Source: Blautia sp.
Lineage (GTDB): Bacteria > Bacillota > Clostridia > Lachnospirales > Lachnospiraceae
DNA length: 64,000 nt
Direction: 5' to 3'
Assembly: GCA_029257775.1 (NCBI GenBank)
Contig: JARIAQ010000007.1
Span: 1,096-65,095, forward strand
Made by a program: the position numbers and the translations under genes. Positions 1-64,000 of the stretch are shown piece after piece. The notes under the pieces were generated by a model that was given only the letters and a program-made list of their open reading frames with translations, was not told where the DNA came from and did not search any database. How positions within the stretch are numbered: position 1 is the stretch's first letter; each line of letters opens with the position of its first letter.

Positions 1-2
1 TA

Positions 3-2285
3 AAAGAATTTACAGTAAATGGTGTAAGACGTCATGTGCCGGTGAATTATACTTCTGTATCAGAACTGGAAAATGTAAATGTGGAAGTAAATGCAGAGCA
101 GGTAACATTGCCTCCATTAGCAGAAACAACAGTAAAAGCAGGTGAGGAACAGGAACAAGTATTAAAAGTTATTCCTACATGGGATACAGAAAAAATAGAT
201 ACATCGAAACCTGCAGATGTTTTAGTAAAAGGCATTTTGCCAATTAATTACAGTCTGGTCAATGCAGATGCATTAGAAGCACAAGTTCATGTGATTGTAG
301 GAGAAGGACAAAAACCAGAGAAACCAGAAAGAACAAATCTGGCATTAAACCAGAAAGTAGAGGTTTCTGATGTAGAAACAGGATTTGATGGAAATAAAAT
401 GGAACATGTAGGGGAACGTGCGGTTGATGGAAAATTAGATACCAGATGGAGCAGTGGACCTTTAAATGGTAAGCTGGGATTAGGTGGAGAGCCAAAAGAT
501 CAGTATATCATTGTGGATTTAGGTGCAGGTAATAATACAATAGATGAAATAAAAGTTTCTTATTTCAATAAAGTATGGCCTACGAATTATATAGTAGAAA
601 TTTCAGCAGATAAAAATACATGGGAGACTGTAAAAACTGTAAAAAGAGAAGCTGCAAATACTTCAGGTGTTGTAGATGACTTTAAATTAGAGGATGCAAA
701 GAATACAAGATATGTACGTTTGTCTTTCCCAAAAGATGGTTTAAATACCAATGCAGCAGGAAGTAGTGTGTCTATTACAGAGCTGGAAGTATATGGGGTA
801 AAAGAAAGTGTTGGATTTGACCTTTCTGCTTTAGAGCAGAAAATCACATTAGTGAAAGAGTTGATAAAAGTAGCAGATGCAGAGCCAAATAAGTATGATA
901 GTGGAACAGTAGAAGTTTTAAAGAAAGCGTTAGAAACAGCAGAAAATATTTTGAAAATTCCGGAAAGTCAGGAGCAGATTAATAAGGCTGTAGACGATTT
1001 AAATACAGCAGAAAAAGGCTTAAAGGAATTAAATTTAGATGAGTTCAAAGTTGCATTGCAAAAAGCAGAAGAAATTTTGGCAGAAGAAATTTGCTACACA
1101 CCGGACACTTATAAAGCTTTTAAAACAGTTTATGAAGAAGTAAAAGCATTGTTGAATAAACCAATGATGCAGCAGCAGGTGGAGGAAGCAAAGGCAAAAT
1201 TAGAAGAAGCACAAAAACAGTTAGAAGAAGTGGAAAAGGCAGAACTATTTAGAACTATTGTAGCGGCAAAAGAAAAGCTTGCTCATAAAGATCAATATAC
1301 AGAAGATAGTGTAAAAGCCTTAGAAGAAGCTTTGGAAACAGCAGAAAAAGTCGCTGCAGATGAGAATGCGTCGTCAGAAGAAATTGCTGGAGCTGTAAAA
1401 GAATTAACAACTGCTATAAAAGGGCTTGTTCAAAATGGGACATTCTTTGAAATTACTGCACAGGCAGATATAGGTGGTTCGATTGATCCAGAAGGTGTTG
1501 TTCATGTAAGCGCCGGTGAAAGTCAGAAATTTGTAATGACACCGGAAGAAGGATATGTAGTAAAAGATGTGTTGGTAGATGGAGAAAACGTTGGTGCAAA
1601 AACAGAATATATTTTTGAAGCAGTGGGAGAAAACCATACAATTTCTGTAGAATTTGCAAAACAGCCAGATAAAACTCTGCTAGAGCAAAAATTAAAAGAA
1701 GCAAATGGATTCTTAGAACAGGCAGATCAGTATACAGAAGCATCTTTACAAAATTTACAGAATGCAGTGGCAGATGGTAAAAAGGTACTAGAAAATCCAG
1801 AAGCCGGACAAGCAGAAGTTGCTAATGCAGTTGCTGTTTTAGACAAAGCAATCAATGATTTACAGGTAAAACCAGAAGTACCAGAACAACCAGAACAACC
1901 GAATAAGCCAGAAGTATCAGTGGATAAAAAGGCGTTAGAAGATAAGCTTCAGGAAGCAGAAACGCTTTTGAAGCAGAAGGATCAATATACAGAAAAAACA
2001 TGGAAAAATTTGGAAGAAGCAGTAAATAAAGCAAAAGAACTTCTGACAAAAGATCATGTTACAAAAGACGAAATTACAAATGAAGTAGAAGTTATTCAAA
2101 AAGCAATGGATGGATTAGAAAAGAAAAAGGAACCACAAACATCAAATTCATCTCAAAAACCAAGTACTAGCAAGCCATCTTCCAATGTGAAAACAGGAGA
2201 TGAATCAATGCCTGTAATCTTCTTTGGTTTGGGTGCAGTAGCACTGTTTGTGGGAGTAAAAGCTTCCAAAAAGAGAGAAGATTAG
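3..2285 (+). CDS. Sortase-anchored surface protein, 5'-truncated by the window edge. Ig-like module, F5/8 type C (CBM32-like) domain, FIVAR-like helical repeats and a small beta-repeat domain; probably the C-terminal part of a large carbohydrate-active enzyme
   Basis: Frame is open from base 3 (KEFTVNGVRRHVPVNY...). NLALNQKV...AVDG...TRWSS...IIVDLG...TRYVRL...ITELEVYG is the discoidin/CBM32 pattern. Repeated VDKxxLxxxLxEA...YTExSxxxL FIVAR-like units. C-terminus is NVKTGDE + hydrophobic stretch + KKRED. Confidence 0.85.
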   Translation, partial: KEFTVNGVRRHVPVNYTSVSELENVNVEVNAEQVTLPPLAETTVKAGEEQEQVLKVIPTWDTEKIDTSKPADVLVKGILPINYSLVNADALEAQVHVIVGEGQKPEKPERTNLALNQKVEVSDVETGFDGNKMEHVGERAVDGKLDTRWSSGPLNGKLGLGGEPKDQYIIVDLGAGNNTIDEIKVSYFNKVWPTNYIVEISADKNTWETVKTVKREAANTSGVVDDFKLEDAKNTRYVRLSFPKDGLNTNAAGSSVSITELEVYGVKESVGFDLSALEQKITLVKELIKVADAEPNKYDSGTVEVLKKALETAENILKIPESQEQINKAVDDLNTAEKGLKELNLDEFKVALQKAEEILAEEICYTPDTYKAFKTVYEEVKALLNKPMMQQQVEEAKAKLEEAQKQLEEVEKAELFRTIVAAKEKLAHKDQYTEDSVKALEEALETAEKVAADENASSEEIAGAVKELTTAIKGLVQNGTFFEITAQADIGGSIDPEGVVHVSAGESQKFVMTPEEGYVVKDVLVDGENVGAKTEYIFEAVGENHTISVEFAKQPDKTLLEQKLKEANGFLEQADQYTEASLQNLQNAVADGKKVLENPEAGQAEVANAVAVLDKAINDLQVKPEVPEQPEQPNKPEVSVDKKALEDKLQEAETLLKQKDQYTEKTWKNLEEAVNKAKELLTKDHVTKDEITNEVEVIQKAMDGLEKKKEPQTSNSSQKPSTSKPSSNVKTGDESMPVIFFGLGAVALFVGVKASKKRED

Positions 2286-2307
2286 AAGAAAATCTCTTCT
2301 TTAGAGG

Positions 2308-2336
2308 TTGAAAACCTGTTGCTTAACAGGTATAAT
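2308..2336 (+). promoter_or_regulatory. Sigma-A-type promoter for glyQS; the spacer is an inverted repeat
   Basis: TTGAAA (2308-2313), 17 bp, TATAAT (2331-2336). Spacer reads ACCTGTT-gctt-AACAGGT. Confidence 0.7.
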
Positions 2337-2401
2337 AGGCTTCATAAACAAAAATGCCATAACAGTATTTTGAAAAAATGTAAAATAGAGGAGATTGTAC
2401 A

Positions 2402-3796
2402 ATGGAAAAGACAATGGAAAAGATTGTTGCACTTGCAAAATCCAGAGGATTTGTATATCCGGGTTCTGAAATCTACGGAGGTCTTGCAAATACATGGGAT
2501 TATGGAAATCTCGGTGTTGAATTAAAAAACAATGTAAAAAAAGCTTGGTGGCAGAAATTCGTAATGGAAAGCCCATACAATGTAGGTGTTGACTGTGCCA
2601 TTTTAATGAACCCACAGACATGGGTTGCTTCCGGACATTTAGGAGGATTTTCCGATCCGTTGATGGATTGTAAAGAATGTCATGAGCGTTTCCGTGCAGA
2701 TAAAATTATTGAAGATTACTGTGCAGAAAAGGGAATTGCTATTGAAGGAAGCGTAGATGCATGGTCACAGGAGCAGATGAAGGATTTTATTGAAGAACAT
2801 CAAATTCCATGTCCTACCTGTGGAAAACATAACTTTACAGATATTCGTCAGTTTAACCTGATGTTTAAAACTTTTCAGGGTGTTACAGAGGATGCAAAAA
2901 ATACAGTATATTTAAGACCAGAAACAGCACAGGGTATCTTTGTAAACTTTAAAAATGTACAGAGAACATCCAGAAAGAAACTTCCTTTTGGTATTGCGCA
3001 GATTGGTAAATCTTTCCGTAATGAAATTACACCGGGTAACTTTACATTCCGTACTCGTGAATTTGAGCAAATGGAGTTAGAATTCTTCTGTAAACCAGAT
3101 ACAGACTTAGAGTGGTTTGCATATTGGAAACAGTTCTGCCTTGATTGGCTGCATAGTTTGGGATTAAAAGACGAAGAAATTCGTTACCGTGACCATGATC
3201 AAGAAGAACTCAGTTTTTACAGTAAAGCAACTACAGATGTGGAATTCCTTTTCCCATTTGGATGGGGCGAACTTTGGGGTATTGCAGATAGAACTGATTA
3301 TGATTTAACACAGCATCAGAATGTTTCGGGACAGGATTTGACATATTTTGATGATGAAACAAATCAGAAATATATTCCATATGTTATTGAGCCATCACTG
3401 GGTGCCGATCGTATGGTACTTGCATTCCTTTGTAGTGCTTATGATGAAGAAGTATTAGATGCAGAAAAGAATGATGTTCGTACGGTACTCCGTTTCCATC
3501 CTGTATTGGCACCGGTAAAGATTGGTGTACTTCCATTATCTAAGAAATTAAATGAAGGTGCATTAAAAGTGTTTGAACAATTATCTAAAAAATATAATTG
3601 TGAATTTGATGATAGAGGAAACATTGGTAAACGTTATCGCCGTCAGGATGAAATTGGTACACCATTCTGTGTAACTTATGATTTTGATTCCGAAACAGAT
3701 GGTGCAGTTACGGTGCGTGATCGTGATACAATGGAACAGGAAAGAATCAAAATTGAAGATTTGAAAGCATATTTTGAAGAAAAAATTACATTTTAA
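2402..3796 (+). CDS. glyQS: Glycine--tRNA ligase, alpha2 (eukaryote-like) type
   Basis: [71 protein letters not shown] motifs; RBS GAGGAG. Confidence 0.97.
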
Positions 3797-3814
3797 GAAA
3801 AATTTGTAAAAATA

Positions 3815-3883
3815 AGAGCTGTTGCGTGAGAGATACAGGAATATAGAAGGTCCTAATGTACTCATGTGCAGCTCTCTTTTTTT
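3815..3883 (+). terminator. Long (~60 nt) intrinsic terminator hairpin after glyQS
   Basis: AGAGCTG/CAGCTCT outer stem with G-U-rich inner stems, followed by a T7 tract. Confidence 0.75.
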
Positions 3884-3962
3884 GTCGATGAAATAAAATG
3901 TTGAAAATGCACAAAAAAAAAGAAAAAACACGAAAAAAACATACAAAAAAACTATAAAACTA

Positions 3963-3991
3963 TTGAAAATATGATTTATTTTTGTTACAAT
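3963..3991 (+). promoter_or_regulatory. Extended -10 sigma-A promoter for the Pfk gene, with A-tracts upstream
   Basis: TTGAAA, 17 bp, TG-t-TACAAT; run of A-tracts at about 3911-3960. Confidence 0.65.
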
Positions 3992-4031
3992 AGTATTCAC
4001 ATTCAGTGACTTGTAAGGAGGGAATGGCAAA

Positions 4032-5279
4032 ATGGCGAAAAAGAGAAATATTATTGTTGGACAATCAGGTGGACCAACAGCAGTAATTAATTCAAGTCTT
4101 GCAGGGGTTTATAAAAATGCCATTGAACGTGGATTTGACAAAGTATATGGTATGTTACACGGAGTTCAGGGATTGTTGGATGAGCAGTATGTAGACTTGT
4201 CCACACAGATTCATTCAGAATTAGATATTGAACTTTTAAAGAGAACCCCATCTGCATTTTTAGGCTCTTGTAGATTTAAATTGCCGGAAATTCATGAGGA
4301 CAAGACGATATATGAAAAGCTGTTCGGTATTTTAAATAAGTTAGAGATTGATACTTTTATTTATATTGGTGGCAATGATTCTATGGATACGATTAAAAAA
4401 TTATCAGATTATGCCATTATTACAGGCCAAAGTCAGAAATTTTTAGGTGTTCCAAAAACCATTGATAATGATCTGGCATTAACGGATCATACACCAGGAT
4501 TTGGAAGTGCTGCAAAGTATATTGGAGCGTCCACAAAGGAAGTAATTCGTGATGCACAGGGATTAAATTATAAGAAAAATACCATCACTATTATGGAAAT
4601 CATGGGAAGAAATGCAGGATGGCTTACAGGAGCAACAGCTCTTGCTAAGACAGAGGATTGTGATGGACCAGATTTAATTTATTTACCAGAAGTTCCTTTT
4701 GATACAGAACGATTTCTGAATAAAGTAAAAGAATTGTTAAAGAAAAAATCTTCTATCGTTATTGCGGTTTCAGAGGGGATTAAACTTAAGGATGGAAGGT
4801 ATGTATGTGAACTAGGTAATGTTGGAGAGTATGTGGATGCTTTTGGACATAAACAACTTCAAGGAACTGCAACTTATCTTGCAAATTTCCTTGCAGCAGA
4901 ATGTAATTGTAAAACAAGAGCGGTAGAGCTTTCTACACTTCAAAGAAGTGCTTCTCATATGGCATCTCGTGTAGATATTGAAGAAGCTTTTATGGTAGGT
5001 GGTGCAGCGGTAAAAGCTGCTGATGAAGGCGATACAGGAAAGATGATTGTTATTGATCGAGTTTCGGATGATCCATATATGAGTGCAACAGGGATTTATG
5101 ATGTTCATAGAATTGCAAATGAAGAAAAACTGGTGCCTAGAGAATGGATGAATAGAGAAGCAAACTATGTTACAAAAGATTTTATTGACTATATTAAACC
5201 ATTAATTCAGGGAGATTATCAGCCGATTATGGTAAATGGTTTGCCAAGACATTTAGTATTAAAGATGAAAAAGAAATAA
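4032..5279 (+). CDS. pfp: 6-phosphofructokinase, probably pyrophosphate-dependent
   Basis: GQSGGPTAVIN, IGGNDSMDT (Asp at the ATP/PPi discriminating position), PKTIDNDL, EIMGRNAGWL. Confidence 0.85.
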   Translation: MAKKRNIIVGQSGGPTAVINSSLAGVYKNAIERGFDKVYGMLHGVQGLLDEQYVDLSTQIHSELDIELLKRTPSAFLGSCRFKLPEIHEDKTIYEKLFGILNKLEIDTFIYIGGNDSMDTIKKLSDYAIITGQSQKFLGVPKTIDNDLALTDHTPGFGSAAKYIGASTKEVIRDAQGLNYKKNTITIMEIMGRNAGWLTGATALAKTEDCDGPDLIYLPEVPFDTERFLNKVKELLKKKSSIVIAVSEGIKLKDGRYVCELGNVGEYVDAFGHKQLQGTATYLANFLAAECNCKTRAVELSTLQRSASHMASRVDIEEAFMVGGAAVKAADEGDTGKMIVIDRVSDDPYMSATGIYDVHRIANEEKLVPREWMNREANYVTKDFIDYIKPLIQGDYQPIMVNGLPRHLVLKMKKK

Positions 5280-5319
5280 TCATACAGAGAGTAAAAACTT
5301 TGGAGAAGGTTTTTATAGA

Positions 5320-5360
5320 GGAACAGTCCGAATTGGGGAATTCGGGCTGTTCTGTGTTTC
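5320..5360 (+). terminator. Intrinsic terminator after the Pfk gene
   Basis: GGAACAGTCCGAATT-gggg-AATTCGGGCTGTTCT then a T-rich tail. Confidence 0.7.
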
Positions 5361-5428
5361 TAAGGGGTTGTGGTTTATTCTGCAATATAGTATGATTATT
5401 TATATTGCAAATGAAAAGGAGAAGTATC

Positions 5429-6352
5429 ATGAAACAAACAGCACTAGTAATTATGGCAGCTGGAATTGGCAGCCGCTTTGGTAAAGGGATTAAACAGCTT
5501 GCAAAAGTAGGTCCAAGCGGAGAGATTATTATGGATTATTCCATACATGATGCATTGGAGGCAGGATTTAATAAAGTTGTTTTCATTATTCGCAAAGATA
5601 TTGAAGAAGAATTTCGGAAAGTTATTGGAAATAGAATTGAAAAAATTACACAAGTAGAATATGTATATCAAGATCTTCAGGATCTACCAGAGGGATTTAC
5701 TTGTCCTGTTGATCGGACAAAACCATGGGGAACCGGACATGCAATTTTGGCAGCGAAAAAAGTGATTACAGAGCCTTTTGTAGTAATTAATGCAGATGAT
5801 TATTACGGAAAAGAAGCGTTTGTGAAAATTCACAGATATCTGACAGAAGATCGGGAAAAGACAGATAAACTGGATATTTGTATGGCAGGATTTATTCTGA
5901 AAAATACATTAAGTGATAATGGTGGTGTTACAAGAGGGGTTTGTGCTTTAGATGCTGGAAAAAATTTGATTGGTATTACAGAAACATATAATATTCAGAA
6001 GACAGAAGATGGACCAGTAGCTATAGATGAGAAGACAGAAGAAAAGACAGCTCTTGATGAGAATACATTGGTTTCTATGAATATGTGGGGATTAACACCA
6101 GAGTTTTTGGAAGTTTTAGAAAGTGGTTTTAGAAAGTTTCTTGAAGAGATTAAACCCGATGATTTGAAAAAAGAATATTTACTTCCATCTGTGGTGGATA
6201 ATATGATTAAAGAAGAGAAAGCACAGGTAGCGGTGTTAAAAACTCACGATACCTGGTTTGGTGTAACTTATCAGGAGGATAAAGAAAAAGTTATGGAGTC
6301 TTTTCGAGAATTAGTAAGAAAAGGTATTTATAAAGAACAGCTCTTTTCATAA
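5429..6352 (+). CDS. Sugar-phosphate nucleotidyltransferase (NTP_transferase fold), substrate unknown
   Basis: MAAGIGSRFGKGIKQL, KPWGTGHA and INADDYYG motifs. Start set at ATG 5429 behind RBS AAAGGAG. Confidence 0.8.
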   Translation: MKQTALVIMAAGIGSRFGKGIKQLAKVGPSGEIIMDYSIHDALEAGFNKVVFIIRKDIEEEFRKVIGNRIEKITQVEYVYQDLQDLPEGFTCPVDRTKPWGTGHAILAAKKVITEPFVVINADDYYGKEAFVKIHRYLTEDREKTDKLDICMAGFILKNTLSDNGGVTRGVCALDAGKNLIGITETYNIQKTEDGPVAIDEKTEEKTALDENTLVSMNMWGLTPEFLEVLESGFRKFLEEIKPDDLKKEYLLPSVVDNMIKEEKAQVAVLKTHDTWFGVTYQEDKEKVMESFRELVRKGIYKEQLFS

Positions 6353-6437
6353 ATTGCGTGACAAAATTTTTATTTTGTGGTATTTTAATATATGATAAAA
6401 ATACAAAAAATAAGAATGATTGTGCAAAGGAGTAGTT

Positions 6438-7784
6438 ATGGGGAAATATTTTGGAACAGATGGTTTTCGAGGAGAAGCAAATGTAAATCTGACAGTGGAA
6501 CATGCTTTTAAAGTAGGACGTTTTTTAGGCTGGTATTTTGGTAAAGAGCATAAAGCGCAGATCGTTATTGGAAAAGATACAAGAAGAAGTAGTTATATGT
6601 TTGAATATTCTTTAGTAGCAGGTCTTACAGCATCTGGTGCAGATGTATATCTTCTTCATGTAACTACAACACCTAGTGTATCTTATGTAGTACGTACAGA
6701 GAATTTTGATTGCGGCATTATGATTTCTGCCAGCCATAATCCTTTTTATGATAATGGAATTAAAATTATGAATGGGAATGGTCAGAAACTGGAAGCTGTT
6801 ATAGAAGAACAAATTGAGAAATATATTGATGGAGAACTGGAAGAATTGCCATTGGCAAAGAGGGAAGATATTGGAAGAACAGTGGATTTTTCAGCAGGAA
6901 GAAACAGATATATTGGATATTTGATTTCAATTCCAACTCGTGCATTTAAAAATGTGAGAGTTGGATTGGATTGTTCTAATGGAAGTGCCTCTGCAATTGC
7001 AAAGAGTGTTTTTGATGCATTAGGTGCGAAAACTTATGTGATTCATAATGAACCAGATGGTACAAATATTAATACAAACTGTGGTTCTACTCATATTGAA
7101 GAATTAAAGAACTTTGTAAAAGAAAAACAATTGGATGTAGGATTTGCTTATGACGGAGATGCAGACCGTTGTATTGCAGTTGATGATCAGGGAGAGGAAG
7201 TTAACGGAGATTTAATCATGTATGTCTGTGGGAAATACATGAAAGAATGTGGAAAGTTAAATAATAATACGATTGTTACAACAGTAATGTCGAATTTAGG
7301 ACTTTATAAAGCATGTGACAGAGAGGGGATTTCATACGAAAAAACAGCAGTAGGAGATAAATATGTATGTGAAAATATGATGGCTAATGGCCATTCCATT
7401 GGCGGAGAGCAATCTGGTCATATTATTTTTTCCAAGCATGCTACAACAGGAGATGGGATTTTAACTTCGTTAAAACTTATGGAAGTAATTATTGAAAAAA
7501 AACTTCCATTGAGTGCGTTAACAAGAGAAGTGAAAATCTATCCCCAAGTTCTGAAAAATGTGAGAGTATATGATAAAAAGACGGCAAGAGAAAATCCAAA
7601 GGTAATAGAGGCTGTTCAAAAAGTAGAGACAGAATTGGGAGAAGATGGAAGAATTCTTGTAAGAGAAAGCGGAACAGAACCTTTAATCCGAGTTATGGTA
7701 GAGGCATCTACAGATGAAGTATGTGAAAAGTATGTAAAACAGGTAGTAGATGCCATGAAAGAAGAGAATCTGATTGCCGAATAA
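6438..7784 (+). CDS. glmM: Phosphoglucosamine mutase
   Basis: YFGTDGFRG, MISASHNPFYDNGIK, DGDADR, GGEQSGH, RESGTEPLIRVMVE; RBS AAGGAG before ATG 6438. Confidence 0.96.
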   Translation: MGKYFGTDGFRGEANVNLTVEHAFKVGRFLGWYFGKEHKAQIVIGKDTRRSSYMFEYSLVAGLTASGADVYLLHVTTTPSVSYVVRTENFDCGIMISASHNPFYDNGIKIMNGNGQKLEAVIEEQIEKYIDGELEELPLAKREDIGRTVDFSAGRNRYIGYLISIPTRAFKNVRVGLDCSNGSASAIAKSVFDALGAKTYVIHNEPDGTNINTNCGSTHIEELKNFVKEKQLDVGFAYDGDADRCIAVDDQGEEVNGDLIMYVCGKYMKECGKLNNNTIVTTVMSNLGLYKACDREGISYEKTAVGDKYVCENMMANGHSIGGEQSGHIIFSKHATTGDGILTSLKLMEVIIEKKLPLSALTREVKIYPQVLKNVRVYDKKTARENPKVIEAVQKVETELGEDGRILVRESGTEPLIRVMVEASTDEVCEKYVKQVVDAMKEENLIAE

Positions 7785-7802
7785 GGAAATGAGGTTAAAA
7801 GG

Positions 7803-8837
7803 GTGAAGAAACAAGTGATACTGATGGTTCTTTTGAGCATGTGTTTGTTAGGCGGATGTAAAGGAAAAGAACCTACAGATTATGAAAAAGGCATGGGGAA
7901 TCTGGAAAAGCAGAGCTATAAAGAAGCACTGGAAAATTTTCAGAAAGCAGTAAGCGCTGGGGAAGATGCTGCAAAAGCATGGAGAGGCGTGGGAATTTCC
8001 TGCAGCGGACAAGGAAATTTCGAGAAAGCGGAAGAGGCTTTTTTAACAGCTTTAGATTTTACAGAGAAATCTGAGAAAAATCTTAGAATGGACTTGAGTC
8101 TTTACCTTGCAGATGCACAGTATCATCAAAAGAAATATCAAGCATGTGTTAAGACATGTGATGAGATTTTAGCTGAGAAAAAAGAAAAAAATGGGTATTT
8201 TCTTCGAGGAAGTGCATATCTTCATTTAGATGAATATAAAAAAGCAGAAAAGGATTTTTCAAAAGTGATTTCTGATTCTAAGAAATATGAAGATTATTTG
8301 GATGTTTATCGAATTTATCAAGAGTGTGATTTAAAAGCAGATGGAGCAGAGTATCTGGAAGAAGCTTTGGAGATAAAGGCTAAGTCTCAAGAGGACTTTT
8401 ACAATAAAGGAAGAGTGTACTATTATCTTTCGGAATTTGAAAGGGCAGAGAAAGAGTTAAAAGAAGCATGGAAAAAAGGATATACTCAGGCAGGCATTTA
8501 TCTTGGTAAAGTGTATGCAGAAGCCCAAGAGTGGGAAAAAGCAGAGGAACTATATCAGAACTGTTTAAAACAGGAAGAGTTAAAAGCAGAGGCATATAAT
8601 GGGCTTGCATATTGTTCCATGGAGAAGGAAGATTATAAAAAAGCTTTAGAATATATTCAAAAAGGATTGGAAATTAAAGATGGAGAAGCCAATCAGGCAT
8701 TACTTTTTAATGAAATTGTTGTATATGAAAGAAGCAAAGATTTTGCTTCTGCAAAAGAGAAAATGCAGCAGTATTTGACGTTGTATCCAGCGGATGATGC
8801 GGCAGTAAAAGAAAATTATTTTTTGCAGACCAGATAA
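7803..8837 (+). CDS. Tetratricopeptide-repeat lipoprotein
   Basis: Lipobox LLGGC and many 34-aa helical repeats (AxxxRG...YxxAxxxF). Confidence 0.8.
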   Translation: MKKQVILMVLLSMCLLGGCKGKEPTDYEKGMGNLEKQSYKEALENFQKAVSAGEDAAKAWRGVGISCSGQGNFEKAEEAFLTALDFTEKSEKNLRMDLSLYLADAQYHQKKYQACVKTCDEILAEKKEKNGYFLRGSAYLHLDEYKKAEKDFSKVISDSKKYEDYLDVYRIYQECDLKADGAEYLEEALEIKAKSQEDFYNKGRVYYYLSEFERAEKELKEAWKKGYTQAGIYLGKVYAEAQEWEKAEELYQNCLKQEELKAEAYNGLAYCSMEKEDYKKALEYIQKGLEIKDGEANQALLFNEIVVYERSKDFASAKEKMQQYLTLYPADDAAVKENYFLQTR

Positions 8838-8877
8838 TGGGGACACATGAAAATGTGTGGAAGGAATGGTGACAAAT

Positions 8878-9978
8878 ATGAAATTAAAAAGAGTAATGTT
8901 AATTGCAGCAGTAATTGTAATGGCAGGAGTTTTTACAGGCTGTAATAAAAAAGAAGAAAAAACAGAGCAACCTAAAGTAGAAAAGCAGGAGCCAGAGGCA
9001 GAAAAAACGGTAGGTGAGGTAGTAGAAGAACCAGAAATTCCTGTAAATCAAAATTTGCTTACAGGTTTGGGAGATTTATCAGAAGAAGCAATTGGAAAAC
9101 GACCTGTGGCAGTTATGGTCAATAATGTAGAAAAAGCCATGCCGCAATATGGGATTGGGCAAGCAGATCTTATTTTTGAAATACCGGTAGAAGGTGATGT
9201 GACTAGATTTATGGCGTTGTATGGGGACTATACAAAAGTTCCTAAAATTTGTCCAATCCGAAGTTGTCGTTATTATTTTCCTGCAATTTCTCAAGGATTT
9301 GATGCTTTTTATGTAAATTGGGGAATTGACGAAACTGTTTCAGATTATCTGAAATCTCTGAATATGGATCAAATTGAGGGAATTACCAATACAGGTGGAC
9401 TTTTTGGAAGAGATCAAGAAAAGCGGAATCAAGGATATGCCTTGGAGCATACAGGTTATTTTGATGGTACTAAGTTGCCTTCGTATATTGAAGAAAAAGG
9501 GCTTCGGACAGAGTTAAAAGAAGATAAAAAGGGACCTGCATTTGCTTTTAATGGTATAGAAGAACAGAAAAAACCTAGTTCTTCAGAATGTACTGTTGTG
9601 CATATTGATTTTGGGTCACAAAGTGCGGCATTTACTTATGATACAGAAAAAATGCAGTATTTAAAACAGATAAATGGTAATCCTCAAATAGATAGTGTAA
9701 CAGGGGAACAGTTGGGATTTACGAATGTATTTGTTTTGGAGACAGAAATTTCTGTAAGAGATGATGTAGGGCATAAAAACTTAGACTGGGATGGCAGTAC
9801 AGATGCAAAGGGATATTATATTTCAAATGGTGGTATGCAGCCAATTACTTGGTCAAAAGAGGAAGGAAACGAGAATTCTTATTTGACCTTTTATGATGAG
9901 TCAGGAAATGTCCTAAATATCAATAGAGGAAAGAGTTATATTGCCTTTAATTATAAGGATAAAACAGTATTTGAATAA
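8878..9978 (+). CDS. DUF3048 (YerB-like) lipoprotein
   Basis: Lipobox FTGC; RPVAVMVNN, EIPVEGDVTRFMA and PIRSCRYYF family motifs. Confidence 0.8.
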   Translation: MKLKRVMLIAAVIVMAGVFTGCNKKEEKTEQPKVEKQEPEAEKTVGEVVEEPEIPVNQNLLTGLGDLSEEAIGKRPVAVMVNNVEKAMPQYGIGQADLIFEIPVEGDVTRFMALYGDYTKVPKICPIRSCRYYFPAISQGFDAFYVNWGIDETVSDYLKSLNMDQIEGITNTGGLFGRDQEKRNQGYALEHTGYFDGTKLPSYIEEKGLRTELKEDKKGPAFAFNGIEEQKKPSSSECTVVHIDFGSQSAAFTYDTEKMQYLKQINGNPQIDSVTGEQLGFTNVFVLETEISVRDDVGHKNLDWDGSTDAKGYYISNGGMQPITWSKEEGNENSYLTFYDESGNVLNINRGKSYIAFNYKDKTVFE

Positions 9979-9983
9979 ATGAG

Positions 9984-10038
9984 CGATAAAGAGAGACAGA
10001 AGACAGATGAAAAAGAGGTCTTCTGTCTTTTTTTATCG
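9984..10038 (+). terminator. Intrinsic terminator hairpin
   Basis: CGATAAAGAGAGACAGAAGAC pairs with GTCTTCTGTCTTTTTTTATCG. Confidence 0.7.
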
Positions 10039-10137
10039 TAGGGAAAAGAGCTGTACTATATATAATTTGTTAAAAAGACTATGAAATTCCAAAGAGAAGT
10101 GTTAAAATGATTATTATTTAGAAGGAGATTATAAATT

Positions 10138-11025
10138 ATGAGTGAATATAAAGTAACCTGTTGTTCTACAGCAGATATGCCTGCAGCATATTTTGATGAA
10201 AAGAAACTGCCGTTTGTGTGTTTTCATTTTCGCATGGATGGGGTGGAATATCCAGATGATTTAGGGAAATCAATGTCCTTTGAAGAATTTTATAAAAAAA
10301 TATCAGAAGGTTCAGAGCCGACTACGGCACAGGTGAATATGCAACAATATATGGATTTGTTTGAACCTATTTTAAAAGACGGAAAAGATATTCTTCATTT
10401 AACTTTATCAAGTGGGATTACGGGCAGTATTAACTCTGCAAATATGGCAAAAAATCAATTAGAAGAAATGTATCCAGATAGAAAAGTTTTTGTTGTAGAC
10501 TCTTTAGCTGCATCTTCAGGGTATGGAATGTTAGTAGATGCTGCTTTAGAAAATCAAGAAAAAGGATTTTCTCTTGAAGAAAATGTAAAATGGATAGAAG
10601 AAAATAGAAATCGCTTGCATCACTGGTTTTTTTCAACAGATTTGACTAGTTTTATAAGAGGAGGAAGAATTTCAAAGGTTTCTGGAGCAGTAGGACAGGC
10701 ACTTAATATCTGTCCACTTATGAATGTGAATGTAGAAGGAAAATTAATTCCAAGAAATAAATATAGAGGTAAGAAACAAGTTATTCGACAAATGGTTAAA
10801 AGGATGGAAGAACACGCCCAAAATCAGACACAGTATAGTGGGAAATGTATGATGTCTTGCTCTGCTTGTGAAGAAGATGCTAGAAAAGTAGCAGATATGA
10901 TTGAGGAGGAATTTCCAAATTTAAATGGTAAAGTTCAAATCAACAGTATTGGTACGGTAATTGGTTCTCATACGGGGCCAGGGACTGTGGCATTGTTTTT
11001 TTGGGGAGATGAGAGAACTGAGTAA
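10138..11025 (+). CDS. DegV family fatty-acid-binding protein
   Basis: STADMP, PTTAQVN, LSSGITGS, VVDSLAASSGYG and IGSHTGPGTVALFF motifs. Confidence 0.92.
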   Translation: MSEYKVTCCSTADMPAAYFDEKKLPFVCFHFRMDGVEYPDDLGKSMSFEEFYKKISEGSEPTTAQVNMQQYMDLFEPILKDGKDILHLTLSSGITGSINSANMAKNQLEEMYPDRKVFVVDSLAASSGYGMLVDAALENQEKGFSLEENVKWIEENRNRLHHWFFSTDLTSFIRGGRISKVSGAVGQALNICPLMNVNVEGKLIPRNKYRGKKQVIRQMVKRMEEHAQNQTQYSGKCMMSCSACEEDARKVADMIEEEFPNLNGKVQINSIGTVIGSHTGPGTVALFFWGDERTE

Positions 11026-11103
11026 AATTTATGTAAAATTCCTGTAAAATCTCTGGTTACTTTATGGAAAATCCTTGCATAACCATGGAAACAATGCTAT
11101 ATT
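11022..11103 (+). promoter_or_regulatory. Promoter with three upstream GTAAAAT direct repeats at 11-bp period
   Basis: GTAAAAT at 11022, 11033 and 11044. TTGCAT (11075-11080), 17 bp, TG-c-TATATT (11098-11103). Confidence 0.65.
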
Positions 11104-11150
11104 GAACCTCGATAGTATGGGAATTTATCAGAGAGAAAAAGGAGAATTTT

Positions 11151-11627
11151 ATGTTAGAAAAGTACCTGATTGTGTTTTTTGTATCTATGGTACCATTAAT
11201 TGAATTAAGGGGTGCAATCCCTATTGCAGAAGGTTTACAGTTACCATTTCTTCAATATTATGTTATTGCAATTTTAGGAAATATGCTTCCGGTACCAATT
11301 ATTTACTTTTTTGCCAGAAAAGTTTTGGTGTGGGGAAGTAAAAAACCGGTAATTGGGAAATTTTTTTCCTGGTGTCTTGATAAAGGAGAACGTGGTGGAA
11401 AAAAATTACAGAAAAAAGCAGGAAAAGGTTTGTTTATTGCCTTATTGTTGTTTGTAGGTATTCCACTCCCTGGAACAGGAGCGTGGACAGGAACTCTTGC
11501 GGCAAGTATTTTAGATATGGATTTTAAATCTAGTGTAATTGCAGTTATGTTAGGAGTTCTATTAGCAGGTATTATTATGGCTGCTGTAAGCATGGGGGCA
11601 TTCGGTGCATTAGGAGCATTTTTTTAA
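11151..11627 (+). CDS. Small multidrug-export-like membrane protein (COG2426-like)
   Basis: SMVPLIELRGAIP and FVGIPLPGTGAWTG motifs; hydrophobic helices. Confidence 0.8.
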   Translation: MLEKYLIVFFVSMVPLIELRGAIPIAEGLQLPFLQYYVIAILGNMLPVPIIYFFARKVLVWGSKKPVIGKFFSWCLDKGERGGKKLQKKAGKGLFIALLLFVGIPLPGTGAWTGTLAASILDMDFKSSVIAVMLGVLLAGIIMAAVSMGAFGALGAFF

Positions 11628-11650
11628 AATAAAATTATAGAAATATAATG

Positions 11651-11693
11651 AAAAGGCATCATTCTGAAATTATTTTTTAGAATGATGCCTTTT
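11651..11693. terminator. Bidirectional terminator
   Basis: Perfect 15-bp arms AAAAGGCATCATTCT / AGAATGATGCCTTTT, with a U-tract available on either strand. Confidence 0.85.
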
Positions 11694-11865
11694 ACTGTGT
11701 TTCATTGTCCATTGGAAAATACCTCACATAAAATTTTGATTTAAATTAATAAATTTCTGGTGGTCCGTACCTCTCTTTCGTTAAATTATAAGGAATACTT
11801 TCGTGTTTTGGTGGTATCAGTCCTTTCTGAACTTGAATTTTTCTTTCGATTTATTTTATGATTAA

Positions 11866-11894
11866 AATATATCATATAAATATAAAAAAGTCAA
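11866..11894 (-). promoter_or_regulatory. Orphan minus-strand sigma-A promoter with no long ORF before the terminator
   Basis: Minus strand reads TTGACT (11894-11889), 17 bp, TG-a-TATATT (11871-11866). Confidence 0.5.
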
Positions 11895-12054
11895 CATAAA
11901 AAACAGAAAAAATAAATTAAATATTTTAAAATACTGTATTAAAATATCATACAATAGAAAATATCAGAAAATTTAAGAAAATTCTAAAAGTGGAAAAAAA
12001 TAAAATATAATGTTATAATGATATTAAAAATAAAGAGATGGAAGGTCGCTGGAT

Positions 12055-12540
12055 ATGGAAATAAGAAAGGCATTATTAGAAGAAATTCCTGAAGTTATGA
12101 AAATATATGAAAAAGCAAGGGAGTTTATGACAGAACATGGAAATCCTACACAGTGGATGAATGGATATCCATCAAAAGAGATTGTGACAGAAGATTGTAT
12201 AAATGGAGAGCTGTATGTATGTGTTTCTGAAGAAAAACTTGCAGGCGTTTTTATGTTTACTATGAGACCGGATCTTACATACAAAGAAATATTTCAGGGA
12301 AAATGGTTAAATGACAATCCTTATGGGACGATGCATCGAATGGCTTCATCAGGGATAAAGAAGGGAGTATCTTCTTTTTGCCTTAAATGGTGTTTTGAAA
12401 AGTGTGGGAACGTTCGAGGAGATACCCATGAAGATAATTATGTGATGCAGAATGTTTTTGAAAAGAATGGGTTTAAACGATGTGGGATAATTTACACAGC
12501 GGATCAAACACCTAGAATAGCATATCAAAAGGAGGATTAA
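12055..12540 (+). CDS. GNAT family N-acetyltransferase
   Basis: N-terminal IRKA, MHRMASSGIKKG motif A, and DTHEDNYVMQNVFEKNGF motif B. Confidence 0.8.
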   Translation: MEIRKALLEEIPEVMKIYEKAREFMTEHGNPTQWMNGYPSKEIVTEDCINGELYVCVSEEKLAGVFMFTMRPDLTYKEIFQGKWLNDNPYGTMHRMASSGIKKGVSSFCLKWCFEKCGNVRGDTHEDNYVMQNVFEKNGFKRCGIIYTADQTPRIAYQKED

Positions 12541-12543
12541 TAA

Positions 12544-13416
12544 ATGGAATTGTTAGAGAGAAATGCTCCGTGTTGGTGCGGAAGTGGAAAAAAGTATAAA
12601 AAATGTCATTATAATTTTGATGAAAAACTAAAATTTTATGAGAGTAAAGGAGTACTAATCCCTTCTCATGAGCTTATTAAGACACCGGAGCAAATTGCTG
12701 GAATTAAGGAAAGTGCAAAGGTAAATATTGAAATTTTAGATTATGTGGCAGACCATATAAAAGAAGGTGTTACCACAGAGGAGATTGATAATTGGGTGGC
12801 AGAAATTACAGCAAAGGCAGGAGCTGTAGCAGCACCTCTTAATTATGAGGGATTTCCGAAAAGTGTGTGCACATCTATAAATGAGCAAGTATGCCATGGA
12901 ATTCCATCAGAGGATGTAGTACTGAAAGATGGAGATATTATTAATGTTGATGTGTCCACTATTTTAAATGGATATTTTTCAGATTCCTCTCGTATGTTCT
13001 GTATTGGAAATGTAAGTGAGGAGAAAAAAAGGTTAGTGGAAGTCACTCATCAGTGTGTTGAAAAAGGTTTAGAGCAAGTAAAACCTTGGGGATATTTAGG
13101 AGATATGAGCCAGGCAGTTTATGATCATGCTCATGTAAATGGATATTCTGTTGTAAGAGAAATTGGAGGACATGGAGTTGGACTGGAATTTCATGAAGAT
13201 CCATGGGTAGGATATATTGGAAAAGCAGGGACAGGAATGTTGTTAGTGCCAGGAATGATGTTTACTATTGAACCCATGATTAATATGGGAAGTCATGAAA
13301 TATTTGTTGATGAAAATGATGGATGGACGATTTATACAGAAGATGGAAAACCATCTGCACAGTGGGAAATTATGGTATTGGTGACAGAACAGGGCTGTGA
13401 AGTGATTTCTTATTAA
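12544..13416 (+). CDS. map: Type I methionine aminopeptidase with N-terminal SEC-C zinc motif
   Basis: RNAPCWCGSGKKYKKCH (SEC-C), then SINEQVCHGIP, DIINVDV, DSSRMF, GGHGVG and FTIEPMIN. Confidence 0.95.
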   Translation: MELLERNAPCWCGSGKKYKKCHYNFDEKLKFYESKGVLIPSHELIKTPEQIAGIKESAKVNIEILDYVADHIKEGVTTEEIDNWVAEITAKAGAVAAPLNYEGFPKSVCTSINEQVCHGIPSEDVVLKDGDIINVDVSTILNGYFSDSSRMFCIGNVSEEKKRLVEVTHQCVEKGLEQVKPWGYLGDMSQAVYDHAHVNGYSVVREIGGHGVGLEFHEDPWVGYIGKAGTGMLLVPGMMFTIEPMINMGSHEIFVDENDGWTIYTEDGKPSAQWEIMVLVTEQGCEVISY

Positions 13417-13428
13417 TGGAAAAGGGGG

Positions 13429-13457
13429 TTGACATTCCATTTTTTTAATGGTATGTT
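13429..13457 (+). promoter_or_regulatory. Sigma-A promoter for the riboswitch-purine operon
   Basis: TTGACA (13429-13434), 17 bp, TG-g-TATGTT (13452-13457). Confidence 0.75.
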
Positions 13458-13461
13458 GTAA

Positions 13462-13560
13462 GTGCTTATATGACTGACGGAAGTGGAAATGACCACAGGG
13501 AGTATAAGCCAAGGAAGCCGACCGTCTGGGCATATATGCTCGGGCAGTGGGCTTTTTTGT
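13462..13560 (+). ncRNA. ZMP/ZTP riboswitch (pfl motif) with downstream terminator-like expression platform
   Basis: P1 CTTATA/TATAAG encloses TGACTGACGGAAGTGG...CCACAGGGAG, and the 3' element is GCCGACCGTCTGGGC; both match the pfl-motif consensus as I recall it. Followed by GCTCG...TGGGC and a T6 tract; lies directly upstream of IMP cyclohydrolase/AICAR transformylase genes. Confidence 0.92.
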
Positions 13561-13622
13561 TGTTATATAAGAAATATATGGCTTTTACCGAGTATATCGT
13601 TCATTAAAAAGGAGAAAAATTC

Positions 13623-14336
13623 ATGGAAATGTTATCATTAACAAAAGAATTAAGAGAAAATGCATATCCGGGCAGAGGAATTGTTCTGGGAAAATCAGAG
13701 GACGGAAAAAAAGCAGTGGCTGCTTATTTTATTATGGGAAGAAGCGAAAACAGCAGAAATCGTGTATTTGTAGAAGATGGTGAAGGAATTCGTACACAGG
13801 CATTTGATCCTTCCAAGTTGGTTGATCCAAGCTTAATTATTTATGCTCCTGTACGTGTTTTGGGAAATAAAACAATTGTAACAAATGGAGATCAAACAGA
13901 TACGATTTATGAGGGTATGGACAGACAGATGACTTTTGAACAGTCTTTAAGAAGCCGTGAATTTGAACCAGATGGACCAAATTATACACCAAGAATTTCA
14001 GGAATTATGCATGTTGAAAACGGAAAATATAATTATGCAATGTCTATTTTAAAAAGTAATAATGGAAATCCGGAAGCATGTAATCGTTATACTTTTGCTT
14101 ATGAAAATCCAGTAGCCGGAGAAGGTCATTTTATTCATACATATATGCATGATGGAAATCCCCTTCCAAGTTTTGAAGGAGAACCTAAACTGGTAAGTAT
14201 TCCTAATAATATTGATGAGTTTAAAGATAATCTTTGGGAAAGCTTAAATGAAGAAAACAAAGTATCTTTATTTGTTCGCTTTATTGACCTTGAAACAGGT
14301 AAGTATGAAACAAGAATTGTAAATAAAAATAAATAA
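13623..14336 (+). CDS. Stand-alone IMP cyclohydrolase (PurO-like)
   Basis: YPGRGIVLG, YFIMGRSENSRNR, TNGDQTD and EPDGPNYTPRISG motifs; sits between the ZTP riboswitch and the AICAR transformylase gene. Confidence 0.85.
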   Translation: MEMLSLTKELRENAYPGRGIVLGKSEDGKKAVAAYFIMGRSENSRNRVFVEDGEGIRTQAFDPSKLVDPSLIIYAPVRVLGNKTIVTNGDQTDTIYEGMDRQMTFEQSLRSREFEPDGPNYTPRISGIMHVENGKYNYAMSILKSNNGNPEACNRYTFAYENPVAGEGHFIHTYMHDGNPLPSFEGEPKLVSIPNNIDEFKDNLWESLNEENKVSLFVRFIDLETGKYETRIVNKNK

Positions 14337-14356
14337 GAGTAAGAAGGGAGAAAATT

Positions 14357-15541
14357 ATGAAAGAATTAGCTTTAAAATATGGTTGTAATCCCAATCAGAA
14401 ACCATCTAGAATTTATATGGCCAATAACAGTGAACTTCCTATTCAGGTGTTATCTGGGAAACCGGGATATATTAATTTTTTAGATGCATTTAATGGTTGG
14501 CAATTAGTAAGAGATTTAAAAAAAGCAACAGGACTTCCAGCAGCAACTTCTTTTAAACATGTATCTCCGGCAGGAGCTTCTGTAGGACTTCCTCTTACAG
14601 AGACTTTGGCAAAAATTTACTGGGTAAATGATATGGAATGGCAGAAATTTTCACCGATTGCTTGCGCTTATGCAAGAGCAAGAGGTGCAGATCGTATGTC
14701 TTCTTTCGGTGATTTTATTGCATTATCTGATGTATGTGATAGAGATACAGCGTTATTGATTAAAAGAGAAGTATCGGATGGTGTTATTGCACCGGGTTAT
14801 ACAGAAGAAGCGCTGGAAATTCTGGGACAGAAGAAAAAAGGAAATTACAATATCATTGCTATTGATGAGAATTATGTACCAGCTCAATTAGAGCATAAAG
14901 AAGTATTTGGTATTACTTTTGAGCAGGGACGTCAGGAACTTTGTATTGATGATGAATTGATTTCTAATTTAGTTACAGAAAATAAAGAACTGACAGAAGA
15001 AGCAAAAAGAGATTTGAAGATTTCTCTTATTATTTTAAAGTATACACAGTCAAACTCTGTGTGTTTTGTAAAAGATGGACAGGCAATTGGAGTAGGAGCA
15101 GGACAGCAGTCTCGTGTACATTGTACACGATTGGCAGGTCAGAAGGCTGATAACTGGTGGTTAAGACAGAGTCCTAAGGTTTTAAATCTGCCATTTAAAG
15201 AAACAATCAGCCGTGCAGAAAGAGATAATGCTATTGATGTATATATTGGTGAGGAATATATGGATGTGCTAGCAGATGGAGTATGGGAAAATACTTTTAC
15301 AGAGAAACCAGAAATCTTTACGAGAGAAGAAAAGAGAGAGTGGCTAGACAAAATGCAAGGAGTTATTCTCGGATCGGATGCTTTCTTCCCATTTTCTGAT
15401 AATATTGAAAGAGCGCATAAAAGTGGTGTAGCATATATTGCACAGCCAGGAGGCTCTGTACGTGACGATGCAGTAATTGAAACTTGTAATAAATATAATA
15501 TGGTGATGGCATTTACCGGTATTCGCTTATTCCATCACTAA
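14357..15541 (+). CDS. purH: AICAR transformylase (PurH formyltransferase half only)
   Basis: LKYGCNPNQ, SFKHVSPAG, YTQSNSV, GAGQQSRVHCT, SDAFFPF and QPGGSVRD. Begins at the formyltransferase domain with no N-terminal IMPCH domain. Confidence 0.9.
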   Translation: MKELALKYGCNPNQKPSRIYMANNSELPIQVLSGKPGYINFLDAFNGWQLVRDLKKATGLPAATSFKHVSPAGASVGLPLTETLAKIYWVNDMEWQKFSPIACAYARARGADRMSSFGDFIALSDVCDRDTALLIKREVSDGVIAPGYTEEALEILGQKKKGNYNIIAIDENYVPAQLEHKEVFGITFEQGRQELCIDDELISNLVTENKELTEEAKRDLKISLIILKYTQSNSVCFVKDGQAIGVGAGQQSRVHCTRLAGQKADNWWLRQSPKVLNLPFKETISRAERDNAIDVYIGEEYMDVLADGVWENTFTEKPEIFTREEKREWLDKMQGVILGSDAFFPFSDNIERAHKSGVAYIAQPGGSVRDDAVIETCNKYNMVMAFTGIRLFHH

Positions 15542-15545
15542 AAGA

Positions 15546-15571
15546 AAAGGCACCTTCGGGTGTCTTTTTTT
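15546..15571 (+). terminator. Intrinsic terminator with UUCG loop
   Basis: AAAAGGCACC-TTCG-GGTGTCTTTTTT. Confidence 0.85.
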
Positions 15572-15678
15572 GATATAGTTATACGCTAATGTAAGAATAA
15601 AAAATATTGACAAAGAAGAAGATTTTGATATACTTTGAGAGTAAATAACATGTCAAAGAACAGATAGGAGAGTGAAAT

Positions 15679-16665
15679 ATGAGTATTAAAATTGGTATTT
15701 TAGGATATGGTAACTTAGGTCGAGGTGTAGAATGTGCAGTGAAGCATAATCCTGACATGGAATTGGTTGCAGTATTTACACGTCGTAATCCTGCAGATGT
15801 TCAGATTTTGACAGAGACAGCAAAGGTTTATCACGTAGATGAGGCTATCAAAATGAAGGATGAAATTGATGTTTTAATTCTCTGTGGCGGAAGTGCTACA
15901 GATTTGCCGATTCAGACTCCTGAGTTTGCACAGTATTTTAACGTGGTGGATAGCTTTGATACTCATGCAAGAATTCCAGAGCATTTTCAGGTAGTAGATG
16001 AGGCTGCTAAAAAGGGAGGCAAGGTTGCCATGATTTCCGTAGGCTGGGATCCAGGTATGTTTTCTTTGAATCGTCTCTATGCCAATGCGATTTTACCAGG
16101 TGGAAAGGATTATACTTTTTGGGGAAAAGGTGTTAGTCAAGGGCATTCTGATGCAGTCAGAAGAATTGATGGCGTGTTGGATGCAAGACAGTATACCATT
16201 CCTGTAAAAGAGGCTTTAGATGCGGTAAGAGAAGGAAAAAGTCCAGAACTTTCAGTGCGTCAAAAACATACAAGAGAAGTCTTTGTAGTTGTGCGGGAAG
16301 ATGCGGATAAAGCAAAGATTGAAGAAGAAATTAAGACCATGCCTAATTATTTTGATGAATATGATACAAGTGTACATTTTATTACAAAAGAAGAGATGGA
16401 AGCAGACCATGCTGGACTTCCTCATGGAGGTTTTGTAATTCGTACTGGGAATACTGGCTGGGAAGATGAACATAAACATGTAATTGAGTATAGTTTGAAA
16501 TTGGAATCTAATCCTGAATTCACCTCTTCTGTAATTACAGCTTATGCAAGAGCTGCTTATCGCATGAGCCAAGAAGGTCAGAAGGGATGTAAAACTGTGT
16601 TTGATGTAGCTCCTGTTTATTTGAGTCTTCAGACACCAGAAGAACTTCGTAAAAAAATGTTGTAA
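15679..16665 (+). CDS. ddh: meso-Diaminopimelate dehydrogenase
   Basis: GYGNLG, VDSFDTH, ISVGWDPG, FWGKGVSQGHSDA and NPEFTSSV. Promoter TTGACA (15607), 16 bp, TG-a-TATACT. Confidence 0.95.
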   Translation: MSIKIGILGYGNLGRGVECAVKHNPDMELVAVFTRRNPADVQILTETAKVYHVDEAIKMKDEIDVLILCGGSATDLPIQTPEFAQYFNVVDSFDTHARIPEHFQVVDEAAKKGGKVAMISVGWDPGMFSLNRLYANAILPGGKDYTFWGKGVSQGHSDAVRRIDGVLDARQYTIPVKEALDAVREGKSPELSVRQKHTREVFVVVREDADKAKIEEEIKTMPNYFDEYDTSVHFITKEEMEADHAGLPHGGFVIRTGNTGWEDEHKHVIEYSLKLESNPEFTSSVITAYARAAYRMSQEGQKGCKTVFDVAPVYLSLQTPEELRKKML

Positions 16666-17556
16666 ATGACAGAGAAAGTGAGTAAAAAAGTGAGTTCTAA
16701 GGTAAGTGCAAAAAAAGAAACAAAAAGAATTCTGTTTGGTCTTATCGGCGCCATGATTATGGCTGTGAATATTAAAACCTTTGTGCGGGCAGGGGGGCTA
16801 TATCCCGGTGGATTTAATGGTGTTACTTTGTTGTTTCAAACTATTTGTGACAGATTTTTCGATATCACAGTTCCATTTTCTCCTATTAGTTTAGCGTTAA
16901 ATGCAATTCCAGCAATTATTAGCTTTAAGGCAATAGGAAAGAAATTTACGGTTGTTACCAGCTGTATGATTGTTGCTACTAGTATTTTAACGGACTTGGT
17001 TCCGGCAGTTCCGATTACAGAAGATATTTTGCTGATTAGTATTTTCGGAGGCTTGATTAATGGAGTGGCAATCAGCATTTCGTTGATTGGAGGAACTTCA
17101 ACAGGAGGAACTGATTTTATTGCCATTTACTTTGCGGAAAAGAAAAATAAAGATGTGTGGAATTATATTTTGCTGGGAAATGCAGTTGTACTTTTAATTG
17201 CTGGTTACCTTTTTGGTTGGGATAAGGCTTTGTATTCTATTATTTTCCAGTATACTTCTACACAGACCATACATCTATTGTATCAAAATTATAAAAAGGT
17301 TACTTTATTTGTAGTGACGGAAAACCCAGAAGCTGTTTATCAAGCAATTGCAGAGGTTACAAACCATAGTGCAACAGAGTTTTCAGCAACAGGAATGTAT
17401 TCAAATGAGAAACGAAAAATGATTTATTCGGTAGTGTCTACAGTAGAAGCTAAAATGCTTACTAGAAAAGTTATGGAAGCTGATGCGCATGCGTTTGTAA
17501 ATATTGTAAAAACAGATATGTTGCTGGGTAGATTCCATCAAGAAAATAATTACTAA
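16666..17556 (+). CDS. YitT family membrane protein
   Basis: LYPGGFNG, GTSTGGTDFIA and C-terminal DUF2179-like DAHAFVNI; start abuts the ddh stop (TAAATG). Confidence 0.85.
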   Translation: MTEKVSKKVSSKVSAKKETKRILFGLIGAMIMAVNIKTFVRAGGLYPGGFNGVTLLFQTICDRFFDITVPFSPISLALNAIPAIISFKAIGKKFTVVTSCMIVATSILTDLVPAVPITEDILLISIFGGLINGVAISISLIGGTSTGGTDFIAIYFAEKKNKDVWNYILLGNAVVLLIAGYLFGWDKALYSIIFQYTSTQTIHLLYQNYKKVTLFVVTENPEAVYQAIAEVTNHSATEFSATGMYSNEKRKMIYSVVSTVEAKMLTRKVMEADAHAFVNIVKTDMLLGRFHQENNY

Positions 17557-17631
17557 ATTTTAATTGTGCAAAAAAAAGAGATATTATATTAAGTGTATTG
17601 CTTAAATATAATATCTCTTTCGTTATAGAAT

Positions 17632-19050
17632 TTATTTTTTACCACTGAAGCAGTAAGTACATACTTTACATGGCTCAATTGGAATGGAAGATAATAAATC
17701 ATCCAAGCGATGGAAGTGCAGTGTAGTGAAGTTTAACTGTCTTCCAATTTCTTCCAACATTTCTTTATAATTGGTAGAGTCTGGGTCGGCATAGGAATTT
17801 AAGACTTCACGACTTACGTTTTCTCCTTCTCGTGCAGCAATAATTCTTCTTGTGATTAAATCCATTTCAGATTTAGAACGAGAGAAGTTTAAGTAAGGGC
17901 AGCCAAACATTAAAGGCGGACATGCCGGACGAATATGTACTTCTTTTGCACCACTGCTATATAAGAATTCTGTGGTTTCACGAAGCTGAGTTCCACGTAC
18001 AATAGAGTCATCAATTAGTAAAAGTTTACGATTCTTAATCAATGCTTCAACGGGGATTAATTTCATCTTAGCAATGAGATTACGTTGTTCTTGACGAGAA
18101 GGCATAAAGGAGCGAGGCCATGTTGGAGTATATTTAATAAATGGGCGGGCAAATGGAATGCCAGATTCATTTGCATAGCCGATGGCATGAGCAATACCAG
18201 AATCGGGTACACCAGCTACTAAATCAGGTTCTACATCGTCTCTGTGTGCGTCACGTTGTGCCAGTCTTTTACCACATTCGTACCGCATAGTTTCTACATT
18301 GATACCTTCGTAAGTAGAAGTAGGATATCCATAATATACCCATAGGAAGGAACAAATTTTCATTTCATTTAAAGGTTCTGATAGGGTTTCACAGCTTTCA
18401 GGAGTCAGGTAAACAATTTCTCCAGGTCCTAACTCTTTTAGTGTTTCATAGCCTAAATTCAGATAAGCAAAGCTTTCAAAAGAAACACAGTGAGCATCTT
18501 CTTTATGTCCAATAATTAAAGGTGTTCTTCCCATTCGATCACGGGCTGCATAAATGCCTTCTGGTGTCAGAATAAGAAGGGTCATAGAACCTTCGATGAC
18601 TTCCTGTGCATAACGAATACCATCCACGATAGTTGCCTGTTGGTTAATTAAAGATGCAACAATTTCCGTTGGGTTAATACATCCGCCACTCATTTCTAAA
18701 AAATGCGTACAGCCGTTTTTATAAGAAATATCAACAAGTTCTTCTGTGTTGTTAATTTTTCCTACAGTTGTAATTGCGAAGCTGCCTAAATGAGATTGTA
18801 CTAAAAGCGGTTGGGGTTCATTGTCTGAAATACAACCAATACCACAGGTTCCTTCCAATTCATCTAGATCATGATCAAACTTTGTACGGAAGGGAGTGTT
18901 TTCAATATCATGAATAGAACGGCTGAAACCGTTTTTTCCATGGACTGCAAGCCCTCCACGTTTGGTACCTAAATGAGAATGATAGTCTGTTCCGAAAAAT
19001 AAGTCCAGGGTACAACTAGACTTAGATGTTACTCCAAATATTCCACCCAT
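17632..19050 (-). CDS. purF: Amidophosphoribosyltransferase, variant lacking the N-terminal catalytic Cys
   Basis: PRPP motif LLLIDDSIVRGTQL, VAGVPDSG and Fe-S-type cysteines (CSFLWVYY, CPPLMFGC, CxxCxxCF) are present. N-terminus is MGGIFG instead of (M)CGIFG. Confidence 0.9.
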   Translation of the reverse strand: MGGIFGVTSKSSCTLDLFFGTDYHSHLGTKRGGLAVHGKNGFSRSIHDIENTPFRTKFDHDLDELEGTCGIGCISDNEPQPLLVQSHLGSFAITTVGKINNTEELVDISYKNGCTHFLEMSGGCINPTEIVASLINQQATIVDGIRYAQEVIEGSMTLLILTPEGIYAARDRMGRTPLIIGHKEDAHCVSFESFAYLNLGYETLKELGPGEIVYLTPESCETLSEPLNEMKICSFLWVYYGYPTSTYEGINVETMRYECGKRLAQRDAHRDDVEPDLVAGVPDSGIAHAIGYANESGIPFARPFIKYTPTWPRSFMPSRQEQRNLIAKMKLIPVEALIKNRKLLLIDDSIVRGTQLRETTEFLYSSGAKEVHIRPACPPLMFGCPYLNFSRSKSEMDLITRRIIAAREGENVSREVLNSYADPDSTNYKEMLEEIGRQLNFTTLHFHRLDDLLSSIPIEPCKVCTYCFSGKK

Positions 19051-19217
19051 TGCTGTTCTCCTTTTCTTGGAATTTCCAATTTAGTTTTCATTCTATTATA
19101 TACTCCAAATTTACCTTTCGTAAAGAGATTTCAGAAAAGTTTTTCACTTCGCAAGGGAGAAAAAATAGTGTATAATAAAAAGGTAAATGTACAAATAGAC
19201 AAGAAAAGGAGAAAAGA

Positions 19218-19973
19218 ATGAAATTTATTTCATGGAATGTAAATGGTCTGCGTGCATGTGTGAAAAAAGGATTTATAGAATTCTTTGAACAAGTAGATGC
19301 AGATTTTTTCTGTATACAAGAAACAAAGCTTCAAGAAGGGCAGATTGATTTTGAACCAGAAGGTTATTTTTGTTATTGGAATTATGCTGTAAAAAAGGGG
19401 TATTCGGGTACAGCAATTTTTACCAAAAAAGAGCCATTAAAAGTACAATATGGTATTGGTATAGAAGAGCATGATCAAGAAGGGCGTGTAATTACTTTAG
19501 AATATGAGAATTTTTATATGGTTACAGTATATACGCCCAATTCTCAGAGTGAGTTAGCAAGATTGTCTTACCGTATGCAATGGGAAGATGATTTTAGAGC
19601 CTATTTACAAAATTTGGATGAGAAAAAACCTGTAATTTTATGCGGGGATTTAAATGTTGCACATAAGGAAATTGATTTGAAAAATCCAAAAACAAATCGT
19701 CATAATGCAGGTTTTACAGATGAAGAAAGAGAGAAGTTTACTAATTTTTTGGAAAGTGGATTTACGGATACCTATCGATACTTTTATCCGGATAAGACGG
19801 AGATGTATTCGTGGTGGTCTTATCGTTTTAAAGCCAGAGAAAAAAATACAGGATGGAGAATTGATTATTTCTGTACTTCAAAATCTTTGGACAAAAAATT
19901 GATTTCAGCTTCTATTCATAGAGAAATTTTTGGTTCGGACCACTGTCCCGTAGAAGTAGAGATTGACTTATAA
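19218..19973 (+). CDS. xth: Exodeoxyribonuclease III / AP endonuclease
   Basis: SWNVNGLRA, CIQETK, CGDLNVAH, GWRIDYF and GSDHCPV. Confidence 0.96.
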   Translation: MKFISWNVNGLRACVKKGFIEFFEQVDADFFCIQETKLQEGQIDFEPEGYFCYWNYAVKKGYSGTAIFTKKEPLKVQYGIGIEEHDQEGRVITLEYENFYMVTVYTPNSQSELARLSYRMQWEDDFRAYLQNLDEKKPVILCGDLNVAHKEIDLKNPKTNRHNAGFTDEEREKFTNFLESGFTDTYRYFYPDKTEMYSWWSYRFKAREKNTGWRIDYFCTSKSLDKKLISASIHREIFGSDHCPVEVEIDL

Positions 19974-19995
19974 ATAAAAAAACAGGAGAATGGGT

Positions 19996-21276
19996 ATGTC
20001 AGAGTGTCAAAAAGTGATTTTTCATATTGATGTAAATAGCGCTTTTTTATCCTGGGAAGCCGTTTATCGCCTTGAGCATGGAGAAACCGTGGATTTGAGA
20101 GAAATTCCCTGTGCAGTGGGAGGAGATAAAACAAAGCGTAGGGGGATTATTTTAGCAAAATCGCTGTCTGCAAAATCGTGTGGAGTAAAGACAGGGGAGC
20201 CTTTAACAGAAGCTTTGAAAAAGTGTCCGTCCCTAATAATCGTACCAGCTCACCATAGTATGTATCAGCAGTATTCTCAGAAATTTCTAAATATTTTAAA
20301 AGAATATAGTCCACAAGTGGAGCAATATAGTATTGATGAAGCATTTATGGATATGACGGGGATGGAAAGAATTATAGGAGATCCTATAGCCTTTGCTCAC
20401 AAGTTGAAAAATAGAATTAGCCAAGAGATGGGTTTTACTGTAAATATTGGAATTTCTAGTAATAAATATTTAGCTAAAATGGCATCTGATTTCGAAAAAC
20501 CAGATAAGGTACACACCTTATTTCCAGCAGAAATTAAAAGCAAGATGTGGCCGCTTCCAGTATCTGATTTGTTGTTTGTAGGAAAGGCTACAGAACAAGT
20601 TTTAAAAAAATTGGGAATTTATACCATAGGTGATTTAGCAAACACAGATGTGGAAATTTTAAAATGCCATTTGAAAAAACAAGGAGAGAGTATTTGGAAT
20701 TTTGCAAATGGAAAGGACACATCTTTGGTAGAAGGTGATAATCAGGGAAATAAAGGTTATGGGAATAGTACAACAATTCCTTTTGATGTAACAGATGAGG
20801 GAACAGCAAAAATGGTTCTTCTTTCTTTATGTGAAACTGTAGCGTCAAGACTTAGAAAAGATCATGTGAAAGCAGAAGTAGTATCCGTATCTATTCGAGA
20901 TTTTGAAATGAAGACTGTTTCTCATCAGAAAGTTATTATATCTCCTACTAATACTACGGGAGTTATTTATACTACAGTATGTACTTTATTTGATGAATTA
21001 TGGGATGGGACACCTATTCGCCACTTGGGAGTTCATACCAGCCGTGTGTCCAAGGAAGAAAGAGGTCGGCAAATGTCCTTATTTGATTTAGATAAGGATT
21101 ATGAAAAGATGGAAAAAATGGATGAAGCAGTGGATCGAATTAGAAAAAAATTTGGAAATAATGCAATTATGCGAGCCTCTTTTTTAGAGAATAAAAAAGT
21201 AGAAAATATGACAGGTGGGCATCCTGATGGAAGACAGGTAGATTTAAAAACATTGAAAGAGAAGAAAAATGAGTGA
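19996..21276 (+). CDS. dinB: Y-family DNA polymerase (DinB/Pol IV-like)
   Basis: FHIDVNSAF, YSIDEAFMD and AKMASDFEKPD. Start chosen 7 nt behind AGGAG. Confidence 0.9.
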   Translation: MSECQKVIFHIDVNSAFLSWEAVYRLEHGETVDLREIPCAVGGDKTKRRGIILAKSLSAKSCGVKTGEPLTEALKKCPSLIIVPAHHSMYQQYSQKFLNILKEYSPQVEQYSIDEAFMDMTGMERIIGDPIAFAHKLKNRISQEMGFTVNIGISSNKYLAKMASDFEKPDKVHTLFPAEIKSKMWPLPVSDLLFVGKATEQVLKKLGIYTIGDLANTDVEILKCHLKKQGESIWNFANGKDTSLVEGDNQGNKGYGNSTTIPFDVTDEGTAKMVLLSLCETVASRLRKDHVKAEVVSVSIRDFEMKTVSHQKVIISPTNTTGVIYTTVCTLFDELWDGTPIRHLGVHTSRVSKEERGRQMSLFDLDKDYEKMEKMDEAVDRIRKKFGNNAIMRASFLENKKVENMTGGHPDGRQVDLKTLKEKKNE

Positions 21277-21478
21277 AATAATTGAAGAATTTTTTAATGG
21301 TTATTGTAAAAATTATGATATGGCAAGAACAGCTATTGGAGAATTTACAGATGTAAATGAAACATTACAATTAGAGCATATAGATTGTGATTATGGAAAC
21401 TGTCCATATGGTGAAGATTGTGAAATGATGCATAAAGTATTTCAATTTATAAAAGAAAAGGAAGGAAAAAAATGTTAA
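21269..21478 (+). CDS. Small four-cysteine protein of unknown function
   Basis: 69 aa with C-x26-C-x4-C-x5-C; overlaps the dinB stop and the next start. Confidence 0.7.
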   Translation: MSEIIEEFFNGYCKNYDMARTAIGEFTDVNETLQLEHIDCDYGNCPYGEDCEMMHKVFQFIKEKEGKKC

Positions 21479-21918
21479 AAATCAGAGATATTCAAGAAAA
21501 CGATAGAGAAGAATTTTTTCAGATGGCAAAAGAATTTTATGGAGGACCAGCGTGTGATCATGATGTCCCGGTGGAACATTTTGAAGCAACATTACAAGAA
21601 TGTATAAGAAGCAAGGACTATTCCCGATTATTGATGTTGGAAGATGAATCAGGTGTAGTAGGATATTTTCTATTAGCAATTACATGGAGTAATGAAGCTG
21701 GGGGAATGGTTGTTTGGTTAGAAGAATTATTCTTTAATAGCAACTCCAGAGGAAAAGGATATGGTACACAAGTATTTGCGTGGGTAGAAAAAGAATATCC
21801 ATGCGCAAAGCGTTTCCGTCTGGAGGCTACCTATAGTAATGAAAAAGCAATTTCTCTTTATGAACGTTTAGGTTATAAAGAACTGCATTACTACCAGATG
21901 ATTAAAGAACGTCCATAA
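21472..21918 (+). CDS. GNAT family N-acetyltransferase
   Basis: LEELFF...RGKGYG motif A and NEKAISLYERLGY motif B. Confidence 0.88.
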   Translation: MLKIRDIQENDREEFFQMAKEFYGGPACDHDVPVEHFEATLQECIRSKDYSRLLMLEDESGVVGYFLLAITWSNEAGGMVVWLEELFFNSNSRGKGYGTQVFAWVEKEYPCAKRFRLEATYSNEKAISLYERLGYKELHYYQMIKERP

Positions 21919-21921
21919 ATA

Positions 21922-22455
21922 TTATAGCATATGATTGTTTGCTGTGATTAAATGTTTTACATCTGGTACTGCGGCGAGAACCGGATAGAGAATTTGGGAA
22001 AGAAGAAGTCCGCTTATTCCCTGAATAAGATTTGCTGGAATACTGGCAGCGGCACCTTTGCCATATAGGAAAAATTCAAATAGAAAATATCCGCCTGCTA
22101 CCAGTATGATATCAGCCATACCGCCAAAAGCCAGTGGAAGATAATATTTTTTGGAAGAGCTTGAAAATTTTCGAAAAGCAAAAGCAGAAAATAAAGCAAT
22201 TAATCCTTTAATTAAAAAAGTAATAGGAACATAAAGAAAATATCCACCTAGGAAGTCTGCCAAACTAGAACCTAATCCAGCAATCAGAAATCCCCATACA
22301 GGTCCAAAGAGAATACCAGCTAAAATAGTAAAGGCATCTCCCAGATGAATATAGCCTCCAGTTCCTGGAGTGGGGATACGAATGGACATAGTAGCAACAC
22401 AGGTTAGTGCCATAAATAAGGCAGATAAAACTAATTTTTTGGTTTTTGATTTCAT
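21922..22455 (-). CDS. ECF transporter S component, HmpT/PdxU-like (vitamin B6 or pyrimidine precursor)
   Basis: IPTPGTGGYIHLGDAF...FGPVWG...GSSLADFLGGY...TFLIKG pattern; RBS AAGGAG before ATG 22455. Confidence 0.8.
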   Translation of the reverse strand: MKSKTKKLVLSALFMALTCVATMSIRIPTPGTGGYIHLGDAFTILAGILFGPVWGFLIAGLGSSLADFLGGYFLYVPITFLIKGLIALFSAFAFRKFSSSSKKYYLPLAFGGMADIILVAGGYFLFEFFLYGKGAAASIPANLIQGISGLLLSQILYPVLAAVPDVKHLITANNHML

Positions 22456-22494
22456 AAAACAAGACTCCTTTATCATTGATAGTATTACTATAAT

Positions 22495-22551
22495 ACAAAA
22501 CTGGCTATGTATAAATAGCCAGTTTTGTGAAAAGTAAGTAGTCCAGTTTTG
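22495..22551 (-). promoter_or_regulatory. Inverted plus direct repeat site upstream of the ECF S-component; putative MocR/PdxR-type operator that may also terminate xpt
   Basis: 14-bp arms at 22495-22508 and 22515-22528 with a 6-nt loop; third CCAGTTTTG box at 22543-22551. Confidence 0.55.
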
Positions 22552-22556
22552 AATTT

Positions 22557-23129
22557 TTATTCACGGAATGTTAAGGAAGTATCGGTCATAGATTCAATAA
22601 TTGCCAGAGATTCTACTCTGATACCTCTTTCACGAAGCATATCTCCACCTTTTTGGAACCCCTTTTCGATTACAATGCCTGTACCTTCTAAAGTTGCCCC
22701 TGAAGTATGTACAATATCAATTAAACCATTTAATGCACAGCCATTAGCAAGAAAATCGTCAATGATCAGGACATGATCTTCAGGACTTAAAAACTTCTTT
22801 GCTAAAATAACATCATACACCTTTTTGTGTGTAAAGGATTCGATTTTTGTTGTATACATTTCCCCGTCTAGGTTTACACTTTTGGCTTTTTTTGCAAATA
22901 CAACGGGTACGTTAAAATATTGTGCAGCAATACATGCAATGCCAATACCAGATGCCTCAATGGTAAGAATTTTAGTAATTGGAACATCTGCATAAATTCG
23001 TTTAAATTCTTTTCCAATTTCATTAATCAATGGAATATCCATCTGATGATTTAAAAAGCTGTCTACTTTCAGTACATTTCCTGGTTTTACTGTGCCATCT
23101 TTTAAAATACGCTCTTTTAAAAGCTCCAT
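22557..23129 (-). CDS. xpt: Xanthine phosphoribosyltransferase
   Basis: [29 protein letters not shown] and IVIEKGFQ. Confidence 0.95.
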
Positions 23130-23238
23130 TTGTATTCCTCCTGTGTATTGTCATTTAGATAATCATACGATATATTTATTAGAAAGGCAATTTATTTTTT
23201 AATTTTTAGTAGATTGAAGTAGAAAGGGAATATGGATT

Positions 23239-23478
23239 ATGAAAGAATATGAAATCATAAGAGAAATTATTAACTTATGTCCAGGTAATCATACAAGAGA
23301 TATTTTTATTGAAGAGGTAGAATTACCGGATCATACAGATTTAGAAGATTATATAAGAGAAAAATTTGAAAATGAAGCAGAACTTAAAATTGAACGCATT
23401 GATAAAGAAGATGGGAGTGTAGTATTTGATGTAATGACAGCAGCCATTCATCAAAGATATACATTCTCAGAATTTTAA
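23239..23478 (+). CDS. Small acidic hypothetical protein
   Basis: 79-aa ORF with host-like codon usage and RBS-like AAAGGGA; no family recognised. Confidence 0.65.
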   Translation: MKEYEIIREIINLCPGNHTRDIFIEEVELPDHTDLEDYIREKFENEAELKIERIDKEDGSVVFDVMTAAIHQRYTFSEF

Positions 23479-23546
23479 TCGGGATTTTACATTGCTTTTT
23501 TGAACAGGTTTGTTATAATGGAAGAAGTGCGAGAAAGGAGGGAACT

Positions 23547-23894
23547 ATGGATCATAATTGTGAACATACTCATGTCATGGAAGATGGAACTGTTGTTACA
23601 CATACCCATGGACATTCTCATGGGCATACCCATAGCCATGCGCATACGAAAGCAGTTCTAAATCGACTTTCCCGCGCAATCGGCCATTTAGAGTCTATTC
23701 GCCGTATGGTGGAAGATGGAAGAGATTGCAGTGAAGTTCTGATACAGCTTTCAGCAGTGAAATCAGCCATTAATAATACAGGTAAAGTTATTTTACAGGA
23801 TCATATTGAGCATTGTATTGTAGATGCCGTTGAAAGCGGTGATAATCAAGCTTTAGATGAGTTAAATAAGGCTATTGACCGTTTTATGAAATAA
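23547..23894 (+). CDS. CsoR/RcnR-family metal-sensing repressor with His-rich N-terminus (InrS-like)
   Basis: NRLSRAIGHL...DCSEVLIQLSAV...HIEHC core; N-terminal HTHGHSHGHTHSHAH. Confidence 0.9.
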   Translation: MDHNCEHTHVMEDGTVVTHTHGHSHGHTHSHAHTKAVLNRLSRAIGHLESIRRMVEDGRDCSEVLIQLSAVKSAINNTGKVILQDHIEHCIVDAVESGDNQALDELNKAIDRFMK

Positions 23895-23912
23895 AGGAAG
23901 GAAGGAAAAATC

Positions 23913-24752
23913 ATGAGTGAAGAAAAACAATGTGACAGCAAGAGCTGTACAAAAGAAGATTGTGCTGGATGTAGCCATGCAAAAAATGCAGGTGTTCCAA
24001 AAGAGAACTTAAATACATATTCTAAAATTAAAAAGGTAATTGGTGTTGTTAGCGGAAAAGGTGGAGTAGGAAAATCTTTGGTTACTGCATCTTTAGCAAA
24101 TGAAATGGCATTTCAAGGATATCATGTAGGTATTATGGATGCAGATATTACAGGACCTTCTATTCCTAGAATGTATGGATTAAAAGGATCTGCTGTAGCA
24201 AATGACAAGGGAATTTATCCAATGGAAACAGGTAATGATGTAAAAGTAATGTCTGTAAATTTGTTATTGCCTCAAGAAGATGCACCTGTTATTTGGAGAG
24301 GACCGATTTTGGCTAATATGGTAAAACAGTTTTGGACAGATGTAGTGTGGGGAGAACTAGATTATCTTTTCGTAGATATGCCACCAGGAACAGGGGATGT
24401 ACCTCTTACTGTATTTCAGTCTCTTCCTATTGATGGAATTGTGATTGTATCTTCTCCACAGGATTTAGTACAAATGATTGTAAAGAAAGCATACAATATG
24501 GCAAAAATGATGAATGTACCTGTTTTGGGATTAGTAGAGAATTATAGTTATGTAAAATGTCCAGATTGTGGAAAAGAAATTCATATTTTTGGAGAAAGTA
24601 AAGTAGATGCAGCAGCAGAGGAAGTAAATGTTCCTGTAATAGGCAAAATGCCGTTAGACAGAGAGATTGCAGCGTCTGTAGACGCAGGACAGTTTTCTGG
24701 TGTTGTAAACACATATCTTTCCGGTGCAGGTAAATATTTACCGGAAGTTTAA
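23913..24752 (+). CDS. Mrp/NBP35 (ApbC) Fe-S cluster carrier ATPase
   Basis: SGKGGVGKS, DADITGPS, DMPPGTGD and ENYSYVKCPDC; N-terminal CxxxxCxxxxCxxC. Confidence 0.93.
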   Translation: MSEEKQCDSKSCTKEDCAGCSHAKNAGVPKENLNTYSKIKKVIGVVSGKGGVGKSLVTASLANEMAFQGYHVGIMDADITGPSIPRMYGLKGSAVANDKGIYPMETGNDVKVMSVNLLLPQEDAPVIWRGPILANMVKQFWTDVVWGELDYLFVDMPPGTGDVPLTVFQSLPIDGIVIVSSPQDLVQMIVKKAYNMAKMMNVPVLGLVENYSYVKCPDCGKEIHIFGESKVDAAAEEVNVPVIGKMPLDREIAASVDAGQFSGVVNTYLSGAGKYLPEV

Positions 24753-24799
24753 TTTTTCCATGAGTTTTATATAGAAAAAAATAGGATATTTTTGTATAA

Positions 24800-24835
24800 A
24801 AACAGTCGGTCTTGCTTTGTAAAGACCGACTGTTT
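24800..24835 (+). terminator. Intrinsic terminator-like hairpin
   Basis: AAACAGTCGGTCTT / AAGACCGACTGTTT, perfect 14-bp arms. Confidence 0.75.
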
Positions 24836-24942
24836 AAAATTTTGCAAAAAATATTGTTAGAAGTGTAAAAAATAGTCGAGTTTTGTTGACAAAGATAACT
24901 TTTAATGTAATAATACCTAGGCACAGAAAGGAATGAAGGTTT

Positions 24943-25170
24943 ATGTTAGAGCGTCAAATTAAGCTTACTGCAAAAGAAGATGTAAAAGAATTTGTAAATC
25001 AAGCAAGTAAATGTGATTTTGATATTGATGTTTTTTATAATAGAGTTGTAATTGATGCAAAATCAATACTGGGAGTTTTAAGTATGGATTTGACAAATGT
25101 CTTAACAGTAAGATGTAATGGTCATGATGAACAATTTGATCAATTTTTGAATAAATTTGCAGTAGCGTAG
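24943..25170 (+). CDS. HPr-family protein lacking the His15 phosphotransfer site
   Basis: IDAKSILGVLSM (Ser46 motif) present; no GLHARP motif in the N-terminal region. TTGACA at 24886. Confidence 0.85.
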   Translation: MLERQIKLTAKEDVKEFVNQASKCDFDIDVFYNRVVIDAKSILGVLSMDLTNVLTVRCNGHDEQFDQFLNKFAVA

Positions 25171-25176
25171 AAACAG

Positions 25177-25208
25177 AAAGCTGTCGCAGGAGTTGCGGCA
25201 GCTTTTTT
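25177..25208 (+). terminator. Intrinsic terminator
   Basis: AAAGCTGTCGCA-ggagt-TGCGGCAGCTTTTTT. Confidence 0.8.
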
Positions 25209-25241
25209 GCATAGAAAAAAGAATTATGGTAAGATAAGAAA

Positions 25242-27608
25242 ATGGAAAAAGAGAGAATAAAAATTTCTGTCCGAAATCTAGTAGAATTTATTTTACGAAG
25301 GGGAAATCTGGATAATCGAAGAACGAGTGTAGCTGATCGAGAGGCAATGCAGAAGGGAAGTAAAATACATAGAAAAATTCAAAAGCAGATGAAGGCTTCT
25401 TATAAAGCAGAAGTTCCTTTAAAATGGGAAGAAGAATATTCAGATTTCATCATTGAGATAGAAGGCAGAGCAGATGGAATTATTGATGAAAAAGAAAAAT
25501 ATGTCATCGATGAAATTAAAGGAGTATACAGAGATTTGTCTTATCTGGAGGAGCCTGTGCCAGTTCATAAAGCACAGGCTATGTGTTATGCCTATTTTTA
25601 TGCCAGTAAGAAAAACGTATCAAAAATAGAGGTCCAGATGACGTACTGTCATCTGGAGACGGAAGAAATTAAGAGGTTTCGGGAAGAATTTTCTTTTTCG
25701 TATTTAAAAAAATGGTTTGAGGAGATTATCAGCGAGTTTTATAAATGGGCAAATTTTCAGTATCAAAGAGGGAAGGAAAGATGTCAGTCCATGCAAGAAT
25801 TGGAATTTCCTTATCCCTATAGAAATGGACAAAAGGAACTTGTAGTAGGTGTATATCACACGATCTATACAGAAAAGCAGTTATTTATTCAGGCGCCTAC
25901 TGGTATTGGAAAGACAATGGCAACTATATTTCCAGCGGTTCGTGCAGTAGGAAAAGGATATGGAGACAAAATTTTTTATCTTACGGCAAAAACCATTACC
26001 AGAACTGTGGCAGAGGAGGCCTTTGATATTTTAAAACAAAGGGGATTGTCTTATAAAACAATTAGCATTACAGCTAAAGAGAAACTGTGCCTTTGCGAGG
26101 AAACCATGTGTAATCCTGAAAAATGTCCATATGCAGAGGGGCATTATGATAGGGTTAATGCGGCAGTATTTGAAATTTTAAATGAAAAGGATACATATTT
26201 GAGGGATGATATACTGAATCATGCCAAAAAGCATAGAGTGTGCCCGTATGAAATGTGTCTTGATATGTCTTCCTGGGTAGATGCTATTATTTGTGATTAT
26301 AACTATGTATTTGATCCAAATGTACATCTAAGGCGTTTTTTTGGAGATGGGGTAAAAGGGGACTATCTATTTTTAATTGATGAGGCTCATAATTTGGTAG
26401 AACGAGGCAGGAAGATGTATAGTGCTGATTTATGTAAAGAAGATTTTCTGGAAATGGCAAAGATTGTGAAAGGACAGAGTGCTAAATTATATAAGATTTT
26501 GAAGAAATGCAATGGTTTTATGTTGGAATATAAACGAGAATGTGATGAATATAGGGTATTAGATAATCTTGCTGGATTTTCTTTGCAACTTATGAATTTA
26601 TTAGGTGAATTAGAAAACTTTCTGGAAAAAGAACATGAGGAAAAAGTACAAAAAGCAGTTTTGGAGTTTTCATTTTTAGTCCGACATTTTTTGAATATGT
26701 ATGATATAGCAGATGAAAATTATGTTATTTACAGTCATTACGATGATAAACAGAGATTTTTAATTACGCTTTATTGTGTTAATCCCAAAAGAAATCTCCA
26801 AGAATGTTTGAATAAAGGAAAAGGAACAGTCTTTTTTTCAGGAACTTTTTTGCCTCTTGCGTATTATCGTTCTTTATTTAGTGAGCGTAGGGATGATTAT
26901 GCAATTTGTGCCAGTTCTCCATTCCTTCGAGAAAATTTAAAACTTTTAGTTGCCTGTGATGTGAGTAGTAAATATACAAGGCGTGGCGTTTCGGAATATG
27001 AAAAAATGGCAGAATATATTTATCAAATGGCAGCAGGAAAGCAGGGAAATTATATGGTGTTTTTTCCATCTTATCGTATGTTGGAGGACGTTTACGAAGT
27101 TTTTCAAAAGAAAATGGAAGAAAGGCAGTTTGAAGGAACTTGTATTTTACAAAGTAGCCATATGACAGAAGAAGAAAGAGAAAAATTTTTAGAAGCTTTT
27201 CAAGAAAATATCATAGGAACACTTCTTGGGTTTTGTGTTATGGGGGGGATTTTTTCAGAAGGAATTGATTTGACAGGAGAGCGCCTTATTGGCGCAGCAA
27301 TCGTAGGAACAGGACTGCCACAGGTGGGGTGCGAACGAGAAATTTTAAAAAATTATTATGATGAAAAAAAGGAAAATGGTTTTGCATATGCATACAGATA
27401 TCCGGGGATGAATAAGGTACTACAGGCAGCAGGAAGAGTGATTCGTACAAAAGAAGACAGGGGTATCGTACTTCTTTTGGATGAACGTTTTTTGCAAAGA
27501 GAATACTTAGATTTATTTCCACAGGAATGGCAAGAGTATGAAAGATGTACGATACAAAATGTAGAACATAAAATCAAAAATTTCTGGGATACCACATTTA
27601 AAGCATAA
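25242..27608 (+). CDS. DinG/XPD-family Fe-S helicase fused to an N-terminal PD-(D/E)XK (Cas4-like) nuclease domain
   Basis: N-terminal IEGRADGII...IDEIKG...AQAMCYA; APTGIGKT; Fe-S cysteines; IDEAHNL; SEGIDL; QAAGRVIR. Confidence 0.88.
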   Translation: MEKERIKISVRNLVEFILRRGNLDNRRTSVADREAMQKGSKIHRKIQKQMKASYKAEVPLKWEEEYSDFIIEIEGRADGIIDEKEKYVIDEIKGVYRDLSYLEEPVPVHKAQAMCYAYFYASKKNVSKIEVQMTYCHLETEEIKRFREEFSFSYLKKWFEEIISEFYKWANFQYQRGKERCQSMQELEFPYPYRNGQKELVVGVYHTIYTEKQLFIQAPTGIGKTMATIFPAVRAVGKGYGDKIFYLTAKTITRTVAEEAFDILKQRGLSYKTISITAKEKLCLCEETMCNPEKCPYAEGHYDRVNAAVFEILNEKDTYLRDDILNHAKKHRVCPYEMCLDMSSWVDAIICDYNYVFDPNVHLRRFFGDGVKGDYLFLIDEAHNLVERGRKMYSADLCKEDFLEMAKIVKGQSAKLYKILKKCNGFMLEYKRECDEYRVLDNLAGFSLQLMNLLGELENFLEKEHEEKVQKAVLEFSFLVRHFLNMYDIADENYVIYSHYDDKQRFLITLYCVNPKRNLQECLNKGKGTVFFSGTFLPLAYYRSLFSERRDDYAICASSPFLRENLKLLVACDVSSKYTRRGVSEYEKMAEYIYQMAAGKQGNYMVFFPSYRMLEDVYEVFQKKMEERQFEGTCILQSSHMTEEEREKFLEAFQENIIGTLLGFCVMGGIFSEGIDLTGERLIGAAIVGTGLPQVGCEREILKNYYDEKKENGFAYAYRYPGMNKVLQAAGRVIRTKEDRGIVLLLDERFLQREYLDLFPQEWQEYERCTIQNVEHKIKNFWDTTFKA

Positions 27609-28491
27609 GATTATCACAGTGCAGATAATCTAAAAATTTTTTTGCAGCAGGAGAGGTTAAGAGTTTGGGATTATAAGCAAGTACAAGCTGGCGTTTTGGA
27701 AGATTTTCTTTTAATTTTAAGGGATAAAAATCTTTTTTCTGAGATTGCAAAACATAGTCTGGAACAACAGTAATGCCTAAACCAATTCGGGCAAAATCAA
27801 GGAGTAAATCATTGCTAGAAAGTTCTGCTTCTGGTGCTAAAGATACTCCATTTTTAATAAAAAACTGATGGATAAATTCACTGGTGGTACTGGTTTTATC
27901 CAGCATCAGGATGGGGTATTGTGTAAGCTGTTTTAAAGAAAGAAATTTTTCTTGAAGGTTAAAATATTTTTTTCCTGCTACAAAAACATCTTGAAATTCC
28001 TGTATGGTACAGCACATATCCTTGTTGCTAAGATGAGGATTCGGAGCATTAGTAATAATAAAGTCTACTTTATTATTATGAAGCAAAGAAACACATCCTC
28101 CAGAAGTAGAATTAGTAACTTTAATAGGAATATTTGGAAATTCTTTATGAAAACGTTTAAAGTAAGGAATAAGAAAATAACGACAGATGGTATCAGAAGC
28201 TCCCATACGCAAAGGTAATTCTGATGGCTGTGTATGAGAAATTTGCCGTTCTGCATTGTATAAAAGATTGACAGCTGGTTCTACATAGCGAAGTAGAGAT
28301 TCTCCTTCGGGTGTAAGTGTTACTTTTTTGGTGTTTCTTAAAAACAGGGAGTGTCCTAACTTGCTTTCTAAAGATTTAATAGCCTGACTTACTGCAGACT
28401 GAGAGATGTAAAGTTGACGGGAAGCCTCTGAAAAATTTAAAGTGGTGGCAACATAATAAAAAACTTTATATAATTCAAAACTAATATCCAT
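27598..28491 (-). CDS. LysR-family transcriptional regulator, divergent from purL
   Basis: LNFSEASRQLYISQSAVSQAIKSLE...LFLR...LTPEG helix-turn-helix. Confidence 0.93.
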   Translation of the reverse strand: MDISFELYKVFYYVATTLNFSEASRQLYISQSAVSQAIKSLESKLGHSLFLRNTKKVTLTPEGESLLRYVEPAVNLLYNAERQISHTQPSELPLRMGASDTICRYFLIPYFKRFHKEFPNIPIKVTNSTSGGCVSLLHNNKVDFIITNAPNPHLSNKDMCCTIQEFQDVFVAGKKYFNLQEKFLSLKQLTQYPILMLDKTSTTSEFIHQFFIKNGVSLAPEAELSSNDLLLDFARIGLGITVVPDYVLQSQKKDFYPLKLKENLPKRQLVLAYNPKLLTSPAAKKFLDYLHCDNLML

Positions 28492-28694
28492 AGTTGTTCC
28501 TTTCCATTGCTTTTCTAGTAGGTTTGTTTAATTATAATATAGAAAAAGAATATAAAAATGTCAATAAGTATTAGTAATAAATAATATAAGTTATATTAAT
28601 TTTACTAATAAAGAGAAATGTGATAAACTATACAAAGAAGTGGCACAAAAAGAACATACAAAAGCCATTGCCTTATAGGTAGAAAGGAGCCCAC

Positions 28695-31600
28695 ATGAGC
28701 AGTGTAAAACGCGTCTATGTTGAGAAAAAAAAGGATTTTGCAGTTCAAGCAAAAGAATTAAGAAGTGAGATTGAAGGATATTTAGGGATTAAAGATGTAA
28801 CAGGCGTGCGTGTGCTGATTCGCTATGACGTTGAAAACATTTCTGATGAGGTATTTGAAAAAGCATGTACTTGTGTATTTTCAGAACCTCCAGTAGATGA
28901 TTTATTTAGAGAAACTTTTGAAATGGAAGAAGGTGCAAAGGCATTTTCAGTAGAATACCTTCCAGGACAGTTTGATCAGAGAGCAGATTCTGCTGTGCAG
29001 TGCGTGCAATTTTTAAAGGAAGATGAGACTCCGATTATTCGTTCTGCAACAACGTATGTAATCGAAGGAAATATATCTGATGAGGAACTGGAAGCAATTA
29101 AAAATCATTGCATTAATCCAGTGGATTCCAGAGAAGCAGAGGCTGTAAAGCCGGAAACTTTGGTAACAAAGTTTGAAGAACCAGAAGATGTTAAGATTTT
29201 TGATGGCTTTGTAGAAATGGAAGAAACAGCATTAAAAGAATTATATAATTCTTTAAATTTGGCTATGACATTTAAAGATTTTCTTCACATTCAGGGTTAT
29301 TATAAAAATGAAGAAAAACGCAATCCTTCCATGACAGAAATTCGTGTATTGGATACTTATTGGTCTGATCATTGTCGTCATACAACTTTCTCCACAGAAT
29401 TAAAAAATGTTACATTTGGTGAAGGCGATTACAAAGAGCCGATTGAAAAAACTTATGAAAAATATTTAGAAGATCGACAAGTGATTTATAAAGACAGAGA
29501 TGATAAATTTGTTTGTCTTATGGATTTAGCTTTAATGGCTATGAAAAAACTGAAAGCAGAAGGAAAACTGCAGGATCAGGAAGAATCTGATGAAATTAAT
29601 GCGTGTTCCATTGTTGTACCTGTAGATGTAGATGGAAAAGAAGAAGAATGGTTGATTAACTTTAAGAATGAGACACATAACCATCCTACAGAAATTGAGC
29701 CTTTTGGTGGTGCAGCAACCTGTTTAGGTGGAGCCATTCGTGATCCACTTTCAGGACGTACTTATGTATATCAGGCTATGCGTGTTACAGGTGCAGCAGA
29801 TCCTACTGTTTCTGTAAAAGAAACTATGAAAGGCAAATTGCCTCAGAAGAAATTGGTTCGTGGTGCTGCTCATGGATATTCTTCTTATGGTAATCAGATT
29901 GGTCTTGCAACAGGGTATGTGAAAGAAATTTATCATCCAGATTATGTTGCAAAACGTATGGAAATCGGTGCAGTTTTAGGAGCTGCTCCAAGACGTGGCG
30001 TTATTCGAGAAAATTCTGATCCAGGAGATATTATTATTTTATTAGGTGGTCGTACAGGACGTGATGGCTGTGGCGGTGCTACAGGTTCTTCTAAAGTACA
30101 TACAGAAGAGTCTATTGAAACATGTGGTGCAGAAGTACAGAAAGGTAATGCACCTACAGAGAGAAAGATTCAGAGATTGTTCAGAAGAGAAGAAGTTAGT
30201 AAAATTATTAAAAAATGTAATGACTTTGGTGCAGGTGGTGTTTCTGTTGCCATTGGTGAATTAGCAGCAGGATTGCAAATTGATTTAGATAAAGTTCCTA
30301 AGAAATATGCAGGACTTGATGGTACAGAAATCGCAATTTCTGAGTCACAGGAAAGAATGGCAGTTGTCATTGATCCGAAAGATGTAGATACTTTCCTTGG
30401 ATTTGCGAAAGAAGAGAATCTGGAAGCAATTCCTGTAGCTACGGTAACAGAAGAGCCAAGATTAGTTATGAACTGGAGAGGAAAAACAATTGTTGATTTA
30501 TCCAGAGCTTTTCTTGATACAAATGGAGCGCATCAGGAAACTGATGTATTTGTAGAAATTCCTAGTAGAGAAGATAATGTTTTAACAAAAACAAAAGAAG
30601 TAACAAACGTAAAAGAAACATGGCTTTCTACTTTGGCTGATTTAAATACATGTTCTCAAAAGGGACTTGTAGAAATGTTTGATGGTTCTATTGGAGCTGG
30701 TAGTGTATTTATGCCTTATGGCGGTAAATATCAGCTTACAGAAACACAAACAATGGTAGCGAAAGTTCCTGTATTAAATGGTAAGACCGAAACAGTTACA
30801 ATGATGAGTTACGGATTTGATCCTTATGTATCAAGCTGGAGTCCATACCATGGTGCCATTTATGCAGTTACAGAGTCTGTTGCACGTATTGTAGCAACAG
30901 GTGGAGACTACAGTAAAATTCGTTTTACTTTCCAGGAATATTTCCGAAGAATGACAGAAGATCCCCATCGTTGGAGTCAGCCTTTTGCAGCACTTTTAGG
31001 TGCTTATGCAGCACAGATTGGATTTGGACTTCCATCAATTGGTGGAAAAGATTCTATGTCTGGAAGTTTTAATGAAATTGATGTACCACCTACATTAGTA
31101 TCTTTCGCAGTAGATGTAGCAAAACAGAAAGATATTATTACACCGGAATTAAAGAATGCGGGAAATAAAATGGTATGGCTTCGTGCACCAAAAGCTACTT
31201 ATGATTTACCAGATTTTGAAGCTTTAAAAGAACAGTATAATAATCTACATGAAGATATTCAGGCAGGTAGAGTTGTTTCTGCATATGCATTAGATCGTCA
31301 GGGTATTGCAGCAGCAGTATCAAAAATGGCATTCGGAAACCAAATGGGTGTAAAACTTTTGGATACTGTAGACGAAGCTGCTTTATTTGGAGCAGGATTT
31401 GGCGATATTATCTGTGAAGTAGCCCATGATAAAGTAAATGAATTGAAGATGGATTGTGTAGTAATCGGTGAAGTAACGGATCGAGCAACTTTTGAATACA
31501 AAGATATGACAATTTCTATGGCGGAAGCAATGGAAACATGGAAAGCACCATTAGAGAATGTATTTAAGACACGTTCTGGATCTGAAACAGATGATGCAAC

Positions 31601-32462
31601 AAAGAATATGGATAAGGGATTGTATAATACGAAAGAAGTGCATATTTGCTCTCATAAAATTGCACAACCAACGGTATTTATCCCTGTATTCCCAGGAACA
31701 AACTGTGAATATGATAGCACCAAAGCTTTTGAACGAGCAGGCGCAAAAGTTATCACAAAAGTGTTTAAAAATTTAGATGCAGCGGATATTCGTGATTCTG
31801 TTGAAGCTTTTGAAAAAGCCATTGATCAGTCTCAGATGATTATGTTCCCAGGTGGATTTTCTGCTGGTGATGAACCAGACGGTTCAGCAAAATTCTTTGC
31901 GACAGCATTTAGAAATGAGAAGATGAAAGAAGCTGTTATGCGCTTATTAAATGAAAGAGATGGTTTGGCTCTTGGTATTTGTAACGGATTTCAGGCATTG
32001 ATTAAACTTGGCTTGGTACCGTATGGTGAAATTGTAGGGCAGACAGAGAATTCTCCTACTCTTACATTTAACACAATTGGACGTCATATTTCTAAGATTG
32101 TATATACAAAAGTTGTAACAAATAAATCTCCATGGTTGTTAAAAGCAGAACTTGGTAAAGTTTATGCAAATCCAGCTTCTCATGGGGAAGGACGTTTTGT
32201 AGCAAATGATGAATGGCTTCAGAAATTGTTTGCAAATGGTCAGGTAGCCACCCAGTACTGTGACATCCATGGAAATGTTACTATGGATGAAGAATGGAAT
32301 GTAAATGGTTCTTATTGTGCAATTGAAGGTATTACAAGTCCTGATGGACGTGTACTTGGTAAAATGGCACATTCTGAAAGACGTGGTGATGGTGTTGCTA
32401 TGAATATTTATGGTGAACAAGACATTAAACTTTTTGAATCTGGTGTGGAATATTTTAAATAG
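28695..32462 (+). CDS. purL: Phosphoribosylformylglycinamidine synthase, large fused form
   Basis: WSDHCRH, NETHNHPTEIEPFGGA, DFGAGG and SESQERM; glutaminase domain GGFSAGD, GICNGFQ, AHSER. Confidence 0.96.
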   Translation: MSSVKRVYVEKKKDFAVQAKELRSEIEGYLGIKDVTGVRVLIRYDVENISDEVFEKACTCVFSEPPVDDLFRETFEMEEGAKAFSVEYLPGQFDQRADSAVQCVQFLKEDETPIIRSATTYVIEGNISDEELEAIKNHCINPVDSREAEAVKPETLVTKFEEPEDVKIFDGFVEMEETALKELYNSLNLAMTFKDFLHIQGYYKNEEKRNPSMTEIRVLDTYWSDHCRHTTFSTELKNVTFGEGDYKEPIEKTYEKYLEDRQVIYKDRDDKFVCLMDLALMAMKKLKAEGKLQDQEESDEINACSIVVPVDVDGKEEEWLINFKNETHNHPTEIEPFGGAATCLGGAIRDPLSGRTYVYQAMRVTGAADPTVSVKETMKGKLPQKKLVRGAAHGYSSYGNQIGLATGYVKEIYHPDYVAKRMEIGAVLGAAPRRGVIRENSDPGDIIILLGGRTGRDGCGGATGSSKVHTEESIETCGAEVQKGNAPTERKIQRLFRREEVSKIIKKCNDFGAGGVSVAIGELAAGLQIDLDKVPKKYAGLDGTEIAISESQERMAVVIDPKDVDTFLGFAKEENLEAIPVATVTEEPRLVMNWRGKTIVDLSRAFLDTNGAHQETDVFVEIPSREDNVLTKTKEVTNVKETWLSTLADLNTCSQKGLVEMFDGSIGAGSVFMPYGGKYQLTETQTMVAKVPVLNGKTETVTMMSYGFDPYVSSWSPYHGAIYAVTESVARIVATGGDYSKIRFTFQEYFRRMTEDPHRWSQPFAALLGAYAAQIGFGLPSIGGKDSMSGSFNEIDVPPTLVSFAVDVAKQKDIITPELKNAGNKMVWLRAPKATYDLPDFEALKEQYNNLHEDIQAGRVVSAYALDRQGIAAAVSKMAFGNQMGVKLLDTVDEAALFGAGFGDIICEVAHDKVNELKMDCVVIGEVTDRATFEYKDMTISMAEAMETWKAPLENVFKTRSGSETDDATKNMDKGLYNTKEVHICSHKIAQPTVFIPVFPGTNCEYDSTKAFERAGAKVITKVFKNLDAADIRDSVEAFEKAIDQSQMIMFPGGFSAGDEPDGSAKFFATAFRNEKMKEAVMRLLNERDGLALGICNGFQALIKLGLVPYGEIVGQTENSPTLTFNTIGRHISKIVYTKVVTNKSPWLLKAELGKVYANPASHGEGRFVANDEWLQKLFANGQVATQYCDIHGNVTMDEEWNVNGSYCAIEGITSPDGRVLGKMAHSERRGDGVAMNIYGEQDIKLFESGVEYFK

Positions 32463-32482
32463 TAAAAAGTAATTAACATTGT

Positions 32483-32532
32483 AAAATCCCCTTAAAATAG
32501 CATTTCATAGTTATTTTAAGGGGGATTTTTTT
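32483..32532 (+). terminator. Intrinsic terminator after purL
   Basis: AAAATCCCCTTAAAATA / TATTTTAAGGGGGATTTTTTT. Confidence 0.8.
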
Positions 32533-32659
32533 GTTTTTTTTCAAAATCTTAAGAAAAAAGTTAGAATTTTATAAAAGAAATATAGGATTTAATTGTTATA
32601 ATAAAGTGGATTCAAGATGAGCATGCATGGTTCTGTACAAAAGAAAATGAGGTGTGAAA

Positions 32660-33625
32660 ATGGACAAAATATCAATTGTAATTCCTTGTTTTAATGAAGA
32701 GGAAGCAATTCCAGTATATTATGAAGAAATGAAGAAAGTTATGGAAGAGATGTCTTATGTAGACTTTGAATTATTTTTTATAGATGATGGATCTTCAGAC
32801 AAGACTCTACAGGAATTGAGAAATTTATCTAACAAGGATGAGAGATGTAATTATCTTTCTTTCTCAAGAAATTTTGGGAAAGAGGCAGCAATTTATGCAG
32901 GGCTTTCTCATATAACAGGAAATTATGGGGTTGTAATGGATGTAGATTTGCAGGATCCACCGGCTCTATTGGCTACAATGTATAAATTGTTGCAAAGCAA
33001 TGACTGGGATTGCGTAGCAACAAAAAGAGGTGACAGGAAAGGAGAACCTAAAATACGTTCTTTTTTATCGGATAGCTTTTATAAAGTAATTAATAAAATG
33101 TCAAAAACAGAGATTGTAAATGGTGCAAGGGATTTTCGTATGATGAAAAGAACTATGGTAGATGCTGTGCTTTCTATGAGCGAATACAATCGTTTTTCAA
33201 AAGGGATTTTTCAGTGGGTTGGTTTTCGTACCACGTGGATAGAATTTCCAAATACCAATCGCTGTGCAGGAACTACAAAATGGTCTTTACGCAAGTTAGT
33301 AGCCTATTCGTTGGAAGGCATTACAGGTTTTTCCGTAGCACCCTTATCCTTGGCATCGGTTGCAGGCATTGTTTTTTGCGGAATTTCTTTTCTTCTAATT
33401 ATTTTTATTATTATTCGTACGTTAGCTTTTGGGGATCCTGTTCCTGGTTGGCCTTCATTAGTGTGTATTTTATTTTTTGTAAGTGGAATTCAGTTATTTT
33501 GTACAGGAATTGTAGGACAGTATTTATCAAAGACTTATTTGGAAACGAAACACAGACCTCTTTATATTTTAAAGGAATCTCACGAGCAGAAGGAATATCA
33601 AGATGAAAAAAATAGAGAAAATTAA
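32660..33625 (+). CDS. GT2 polyprenol-phosphate glycosyltransferase (GtrB/CsbB-like)
   Basis: IPCFNEE, DDGSSD, SRNFGKEAA and MDVDLQDPP; two C-terminal transmembrane helices. Confidence 0.92.
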   Translation: MDKISIVIPCFNEEEAIPVYYEEMKKVMEEMSYVDFELFFIDDGSSDKTLQELRNLSNKDERCNYLSFSRNFGKEAAIYAGLSHITGNYGVVMDVDLQDPPALLATMYKLLQSNDWDCVATKRGDRKGEPKIRSFLSDSFYKVINKMSKTEIVNGARDFRMMKRTMVDAVLSMSEYNRFSKGIFQWVGFRTTWIEFPNTNRCAGTTKWSLRKLVAYSLEGITGFSVAPLSLASVAGIVFCGISFLLIIFIIIRTLAFGDPVPGWPSLVCILFFVSGIQLFCTGIVGQYLSKTYLETKHRPLYILKESHEQKEYQDEKNREN

Positions 33626-36113
33626 AATACCATTGATCCTGTTTGGGTTGTGCTTAGCTGTATGTTGGATTTTTGTATTGCAGTATGGAGTTTTCGGCTC
33701 AGACTTGGATTGGATAAACCAGCACAGTGTACTACCAGATTACTTTAGACAAAGATTTTATGAAACAGGACAGCTTTTTCCTGATATTGCATGGAATTTA
33801 GGTGCAGGTCAAAATATCTATAATTTTTCTTATTATGGTCTGTTTAATCCCGTTATCTGGATTTCGTATCTCCTTCCTTTTATACCTATGGGACTATATA
33901 TTCAGATTACAGCAGTTTTATCTTATGGAGCAGCTGTTGTGATTTTTTTCTGTTGGTTAAAAGAAAAGAAATGGGATGATAGAATCACTTTTGCATGTAC
34001 TTGTATGTTTATGTTGGCAGCACCGTTGGTTTATCATTCTTATAATCAGATTATGTTTGTAAATTATATGCCTTTTCTTTGTTCTGCTTTTGTGGGTGTG
34101 GATCAATATGCAAAAGAACACAAAAAAGCGTGGTTATTATGTGGTGTATGTGGAATGATACTCACCAGCTTTTATTTTAGTATAGGCGGACTCTTAGCAT
34201 TGGGAATATATGGTGTTTCAAAATTTACGCAAAAAGGAATAAAAGATTTTTTTAAAAACAGTATTGGGCTGATGGGAGTGTTGTTTCATGGGGTACTTTT
34301 GTGTGGTATTTTGCTGATACCTACTGCTTGTGTATTGTTTGGAAGAGGTCAAAGCGGATCTGAAAAAGAGATTATTGTTTCACTTTTTTCTGTTCGTGCG
34401 ACACATTTTTTGTATACGCCCTATGGTGTGGGACTGTCTGTGTTGGCATTGATTGCTTTATTTGATGGAATGGTATGTAAAACACAATGGAAGGAAAAAA
34501 TCATACCGATCAGTCTTTTTTTGATTTTGACGATTCCCTTTGTGGGATATGTATTAAATGGTGGGCTTTATGATAAAGGAAAAGTTTTTATTCCCTTTCT
34601 TCCTCTTTTCTGCATGGAGACTGCAAAGTATATGGAGCGTATAAAAGATAAAGAAAATAATTTTCGTTCCATTCTTCCATATTTTATAACAATTATTTTT
34701 CTTTTTGTAGGGAGAGGAGAAAAAGAATTTACACCATATTTTTTCTGGACACTTTTAGAGTGTGGATTGATGTTTATTTTCTTTCTTACAAGGAAAAAAT
34801 TTTCGAGTTATCCAGTGGCAGTATGGATTTCCTGTGTGATTTTGTTTTGCTCAGGGTGGGTAATCAATAAAGGTAGTAATCATATCATTCCGAAGGAGGA
34901 GTATGAAAAAGTTCTGGATCAAGATACCAAGGAGGAAATAAAGGAAATCTTAGATACAGATAGAAGCTGGTATCGCATAGAAGAACAGCAAGGGGGAAAA
35001 CAGGAATTACAAGATTTAAATAGAATACAAGATAGCAGACAGCTTATTACTTCTATGTATTCTTCAGCATATAACGAAGAATACAATGGTTTTCGTAAGG
35101 AAACCTTTGACTTAAATGAACATTTTCGAAATAATATGATGCAGGCTGTGTCAGATAATCCATTGTTTTTAAATCTTATGGGAGTGAAGTATATTATTAG
35201 TAATCATCCAGTGGCAGGATATGAACTTCTAAAAGAGAGGGATAGGGGAGAAGTGTATGAAAATCCTTCTGTAGCGCCAATTGCCTATGTGACCAATGAA
35301 GTTATGTCACAAAAGCAGTATGAGAAATTGAATTTTCCGGAAAATCAGACTGCATTTATGTGGAAAGCAGTTATAGAAGATGAAAAAAATGAAGAAAAAC
35401 TGCCTACTATGGATACTTATTTGTTAGAAATACCAGAAGTTAGCAATGGGAAAAATCAGATTAAAAAGAGTGGAGCTGGTTGGGATTTCTCACTCTCAGA
35501 AGAGGAAAAAATCTGTATTCCTTTGAAAGATATACCGGTAACAGAAGAGCTTTTATCTGTTCGATTTCAGGTAAAAAATAAAAGGGATGAAGATATTTAT
35601 ATAAGACTTGGTGGCCAGACAAATCGCCTTACAGCAAAGTCTCATGAGTATGCAAATGATAATAAGTCTTTTGCCTATACTGTTACATTGAATCAAGCAA
35701 AGCAGAATGTAGACTTTATTTTCGGCCCAGGGGAATATGAAATTTCTAATATGGAAGCATTTGTAGGAAATATGAAAAAATTAAGGAATGAGAACTTATA
35801 TGAGACACCTTTGAAGTTAAAAAAAATAGAAGGTGATACTTTAATATGTAGTGTGGATAGTAAAGAAGCAGGATATTTGATTACAAGTATTCCCTATGAA
35901 AATGGTTTTAAAATTTGTATTAATGGAGTAAAATCTTCTCTGGAAAAGGTGAATACTGCATTTTTAGGAACAAAAGTACCGAAGGGAAAAAGTACTATTG
36001 AAATTTCTTATCAAGCTCCGGGAAAAATATTGGGCTTTCTTTGTACTGATGTTGGAATCGTAGTTCTTTTATGGTATGCTATAAAAAATAAAAAATATAG
36101 GAGAAATCGATGA
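33603..36113 (+). CDS. YfhO-family (GT-C) membrane glycosyltransferase
   Basis: DWINQH, YYGLFNP, multiple transmembrane helices and C-terminal TSIPYENGF...KVNTAFLG; overlaps the GT2 gene. Confidence 0.85.
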   Translation: MKKIEKIKIPLILFGLCLAVCWIFVLQYGVFGSDLDWINQHSVLPDYFRQRFYETGQLFPDIAWNLGAGQNIYNFSYYGLFNPVIWISYLLPFIPMGLYIQITAVLSYGAAVVIFFCWLKEKKWDDRITFACTCMFMLAAPLVYHSYNQIMFVNYMPFLCSAFVGVDQYAKEHKKAWLLCGVCGMILTSFYFSIGGLLALGIYGVSKFTQKGIKDFFKNSIGLMGVLFHGVLLCGILLIPTACVLFGRGQSGSEKEIIVSLFSVRATHFLYTPYGVGLSVLALIALFDGMVCKTQWKEKIIPISLFLILTIPFVGYVLNGGLYDKGKVFIPFLPLFCMETAKYMERIKDKENNFRSILPYFITIIFLFVGRGEKEFTPYFFWTLLECGLMFIFFLTRKKFSSYPVAVWISCVILFCSGWVINKGSNHIIPKEEYEKVLDQDTKEEIKEILDTDRSWYRIEEQQGGKQELQDLNRIQDSRQLITSMYSSAYNEEYNGFRKETFDLNEHFRNNMMQAVSDNPLFLNLMGVKYIISNHPVAGYELLKERDRGEVYENPSVAPIAYVTNEVMSQKQYEKLNFPENQTAFMWKAVIEDEKNEEKLPTMDTYLLEIPEVSNGKNQIKKSGAGWDFSLSEEEKICIPLKDIPVTEELLSVRFQVKNKRDEDIYIRLGGQTNRLTAKSHEYANDNKSFAYTVTLNQAKQNVDFIFGPGEYEISNMEAFVGNMKKLRNENLYETPLKLKKIEGDTLICSVDSKEAGYLITSIPYENGFKICINGVKSSLEKVNTAFLGTKVPKGKSTIEISYQAPGKILGFLCTDVGIVVLLWYAIKNKKYRRNR

Positions 36114-37069
36114 AATACTATTTTGCCCCTATGGAGGGAATTACAGGATATACTTACAGAAATGTGCATCATGAGTTTTTTCCGGGAATCGATAAATATT
36201 TTACCCCATTTTTAACACCAGGAACAAAAAAATTAATGACACCCAAAGAATTGCGTGATATTTTGCCAGAGAATAATAAAGGGTATAATCTTGTACCTCA
36301 GATTTTAACAAATCAGGCACAGGATTTTATTCGCCTGGCAAAAGAATTAAGAGAATATGGTTATGAAGAAATTAATTTAAATTTGGGTTGTCCTTCTGGA
36401 ACTGTAACAGCAAAAAAGAAAGGATCAGGATTTTTAGAATTTCCTACACAACTTCAGAAATTTTTGACAGAAATTTTCGAAAATTTAGACATGAAAATTT
36501 CTATTAAAACAAGAATTGGAAAAGATGAACCAGAAGAATTTACAGAATTGCTTAAAATTTATAACCAGTTTCCTTTGGAAGAATTGATTGTGCACCCTCG
36601 AATTCAAAGAGATTATTATAAAAATGAACCTAGAATGGAGCAATTTGAAGAAGCGGTGGAACGGAGCAAAAATTCTTTATGCTACAATGGAGATTTATTT
36701 ACAAAGGCAAGATGTGAGGAATTTTTTGAGAAATATTCAACTATAGAAAAAGTAATGTTAGGACGGGGACTTTTGATAAATCCAGCGTTGGTTGAGCAGG
36801 TGAAAACAGGAGCGTTATTAGAAAAGGAAACAGTAAAAGCTTTTCATGACAGGTTGTGTGAGGTATATACAGAAGTTATGTCAGGGGATAAAAATGTTTT
36901 ATTTAAGATGAAAGAATTATGGTTTTATATGGGAAATTTGTTTATAGATAACCAGAAATATTTGAAGAAAATAAAGAAATCTCAGAATTTGAAAGAATAT
37001 CAGGCAGTAATAGAGGAAATGTTTCAAGTATGTCCATTGGAAGTAAAGGGAATGAATGATGAACGATAA
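36110..37069 (+). CDS. dus: tRNA-dihydrouridine synthase family protein
   Basis: APMEGIT, NLNLGCPS, KTRIG, HPR, YNGD and MLGRG. Confidence 0.9.
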   Translation: MKYYFAPMEGITGYTYRNVHHEFFPGIDKYFTPFLTPGTKKLMTPKELRDILPENNKGYNLVPQILTNQAQDFIRLAKELREYGYEEINLNLGCPSGTVTAKKKGSGFLEFPTQLQKFLTEIFENLDMKISIKTRIGKDEPEEFTELLKIYNQFPLEELIVHPRIQRDYYKNEPRMEQFEEAVERSKNSLCYNGDLFTKARCEEFFEKYSTIEKVMLGRGLLINPALVEQVKTGALLEKETVKAFHDRLCEVYTEVMSGDKNVLFKMKELWFYMGNLFIDNQKYLKKIKKSQNLKEYQAVIEEMFQVCPLEVKGMNDER

Positions 37070-37661
37070 ATTTATAAATCAGATTACAGAATTTATTTTT
37101 GTAGAAAATAAATTAGACAAATCAGATATAATTTTTATACCGGGAAGCGGTTTTCCTCAGTTAGCAGAAGAAGCCGCAAAATTATACCATCAGGGTATGG
37201 CACCTTATGTGTTACCTTCGGGAAAATATAGTATTTTAAAAGGGGAGTTTTCGGGGGTACAACAAAAGCAGAAACTTTATGACGGGAAATATGCAACAGA
37301 ATGGGAGTTTTTAAAAGAAGTTTTAAAGAAAAATCAAGTTCCAGAGGAACGAATTTTAAGAGAAGATCAGGCTACTTATACCTATGAAAATGCTATTTAT
37401 TCCAGAAAAGTTACGGATTATCTAAATATGGATATAGAAAAGGCAATTATATGTTGCAAACCTTATCATGCCAGAAGAAGTTTATTGTATTATCAATTAT
37501 TATATCCGAAGACAGTGTTTTATATGTATCCGATACAGGATAGTGATGTAAAAAGAGAAAATTGGTATTTCACGGAAAAAGGGATAGGTTTGGTGTTTGG
37601 GGAAATACAAAAAATTGGTGAACAATTTGTAGACCTTACAAAAGAGATGATAAAAATATAA
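37056..37661 (+). CDS. YdcF / DUF218 family protein
   Basis: DIIFIPGS, EDQATYTYENA and CKPYHARR. Confidence 0.85.
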   Translation: MMNDKFINQITEFIFVENKLDKSDIIFIPGSGFPQLAEEAAKLYHQGMAPYVLPSGKYSILKGEFSGVQQKQKLYDGKYATEWEFLKEVLKKNQVPEERILREDQATYTYENAIYSRKVTDYLNMDIEKAIICCKPYHARRSLLYYQLLYPKTVFYMYPIQDSDVKRENWYFTEKGIGLVFGEIQKIGEQFVDLTKEMIKI

Positions 37662-37702
37662 GCTAATCTGTCAAATATAAAATTACTGTGAAAGATTAGC
37701 TT
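37660..37702. terminator. Hairpin between the convergent YdcF and pflA genes
   Basis: AAGCTAATCT / AGATTAGCTT arms. Confidence 0.6.
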
Positions 37703-37711
37703 ATAAGATTA

Positions 37712-38464
37712 CTATTTTTTTGTCCGATATTTTCTAAAGCTTTCCAAAATGTAAGAACGTGCTTTTTCTGCGTCTTCTTTTGGAAGGTTTTCCATGCCTT
37801 TTAAAGGGTATTCTATATTCAATTCTAAATATTTTTGTTCTCCCATATTGTGATAGGGTAAAACATCTAAACCTTTAATATTGCTATAAGAGGCAAGAAT
37901 TTTCCCAATACCTTCCAATTCCTTTTTTGACGTTGTAAAATCTTTTACAATAACATGCCGAATAATTACAGGAACTTTTGCTGTTTCAGTGGCTTTTAGA
38001 AAGTCTAAAACAGGTGAAAGAGGTTGTCCGGTTAATTTTTTATGCTCTTCTGCAATACTGTGTTTAATATCTAATAAAATCAAATTAGTATAAGAAAATA
38101 ATTTTTCATAAGAAGAAGATTGTTTTTCTTTATATAAAATCCCAGAGGTGTCAAGACAAGTGTGTATGTTTTGGGCTCTTGCAGCCTGAAATAATTCAAT
38201 AATAAAATCCAGCTGCATAAGAGGTTCTCCTCCGGTAACGGTAATGCCTCCGTTTTGATAAAAACTTTTGTTTTTTTCATAGATTTTCAAAATTTCTTCT
38301 ACAGTCATAGATTGTCCTCTTTGGGGAGCCCAAGTGTCCGGATTATGACAATAGAGGCATCGCATAGGACAGCCCTGAAGAAAGACAACAAGTCTAATTC
38401 CAGGGCCATCTACTGTGCCAAAAGTTTCAATGGAGTGTATAAATCCTGTTTTACATTCCGTCAT
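37712..38464 (-). CDS. pflA: Pyruvate formate-lyase activating enzyme (radical SAM)
   Basis: [37 protein letters not shown] and LPYH. Likely ATG at 38464 overlaps the last codons of the glycyl-radical gene (the track start 38488 is the alternative). Confidence 0.95.
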
Positions 38465-38693
38465 GGAATGTTCTTGAGATAACTTCATCCTGTTGTTCTT
38501 TTGTCAGTTTGTGGAAGTTTACTGCATATCCGGACACACGAACAGTAAGCTGAGGATATTTTTCAGGGTGTTTTTGTGCATCCAAAAGGGTTTCTTTTGT
38601 AAACACGTTGACATTTAAGTGATGTCCACCTTTTTCTGCATATCCATCTAATAAGTTTACTAAGTTATCAATTTGAGTATTACTAATGTTCAT
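38451..38693 (-). CDS. Stand-alone glycyl-radical domain protein (GrcA-like; equals the C-terminal domain of PFL)
   Basis: NLVNLLDGY...HHLNVNV...[19 protein letters not shown]...[11 protein letters not shown]; own RBS AAGGAGG 7 nt before the ATG. Confidence 0.93.
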
Positions 38694-38716
38694 TTGAATT
38701 TCCTCCTTAAAAAGTG

Positions 38717-40792
38717 TTATTGTAAGTCAATGTTTGGTTCACAGCAAGCGCAATCTGGTTCTAATTCAAAGGTGATATCATCGAAAAATACAGCATCATC
38801 TTTGCCAAGAGCACCAGGAATAATGGAGAAAGTATTAGAAATACCATCTTGAGCATCATTAAATGGAAGTTTAGAAACAGAATTTAATGATGCAACAGCG
38901 CCATGGCTGTCTCTGTGATGCATTGGGTTTGCTCCGGGAGCAAAAGCTTGTCCGGCTTTTCTTCCATCAGGTGTTGATCCTGTTGCTTTTCCATAAACAA
39001 CATTGGAAGTAATTGTAAGAATGGAAGTAGTAGGGATTCCTCCGCGGTAAGTATGATTTCCTTTAATATATTCCATAAAAGTGTGGACAATATTGTAGGC
39101 AATATCATCTACTCTGTCATCATCATTTCCGTATTTTGGAAAATCTCCTTCAATTTCATAATCTACAGCAATACCATTTTCATCTCGAATAGTTTTTACT
39201 TTTGCATATTTAATTGCGGATAGAGAGTCAGCAACAACGGAAAGTCCAGCAATACCAGTTGCAAACCAGCGTGTTACTTTTTTATCATGGAGTGCCATCT
39301 GTAATCTTTCATAAGAATATTTGTCATGCATATAATGAATGATATTTAAAGTATTTACATATACACCGGCAAGCCATTTCATCATATCCTGAAATCTGTC
39401 AATGACTTCGTCATATTCCAAATATTCAGAAGTGATTGGACGGAATTTCGGACCAACCTGCTTTTTAGATACCTCGTCAACACCGCCGTTGATAGCGTAC
39501 AATAAACATTTTGCAAGGTTTGCACGTGCACCGAAAAACTGCATTTCTTTTCCGACACGCATGGAAGATACACAGCAGGCAATAGCATAGTCATCACCAT
39601 GGGTTACACGCATTAAATCGTCATTTTCGTACTGAATAGAAGATGATGCAATAGAAGTTTTTGCACAAAAACGTTTAAAGTTTACAGGTAATTTTGTAGA
39701 CCATAATACAGTTAAGTTTGGTTCAGGAGAAGTACCTAGATTTTCCAATGTGTGCAAATAACGGAAGGACATTTTTGTTACAAGATGACGTCCATCAATA
39801 CCTATACCAGCAATGGATTCTGTTACCCAAGTAGGGTCTCCGGAAAATAGCGCATTGTACTCTGGTGTTCTTGCGAACTTAACAAGGCGTAGTTTCATAA
39901 TAAAGTGGTCAATGAATTCCTGGATTTGTTCTTCTGTAAAGGTGTTGTTCTTTAAGTCTCGTTCTGCATAGATATCAAGGAAAGTAGAAGTACGACCAAG
40001 AGACATGGCAGCACCATTTTGTTCTTTGATGGCAGCCAGATATCCCAGGTATAACCATTGGATGGCTTCCTGTACATTGGAAGCAGGACGAGAAATATCA
40101 AATCCGTAAATTTTTCCCAATTCTTTTAATTCTTTTAAAGCACGAATTTGTTCAGATAATTCTTCACGTTCTCTTGTAACATCTGAATACATAGTAGTAC
40201 GAGTTGTATTTTTTTCATTTTCTTTATCTTCAATCAGACGATCTACACCGTAAAGGGCTACACGACGATAGTCACCAATAATACGGCCTCTTCCATAAGC
40301 ATCAGGAAGTCCTGTAATAATATGACTAGAACGACATGCACGCATCTCTGGTGTGTAAGCATCGAATACTCCTGCATTATGTGTCTTGCGGTGTTTTGTA
40401 AAGAATTCAACAACTTCAGGATCTACATGATATCCATTGTCCTCGCAAGCTTTTACTGCCATACGAATTCCGCCGTAAGGTTGCAGAGAACGTTTAAATG
40501 GTTTGTCTGTCTGAAAACCTACGATAGTTTCTAAATCTTTATTTAAATATCCTGGACCATGGGAAGTGATGGTGGAAATGATTTTTGTGTCCATATCCAG
40601 TACACCACCTTTTTCTTGTTCCTGTTTTGTAAGATCCATAACTTGATTCCAGAGTGTTTCTGTTGCTTTTGTAGGACCTGCAAGAAAGGCATCATCACCA
40701 TCGTAAGGAGTATAGTTTTTTTGAATAAAGTCTCTTACATCTATTTCTTTTGTCCACTTTCCTTTGTTAAAGGAAATCCATTCTTCTCTCAT
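38717..40792 (-). CDS. pflB: Pyruvate formate-lyase catalytic subunit lacking the glycyl-radical domain
   Basis: [25 protein letters not shown] (active-site CC), [22 protein letters not shown] and [16 protein letters not shown]. Ends in [12 protein letters not shown] with no RVSGY motif. Confidence 0.95.
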
Positions 40793-40937
40793 GAATTTGA
40801 GTCCTCCTATATATTGTGGTTAGTTACATATAACTATTCTTATATAGGTGGATTTTATAATATTGGACTAAGAAAGTCAAGCTGATATTGTGTTTATAAT
40901 TTAATACAATAGAGGTAAAATAGTAATGTGGTAGATT

Positions 40938-40984
40938 AATCAGAAAAAGCAGATGGAATTTTTTACCATCTGCTTTTTCTGATT
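40938..40984. terminator. Perfect 19-bp-arm terminator downstream of the DUF624 gene
   Basis: AATCAGAAAAAGCAGATGG / CCATCTGCTTTTTCTGATT. Confidence 0.85.
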
Positions 40985-40999
40985 GAGCATATAAAAAGT

Positions 41000-41665
41000 T
41001 TATTTTTCGGAAATTTCAGGTATTTCATTTTCTGTTTCTTCATGAGGTTCATATTTTTCAAACACTTTTCTTAAAATAATAGAACATAGATAAGCGACAC
41101 TGGCAAATCCTAAAAGTAACCATATCATACTGCCATATATAAGTGTTGTAGTTGTTAATAATGTGAGAAATCCCAATCCTAAAGGAATAACAACTAAAAG
41201 AATGGTCCATGGAAGATTTAAGATAGCGATTAATAATGAATTTTTAAAAATATTTTTAATATCATTGATAAATCGTGCCGTGTATGGAAAGATATATACA
41301 AGAACCATAAAGTAAAGAATACTTAATGCCCCTATTAATATTTGAAAAATAGAACTCATTTTTCCAGGAAGAAAGGCAGTGGCACGATAATCCATATAAA
41401 TGAAAATTCCAAGTACTGCCATAATTATCCAAATAATGGTGGATTGTTTAAAATTTTCTTTAAAAGCTTTAAAAAAACCTTTAAAAATATAAGATTCTTC
41501 ACCACGCACCATTTTCAAAGTAATGCTATACAGTGCGGTGATAGAAGCTCCAGCTGTAATGATAGGGATACAACATATAATACACAAAATATTTAAAATC
41601 ATAATATCACATACACGGGACAGAAAACGCATAACGGGACTGTCCATATTAAACAAGCTACTCAT
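41000..41665 (-). CDS. YesL / DUF624 family membrane protein
   Basis: NILCIICCIPIITAGASITALY...FFKAFKENFKQS pattern. Confidence 0.85.
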   Translation of the reverse strand: MSSLFNMDSPVMRFLSRVCDIMILNILCIICCIPIITAGASITALYSITLKMVRGEESYIFKGFFKAFKENFKQSTIIWIIMAVLGIFIYMDYRATAFLPGKMSSIFQILIGALSILYFMVLVYIFPYTARFINDIKNIFKNSLLIAILNLPWTILLVVIPLGLGFLTLLTTTTLIYGSMIWLLLGFASVAYLCSIILRKVFEKYEPHEETENEIPEISEK

Positions 41666-41688
41666 AATAAAACCCTTTCCTGTTTTTG

Positions 41689-42972
41689 TTATTCTTTAAA
41701 ATGATCGTTGTTTTCTTCAGGAAGATAAATATGAACGGTTTCAATACGATTTCGTTCAGCCTTATCTACAACAAGCCGTACACCACCATCTGTAGTGACA
41801 GACTCACCAGTACTTGGAAATCTGTCCAGTTGTTCAATAATGTAACCGCCGATGGAGTCATAGTCATCAGAGGCAATGTTTAAATGAAGTATTTCATCTA
41901 AATCATCTAGTCTGGCAGAACCAAGTGCTATATACTCCTGGTTTGGTATGATTTCGCGAAGTTCATCTTCTTCTGAATCGTATTCATCATGAATATCACC
42001 AACAATTTCTTCAATTAAATCCTCCAAAGTTATAATACCGGAAGTTGCTCCATATTCATCCAATACCACTGCAAAAGTTACTGAATTTTCTTTCATTTCC
42101 ATCAAAAGTTCTGATGTTTTTTTATATTCGTAGGTAAAGTAAGCTTCTCTTAAAATTTTTCGGACGGAAAAATCGGCTTTATCTGTAAGAAGAAGATCTT
42201 TTACATTGACAATACCAATGATATTGTCGGTAGTATCTTCAAAAACCGGGAAACGAGTATATTTTTCATCACGAAACAGAGCAATTAGATCTTCGTAAGA
42301 ACTGTTTACATCAGCAAAAGTTACATCAATACGTGGAATCATAACATCTTCTGCCTGGGAATCTCCAAAATCAAAGACGTTGTAAATCATTTGGCGTTCT
42401 TCGCTTTCAATGACGCCTTCTTCATGTCCTACATTTACAAGAGTGCGAAGTTCATGCTCTGTGATGGTATTGCCTTTTGCGTTGGAATCAATGCGCATTA
42501 GTGTCAGAACACATTGAGCTAACTTATTAATAATAAAGATAACTGGTGTTAAAATAAACATTAAAATACGAATGATTTTTGCATAAGATAGTGCCATTTT
42601 TTCAGCATGTACGGTTGCCAGAGTTTTGGGGGTAATTTCTCCAAAGATTAAGACCAGAAGGGTAATAACACCCGTGCTGATACTTACAGCAGCATTGCCG
42701 AATAGGCGCATAGTAAGTGTAGTGGCAAGGGAAGATGCACTGATATTTACAATGTTGTTACCGATGAGAATGGTACTTAAAAGCTTGCCGGAATCTTCAA
42801 TTACATTTAAAAGTGTCAAAGCTTTTTTGTCACCTTGGTCGGCTAAAGCCTGAATACGAATTTTGTTCACTGTTGTCATAGAGGTTTCTGCTGATGAAAA
42901 AAATGCTGAAAGGCAAATAAGAATAATCAAAATCAGAAACTGTATGGCGTCACTGGAATCCAATATGTTCAA
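41689..42972 (-). CDS. CNNM/HlyC-CorC family transporter (DUF21 + 2 CBS + CorC)
   Basis: SAFFSSAET, ILIGNNIVN, GEITPK, VMIPR, DEYGATSG and EDLIEEIVGDIHDE. True start may be TTG 42963. Confidence 0.92.
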   Translation of the reverse strand: MNILDSSDAIQFLILIILICLSAFFSSAETSMTTVNKIRIQALADQGDKKALTLLNVIEDSGKLLSTILIGNNIVNISASSLATTLTMRLFGNAAVSISTGVITLLVLIFGEITPKTLATVHAEKMALSYAKIIRILMFILTPVIFIINKLAQCVLTLMRIDSNAKGNTITEHELRTLVNVGHEEGVIESEERQMIYNVFDFGDSQAEDVMIPRIDVTFADVNSSYEDLIALFRDEKYTRFPVFEDTTDNIIGIVNVKDLLLTDKADFSVRKILREAYFTYEYKKTSELLMEMKENSVTFAVVLDEYGATSGIITLEDLIEEIVGDIHDEYDSEEDELREIIPNQEYIALGSARLDDLDEILHLNIASDDYDSIGGYIIEQLDRFPSTGESVTTDGGVRLVVDKAERNRIETVHIYLPEENNDHFKE

Positions 42973-43171
42973 CTCCTTTAATATTAAATTATAGCTTTGG
43001 CTATTAAAGTCTAATATACATGATTTTTATTTAGATTGCAAGAAATCTGTATGAAATCCCTACGAAAAAAGTTGATTTTTAGGGGTGTCAGAAAAAGAAA
43101 ATTGTGTTATACTTAATCAGAATAACAGAAATAAAACTTGTTCACATTTGGTTTAGGAAGGAATAAGGGGA

Positions 43172-45199
43172 ATGAATAGAAATAAAAAAATTTCACATAA
43201 AGCGGCAGCTCATGTGCTGAGCATAACCCTTGCTTCTGCATTGGTAACAGGAGCGATGGCAGAGACAGTAGCACCTGTTGCAGTATTTGCCGCACAGCAG
43301 GAAACGCAGACACAAGAGAAAATCATCTATTTAAATGGAAGTGTTCAGGCAGCAGAGACGGCAGATGGAACCAGTCAAGCACAGGCGGTAGATTCTTTTG
43401 AAAAGGCATTCAGTCTTGTGGGCGGACAGGGAACCGTTATAGTATGCGGCACAGTAAATATTAGCACAGAAAAGAAGTTGCATATTCCTGCTGGGATTAA
43501 GATAAAGAAAAATGCTGGCTTTACAGGACCATTAGTAAAGGTTGCAGGTAAAGGGAAACTTACAGTAACAGGTGGAGGGATTACAGCACAAGATGTGGAT
43601 GTTTCTACAGCAGAAGGTGGAACAGAAGCATTTATTATGGCCAAAGTCCCACAAGTAGTTATACCAACGCAGATTACACTGAATAATTTGGCAGAATGGA
43701 ATACTTATAATTTTGCTCTTTTAGGATTTGTTGGTGAGGGAACCTTTGCATGGGGAACACAGACACCACCGTCTTCCTATGAGACAGAAGTGAAAGTGAT
43801 ATTTACACCAAAGGACACAGCAAATTATGAATATTCACTGGTTTCAGGCTGGGATAGTCAGAGTAAAACAGTGACTAGAAATATAAAAGTATATATTGAA
43901 GCATTAAAACCTCAGGAGGAGAAGCCGCAGAAATTAATGGCAGAAGTTCAAATTCCTTCCGAATTACAATTTGCTACAAAAGAAGAATTTAAAAATTACA
44001 ATTTTTTAAATTCTGGATTCACTGGTGAGGGGACTTTTGCTTGGGAAACACAGATCGATCCAGTTTCTTATGAAACAAAGTTGAATGTAGTGTTTACTCC
44101 TTCTGATTTAGAAAAATATGATTATACACAAACAGCTGGTTGGGATGGACAAAGTCAGAAAGTTGTTCGGGAAGTAAGCGTATTGATTGAAGAGTTCAAA
44201 GAGAACAATAGAATTCCAGAAATATCAAATCCAGAAATACCAGAACCAGAAATACCAGAACCAGAAATACCAGAAGAGACGTCTCCTACAGAATCTCAAA
44301 CAGAACATTCGGAAAATCCAGAGAGTTTGGACAATTCTAAAACACCGGAAACCTCTGAAACACCAGAGAATAATGGTGTTCAGATTGAATATGTAAATCC
44401 TGATGAGATAACACAGGTGGAATCAGAAGTACAACAAGAAGTTACTTATCAGGCAGAAGAAGGACAAAATGGAGAAATTGCTCAAGAGATTCCTGAGGCA
44501 CTTCCAGTAGGAAGCTTGATTGATGAGACAGGTGTACAGGTATTTGGGGATTTCATTCCTTATTATGTAGATTTGCAGGTTACTTATAATGAAGCAGTAA
44601 ATGAACTGCCTGATGCAGGAATTGGTGAGATTCTTTCTGCATATGAATTAGAACTTTGGGATTTGAAAGAGAATAAAGAATACCAAGTCCCAGAAGGAAA
44701 GAAAGTAAAGGTTATGATTCCTTTACCGGAAAATGCAAATTGTTTTTCTGAATTATCCATTGCCCATTATTTGGGGAATAATCAGTATGAATATTTTGTG
44801 TTTTCTAAAGATGGAAAGACTGGAAATATGACAGTGGAAGAAAAGGATGGGGCAGAATATTTAACATTTGAAACGGCTTCTTTTAGTCCGTTTAATGTAG
44901 GTGGACATCAGATTGTAGGACCTGGTGTAAATAGCGGTAATTACAAACCATCAACAGGAACATCTCAAACTTCTTCACAGAAAAAGCCTACTACTTCTAC
45001 ACAGAATGTAGTTACACAAAACACAGGAAAGTCCGATAAAAATCAAACACAGAAAAAACCAACACAAAATCGCATCACACCAGTTATTCAGACCGTTAAA
45101 ACTGGTGATGAAGCAAAAACAATGATTTATGTGTTTGTTGGTTTAGGCGCATTAATTATTGCAGGAATTGCTGTTTTTTTTGGAAAAAAGAAAAAATAG
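43172..45199 (+). CDS. Sortase-anchored surface protein with two tandem ~90-aa beta-rich domains and a Pro/Glu linker
   Basis: Signal peptide; duplicated GEGTFAW...SYET...FTP.D...Y.Y...GWD.QS module; C-terminus is TVKTGDE + transmembrane helix + KKKK. Confidence 0.85.
   Translation: MNRNKKISHKAAAHVLSITLASALVTGAMAETVAPVAVFAAQQETQTQEKIIYLNGSVQAAETADGTSQAQAVDSFEKAFSLVGGQGTVIVCGTVNISTEKKLHIPAGIKIKKNAGFTGPLVKVAGKGKLTVTGGGITAQDVDVSTAEGGTEAFIMAKVPQVVIPTQITLNNLAEWNTYNFALLGFVGEGTFAWGTQTPPSSYETEVKVIFTPKDTANYEYSLVSGWDSQSKTVTRNIKVYIEALKPQEEKPQKLMAEVQIPSELQFATKEEFKNYNFLNSGFTGEGTFAWETQIDPVSYETKLNVVFTPSDLEKYDYTQTAGWDGQSQKVVREVSVLIEEFKENNRIPEISNPEIPEPEIPEPEIPEETSPTESQTEHSENPESLDNSKTPETSETPENNGVQIEYVNPDEITQVESEVQQEVTYQAEEGQNGEIAQEIPEALPVGSLIDETGVQVFGDFIPYYVDLQVTYNEAVNELPDAGIGEILSAYELELWDLKENKEYQVPEGKKVKVMIPLPENANCFSELSIAHYLGNNQYEYFVFSKDGKTGNMTVEEKDGAEYLTFETASFSPFNVGGHQIVGPGVNSGNYKPSTGTSQTSSQKKPTTSTQNVVTQNTGKSDKNQTQKKPTQNRITPVIQTVKTGDEAKTMIYVFVGLGALIIAGIAVFFGKKKK
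44231..44275 (+). repeat. Three tandem 15-bp repeats encoding (PEIPE)x3
   Basis: CCAGAAATACCAGAA repeated three times. Confidence 0.9.
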
Positions 45200-45258
45200 A
45201 AAAGAAGTTATGAGTGACAGATCCCTCCCATATATTGATATATAGGAGGGATTTTTCT

Positions 45259-45633
45259 ATGGAAGAAAAAATTTTAAAAGGCGCAAAACCAATGCTAATG
45301 ATAAAAGCGCTCCTATTGGCTTATACGGCTACTGGAATTTTACTTCTGATTCTAGCCTTTTTGCTGTATAAGATGGGGCTTGGAGAAAGCCAGATAAACA
45401 TAGGGATTATGGTTACATACATTGTATCTTGTCTTTTAGGTGGCTTTTATATAGGAAAGAAGATAAAAGTTAGACGATTTGTATGGGGAATGGGAGTAGG
45501 TACGGGATATGCCATTCTTCTTATTTTGGTCACTTTTTTTGCAGAACATCAGATAAGCGGAGATTTTAAAGAAATGCTTATGATGTTTTTCCTATGTTTT
45601 TTTGGAGGAACCCTAGGAGGAATGATATCCTGA
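45259..45633 (+). CDS. Small membrane protein, TIGR04086-like (the usual upstream neighbour of SCIFF)
   Basis: Four transmembrane helices with a GGFYIGKK motif; directly upstream of scfA; RBS AGGAGG. Confidence 0.8.
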   Translation: MEEKILKGAKPMLMIKALLLAYTATGILLLILAFLLYKMGLGESQINIGIMVTYIVSCLLGGFYIGKKIKVRRFVWGMGVGTGYAILLILVTFFAEHQISGDFKEMLMMFFLCFFGGTLGGMIS

Positions 45634-45641
45634 ATTTCTAC

Positions 45642-45670
45642 TTGCTAGGCGGTTACAGCTATGCTATAAT
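45642..45670 (+). promoter_or_regulatory. Sigma-A promoter for scfA
   Basis: TTGCTA, 17 bp, TG-c-TATAAT. Confidence 0.75.
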
Positions 45671-45719
45671 ACCGCTAGATGTTATATCTTAAAATTATCA
45701 TACATGGGAGGATTATGTT

Positions 45720-45860
45720 ATGGAACATATCAAAACATTAAATACAAAAAGCTTGCAGAATACAGTAAAAAAAGGTGGATGTGGGGAATGTCAGACATCT
45801 TGTCAGTCTGCATGTAAAACATCTTGCACAGTAGGAAACCAGAGCTGCGAACATAAATAA
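45720..45860 (+). CDS. scfA: SCIFF ranthipeptide precursor (46 aa), not in the ORF track
   Basis: Hand translation MEHIKTLNTKSLQNTVKKGGCGECQTSCQSACKTSCTVGNQSCEHK; six Cys; RBS GGGAGG. Confidence 0.97.
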   Translation: MEHIKTLNTKSLQNTVKKGGCGECQTSCQSACKTSCTVGNQSCEHK

Positions 45861-45963
45861 AATAACACAGTGCGTTTTTTTCTGGGCACATGGCTGAATA
45901 GCAGCGGTGTAAAAGCCGCTGCTTAATTTATGGTGTGAACAGGCAGATAAGGAAAGGAGAAAC

Positions 45964-47328
45964 TTGGTGATACATCGTTATAAAAATAATGGCTATAATA
46001 TTGTACTGGATGTAAATAGTGGTTCGGTACATGTAGTAGATGAATTGGTTTATGATGTAATCGGACTTCTGGATGAAGGGCAGGAAGAAGCTGTTATTTA
46101 TGAGAAGTTAAAAGATACATATAAAAATGAAGATATTCAGACAGCATTAAAGGAAATTCAAGAATTAAAAGAAGCCGGAATGTTGTTTACGGAGGATATT
46201 TATCGAAATGCTATTGAGCATTTTAAAGAAAGAGAGACTGTCGTAAAGGCATTGTGTCTGCATATTGCCCATGATTGTAATCTGGCATGCAGATATTGCT
46301 TTGCAGAAGAAGGAGAATATCACGGAAGAAGAGCTTTAATGTCCTATGAAGTAGGAAAACAGGCTTTGGATTTTTTGATTGCAAATTCTGGAAATAGAAA
46401 GAATTTAGAAGTGGATTTCTTTGGCGGAGAGCCTTTAATGAACTGGAAAGTAGTTAAAGATTTAGTTGCCTATGGAAGAGAACAGGAAAAAATTTACAAT
46501 AAAAATTTCCGCTTTACTTTAACTACAAATGGAGTCCTTTTAGATGACGAGATTATGGAATTTGCCAACAAAGAAATGGCAAATGTAGTATTAAGTATTG
46601 ATGGAAGAAAAGAAGTGCATGATTTTATGCGTCCTTTTAGAAAAGGGGCAGGAAGTTATGATTTAGTAGTTCCTAAATTTCAGAAGTTTGCAAAAAGCAG
46701 AGGAGAGAAAAGTTACTACGCAAGAGGAACCTTTACCCGTCATAACTTAGATTTTTCTGAAGATGTACTGCATTTGGCTGATTTGGGATTTGATCAGATT
46801 TCTGTAGAGCCTGTAGTAGCAGATGAAAAAGAAGAATATGCATTGAAGTGGGAAGACGTTCCAAAAATCTGTGAGGAATACGACAAGCTTGCAAAAGAAA
46901 TGATCCGTCGTAAAAAGGAAGGAAAAGGATTTAACTTTTTCCATTTCATGATTGACTTAACAGGTGGCCCTTGTGTGTATAAGCGTTTGTCTGGTTGCGG
47001 TTCAGGTACGGAGTATCTAGCTGTAACTCCATGGGGTGATTTATATCCATGCCATCAATTTGTTGGTGAGGAAAAATACCTTATGGGAAATGTGTGGGAT
47101 GGTGTAAAACGTACAGATTTATGCAAGGAATTTAAAGATTGTAATGTATATGCAAAAGAAAAATGTCAAAATTGTTTTGCAAAATTCTATTGTAGTGGAG
47201 GTTGTGCAGCAAATTCTTACAATTTCCATGGTTCTATCAATGATGTTTACGAATTAGGATGTGAACTTCAGAGAAAGCGTGTAGAGTGTGCTATTATGTT
47301 AAAAGCAGCAGAGGCGGCAGAAGAATAA
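45964..47328 (+). CDS. scfB: SCIFF radical SAM/SPASM maturase
   Basis: CLHIAHDCNLACRYCFA, FFGGEPL, GPCVYKRLSGCG, YPCHQF and CxxCxxxxxCxGGC SPASM cysteines; adjacent to scfA. Confidence 0.95.
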   Translation: MVIHRYKNNGYNIVLDVNSGSVHVVDELVYDVIGLLDEGQEEAVIYEKLKDTYKNEDIQTALKEIQELKEAGMLFTEDIYRNAIEHFKERETVVKALCLHIAHDCNLACRYCFAEEGEYHGRRALMSYEVGKQALDFLIANSGNRKNLEVDFFGGEPLMNWKVVKDLVAYGREQEKIYNKNFRFTLTTNGVLLDDEIMEFANKEMANVVLSIDGRKEVHDFMRPFRKGAGSYDLVVPKFQKFAKSRGEKSYYARGTFTRHNLDFSEDVLHLADLGFDQISVEPVVADEKEEYALKWEDVPKICEEYDKLAKEMIRRKKEGKGFNFFHFMIDLTGGPCVYKRLSGCGSGTEYLAVTPWGDLYPCHQFVGEEKYLMGNVWDGVKRTDLCKEFKDCNVYAKEKCQNCFAKFYCSGGCAANSYNFHGSINDVYELGCELQRKRVECAIMLKAAEAAEE

Positions 47329-47355
47329 GAAAATTAAGTAAAGAAGGGAAAAATA

Positions 47356-49593
47356 ATGAAGAAAAACAGAGGGATACTTGTACTGGTTTTGACAGCAATC
47401 ATTACAGGATTTCTGATTTTTACCTCAGCAGTAGGATTTGGTCCTACCGGTACAGGGGCTGCAAAAAATATTAAGACAGGTTTGGACTTGTCTGGTGGTG
47501 TAAGTATTACATATGAAGCATCAAAAGAGTCACCTACAGAAGATGAGATGGCAGATACCATTTATAAGCTTCAAAAGCGTGTGGAAAATTACAGTACAGA
47601 AGCACAGGTTTATAAAGAAGGGGAAAATCGAATTATTGTAGAGATTCCTGGTGCAAAAGACGCAAATAAAATTTTAGAAGAACTGGGAAAACCAGGTTCT
47701 TTGTACTTTATTAAGCACAAAGATTCTGCTGGTCAAGAAAATTATGCGTTAAATGTAGAAACAAGAGAATATGAACTTACAAAAACCATTGAAGAAATTG
47801 AAGCAGATGGCGGTATTGTTCTGACAGGAACTGATATTAAAGATGCAAAAGCTGCAGTGGCACAAGATGATTTAAAGAATAACGTAAATGTAGTAAGTTT
47901 ATCTTTTACAAAGGAAGGAACAGATAAATTTGCTACTGCCACAAAAGAAGCCGTAGAGGCAGGGAATGATACCATTGGTATTTACTATGATGGCACTTTT
48001 GTTAGTGTTCCAAGTGTAAAACAGGAAATTAAAGATGGACAGGCACAAATTGATGGTATGAAAGATGCAGCAGAAGCAGAAAATCTGGCATCTACTATTC
48101 GTATCGGTGGTTTGAAGTTGGAATTAAATGAACTTCGCTCCAGTGTAGTTGCAGCGCAATTAGGTGAAAAGGCAATTTCCACCAGTTTAGTAGCAGCAGC
48201 TATTGGACTTGTGTTAATTATTTTATTTATGATTCTTGTATATCGAATTCCTGGGTTGGTGTCTAGTATCGCATTGATTATTTATGTATGCCTTGACTTG
48301 ATTGCCTTAAATGCTTTTGATTTGACATTGACCTTACAGGGGATTGCAGGTATTATTTTGTCAATTGGTATGGCAGTTGATGCAAATGTTATTATTTATG
48401 CTCGTATTCAAGAAGAAATTGCTTCTGGTAAGAGTGTAAGAACTTCCTTACAGAATGGATTTAAAAAAGCATTTTCTGCAATTTTTGATGGAAATATTAC
48501 AACATTGATTGCAGCATTTGTATTGAACTGGTTAGGTTCAGGAACTGTAAAAGGATTTGCACAGACTCTGGCACTTGGTATTGTATTATCTATGTTTACT
48601 GCATTAGTAATTTCTAAATATTTGATGTATGCGGTATATGCAGTTGGCGTTAAAAACGAGAAATTCTATGGAAAGATAAAAGAGAGAAAGCCGATTCCTT
48701 TTTTACAGAAAAGAAAAGTATTTTTTGCTTTATCACTGATTCTTATTTTATGTGCTCCTGTTTCTATGTTGATTTTTAAAGGATCAACAGGTGAATCTTT
48801 GAAATATAGTCTGGAATTTAAGGGTGGTACTTCTACAAATGTAGAATTTGATAAGGATATGAGTATTGCAGAAATTGATGCAGAACTGAAACCGTTAGTA
48901 GAAGAAGTTACAGGTGATAAAAATGTTCAGACAACAAAAGTTGTAGGAAATAATCAGGTTGTGATTAAAACAAGAACATTAAATGTAGAGCAGAGAGAAA
49001 ATCTGGAAAATGCGTTAATGGATCATTTTGGCGTAGAACAGGAAGATATTACATCTGAAAGTATTTCTTCTACTGTCAGCAGTGAAATGCGTGCAGATGC
49101 AGTAAAAGCGGTAATTGTGGCTACGATATTGATGCTTTTATATATCTGGTTTAGATTTAAAGATATTCGTTTTGCAAGTAGTGCAGTTATTGCTCTTTTG
49201 CACGATGTACTGGTTGTTTTGGCATTTTATGCAGTTGCAAGGGTTTCTGTGGGAAATACCTTTATTGCATGTATGCTGACGATTGTAGGTTATTCTATTA
49301 ATGCTACAATTGTTATCTTTGACCGTATTAGGGAAAATCTTGCAAATGCAGGTAAGAAGGAAGATTTAGAAACATTAGTTAATGCTAGTATTACACAGAC
49401 ACTTACAAGAAGTATTTATACTTCTTTAACAACCTTTATTATGGTATTCCTGTTGTTTATTATGGGAGTTTCAGCTATTCGTGAATTTGCCTTACCTCTT
49501 ATGGTAGGTATTTTATGTGGTGGATATTCTTCTGTATGTATTACAGGTGCACTTTGGTATGTTATGAAGAAAAAATTGAAAAAACAGCATTAG
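47356..49593 (+). CDS. secDF: Fused SecD/SecF translocase subunit
   Basis: GLDLSGG, GMAVDANVIIYARIQEE, LEFKGGT and GYSINATIVIFDRIREN. Confidence 0.95.
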   Translation: MKKNRGILVLVLTAIITGFLIFTSAVGFGPTGTGAAKNIKTGLDLSGGVSITYEASKESPTEDEMADTIYKLQKRVENYSTEAQVYKEGENRIIVEIPGAKDANKILEELGKPGSLYFIKHKDSAGQENYALNVETREYELTKTIEEIEADGGIVLTGTDIKDAKAAVAQDDLKNNVNVVSLSFTKEGTDKFATATKEAVEAGNDTIGIYYDGTFVSVPSVKQEIKDGQAQIDGMKDAAEAENLASTIRIGGLKLELNELRSSVVAAQLGEKAISTSLVAAAIGLVLIILFMILVYRIPGLVSSIALIIYVCLDLIALNAFDLTLTLQGIAGIILSIGMAVDANVIIYARIQEEIASGKSVRTSLQNGFKKAFSAIFDGNITTLIAAFVLNWLGSGTVKGFAQTLALGIVLSMFTALVISKYLMYAVYAVGVKNEKFYGKIKERKPIPFLQKRKVFFALSLILILCAPVSMLIFKGSTGESLKYSLEFKGGTSTNVEFDKDMSIAEIDAELKPLVEEVTGDKNVQTTKVVGNNQVVIKTRTLNVEQRENLENALMDHFGVEQEDITSESISSTVSSEMRADAVKAVIVATILMLLYIWFRFKDIRFASSAVIALLHDVLVVLAFYAVARVSVGNTFIACMLTIVGYSINATIVIFDRIRENLANAGKKEDLETLVNASITQTLTRSIYTSLTTFIMVFLLFIMGVSAIREFALPLMVGILCGGYSSVCITGALWYVMKKKLKKQH

Positions 49594-49634
49594 AAAGAAA
49601 AAGGAGCTGTCTTAAAACAGCTCCTTTTTCTTTC
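49593..49634 (+). terminator. Intrinsic terminator after secDF
   Basis: GAAAGAAAAAGGAGCTGT / ACAGCTCCTTTTTCTTTC. Confidence 0.85.
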
Positions 49635-49654
49635 TAAATAATAAGGTGAGAGAT

Positions 49655-51370
49655 ATGGAAAAATGGGTAGTTTCTGCTAAAAAAGCAGATTTTCAGAGAA
49701 TTAGCAATCATTTTGGTGTAGATCCTGTAATTGCAAGGTTAATTAGAAATCGAGAGCATATTACAGATGAAGAAATTGATAAATATCTTCATGGGAAAAT
49801 AGGGGATTTACATTCATGGAAAAAATTAAAAGGAATTGAAGAGTTATTAAATATTTTAGTAGAGAAAATACAGCAGCAGAAAAAAATCAGAATTATAGGA
49901 GATTATGATATTGATGGCGTGTGCTCTACATACATTCTTCTTCAGGGATTGAAAAAAGCCAATGCTTTGGTAGATGTAGATATACCAGATCGTATGAAAG
50001 ATGGATATGGTATTAGTAAGGAATTAATTGAACGGGCATATGAGAAACAAATTGATACGATTATTACTTGTGATAATGGGATTAGCGCTATTGAACAGAT
50101 TGCCTTTGCGAAGGAAAAAAATATGACAGTATTGGTTACAGATCATCATGAAATACCATATGAAGAAAAAGCAGATGGTAGTATTCAAAGGTTTTTGCCC
50201 TGTGCGGATGCAATTGTAAATCCTAAGCAGGAGGGATGTTCCTATCCGTTTAAGGAAATTTGTGGAGCAATGGTTGCATTTAAAGTGGTATGTGGTTTGT
50301 TCGAGAAGTTGAATATTCCTTTTTCACAAATTGAGGAATTAATTCCTTTTGCTGCCATTGCTACAGTAGGGGATGTGATGGATTTGGTTGAGGAAAATAG
50401 AATTTTAGTGAAGGAAGGCTTAAAGCGGATTCAAAATACCAACAATGAAGGTTTAAAAGCCCTTATTCGTGTCAATAATTTGGAGAATAAAGAAATTACA
50501 GCATATCATATAGGGTTCGTATTGGGACCATGTATTAATGCAAGCGGAAGGTTAAGTACTGCAAAAAGAGCGTTGGATCTTTTGCTTTCTAAAGATACAA
50601 AAGAAGCTTCTGTTTTAGCAGAAGATTTAAAAGAATTAAATGATAGTCGAAAGGATATGACAGTAAAAGGCGTAGAACAGGCAGTTGAAATTATTGAAAA
50701 TACAGAAATAAAAGAAGACAGAGTGCTAGTAATTTATCTTCCTGATTGCCATGAAAGTTTAGCTGGGATTATTGCAGGACGTATCCGAGAAAAATATACA
50801 AAGCCGGTTTTTGTGCTTACAAAGGGAGAAGAGAGTGTTAAAGGATCGGGACGATCTATTGAAGCATATCATATGTTTCAAGAAATGGTAAAATGTAAGG
50901 AATATCTTACAAAGTTTGGAGGACATCCTATGGCGGCAGGGCTTTCTATGGAAGAAGAAAATATTGAAAAATTCAGAAGAAAGTTAAATGAAAATTGTAC
51001 ATTGACTGAGGAAGATATGGTGGAAAAAGTAGTTATTGATGTGCCTATGCCCATGTCATACGTTACCATTCCTCTTATTCGTCAGTTAGGGCAACTGGAG
51101 CCCTTTGGGAAAGGAAATACAAAGCCAGTTTTTGCGCAAAAGGATATTCGATTTTTAAGATATAGGGTTTTAGGTAAAAATAGAAATGTGGTAAAAATGG
51201 TAGCTCAGGATACATCAGGATTTTCAATAGAGTGTGTTTGGTTTGGTGATGGAGATGAATTTTTAGAACGGATGAAAGAAAAAGAAAAGTGGGATGTGAT
51301 TTATTATCCGTCTGTTAATTCTTTTCAAGGTAGAGAGAATATTGAAATGATTGTGCAAAATATCCGTTGA
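49655..51370 (+). CDS. recJ: Single-stranded DNA exonuclease RecJ
   Basis: IIGDYDIDG, ITCDNG, VTDHH, TVGDVM, GSGRS and GGHPMAAG. Confidence 0.95.
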   Translation: MEKWVVSAKKADFQRISNHFGVDPVIARLIRNREHITDEEIDKYLHGKIGDLHSWKKLKGIEELLNILVEKIQQQKKIRIIGDYDIDGVCSTYILLQGLKKANALVDVDIPDRMKDGYGISKELIERAYEKQIDTIITCDNGISAIEQIAFAKEKNMTVLVTDHHEIPYEEKADGSIQRFLPCADAIVNPKQEGCSYPFKEICGAMVAFKVVCGLFEKLNIPFSQIEELIPFAAIATVGDVMDLVEENRILVKEGLKRIQNTNNEGLKALIRVNNLENKEITAYHIGFVLGPCINASGRLSTAKRALDLLLSKDTKEASVLAEDLKELNDSRKDMTVKGVEQAVEIIENTEIKEDRVLVIYLPDCHESLAGIIAGRIREKYTKPVFVLTKGEESVKGSGRSIEAYHMFQEMVKCKEYLTKFGGHPMAAGLSMEEENIEKFRRKLNENCTLTEEDMVEKVVIDVPMPMSYVTIPLIRQLGQLEPFGKGNTKPVFAQKDIRFLRYRVLGKNRNVVKMVAQDTSGFSIECVWFGDGDEFLERMKEKEKWDVIYYPSVNSFQGRENIEMIVQNIR

Positions 51371-51480
51371 GAAAAAATAAAATTTGCGTCTGTAGAAAAA
51401 AGATGATATACTAAACCACATAAAAATTACAAGAAAATCACAAAAATGACATAATTTGATATAAAGGGCAGGGGGATGCA

Positions 51481-52020
51481 ATGGAAAACGGTAAAAAGAA
51501 AAAAATTGAAGAATATATTAGAAGTATTCCTGATTTTCCGCAGGAGGGAATTATCTTTCGAGATGTTACCAGTATTTTAGAGGATGCAGATGGATTTGCT
51601 ATGGCAATTGACGCTATGCAGAAAATTTTAGAAGACATGGATGTTGATGTTATTGTAGGAACTGAGTCCAGAGGATTTATTTTTGGAGCTCCAATTGCGT
51701 ATAATTTACATAAACCTCTTGTATTAGTACGAAAAAAAGGGAAATTGCCTTGTGAAACAGTGGAGCAGAGTTATGATTTGGAATATGGAAGTGCAGTTAT
51801 TGAAATGCATAAAGAATCCATTAAACCAGGACAAAAGGTAGTGATTATTGATGATTTAATTGCTACAGGCGGTACAGTAGAAGCTGCTGCAAAGCTGATT
51901 GAAAGTCTTGGAGGTGAAGTAGTGAAAATGGTATTTCTTATGGAACTTGCAGGATTAAAAGGAAGAGAAAGATTAAAGAAGTATGATGTTGAATCTGTAA
52001 TATGTTATGAAGGAAAATAA
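51481..52020 (+). CDS. apt: Adenine phosphoribosyltransferase
   Basis: IPDFPQEGIIFRD, ESRGFIFG, YDLEYG and IIDDLIATGGT. Confidence 0.97.
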   Translation: MENGKKKKIEEYIRSIPDFPQEGIIFRDVTSILEDADGFAMAIDAMQKILEDMDVDVIVGTESRGFIFGAPIAYNLHKPLVLVRKKGKLPCETVEQSYDLEYGSAVIEMHKESIKPGQKVVIIDDLIATGGTVEAAAKLIESLGGEVVKMVFLMELAGLKGRERLKKYDVESVICYEGK

Positions 52021-52052
52021 AATCAGATGATGGATAAGAGGTGATGTTTTTT

Positions 52053-54362
52053 ATGGAGGAAAAAATAGAAGCTGCCTTAAAAGCAGATGAAATTGAAAAA
52101 ATTAAAGAGGCAGATGCCAGTGTGAAGACCATGGAGGATTTCACCAGTCCGGAGGTACTCTATCAGGAGTTGATTAAGAGTGTTCGGAAATACCATCCAT
52201 CTACTGATATTTCTATGATTGATAAGGCATTTCAAATTGCTAATAATGCACATAAAGGACAGGTTAGAAAATCTGGCGAGCCATATATTATTCATCCTCT
52301 CTGTGTGGCAATTATATTAGCTGATCTAGAACTTGATAAAGAAACAATTGTAGCAGGATTACTCCATGATGTAGTAGAAGATACGGTTATGACTTCAGAA
52401 CAAATTCGTCAGGAGTTCAGTGGAGAAGTAGAACTTTTAGTAGATGGTGTGACAAAATTAGGACAGCTTAGTTATTCTGCGGATAAGGTAGAGGTGCAAG
52501 CAGAAAATTTAAGAAAAATGTTTTTAGCCATGGCAAAAGATATTCGAGTTATTTTAATTAAGCTGGCAGACCGTTTGCACAATATGCGCACACTAAAATA
52601 TATGCCACCGCATAAACAAAAAGAAAAAGCAAGAGAAACGATGGATATCTATGCGCCTATTGCTCAGCGCCTGGGTATTTCTAAGGTGAAGATTGAACTG
52701 GACGATTTATCTCTTAAATATTTAGAGCCGGAAGTCTACTATGATTTAGTAGAAAAAATAAATTTGAAAAAGAGTGAACGCCAGGCTTTTATTGATCAGA
52801 TTGTAGGAGATGTACGAAATCATATTGAAAAAGCATCAATTAATGCTCAGATAGATGGAAGAATTAAACATTTCTTTAGTATTTATAAGAAAATGGTTAA
52901 TCAGGATAAAACTTTAGATCAGATTTATGATTTATTTGCTGTGCGAATTATTGTGGATACGGTACGTGATTGTTATGCAGCACTTGGTATTATCCATGAA
53001 ATGTATAAGCCAATTCCTGGAAGGTTCAAAGATTACATTGCTATGCCAAAACCTAATATGTATCAATCTCTGCACACAACTCTTATAGGACCAAATGGAC
53101 AGCCTTTTGAAATTCAAATCAGAACATTTGAAATGCACAGAACAGCGGAATATGGTATTGCTGCCCATTGGAAATATAAAGAGGTTTCTAATAATGGAAA
53201 AGTGAGTGTTACACAGTCAGAAGAAGAAAAGATGAGTTGGTTGCGCCAAATTTTGGAATGGCAACGAGATATGTCTGACAACAAGGAGTTTTTGAGCCTT
53301 TTAAAAAGTGACTTAGATTTATTTTCAGAGAGTGTGTATTGTTTTACACCGGCAGGAGATGTAAAAACTTTACCAAATGGATCTACACCAATCGATTTTG
53401 CTTATAACGTGCATAGTGCAGTGGGAAATAAAATGGTAGGTGCCAGAGTAAACGGAAAGTTGGTTCCTATTGAGTACGTGATTAAAAATGGTGACCGTGT
53501 AGAGATTATTACTTCTCAGAACTCAAAGGGACCTAGCCGTGATTGGTTAAAAGTGGTTAAGAGCACGCAGGCAAAAAATAAGATTAATCAGTGGTTTAAG
53601 CAGGAATTAAAAGAGGATAATATTTTAAAAGGTAAGGAAATGCTTATCCAATATGCCAAAGTAAAGGCTATTTCTTTGGGAGAGATCCAAAAACCAAAAT
53701 ATCAGGAAGCAGTTATGAAAAAATATGGTTTCCGAGACTGGGATTCTGTTTTGGCTGCACTGGGACATGGAGGCTTAAAAGAGGGCCAAATTATTAATAA
53801 ACTATTGGAAGTTTATAATAAGGATCATAAAGCTGAGCTGACGGACGAAAAGGTATTAGAGGCAACAGCGGAGCATAAGGAAAAACTTCATATTGGAAAG
53901 AGCAAGGGCGGCATTGTAGTAAAAGGAATTCATGATGTAGCAGTTCGTTTTTCTAAGTGTTGTAATCCAATTCCAGGTGATGAAATTGTAGGATATGTAA
54001 CCCGAGGCAGAGGTGTTACTATTCATCGTACAGATTGTATTAACGTAATGAATATGTCTGCAGAAGATAGAAATCGCCTTATTGATGCGGAATGGCAGGT
54101 ACCTGCCCACGAGAGTTGCGAGCACTATATGGCAAACATCAATGTGTTTGCTTATAATCGTACTGGTTTAATTGTTGATATTTCGAAAATTTTTACAGAG
54201 AAAAAAATAGATATTCTTGCTTTAAATACAAGAATTAGCAAACAGGGAACAGCAACAATTAATATCTGTTTTGAAGTAAGAAGTAAAGAAGAATTAAATG
54301 GTATGATTGAAAAAATTAGACAAATTGACAGTGTGAAAGATATTGAACGTACTGCCGGTTAA
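52053..54362 (+). CDS. rel: Bifunctional (p)ppGpp synthetase/hydrolase
   Basis: HKGQVRKSGEPYIIHP, LLHDVVEDT, KLADRLHNMRT, YQSLHT and EIQIRT; TGS and ACT domains. Confidence 0.96.
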   Translation: MEEKIEAALKADEIEKIKEADASVKTMEDFTSPEVLYQELIKSVRKYHPSTDISMIDKAFQIANNAHKGQVRKSGEPYIIHPLCVAIILADLELDKETIVAGLLHDVVEDTVMTSEQIRQEFSGEVELLVDGVTKLGQLSYSADKVEVQAENLRKMFLAMAKDIRVILIKLADRLHNMRTLKYMPPHKQKEKARETMDIYAPIAQRLGISKVKIELDDLSLKYLEPEVYYDLVEKINLKKSERQAFIDQIVGDVRNHIEKASINAQIDGRIKHFFSIYKKMVNQDKTLDQIYDLFAVRIIVDTVRDCYAALGIIHEMYKPIPGRFKDYIAMPKPNMYQSLHTTLIGPNGQPFEIQIRTFEMHRTAEYGIAAHWKYKEVSNNGKVSVTQSEEEKMSWLRQILEWQRDMSDNKEFLSLLKSDLDLFSESVYCFTPAGDVKTLPNGSTPIDFAYNVHSAVGNKMVGARVNGKLVPIEYVIKNGDRVEIITSQNSKGPSRDWLKVVKSTQAKNKINQWFKQELKEDNILKGKEMLIQYAKVKAISLGEIQKPKYQEAVMKKYGFRDWDSVLAALGHGGLKEGQIINKLLEVYNKDHKAELTDEKVLEATAEHKEKLHIGKSKGGIVVKGIHDVAVRFSKCCNPIPGDEIVGYVTRGRGVTIHRTDCINVMNMSAEDRNRLIDAEWQVPAHESCEHYMANINVFAYNRTGLIVDISKIFTEKKIDILALNTRISKQGTATINICFEVRSKEELNGMIEKIRQIDSVKDIERTAG

Positions 54363-54371
54363 GGAGAAAAA

Positions 54372-55004
54372 ATGAAGAAGTTAATGCTAAGAGGGATTGT
54401 GGTAGGTCCTGTTTGTACAAATTGTTATTTCTTAAAAAATAAGCAGACGCAGGAAACTATAATTGTAGATCCTGGTGCAGAGGAGGAAAAGATTATTTCC
54501 GCCTTGAAGCAATTACAGGGGAAACCGGTTGGTATTTTATTAACACATGGGCATTATGATCATGTGTGTGCGGTAAATGAATTAAAAGAGTATTATCAAA
54601 TTCCGGTGTATGCAGCAAAGACAGAGGAAGTACTGTTAGCAGATGCCAACCAAAATCTTTCTGCGGCATGGTCTGGCGTTCCTTATAAAGTGAAAGCAGA
54701 TGTTTTATTAGAAGATGGAGAAGAAATCCAGGTGGCAGGTTTTGAAATAACCACTATTTTTACACCAGGGCACACAATAGGTTCTTGCTGTTATTGGCTT
54801 AAGGAAGAAGAGGTTTGTTTTAGTGGAGACACCGTATTTTATGGAAATTGTGGTAGATGTGATCTTCCTACAGGAAATATGAGCCAGATGAGAAAGAGTC
54901 TAAATAAAATTTTCACCATGTTGCCGGAAAAAACGGTGATTTATCCTGGACATGGTGAGGAAACAGATGTAGAGTTTGAAAAGAAAAACAATCCTTATTT
55001 ATAA
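54372..55004 (+). CDS. MBL-fold metallo-hydrolase (glyoxalase II-like)
   Basis: THGHYDH, TPGHT, FSGD and PGHG. Confidence 0.9.
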   Translation: MKKLMLRGIVVGPVCTNCYFLKNKQTQETIIVDPGAEEEKIISALKQLQGKPVGILLTHGHYDHVCAVNELKEYYQIPVYAAKTEEVLLADANQNLSAAWSGVPYKVKADVLLEDGEEIQVAGFEITTIFTPGHTIGSCCYWLKEEEVCFSGDTVFYGNCGRCDLPTGNMSQMRKSLNKIFTMLPEKTVIYPGHGEETDVEFEKKNNPYL

Positions 55005-55030
55005 GAAAAATATAGAAAGAGGAAGAACCC

Positions 55031-56482
55031 ATGATAGGAATTTCCTTTAATAAAAAAGAATTTGAATATGATGCCTATACTCTGGTGAAGGCTTTTTATC
55101 CTAAAGAGGATATTGAAATGTATAATACAGAGGAAACCAAAGAAGAAAGAAGTTATGATAAGCTGATTTCTATTCATTATAGTGAAAAGGTAGTGATTCG
55201 ACTGTGCTTTGAGGGTAGAGTGCGTCAGGGTGAACAGGCATTTGATAAAGCAGAAGATAGAAAAATCAGAAAGAATAAATTAAAACAGGTGTTATATCAG
55301 CTTCTGGTGGAAGAAACAGGACACACATTACCTTGGGGAAATTTAACAGGAATTCGTCCTACGAAGATTGCCATGGGACTAATAGAGTCTGGTATGAGTA
55401 ATGTGGAAGTGGCAGAATATATGAGAAAAACTTATTACACCAGTAATGAAAAGACAGCACTTTCTATTACGATAGCGAACAGAGAAAGAGAAATTTTAAA
55501 GAATATTGATTATGAGAACGGATACAGCTTATATGTGGGGATTCCTTTTTGTCCAAGTATATGCCTGTATTGTTCTTTTAGTTCCTCACCTTTAGAAAGA
55601 TGGCGTGATAAAGTTGATAGTTATTTAGATGCCTTATTAAAAGAGTTGGACTTTATTGCAGAAATTATGAAGGATAAAACTTTAGATACCATATATATAG
55701 GCGGAGGAACACCAACTACTTTAGAGCCACAACAAATTCATCGTTTATTGGGATATATACAGAAAAGGTTTCCTGTAGATCAGGTAAAGGAATATACCAT
55801 AGAAGCAGGAAGACCAGATAGTATTACGAAAGACAAACTAGAAGCAATTCGAAAATATCCTGTTACAAGAATTTCTGTAAATCCTCAGACAATGAATGAG
55901 GAGACTTTGAAGATTATTGGAAGGAATCATACTGTGGAGGATACCCGACACGCCTTCGCATTGGCGAGGGAATGTGGATTTAATAATATTAATATGGATT
56001 TAATTGTAGGTCTGCCGGGAGAACATAAAGAAGATGTGGAACATACATTAAAAGAAATTCAGGTACTTGACCCAGATAGTCTTACGATACATTCATTAGC
56101 TGTGAAAAGAGCGGCAAGGCTTCGGATGTTTAAAGATCAGTATGAGGAAATGGGATTTGAGAATAATCAAGAAATTATGGAAATGGCCATGAAATATGCC
56201 AGAGAATGTGAGATGGGGCCATATTATTTGTATCGACAGAAAAATATGTGCGGAAATTTAGAAAATGTAGGTTATGCAAAAGTTGACAAAGCAGGAATTT
56301 ACAATATACTTATAATGGAAGAAAAGCAAACAATTATAGCTGCAGGGGCAGGAGCATCTACAAAGCTGGTTTCAGAAAAAGGACAGCGTATTGAGCGTAT
56401 AGAAAATGTAAAAGATGTTACCAACTATATAAGTCGTATTGATGAAATGATTGCAAGAAAAAGAGATGGAATTGTATTGTAA
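55031..56482 (+). CDS. hemZ: HemZ-like radical SAM protein (coproporphyrinogen dehydrogenase-like; function uncertain)
   Basis: WGNLTGIRP, YVGIPFCPSICLYCSF, GGGTPT, EAGRPD and YYLYRQK. Confidence 0.88.
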   Translation: MIGISFNKKEFEYDAYTLVKAFYPKEDIEMYNTEETKEERSYDKLISIHYSEKVVIRLCFEGRVRQGEQAFDKAEDRKIRKNKLKQVLYQLLVEETGHTLPWGNLTGIRPTKIAMGLIESGMSNVEVAEYMRKTYYTSNEKTALSITIANREREILKNIDYENGYSLYVGIPFCPSICLYCSFSSSPLERWRDKVDSYLDALLKELDFIAEIMKDKTLDTIYIGGGTPTTLEPQQIHRLLGYIQKRFPVDQVKEYTIEAGRPDSITKDKLEAIRKYPVTRISVNPQTMNEETLKIIGRNHTVEDTRHAFALARECGFNNINMDLIVGLPGEHKEDVEHTLKEIQVLDPDSLTIHSLAVKRAARLRMFKDQYEEMGFENNQEIMEMAMKYARECEMGPYYLYRQKNMCGNLENVGYAKVDKAGIYNILIMEEKQTIIAAGAGASTKLVSEKGQRIERIENVKDVTNYISRIDEMIARKRDGIVL

Positions 56483-56501
56483 AAAGATAGGAGAAGTAAG
56501 T

Positions 56502-57761
56502 ATGAGCTTAAAGAAAAAACCAGTAACTGGTATGAAAGATATTTTACCTCAGGAAATGGAAATCCGTGATTATGTCATTGGATTAATTAAGGATACGTAC
56601 AAACAATTTGGATTTACATCTATGGAGGCACCTTGTGTAGAACATATTGAAAATTTAACAAGTAAGCAAGGTGGAGATAACGAAAAATTGATTTTTCGTA
56701 TTTTAAAAAGAGGGGAAAAGTTAAAAATTGATGAGGCAAAGGAAGAAAATGATTTAGTGGATAGCGGTTTGCGTTATGATTTGACAGTGCCTCTTTGTCG
56801 CTTTTATTCTAATCATGCAAATGAGCTGCCTCAGCCATTTAAGGCGCTTCATATTGGAAATGTATTTCGTGCAGATCGTCCTCAAAGAGGCCGTTTCCGT
56901 CAATTTATGCAGTGTGATATTGATATTTTAGGTGATCCTACATTTTTAGCGGAAATTGATGTAATTTTGGCTACATCTACTTTAGTAGGAAAATTAGATT
57001 TTGATAGTTTTACCATTCGTATTAATGATAGAAGAATTTTAAAAGCAATGGCAGCATACAGTGGATTTCCAGAAGAATCCTTTACACAGGTATTTATTAT
57101 TTTAGATAAAATGGATAAAATTGGAATGGATGGTGTTGCAAAAGAACTAGAAGAATCTGGTTTTGCAAAAGAAAGTGTAGAAAAATATATGGACTTATTC
57201 AAAGCTATGGAGAATGGCATTGAAGGTGTTGCATATTGTAAAGAAAAACTGGAAGGTTTTCTGGATGCGAAGGTGGCAGATGACTTAACAACCATTATCG
57301 AAAGTGTTATGCAAGCAAAAACAGCTAATTTTAATTTGGAATTTGATCCTACACTGGTTCGTGGAATGTCTTATTATACAGGACCAATTTTTGAGATTTC
57401 CATTGATGGATTTGCAGGAAGCGTTGGCGGTGGTGGACGTTATGATGAAATGATTGGTAAATTTACAGGAACACCTACACCGGCAACAGGATTTTCCATT
57501 GGATTTGAGCGTATTGTAATGTTGCTCATGGAAAGAGGATTCCAAGTTCCAGGGGCAAAAGAAAAGAAAGTATATCTTTTGGATAAGAAGCTTTCTAATG
57601 AAAAACTTTTGGAAGTTATGAAAAAAGCAGCAGAAGAACGTAAAGCAGGTCAGAATATTAATATTGCTTATGCAAAGAAAAATAAAAAATTCCAAAAAGA
57701 TCAGTTGGAAAAAGAAGGATATGCAATTATTAAAGAAGTTTATAATGACACTGTTTTATAA
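56502..57761 (+). CDS. hisS: Histidine--tRNA ligase
   Basis: GMKDILP, LRYDLTVPLCR, FRADRPQRGRFRQFMQCD, RGMSYYTG and GGGRYD. Confidence 0.95.
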   Translation: MSLKKKPVTGMKDILPQEMEIRDYVIGLIKDTYKQFGFTSMEAPCVEHIENLTSKQGGDNEKLIFRILKRGEKLKIDEAKEENDLVDSGLRYDLTVPLCRFYSNHANELPQPFKALHIGNVFRADRPQRGRFRQFMQCDIDILGDPTFLAEIDVILATSTLVGKLDFDSFTIRINDRRILKAMAAYSGFPEESFTQVFIILDKMDKIGMDGVAKELEESGFAKESVEKYMDLFKAMENGIEGVAYCKEKLEGFLDAKVADDLTTIIESVMQAKTANFNLEFDPTLVRGMSYYTGPIFEISIDGFAGSVGGGGRYDEMIGKFTGTPTPATGFSIGFERIVMLLMERGFQVPGAKEKKVYLLDKKLSNEKLLEVMKKAAEERKAGQNINIAYAKKNKKFQKDQLEKEGYAIIKEVYNDTVL

Positions 57762-57778
57762 AAAGGAGAAATTATATC

Positions 57779-59581
57779 ATGGCAGAATCAATGAAGGGGC
57801 TTAAGAGAAGCCACAGATGTGCAGAAGTGACAAAGGCAGAGATTGGAAGTACCGTAACTTTAATGGGATGGGTACAGAAAAGTCGTAATAAAGGTGGAAT
57901 TGTATTCGTAGATTTACGTGATCGTTCCGGTATTATGCAGATTATTTTTGAAAATAGCGACATTGATGAGAAGGGATTTGAAAAGGCAGGTCGTTTAAGA
58001 AGTGAGTTTGTAATTGCTGTAAAAGGTTGTGTAGAACCACGTTCCGGTGCAGTAAATCCAAATCTTTCTACAGGTGAAATTGAAGTAAGAGCAACAGAAC
58101 TTCGTATTTTATCTGAAGCAGAGACTCCTCCATTCCCAATTGAAGAAAACAGCAAAACAAGAGATGAAGTTCGTTTGAAATATCGTTATTTAGATTTAAG
58201 AAGACCAGACTTACAGAAGAATATGATGCTTCGTTCTCAGGTTTCTACATTGGTGCGTCAATTCCTTGCACACGAGGGATTTCTCGAAATTGAGACACCG
58301 ACTTTGATTAAGAGCACACCAGAAGGAGCAAGAGATTATCTTGTACCAAGCCGTGTGCATCCGGGAAGTTTTTATGCCCTTCCTCAATCACCACAGATTT
58401 TTAAACAGCTTTTAATGTGTTCTGGATATGATCGTTATTTTCAGATTGCAAGATGTTACAGAGATGAAGATTTACGTGCAGATCGTCAGCCAGAGTTTAC
58501 ACAGATTGATATGGAATTATCTTTCGTAGATGTGGAAGACGTTTTGGATGTTAACGAAAGAATGCTGGCATTCTTATTTAAGGAAGTGTTAGGAATAGAA
58601 GTTCAGCTTCCAATTGAGAGAATGACATGGATTGATGCTATGAATCGTTTTGGTTCTGACAAGCCAGATTTACGTTTTGGAATGGAATTGACAGATGTTT
58701 CTGAAGTGGTAAAAGATTGTGAATTTGTAGTATTCAAAGGTGCTTTGGAAAATGGTGGTAGCGTACGTGGTATTAATGCCAAAGGACAGGGAGCTATGCC
58801 TCGTAAGAAAATTGATAAGTTAGTAGAATTTGCAAAAGGTTATGGTGCAAAAGGACTTGCTTATATTGCTATTGGTGAAGATGGAACAGTAAAATCTTCT
58901 TTTGCTAAATTTATGAAAGAAGAAGAAATGCAGGCTTTAATTCAGGCCATGAAAGGTGAAAATGGAGACTTATTACTTTTTGCAGCAGATAAAACAAAGC
59001 TTGTTTGGGATGTATTGGGAGCACTGCGTTTAGAGCTGGCAAAACAGATGGAGTTATTAGATAAAAATGAGTACCGTTTTGTATGGATTACAGAATTCCC
59101 TCTTTTAGAATGGTCAGAAGAAGATGAGAGATTTACAGCAATGCACCATCCTTTTACTATGCCAATGGAAGAAGATCTACAGTATATTGATACAGATCCA
59201 GGTAGAGTTCGTGCAAAAGCTTATGACATTGTATTAAATGGAAATGAAATTGGTGGAGGTTCTGTTCGAATTTTCCAGGATGATATTCAGGAAAAAATGT
59301 TTGAAGCTTTAGGATTTACTAAAGAAGAAGCGCAGAAACAGTTTGGCTTCCTCTTAGATGCTTTTAAATATGGTGTACCACCTCACGCTGGTTTAGCTTA
59401 TGGATTGGATCGCTTGGTTATGCTTATGGCAAAGGTAGATTCCATTCGTGATGTTATTGCTTTTCCAAAGGTAAAAGATGCGTCATGTTTGATGTCAGAA
59501 GCACCAGATATTGTAGATCAAAAACAGTTAGAAGAACTTGGAATTGCTGTCTTGAAAACAGAAGAAAAATCAGAAGAATAA
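57779..59581 (+). CDS. aspS: Aspartate--tRNA ligase
   Basis: FVDLRDRSG, YRYLDLRR, LPQSPQ, RDEDLRADRQPEFTQID and PPHAGLAYGLDR. Confidence 0.97.
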   Translation: MAESMKGLKRSHRCAEVTKAEIGSTVTLMGWVQKSRNKGGIVFVDLRDRSGIMQIIFENSDIDEKGFEKAGRLRSEFVIAVKGCVEPRSGAVNPNLSTGEIEVRATELRILSEAETPPFPIEENSKTRDEVRLKYRYLDLRRPDLQKNMMLRSQVSTLVRQFLAHEGFLEIETPTLIKSTPEGARDYLVPSRVHPGSFYALPQSPQIFKQLLMCSGYDRYFQIARCYRDEDLRADRQPEFTQIDMELSFVDVEDVLDVNERMLAFLFKEVLGIEVQLPIERMTWIDAMNRFGSDKPDLRFGMELTDVSEVVKDCEFVVFKGALENGGSVRGINAKGQGAMPRKKIDKLVEFAKGYGAKGLAYIAIGEDGTVKSSFAKFMKEEEMQALIQAMKGENGDLLLFAADKTKLVWDVLGALRLELAKQMELLDKNEYRFVWITEFPLLEWSEEDERFTAMHHPFTMPMEEDLQYIDTDPGRVRAKAYDIVLNGNEIGGGSVRIFQDDIQEKMFEALGFTKEEAQKQFGFLLDAFKYGVPPHAGLAYGLDRLVMLMAKVDSIRDVIAFPKVKDASCLMSEAPDIVDQKQLEELGIAVLKTEEKSEE

Positions 59582-59584
59582 AAG

Positions 59585-60691
59585 TTAAGAGGCTGATACA
59601 GGAAAACCTGTAACAGCCTCTTTTACATCTCCAAATATGGCTTGAGTGAGTTCTTCATTCATTTGTATTTTCCAGTTGATGCCATCGTTTATTAGATGAA
59701 TATCAATATCATGTGAAACAGTCTTCTGGTTTTCTTCAATACAGAACAGAAGCATTTCTTGTTCTTTTTTTCTTCTGCCCTCAGAACCCGCAGATAAAGA
59801 TTCTGACGTTTTTAGCCATTTTGATAATTCTTCTTTATAAGTTTCCATAATGCCGTAAAAATCTGTACTTACAATAGATGCTTTTACCACAGCACTAGTT
59901 TTATCTTCTTTTATTTCTTCCAAAATTTTGAAATCAAAGTAGGTATTTATTTGCTCCGCAATAGCGTGTGCAACAGAATTGTTATATTCATTTTCTGTGT
60001 TTAGAAGAGAATCTAAAGAAAGATAAATTTTCATTTGTTCTGCATCAAATTCTTTAATACTATTAAAATGTGTTTTTACTATTTCCCTTGGACTTAGTAA
60101 ATTGCAATCTGTCATATAGGATAGAAAATTTCCGGTTAAAAGTTTATGAAGATCTGATGTTTGAATCACGTTCCATTGGTCTTTTTCTTTGGTAAGTGAT
60201 ATTTCAGTGCTAATATCTATAGTCTTATAAGTGTTTTCTTTTAAAAGTTTTTCTAACAGCAAATAAGAGTCGTGGATGGAAAACTCTACAGCAACAGGAG
60301 TTGCATCTTGCTCAATATGCTTTGTAAGAGAAGCCTTGCTGAAATCCTTTGCCAGTTTTTTGGTATCAATAATAGAAAAATTCACGTTTGCAGATGCTTT
60401 ATTTTTTTCTACGGAGATTTTTTCTATTTTGTAATGAAAATCTTTATAAAATAAAGTGAAGATAGAGGCAATATCTTCTTTTAGTTCTTTTGTATCAGCA
60501 TCATAAGGAAGAAGTTCCTTAGTTGTGATGAAATTTTGAATAGTTTGTATATCTGTACTTTTTAGTTGATTGAGTTCTTCTTCAAGGGCATGCTGTGCTG
60601 CCTTTTCTTCTTTGCTTAAGCAACCGGAAAGAAGAATAGAAAAAAGACATAGGGAAAGTGTTAAAAAAAATTTTTTTGAGTTTTTATTCAT
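59585..60691 (-). CDS. Lipoprotein of unknown function with an apparent two-fold internal repeat
   Basis: Lipobox LSGC; two similar halves each ending in a W-K/N-I/V strand; RBS GGAGA before ATG 60691. Confidence 0.7.
   Translation of the reverse strand: MNKNSKKFFLTLSLCLFSILLSGCLSKEEKAAQHALEEELNQLKSTDIQTIQNFITTKELLPYDADTKELKEDIASIFTLFYKDFHYKIEKISVEKNKASANVNFSIIDTKKLAKDFSKASLTKHIEQDATPVAVEFSIHDSYLLLEKLLKENTYKTIDISTEISLTKEKDQWNVIQTSDLHKLLTGNFLSYMTDCNLLSPREIVKTHFNSIKEFDAEQMKIYLSLDSLLNTENEYNNSVAHAIAEQINTYFDFKILEEIKEDKTSAVVKASIVSTDFYGIMETYKEELSKWLKTSESLSAGSEGRRKKEQEMLLFCIEENQKTVSHDIDIHLINDGINWKIQMNEELTQAIFGDVKEAVTGFPVSAS
59587..59624. terminator. Bidirectional terminator between aspS and the convergent lipoprotein gene
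   Basis: AAGAGGCTG.TACAGG-aaaa-CCTGTA.CAGCCTCTT; the minus-strand ORF's last codons run through it. Confidence 0.75.
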
Positions 60692-60923
60692 TTTGTTCTC
60701 CAAATCTTATTTTATATACAAAAAACAGTTTAACAAAGTAAGAGAAAAGTTGCAATATAATCTGTAATATGTTGCAATAAAATTGCAAGAAAAATGTAAA
60801 GAAAATAGTAAAATTTAAGAAAAAATTCAGGGACACCAGGTGAGTTTTTTGATATACTGATGTCATAGAATATGATAAGAGGGTATCTATAGAATAAAAT
60901 TTGAAGAAGGGAAAGAATGGCGT

Positions 60924-62219
60924 ATGCAGAAAAAACAAAAAATAATAATCGGAGTCTGTACCGTACTATGTGTAGGAGTAGTGGGAGCAGGGATTTTCTT
61001 TGTTGGACATAAGGATAAAGGGAAGAAAGAAGAGCTTGCTTATGTTATGAGCGTTTCTTCCATGAATGACATGGCGGGTATACAGAAGTTAGCTGGTGTT
61101 GTAGAGTCTCAAAAAACACTGGATATTCAAAAGGATGCGGAGAGGGAAATTAAAGAGATTCTAGTTAAAGTAGGCGACGAAGTAGAAGCAGGAACTTCTT
61201 TATTTATTTATGATACAACAAAGTTAGAAGCGGATTTGCAGCAATCCAACTTAGATTTGGAAAGGGCAGAAAATGATATGGAAAATCAAAAAGCGCAAAT
61301 TGCCCAATTAGAGAAAGAGAAGAAAAATGCGCCGGAAAAAGAAAAGCTTTCTTATACTACACAGATTCAATCTGCACAGATGGATTTAAAGAAAAGTGAA
61401 TATGAGAAAAAGGCAAAAGAAGTAGAAATGAATCGTTTAAAAACTCAAATTGAAAATTCTACTGTTACCAGTGAAATGAAAGGTGTGGTAAAATCCATTA
61501 ATAATTCTGAAGGTGGGGAGAATTTTAATCCTTATGAAGGATCTCAGCAGGCATTTATGACAATTTTAGCTACAGGAGAGTATCGCATCAAAGGAAAAGT
61601 TAACGAACAGAACATTGCGCAGATTGTAGAAGGAAATCCGGCAATTATTCGTTCCAGAGTTGATAAAGATGCTATTTGGAGAGGTACTTATACAGCAGTG
61701 GATACGAAGAATCCTAATAATAACAATAACAATAGTATGATGTTTGGTGGTGGACAGGAACAACAGATGACATCTACATCTTATCCTTTTTATGTGGAGC
61801 TAGAGTCTTCAGAAGGCTTACTTTTAGGCCAGCATGTATATATTGAACAGGATACCGGTGTAGAAGAAAGAGAAGCGGGAATTTGGTTGGATGAAGCGTT
61901 TATTGCAGATGTAGATAAAAAGCCTTATGTATGGGTAGAATCCAAGAAAGGGGAACTGGAAAAAAGAACGGTGGTATTGGGAACTCATGATGAAAATATG
62001 ATGCAATATAGAATTGAGAGTGGATTAAAGTCTTCTGATTATGTGGCATTTCCACAGGAGTTTTTTAAAGAAGGGATAAAAACTACTCATGAAATGACAG
62101 AAGAAATGATGGAAACACCAGAAGATACAGTAATTCCTGAAGAAGACATGGAAATCCCTCAAGAAGATATGATGCCAGAGGAAGGGGAAGAATTGGAAAG
62201 TGAAGGAGCTGTAGAGTAA
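60924..62219 (+). CDS. Membrane-fusion (HlyD/MacA-like) periplasmic adaptor subunit
   Basis: N-terminal transmembrane helix, lipoyl half VKVGDEVEAG, coiled coil, SEMKGVVK, and IESGLKSSDYVAFP. Confidence 0.88.
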   Translation: MQKKQKIIIGVCTVLCVGVVGAGIFFVGHKDKGKKEELAYVMSVSSMNDMAGIQKLAGVVESQKTLDIQKDAEREIKEILVKVGDEVEAGTSLFIYDTTKLEADLQQSNLDLERAENDMENQKAQIAQLEKEKKNAPEKEKLSYTTQIQSAQMDLKKSEYEKKAKEVEMNRLKTQIENSTVTSEMKGVVKSINNSEGGENFNPYEGSQQAFMTILATGEYRIKGKVNEQNIAQIVEGNPAIIRSRVDKDAIWRGTYTAVDTKNPNNNNNNSMMFGGGQEQQMTSTSYPFYVELESSEGLLLGQHVYIEQDTGVEEREAGIWLDEAFIADVDKKPYVWVESKKGELEKRTVVLGTHDENMMQYRIESGLKSSDYVAFPQEFFKEGIKTTHEMTEEMMETPEDTVIPEEDMEIPQEDMMPEEGEELESEGAVE

Positions 62220-62232
62220 AGGAGGCGGAAGA

Positions 62233-63945
62233 ATGGGAATAAATAAAAAAGTAATAAAAACTGCCGTAATTAGCACAGCAGGAATTCTTCTTCTTGGTGG
62301 AGGTATTTGGTTTACTGTGGGAAAATTAAAGAAGGCAGAGATTAAAGTTTATTCTATGGAAGAACTTTCCCAGCAAATGTGGGGAGAAACAAATAATTTA
62401 GAAGGTTCTGTTTCCTCTAACGTATCTCAGGAAGTGCGATTAATGGATAAACAGTTAGTTTCTCAAGTCCATGTACAAGAAGGACAAGAAGTGAAGCAAG
62501 GAGATCCTTTATTGACCTATGATATGACCTTGGTGAGTATTGATTTAGAAATGGAAAAACTAAACAAAGAGCAGTTGACAGTGAAGAAAAAAGGGCTGGA
62601 AAATGAGCTGAAAAATTTAAAGAATGACAAAAAGAATATGGCTGCAGGAAAGAAACAATACAAAATTCAGTTTCTGAGTAATATAGGAGAACAACAAAAA
62701 CCAGAAGAACAACAAAAACCAGAAGCACCTTCAGGACAGGAACAGGTAAGACCATCAGGGGTGTATAAAAGATTATATCGTGATATTACCATAGATAAGA
62801 CGGAATTTCCCAATGATGATGCCATTATAGAGAATGCTATTCCATATTCGGGAAAAGGAACAAAAGATGATCCGTATGTGTATATATGTCAGAAAGGTGT
62901 TCTTATACAAGGTGAATTTTTAAATCAATTAGCAGGATTTGATGCTTCTGGAAACAGAGTGCGTGATCCGTATTATTGTAAATTAGAAGTGCATAGTGAA
63001 AACAGTTTTGATGGAACTTTGCAAGCAGCTATGATATTAGATGGAAGTACTATGGATCGTGCAGTAGAAGCCAGTGCATGGTTTCGGACTAGGTTAGGAA
63101 AAAATGAATGGGAAGAAATGCTTCCTGAGGAAGATGTGCCACAAGGAGAAGTGCTTCCTGAGTTACCAGATGGAACAGGAGATGAAGTTTCTGAGGATGA
63201 AATTATTGATAGTTATTCTAAAGAAGATTTAGAAAAAGCGATTAAAGAAAAGGAAAAAGAAATTAAAACTACAGAATTAGATCTTAAAGAAGCAGATCTG
63301 AAAATAAAAAAAGTAGAACAGGAACTTCAAGGTGAAACAGTGTTTAGCACTGTAAATGGCGTTGTGAAAAAAGTGGGAGATCCTAAAAAGGGAGAAATAG
63401 ACGGAGAACCTTTTATTATCGTAGAAAGCAATGAAGGTGTGTATATTAAAGGAGTGGTAAGTGAAGTTTTGTTGGAAAAAGTGAAGCCAGGACAGATTAT
63501 AATTGGCACAGCTTATGAGTCTAATACGTTTTTTGATGCAGAGATAAAGGAAGTATCTCCGTATCCTGTTAATGGTTATCAAAATTATGATGGCAGGGAA
63601 CTTACTTATTATCCATTTACTGCCTATATTGCAGATGGAACAGGATTAAAAGATCATGAGATGGCAAGTATGGAACTTCCAGCAGAAGAAGGAGAAGTAT
63701 CAGGAATTTTTCTTGGAAAAGAATATATCCGAAGTGAAGATGGAGAAGATTTTGTTTATAAAGAAGGAAAGCATGGGAAACTGGAAAAACAGCCAGTACG
63801 CACAGGCCAGACTTTTTATGGTTCTATAGTGGAAATTAAAAGTGGCCTGACGAGGGAAGATTATATAGCATTTCCTTACGGGAAAAAAGTAAAAGAAGGA
63901 GCCAAGGTAAAACAGGCATCTTTCGCAGAAGAAAATATGTTTTAA
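62233..63945 (+). CDS. Second membrane-fusion adaptor subunit with a large insertion in the hairpin
   Basis: VQEGQEVKQGDPLLTYD, STVNGVVK and IKSGLTREDYIAFP; about 200 extra aa between the coiled-coil halves. Confidence 0.8.
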   Translation: MGINKKVIKTAVISTAGILLLGGGIWFTVGKLKKAEIKVYSMEELSQQMWGETNNLEGSVSSNVSQEVRLMDKQLVSQVHVQEGQEVKQGDPLLTYDMTLVSIDLEMEKLNKEQLTVKKKGLENELKNLKNDKKNMAAGKKQYKIQFLSNIGEQQKPEEQQKPEAPSGQEQVRPSGVYKRLYRDITIDKTEFPNDDAIIENAIPYSGKGTKDDPYVYICQKGVLIQGEFLNQLAGFDASGNRVRDPYYCKLEVHSENSFDGTLQAAMILDGSTMDRAVEASAWFRTRLGKNEWEEMLPEEDVPQGEVLPELPDGTGDEVSEDEIIDSYSKEDLEKAIKEKEKEIKTTELDLKEADLKIKKVEQELQGETVFSTVNGVVKKVGDPKKGEIDGEPFIIVESNEGVYIKGVVSEVLLEKVKPGQIIIGTAYESNTFFDAEIKEVSPYPVNGYQNYDGRELTYYPFTAYIADGTGLKDHEMASMELPAEEGEVSGIFLGKEYIRSEDGEDFVYKEGKHGKLEKQPVRTGQTFYGSIVEIKSGLTREDYIAFPYGKKVKEGAKVKQASFAEENMF

Positions 63946-63962
63946 GAAAGGAAAGCAGTAGA

Positions 63963-64000
63963 ATGATTGAAAATATTAGATTGTCTTTTCAGGGGATCTG
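63963..64000 (+). CDS. Start of a probable ABC transporter permease (MacB/FtsX-like), 3'-truncated
   Basis: MIENIRLSFQGI resembles the usual MacB-type permease start; RBS GGAAAG; follows two adaptor genes. Confidence 0.55.
   Translation, partial: MIENIRLSFQGI

Follow-up and report, generated by a model that had tools for sequence, protein, structure and literature searches.

In many gut fermenters, the central enzyme of pyruvate cleavage is pyruvate formate-lyase (PFL), and the most abundant bacteria of the human gut include Blautia and other Lachnospiraceae. In the window analyzed here, the whole 64,000-nucleotide stretch of a Blautia sp. genome, the catalytic chain of PFL ends before the glycyl-radical loop, which is found on a separate small ORF downstream (Table 1). 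This arrangement raises the question of whether the organism makes its PFL from two polypeptides as a matter of course, as the original prediction proposed. We find that the locus very probably encodes a genuine two-subunit PFL in a single operon, pflB-core/grcA3/pflA.

Table 1. Features of the split PFL locus, in window coordinates
Feature	Position	Strand	Remarks
pflB core, 691-aa catalytic PFL chain without glycyl-radical loop	38717..40792	-	stop codon 38717-38719
Catalytic Cys-Cys pair C406/C407	39572..39577	-	E. coli C418/C419; sequence IACCVSSM
New C-terminal tail, residues 667-691	38720..38794	-	hydrophobic/acidic core, then D-C-A-C-C-E-P motif
Spacer pflB core/grcA3	38694-38716	-	23 nt
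Shine-Dalgarno AAGGAGG of the small ORF, inside the spacer	38702..38708	-	8 nt ahead of the ATG at 38693
grcA3, 80-aa free-standing glycyl-radical domain	38451..38693	-	E. coli PFL residues 681-759
RVSGY motif, small-chain residues 52-56	38526..38540	-	Gly55 = predicted radical site, E. coli G734 equivalent
pflA activase	37712..38464	-	probable start = conserved Met at 38464; longest ORF from 38488
Promoter-like site TTGACT-17-TAAAAT, upstream of pflB	40852..40880	-	consensus match only

The ORFs read on the window sequence give the minus-strand gene order pflB core, grcA3, pflA, and the anatomy originally described was recovered in full: the 691-aa chain keeps the CC pair and has no RVSGY, and the 80-aa ORF lies 23 nt downstream, in a different reading frame and behind its own AAGGAGG. 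Alignment to E. coli PFL places large-chain residues 4-668 on residues 10-680 and small-ORF residues 9-79 on residues 683-758, with large-chain homology stopping at residue 680 and small-ORF homology beginning at ~681-683. The cut is clean in that homologous residues are neither lost nor duplicated. What has been added is ~23 new tail residues, close to the "about 20 codons" first estimated, and a 6-residue leader; the tail, stop codon, Shine-Dalgarno sequence and leader together amount to ~100 nt of extra sequence between the homologous parts, in keeping with the earlier argument that one frameshift cannot explain the junction. The pflB/grcA3 junction contains no promoter-like or terminator-like site, in line with a single operon.

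The probable start of pflA, the activase gene, lies inside the 3' end of grcA3, the two genes sharing 14 nt (ATGACGGAATGTAA), an overlap that had been anticipated. This start corresponds to M9 in the longest ORF, which would extend the overlap to 38 nt, and lies in the motif SM[T/K]EC; we assign it to the Met at 38464 because this region is conserved in relatives and the upstream Met is not. PflA itself scores 278.8 bits against TIGR02493 (cut-off 231.75) and carries the radical-SAM CxxxCxxC motif as CPMRCLYC. In most loci elsewhere, the distance from the small-ORF stop to the pflA start lies between -14 and about +57 nt. The proposal that the small subunit is co-translated with the activase therefore applies in a loose sense, the 14-nt overlap being a trait of Blautia-type loci.

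We considered whether the split might reflect an error of assembly or sequencing, a gene recently turned into a pseudogene by a frameshift, or recoding into one fused chain. A few relatives do have both ORFs in one frame with a single TAA between them, as such an origin would lead one to expect, but the ~100 nt of extra sequence at the junction argues otherwise, as does the recurrence of the same 691-aa product: chains that are identical or 97%-identical have been assembled independently on >1000 contigs, including those of Blautia hansenii. Relatives number at least 583 in GTDB species genomes; among the best 80 of these, all loci are split, and in the 75 of them that include the upstream gene, this gene is invariably a truncated core with tail (75/75). 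The spacers between the two ORFs range from 3 to 606 nt and occupy all three frames, each small ORF having its own Shine-Dalgarno sequence and ATG. Because spacer length and frame vary freely between species, the two chains are translated separately, and recoding or frameshifting is ruled out. Finally, pN/pS is 0.061 in the core, 0.135 in the tail, and 0.055 in the small ORF, values that place all three under purifying selection and that, for the tail, again speak against an accident of sequencing or decay. We therefore regard an artefactual or recoded origin as exceedingly improbable.

The large chain scores 1107.2 bits against TIGR01255 (cut-off 994.2) despite the absent C-terminus, matching profile positions 2-669 of 744, and 742 bits against PF02901 (PFL-like barrel domain). 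It combines this equivalog-level score with the adjacent catalytic cysteines of a PFL, a pair that is invariant in 56 split-type cores, and departs from the usual definition in not carrying RVSGY on the same polypeptide, the motif being located on the 80-aa chain. The Pfam Gly_radical profile is likewise divided, with positions 1-50 only on the large chain and positions 51-105 on the small ORF. The latter, at 80 aa, is a member of NCBIfam NF038360, GrcA3 (171.6 bits; cut-off 158), a name that RefSeq uses for homologues in Blautia, Sellimonas, Oliverpabstia, and Allofournierella, and RVSGY is invariant in 21 diverse GrcA3 sequences. Residues 21-78 align with residues 68-125 of GrcA (6owr). The GrcA model TIGR04365 returns 94 bits, below its cut-off of 170, and the small chain is therefore not a GrcA-family member. 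GrcA3 is without the ~60-residue disordered N-terminus of GrcA and keeps the 681-695 helix; measured against GrcA/YfiD, it thus lacks the family score, the long disordered N-terminal half, and a full-length PFL to act on.

This last point follows from a search of the organism's own genome (99.87% complete) for the second, full-length pflB whose presence the original prediction had advised checking; no PFL-like gene was found besides the split locus, and the one other Gly_radical match, in a 720-aa frame on another contig, is weak. A fused ORF in close relatives had been named as the sign of an artefact; instead, a stand-alone 82-123-aa frame is the single PFL-type match in 25 of 34 congeners, although 6, all large-genome, have a fused PFL of 751-777 aa, and none of the 34 carries both forms. 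Across the family, the GrcA3 cut-off is exceeded in 134 of 401 sampled genera, with short frames in nearly all of the matches listed. The suggested mapping of split versus fused PFL across Clostridia places stand-alone copies in 11 families among 400 genomes, and the split extends to at least 10 Clostridia families besides this one, as well as to Collinsella and a spirochaete MAG. The layout is common to hundreds of gut anaerobe species and is half-annotated in databases. As the only PFL of a nearly complete genome, conserved, selected, and lineage-wide, the split form thus fits the role of normal PFL first proposed for it.

These data also bear on a second alternative, in which GrcA3 would be only a spare part or regulator and the truncated PflB a decaying or repurposed protein devoid of PFL activity. 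The NCBI family name (rad_fix, "autonomous glycyl radical cofactor") does imply a repair accessory, and an artificially truncated E. coli PFL, tPFL, binds YfiD poorly. There is, however, no full-length PFL to repair in the organism's own genome or in the 25 congeners; moreover, the core lies above the equivalog cut-off with its Cys-Cys pair invariant, pN/pS is 0.06, and synteny is kept in hundreds of species. We consider this alternative very unlikely, and the evidence points rather to GrcA3 as an obligate subunit of the only PFL. Read from the gene sequences, an obligate two-subunit PFL is the well supported assignment.

A precedent for how two such chains might function is provided by E. coli PflB with GrcA/YfiD (PDB 1H16 and 6OWR) and by phage T4 Y06I, where a small free protein likewise bears an RVSGYAV loop. 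GrcA/YfiD is activated by the PFL activase and completes the active site of a core without its own radical loop, and we propose the same here. The 691-aa α chain would contribute the barrel together with the substrate sites and the loop bearing Cys406/Cys407; the 80-aa β chain (GrcA3) would add the tenth barrel strand and the radical loop with Gly55, along with its N-terminal and C-terminal helices. The small chain, whether free or docked, would receive its radical on Gly55 from PflA and would then occupy the socket that in ordinary PFL is filled by the covalently attached domain. The reaction would follow the course known from E. coli, in the manner of GrcA/YfiD reconstituting O2-cleaved PFL in trans. 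The two systems differ in that the E. coli core is synthesized at full length and GrcA comes into play only once O2 has cleaved it at G734, whereas the core described here is already truncated in its gene, at the residue-680 equivalent, and the genome holds no full-length PFL. We infer from these parallels that the chains assemble, that activation occurs in trans, and that the complex is active.

Engineered E. coli tPFL(1-695), combined with YfiD or truncYfiD(61-127), is likewise a GRD-less core provided with a radical domain in trans. With YfiD it is poorly activated but, once activated, shows wild-type activity (Andorfer et al. 2021, PMC8683613); thus, a GRD-less PFL core can work with the radical domain in trans. 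Removal of residues 696-733 in E. coli left no measurable YfiD binding and lowered radical installation by 32-fold (PMC8683613). The artificial cut in tPFL lies 15 residues further downstream than the natural 680/681 cut, and the natural system comes with a conserved tail or, in other lineages, with a third mini-protein. Given the poor assembly of tPFL with YfiD, efficient assembly here would have to rely on the GrcA3 681-695 helix and the tail. A read-through pseudo-fusion, taken from a relative with 97% identity whose two ORFs share a frame, gave an AF2 model of moderate confidence (mean pLDDT 70.7) that matches E. coli PFL with a TM of 0.84-0.86, GRD included; the GRD sits at its canonical place in this model, which is expected from homology and hence provides no independent evidence. 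Benzylsuccinate synthase (alpha-beta-gamma) and 4-hydroxyphenylacetate decarboxylase are likewise glycyl radical enzymes with small extra subunits; those subunits are not known to carry the radical glycine.

The new tail of the large chain is conserved throughout the genus and in related genera, and its motif recurs at the C-terminus of the third mini-protein of other lineages. A family search found no known family that covers this mini-protein; its first ~30 residues match GrcA3, weakly. The tail is a cut-down version of a conserved module with two cysteines, which in those lineages resides on the separate mini-protein, and a Cys module of any kind is absent from 6 of the 75 loci. AF2 assigns the tail a pLDDT of <35 in the large chain alone and <50 in the pseudo-fusion. 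Our guess is that the tail probably helps to recruit, retain, or stand in for the β chain. A more specific and, in our estimation, rather unlikely proposal is that the tail and the free pseudo-radical-domain mini-protein, which share the same two-cysteine motif, serve the radical-domain socket as a placeholder or latch. Until radical-bearing GrcA3 displaced it, such a latch would maintain the fold of the GRD-less core and shield the active-site thiols, and it could plug the core again once the spent small chain has left. If so, the PFL of these gut anaerobes would depend on a protein cofactor that can be exchanged and that has its own dedicated dummy.

Why a two-subunit PFL should be kept is a separate matter. 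The original prediction reasoned that O2 damage would destroy only a replaceable 9-kDa part; this may be the rationale, with other benefits or neutral fission fitting equally well. The E. coli GrcA precedent establishes that O2 repair in trans is real, and the tight linkage of grcA3 to pflA fits rapid resupply. Against these points stands the view, to which we assign a likelihood only a little short of even, that the split enzyme is functional but is not kept for cheap repair of O2 damage. The fission might make activation easier or faster, as a free radical domain would be accessible to PflA and an attached domain must swing out of the barrel; it might allow PFL activity to be controlled through the supply or turnover of the small chain; or it might be merely tolerated as neutral. 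The hosts are strict gut anaerobes, and the split and the fused form substitute for each other even inside a single genus, which suggests near-equivalence. In ML trees, a canonical fused clade is nested inside the split forms, a hint of switching in both directions, although monophyly of the split forms is not rejected in an AU test (p = 0.066). The loci that lack any Cys module further indicate that the additions are dispensable.

A literature search for a natural split PFL found no paper, and in a 2026 review of glycyl radical enzymes, radical domains acting in trans still figure solely as parts for repair, with spare-part proteins known only for formate lyases (PMC13450708). If PFL is obligately two-piece in Lachnospiraceae, the textbook single-chain picture misses a large share of this enzyme in nature. 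A natural detachable radical domain opens to test the access of the activase to a buried glycine, the recognition and docking of a spare domain, and the fate of the enzyme after oxygen exposure. The annotation "autonomous glycyl radical cofactor" beside "formate C-acetyltransferase" hides that, to judge from their sequences, neither product likely works alone.

The design is nonetheless less new than was originally assumed, as GrcA3 is already NCBI-curated and truncated cores are present in the PDB. The best large-chain matches are two entries named "Formate acetyltransferase," 38lb (739 aa; 1167 bits) and 38la (687 aa; 1154 bits), both from other species. We judge these 2026 structures to be recent since they are missing from a PDB fold library that reaches April 2026; a literature search for a paper on them found none, and the small chain has no match to either entry. 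The tail of 38lb carries ...DFTIENKPDCACA... and 38la ends in ...LGKED, and both are truncated cores of the same kind as the one described here.

The gene layout of the original prediction holds in our reading of the window, in which a 691-aa catalytic chain of pyruvate formate-lyase (PFL), the pflB core, lacks RVSGY and ends in a 25-residue tail directly before its TAA stop, followed by a free-standing glycyl-radical domain (GRD) gene, grcA3, and by the activase gene pflA. The 3′-terminal 14 nt of grcA3 (ATGACGGAATGTAA) are shared with the probable pflA start, which is Met9 of the longest pflA ORF. SM[T/K]EC around this Met is conserved in relatives and the upstream Met is not, so automatic annotation of pflA may be over-extended; the eight extra codons of the longest ORF lie at 38465–38488, 5′ of the conserved Met. 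A promoter-like site is found upstream of pflB, and a scan of the window sequence revealed no promoter- or terminator-like site at the pflB/grcA3 junction.

Features of the split PFL locus in the window, and third ORFs in relatives' loci (L numbers)
Feature	Location	Strand	Remarks
pflB core, 691 aa	40792..38717	-	contains catalytic IACCVSSM; stop TAA
pflB/grcA3 spacer, 23 nt		-	AAGGAGG 8 nt 5′ of ATG at 38693
grcA3, 80-aa ORF	ATG at 38693	-	frame differs from pflB core
Third ORF	L061:3211-3444		
Third ORF	L077:3204-3470		
Third ORF	L071:3212-3463		
Third ORF	L054:2700-2915		
Third ORF	L026:3488-3739		

The large chain matches PF02901 (742 bits) and TIGR01255 (1107 bits against a cut-off of 994 bits; profile positions 2–669 of 744), the small ORF matches NCBIfam NF038360, "autonomous glycyl radical cofactor GrcA3" (171.6 bits; cut-off 158 bits), and PflA matches TIGR02493 (278.8 bits). 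The Pfam Gly_radical profile is divided between the two chains, with the large chain covering positions 1–50 only and the small ORF positions 51–105. Aligned with E. coli PFL, the large chain ends its match at residue 680, and the small ORF takes over at about 681–683 and continues to 758, G734 included; the split point is clean, with homologous residues neither missing nor doubled, and what is added is ≈23 tail residues, a stop, a Shine–Dalgarno sequence, and a 6-residue leader.

The proposal that the split PFL is the normal enzyme gains from the rest of the genome (2.23 Mb, 99.87% complete), in which we found no second PFL-like gene, full-length or otherwise, leaving the pflB/grcA3 pair as the only PFL. 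The only other Gly_radical match in this genome (G000:C7:14684-14887) is weak and falls within a 720-aa frame on another contig, presumably NrdD, which looks single-chain. An assembly artefact is ruled out by the recurrence of the same 691-aa chain, identical or 97% identical, on >1000 independently assembled contigs, some named Blautia hansenii by their sources, which places the window in an organism of the B. hansenii group. Among 19 Blautia-type sequences, with pS of about 0.6–0.76, pN/pS values are 0.055 in the small ORF, 0.061 in the core, and 0.135 across the 19 codons that open the tail.

Relatives likewise bear out the split. A stand-alone frame of 82–123 aa is the single PFL-type match in 25 of 34 congeners; six harbor a canonical fused PFL of 751–777 aa, mostly in larger genomes (3.4–6.2 Mb), none of the 34 harbors both forms, and no PFL-type match was found in three, whose genomes are 76–93% complete. 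All 12 genus-level loci read have the core, truncated and tailed, followed by the small ORF and then pflA. Across the family (one genome per genus), 134 of 401 genera exceed the GrcA3 cut-off, and frames of 80–198 aa account for all but four of the 150 rows listed; class-wide, stand-alone copies occur in 11 families (400 genomes). A scan of GTDB species genomes returned at least 583 relatives, named at genus level as Blautia, Dorea, Sellimonas, Roseburia, Lacrimispora, Hungatella, Ruminococcus, and Collinsella and at family level as Oscillospiraceae, Acutalibacteraceae, and Erysipelotrichaceae, along with a Spirochaetales MAG. All of the best 80 of these loci are split, and the core is truncated in 75/75 that include the upstream gene.

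The pflB/grcA3 spacers vary in length between 3 and 606 nt, with all three relative frames represented and a separate start for each gene, so that neither programmed frameshifting nor read-through can be the general mechanism. The 606-nt spacer (L085:2895-3500) contains a 124-aa ORF, flanked by inverted ATTCGGAATTCGAAATTCGGAAT-type repeats, that we take to resemble four-helix-bundle proteins from rRNA intervening sequences, and looks like a mobile insertion. In L029 (G398:C26, 2163-2757), the open frame 5′ of grcA3 is 198 aa long and includes a stretch of Gly/Arg/Ser-rich tandem repeats (...GGLGGELRNLNQQRSGQAPEGFTDA...), a repeat insertion within the spacer.

PFL activase places the radical on GrcA/YfiD and phage T4 Y06I, and these proteins restore O2-cleaved PFL (PMC13450708); an engineered tPFL(1–695) with YfiD is poorly activated but reaches wild-type-level activity once activated (PMC8683613). 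By these precedents, a core without its GRD can function with the radical domain in trans, but efficient docking requires determinants missing from the E. coli construct. Compared with the engineered construct, the natural core is cut 15 residues earlier, so that GrcA3 retains the 681–695 helix, and the natural core bears an extra tail; helix and tail may together supply the affinity. In a 97%-identical relative, the core and small ORFs are in frame with one TAA between them, and this pseudo-fusion, modeled at moderate confidence with the tail unmodeled, gives a TM of 0.84–0.86 against E. coli PFL, GRD included; a model of the core alone yielded no tail structure. An obligate two-subunit PFL is strongly supported by sequence comparison; the oxygen-economy rationale of the original prediction, damage limited to a replaceable small subunit, is a hypothesis.

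Beyond GK(D/E)D, all split cores have a hydrophobic/acidic segment with the pattern hhhxGDhxhxL (11 residues in the window) and then diverge. Among 75 loci, 20 have the Blautia tail (...EPDCAC(C)EPN, then acidic residues), 29 an Acutalibacteraceae/Oscillospiraceae tail (...LDCxxGACxxPTLFEGLD), and five other Cys-bearing tails; the tail of L057 (EPDCACNIPTMLFDEG) is intermediate between the first two. In 15, from Lacrimispora, Hungatella, and other lineages (the five tabulated and 10 more), the tail is short and Cys-free, and the 240–450-nt gap 5′ of grcA3 holds a third ORF of about 65–90 aa; six, from Collinsella and others, have neither Cys motif nor third ORF. Homology to GrcA3 spans the third protein's N-terminal ≈33 residues, which correspond to the helix and strand (hhalign probability 96.5%, E = 1e-9; weak GrcA3 matches in five of six tested), making this part paralogous to GrcA3. 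The protein lacks RVSGY and ends in LDCxxGxxAC(R/K)VPTLFEGLD, a motif shared with core tails. The window's tail is accordingly a reduced, core-fused form of a module with two cysteines, which in other lineages is borne by a copy of the radical domain that has no radical site. The module is probably accessory rather than essential, since certain lineages lack it, and any tail role is hypothetical. A family search returned no curated family covering the whole third protein; its profile matches 262 cluster representatives, almost all of 60–90 aa.

GrcA3 is already curated and named by NCBI. The PDB has two recent "formate acetyltransferase" entries for truncated cores of the same type, 38lb with a ...PDCACA tail and 38la ending at LGKED; neither is in a structure library that extends to April 2026, and a search with the small chain matched neither. 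Neither our literature searches nor a June 2026 glycyl radical enzyme review (PMC13450708) turned up a naturally split PFL; the system is partly annotated, apparently not yet published, and open to direct tests in cultured Blautia.

Canonical fused PFLs without an insert occur in the six congeners and several other Lachnospiraceae. A fused 774-aa PFL in L022 (G189:C26, frame 499-2821) still has a Cys-bearing insert (SNMLFVNDTPDVTCGCEEVTCAVDAND) at precisely the split point and is either an intermediate toward fission or a re-fusion. In maximum-likelihood trees of a 460-residue core, the canonical fused clade is nested in a paraphyletic split grade, and the AU test does not reject split-form monophyly (p = 0.066). 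Small chains are near-identical across different phyla, which suggests lateral transfer or extreme constraint.
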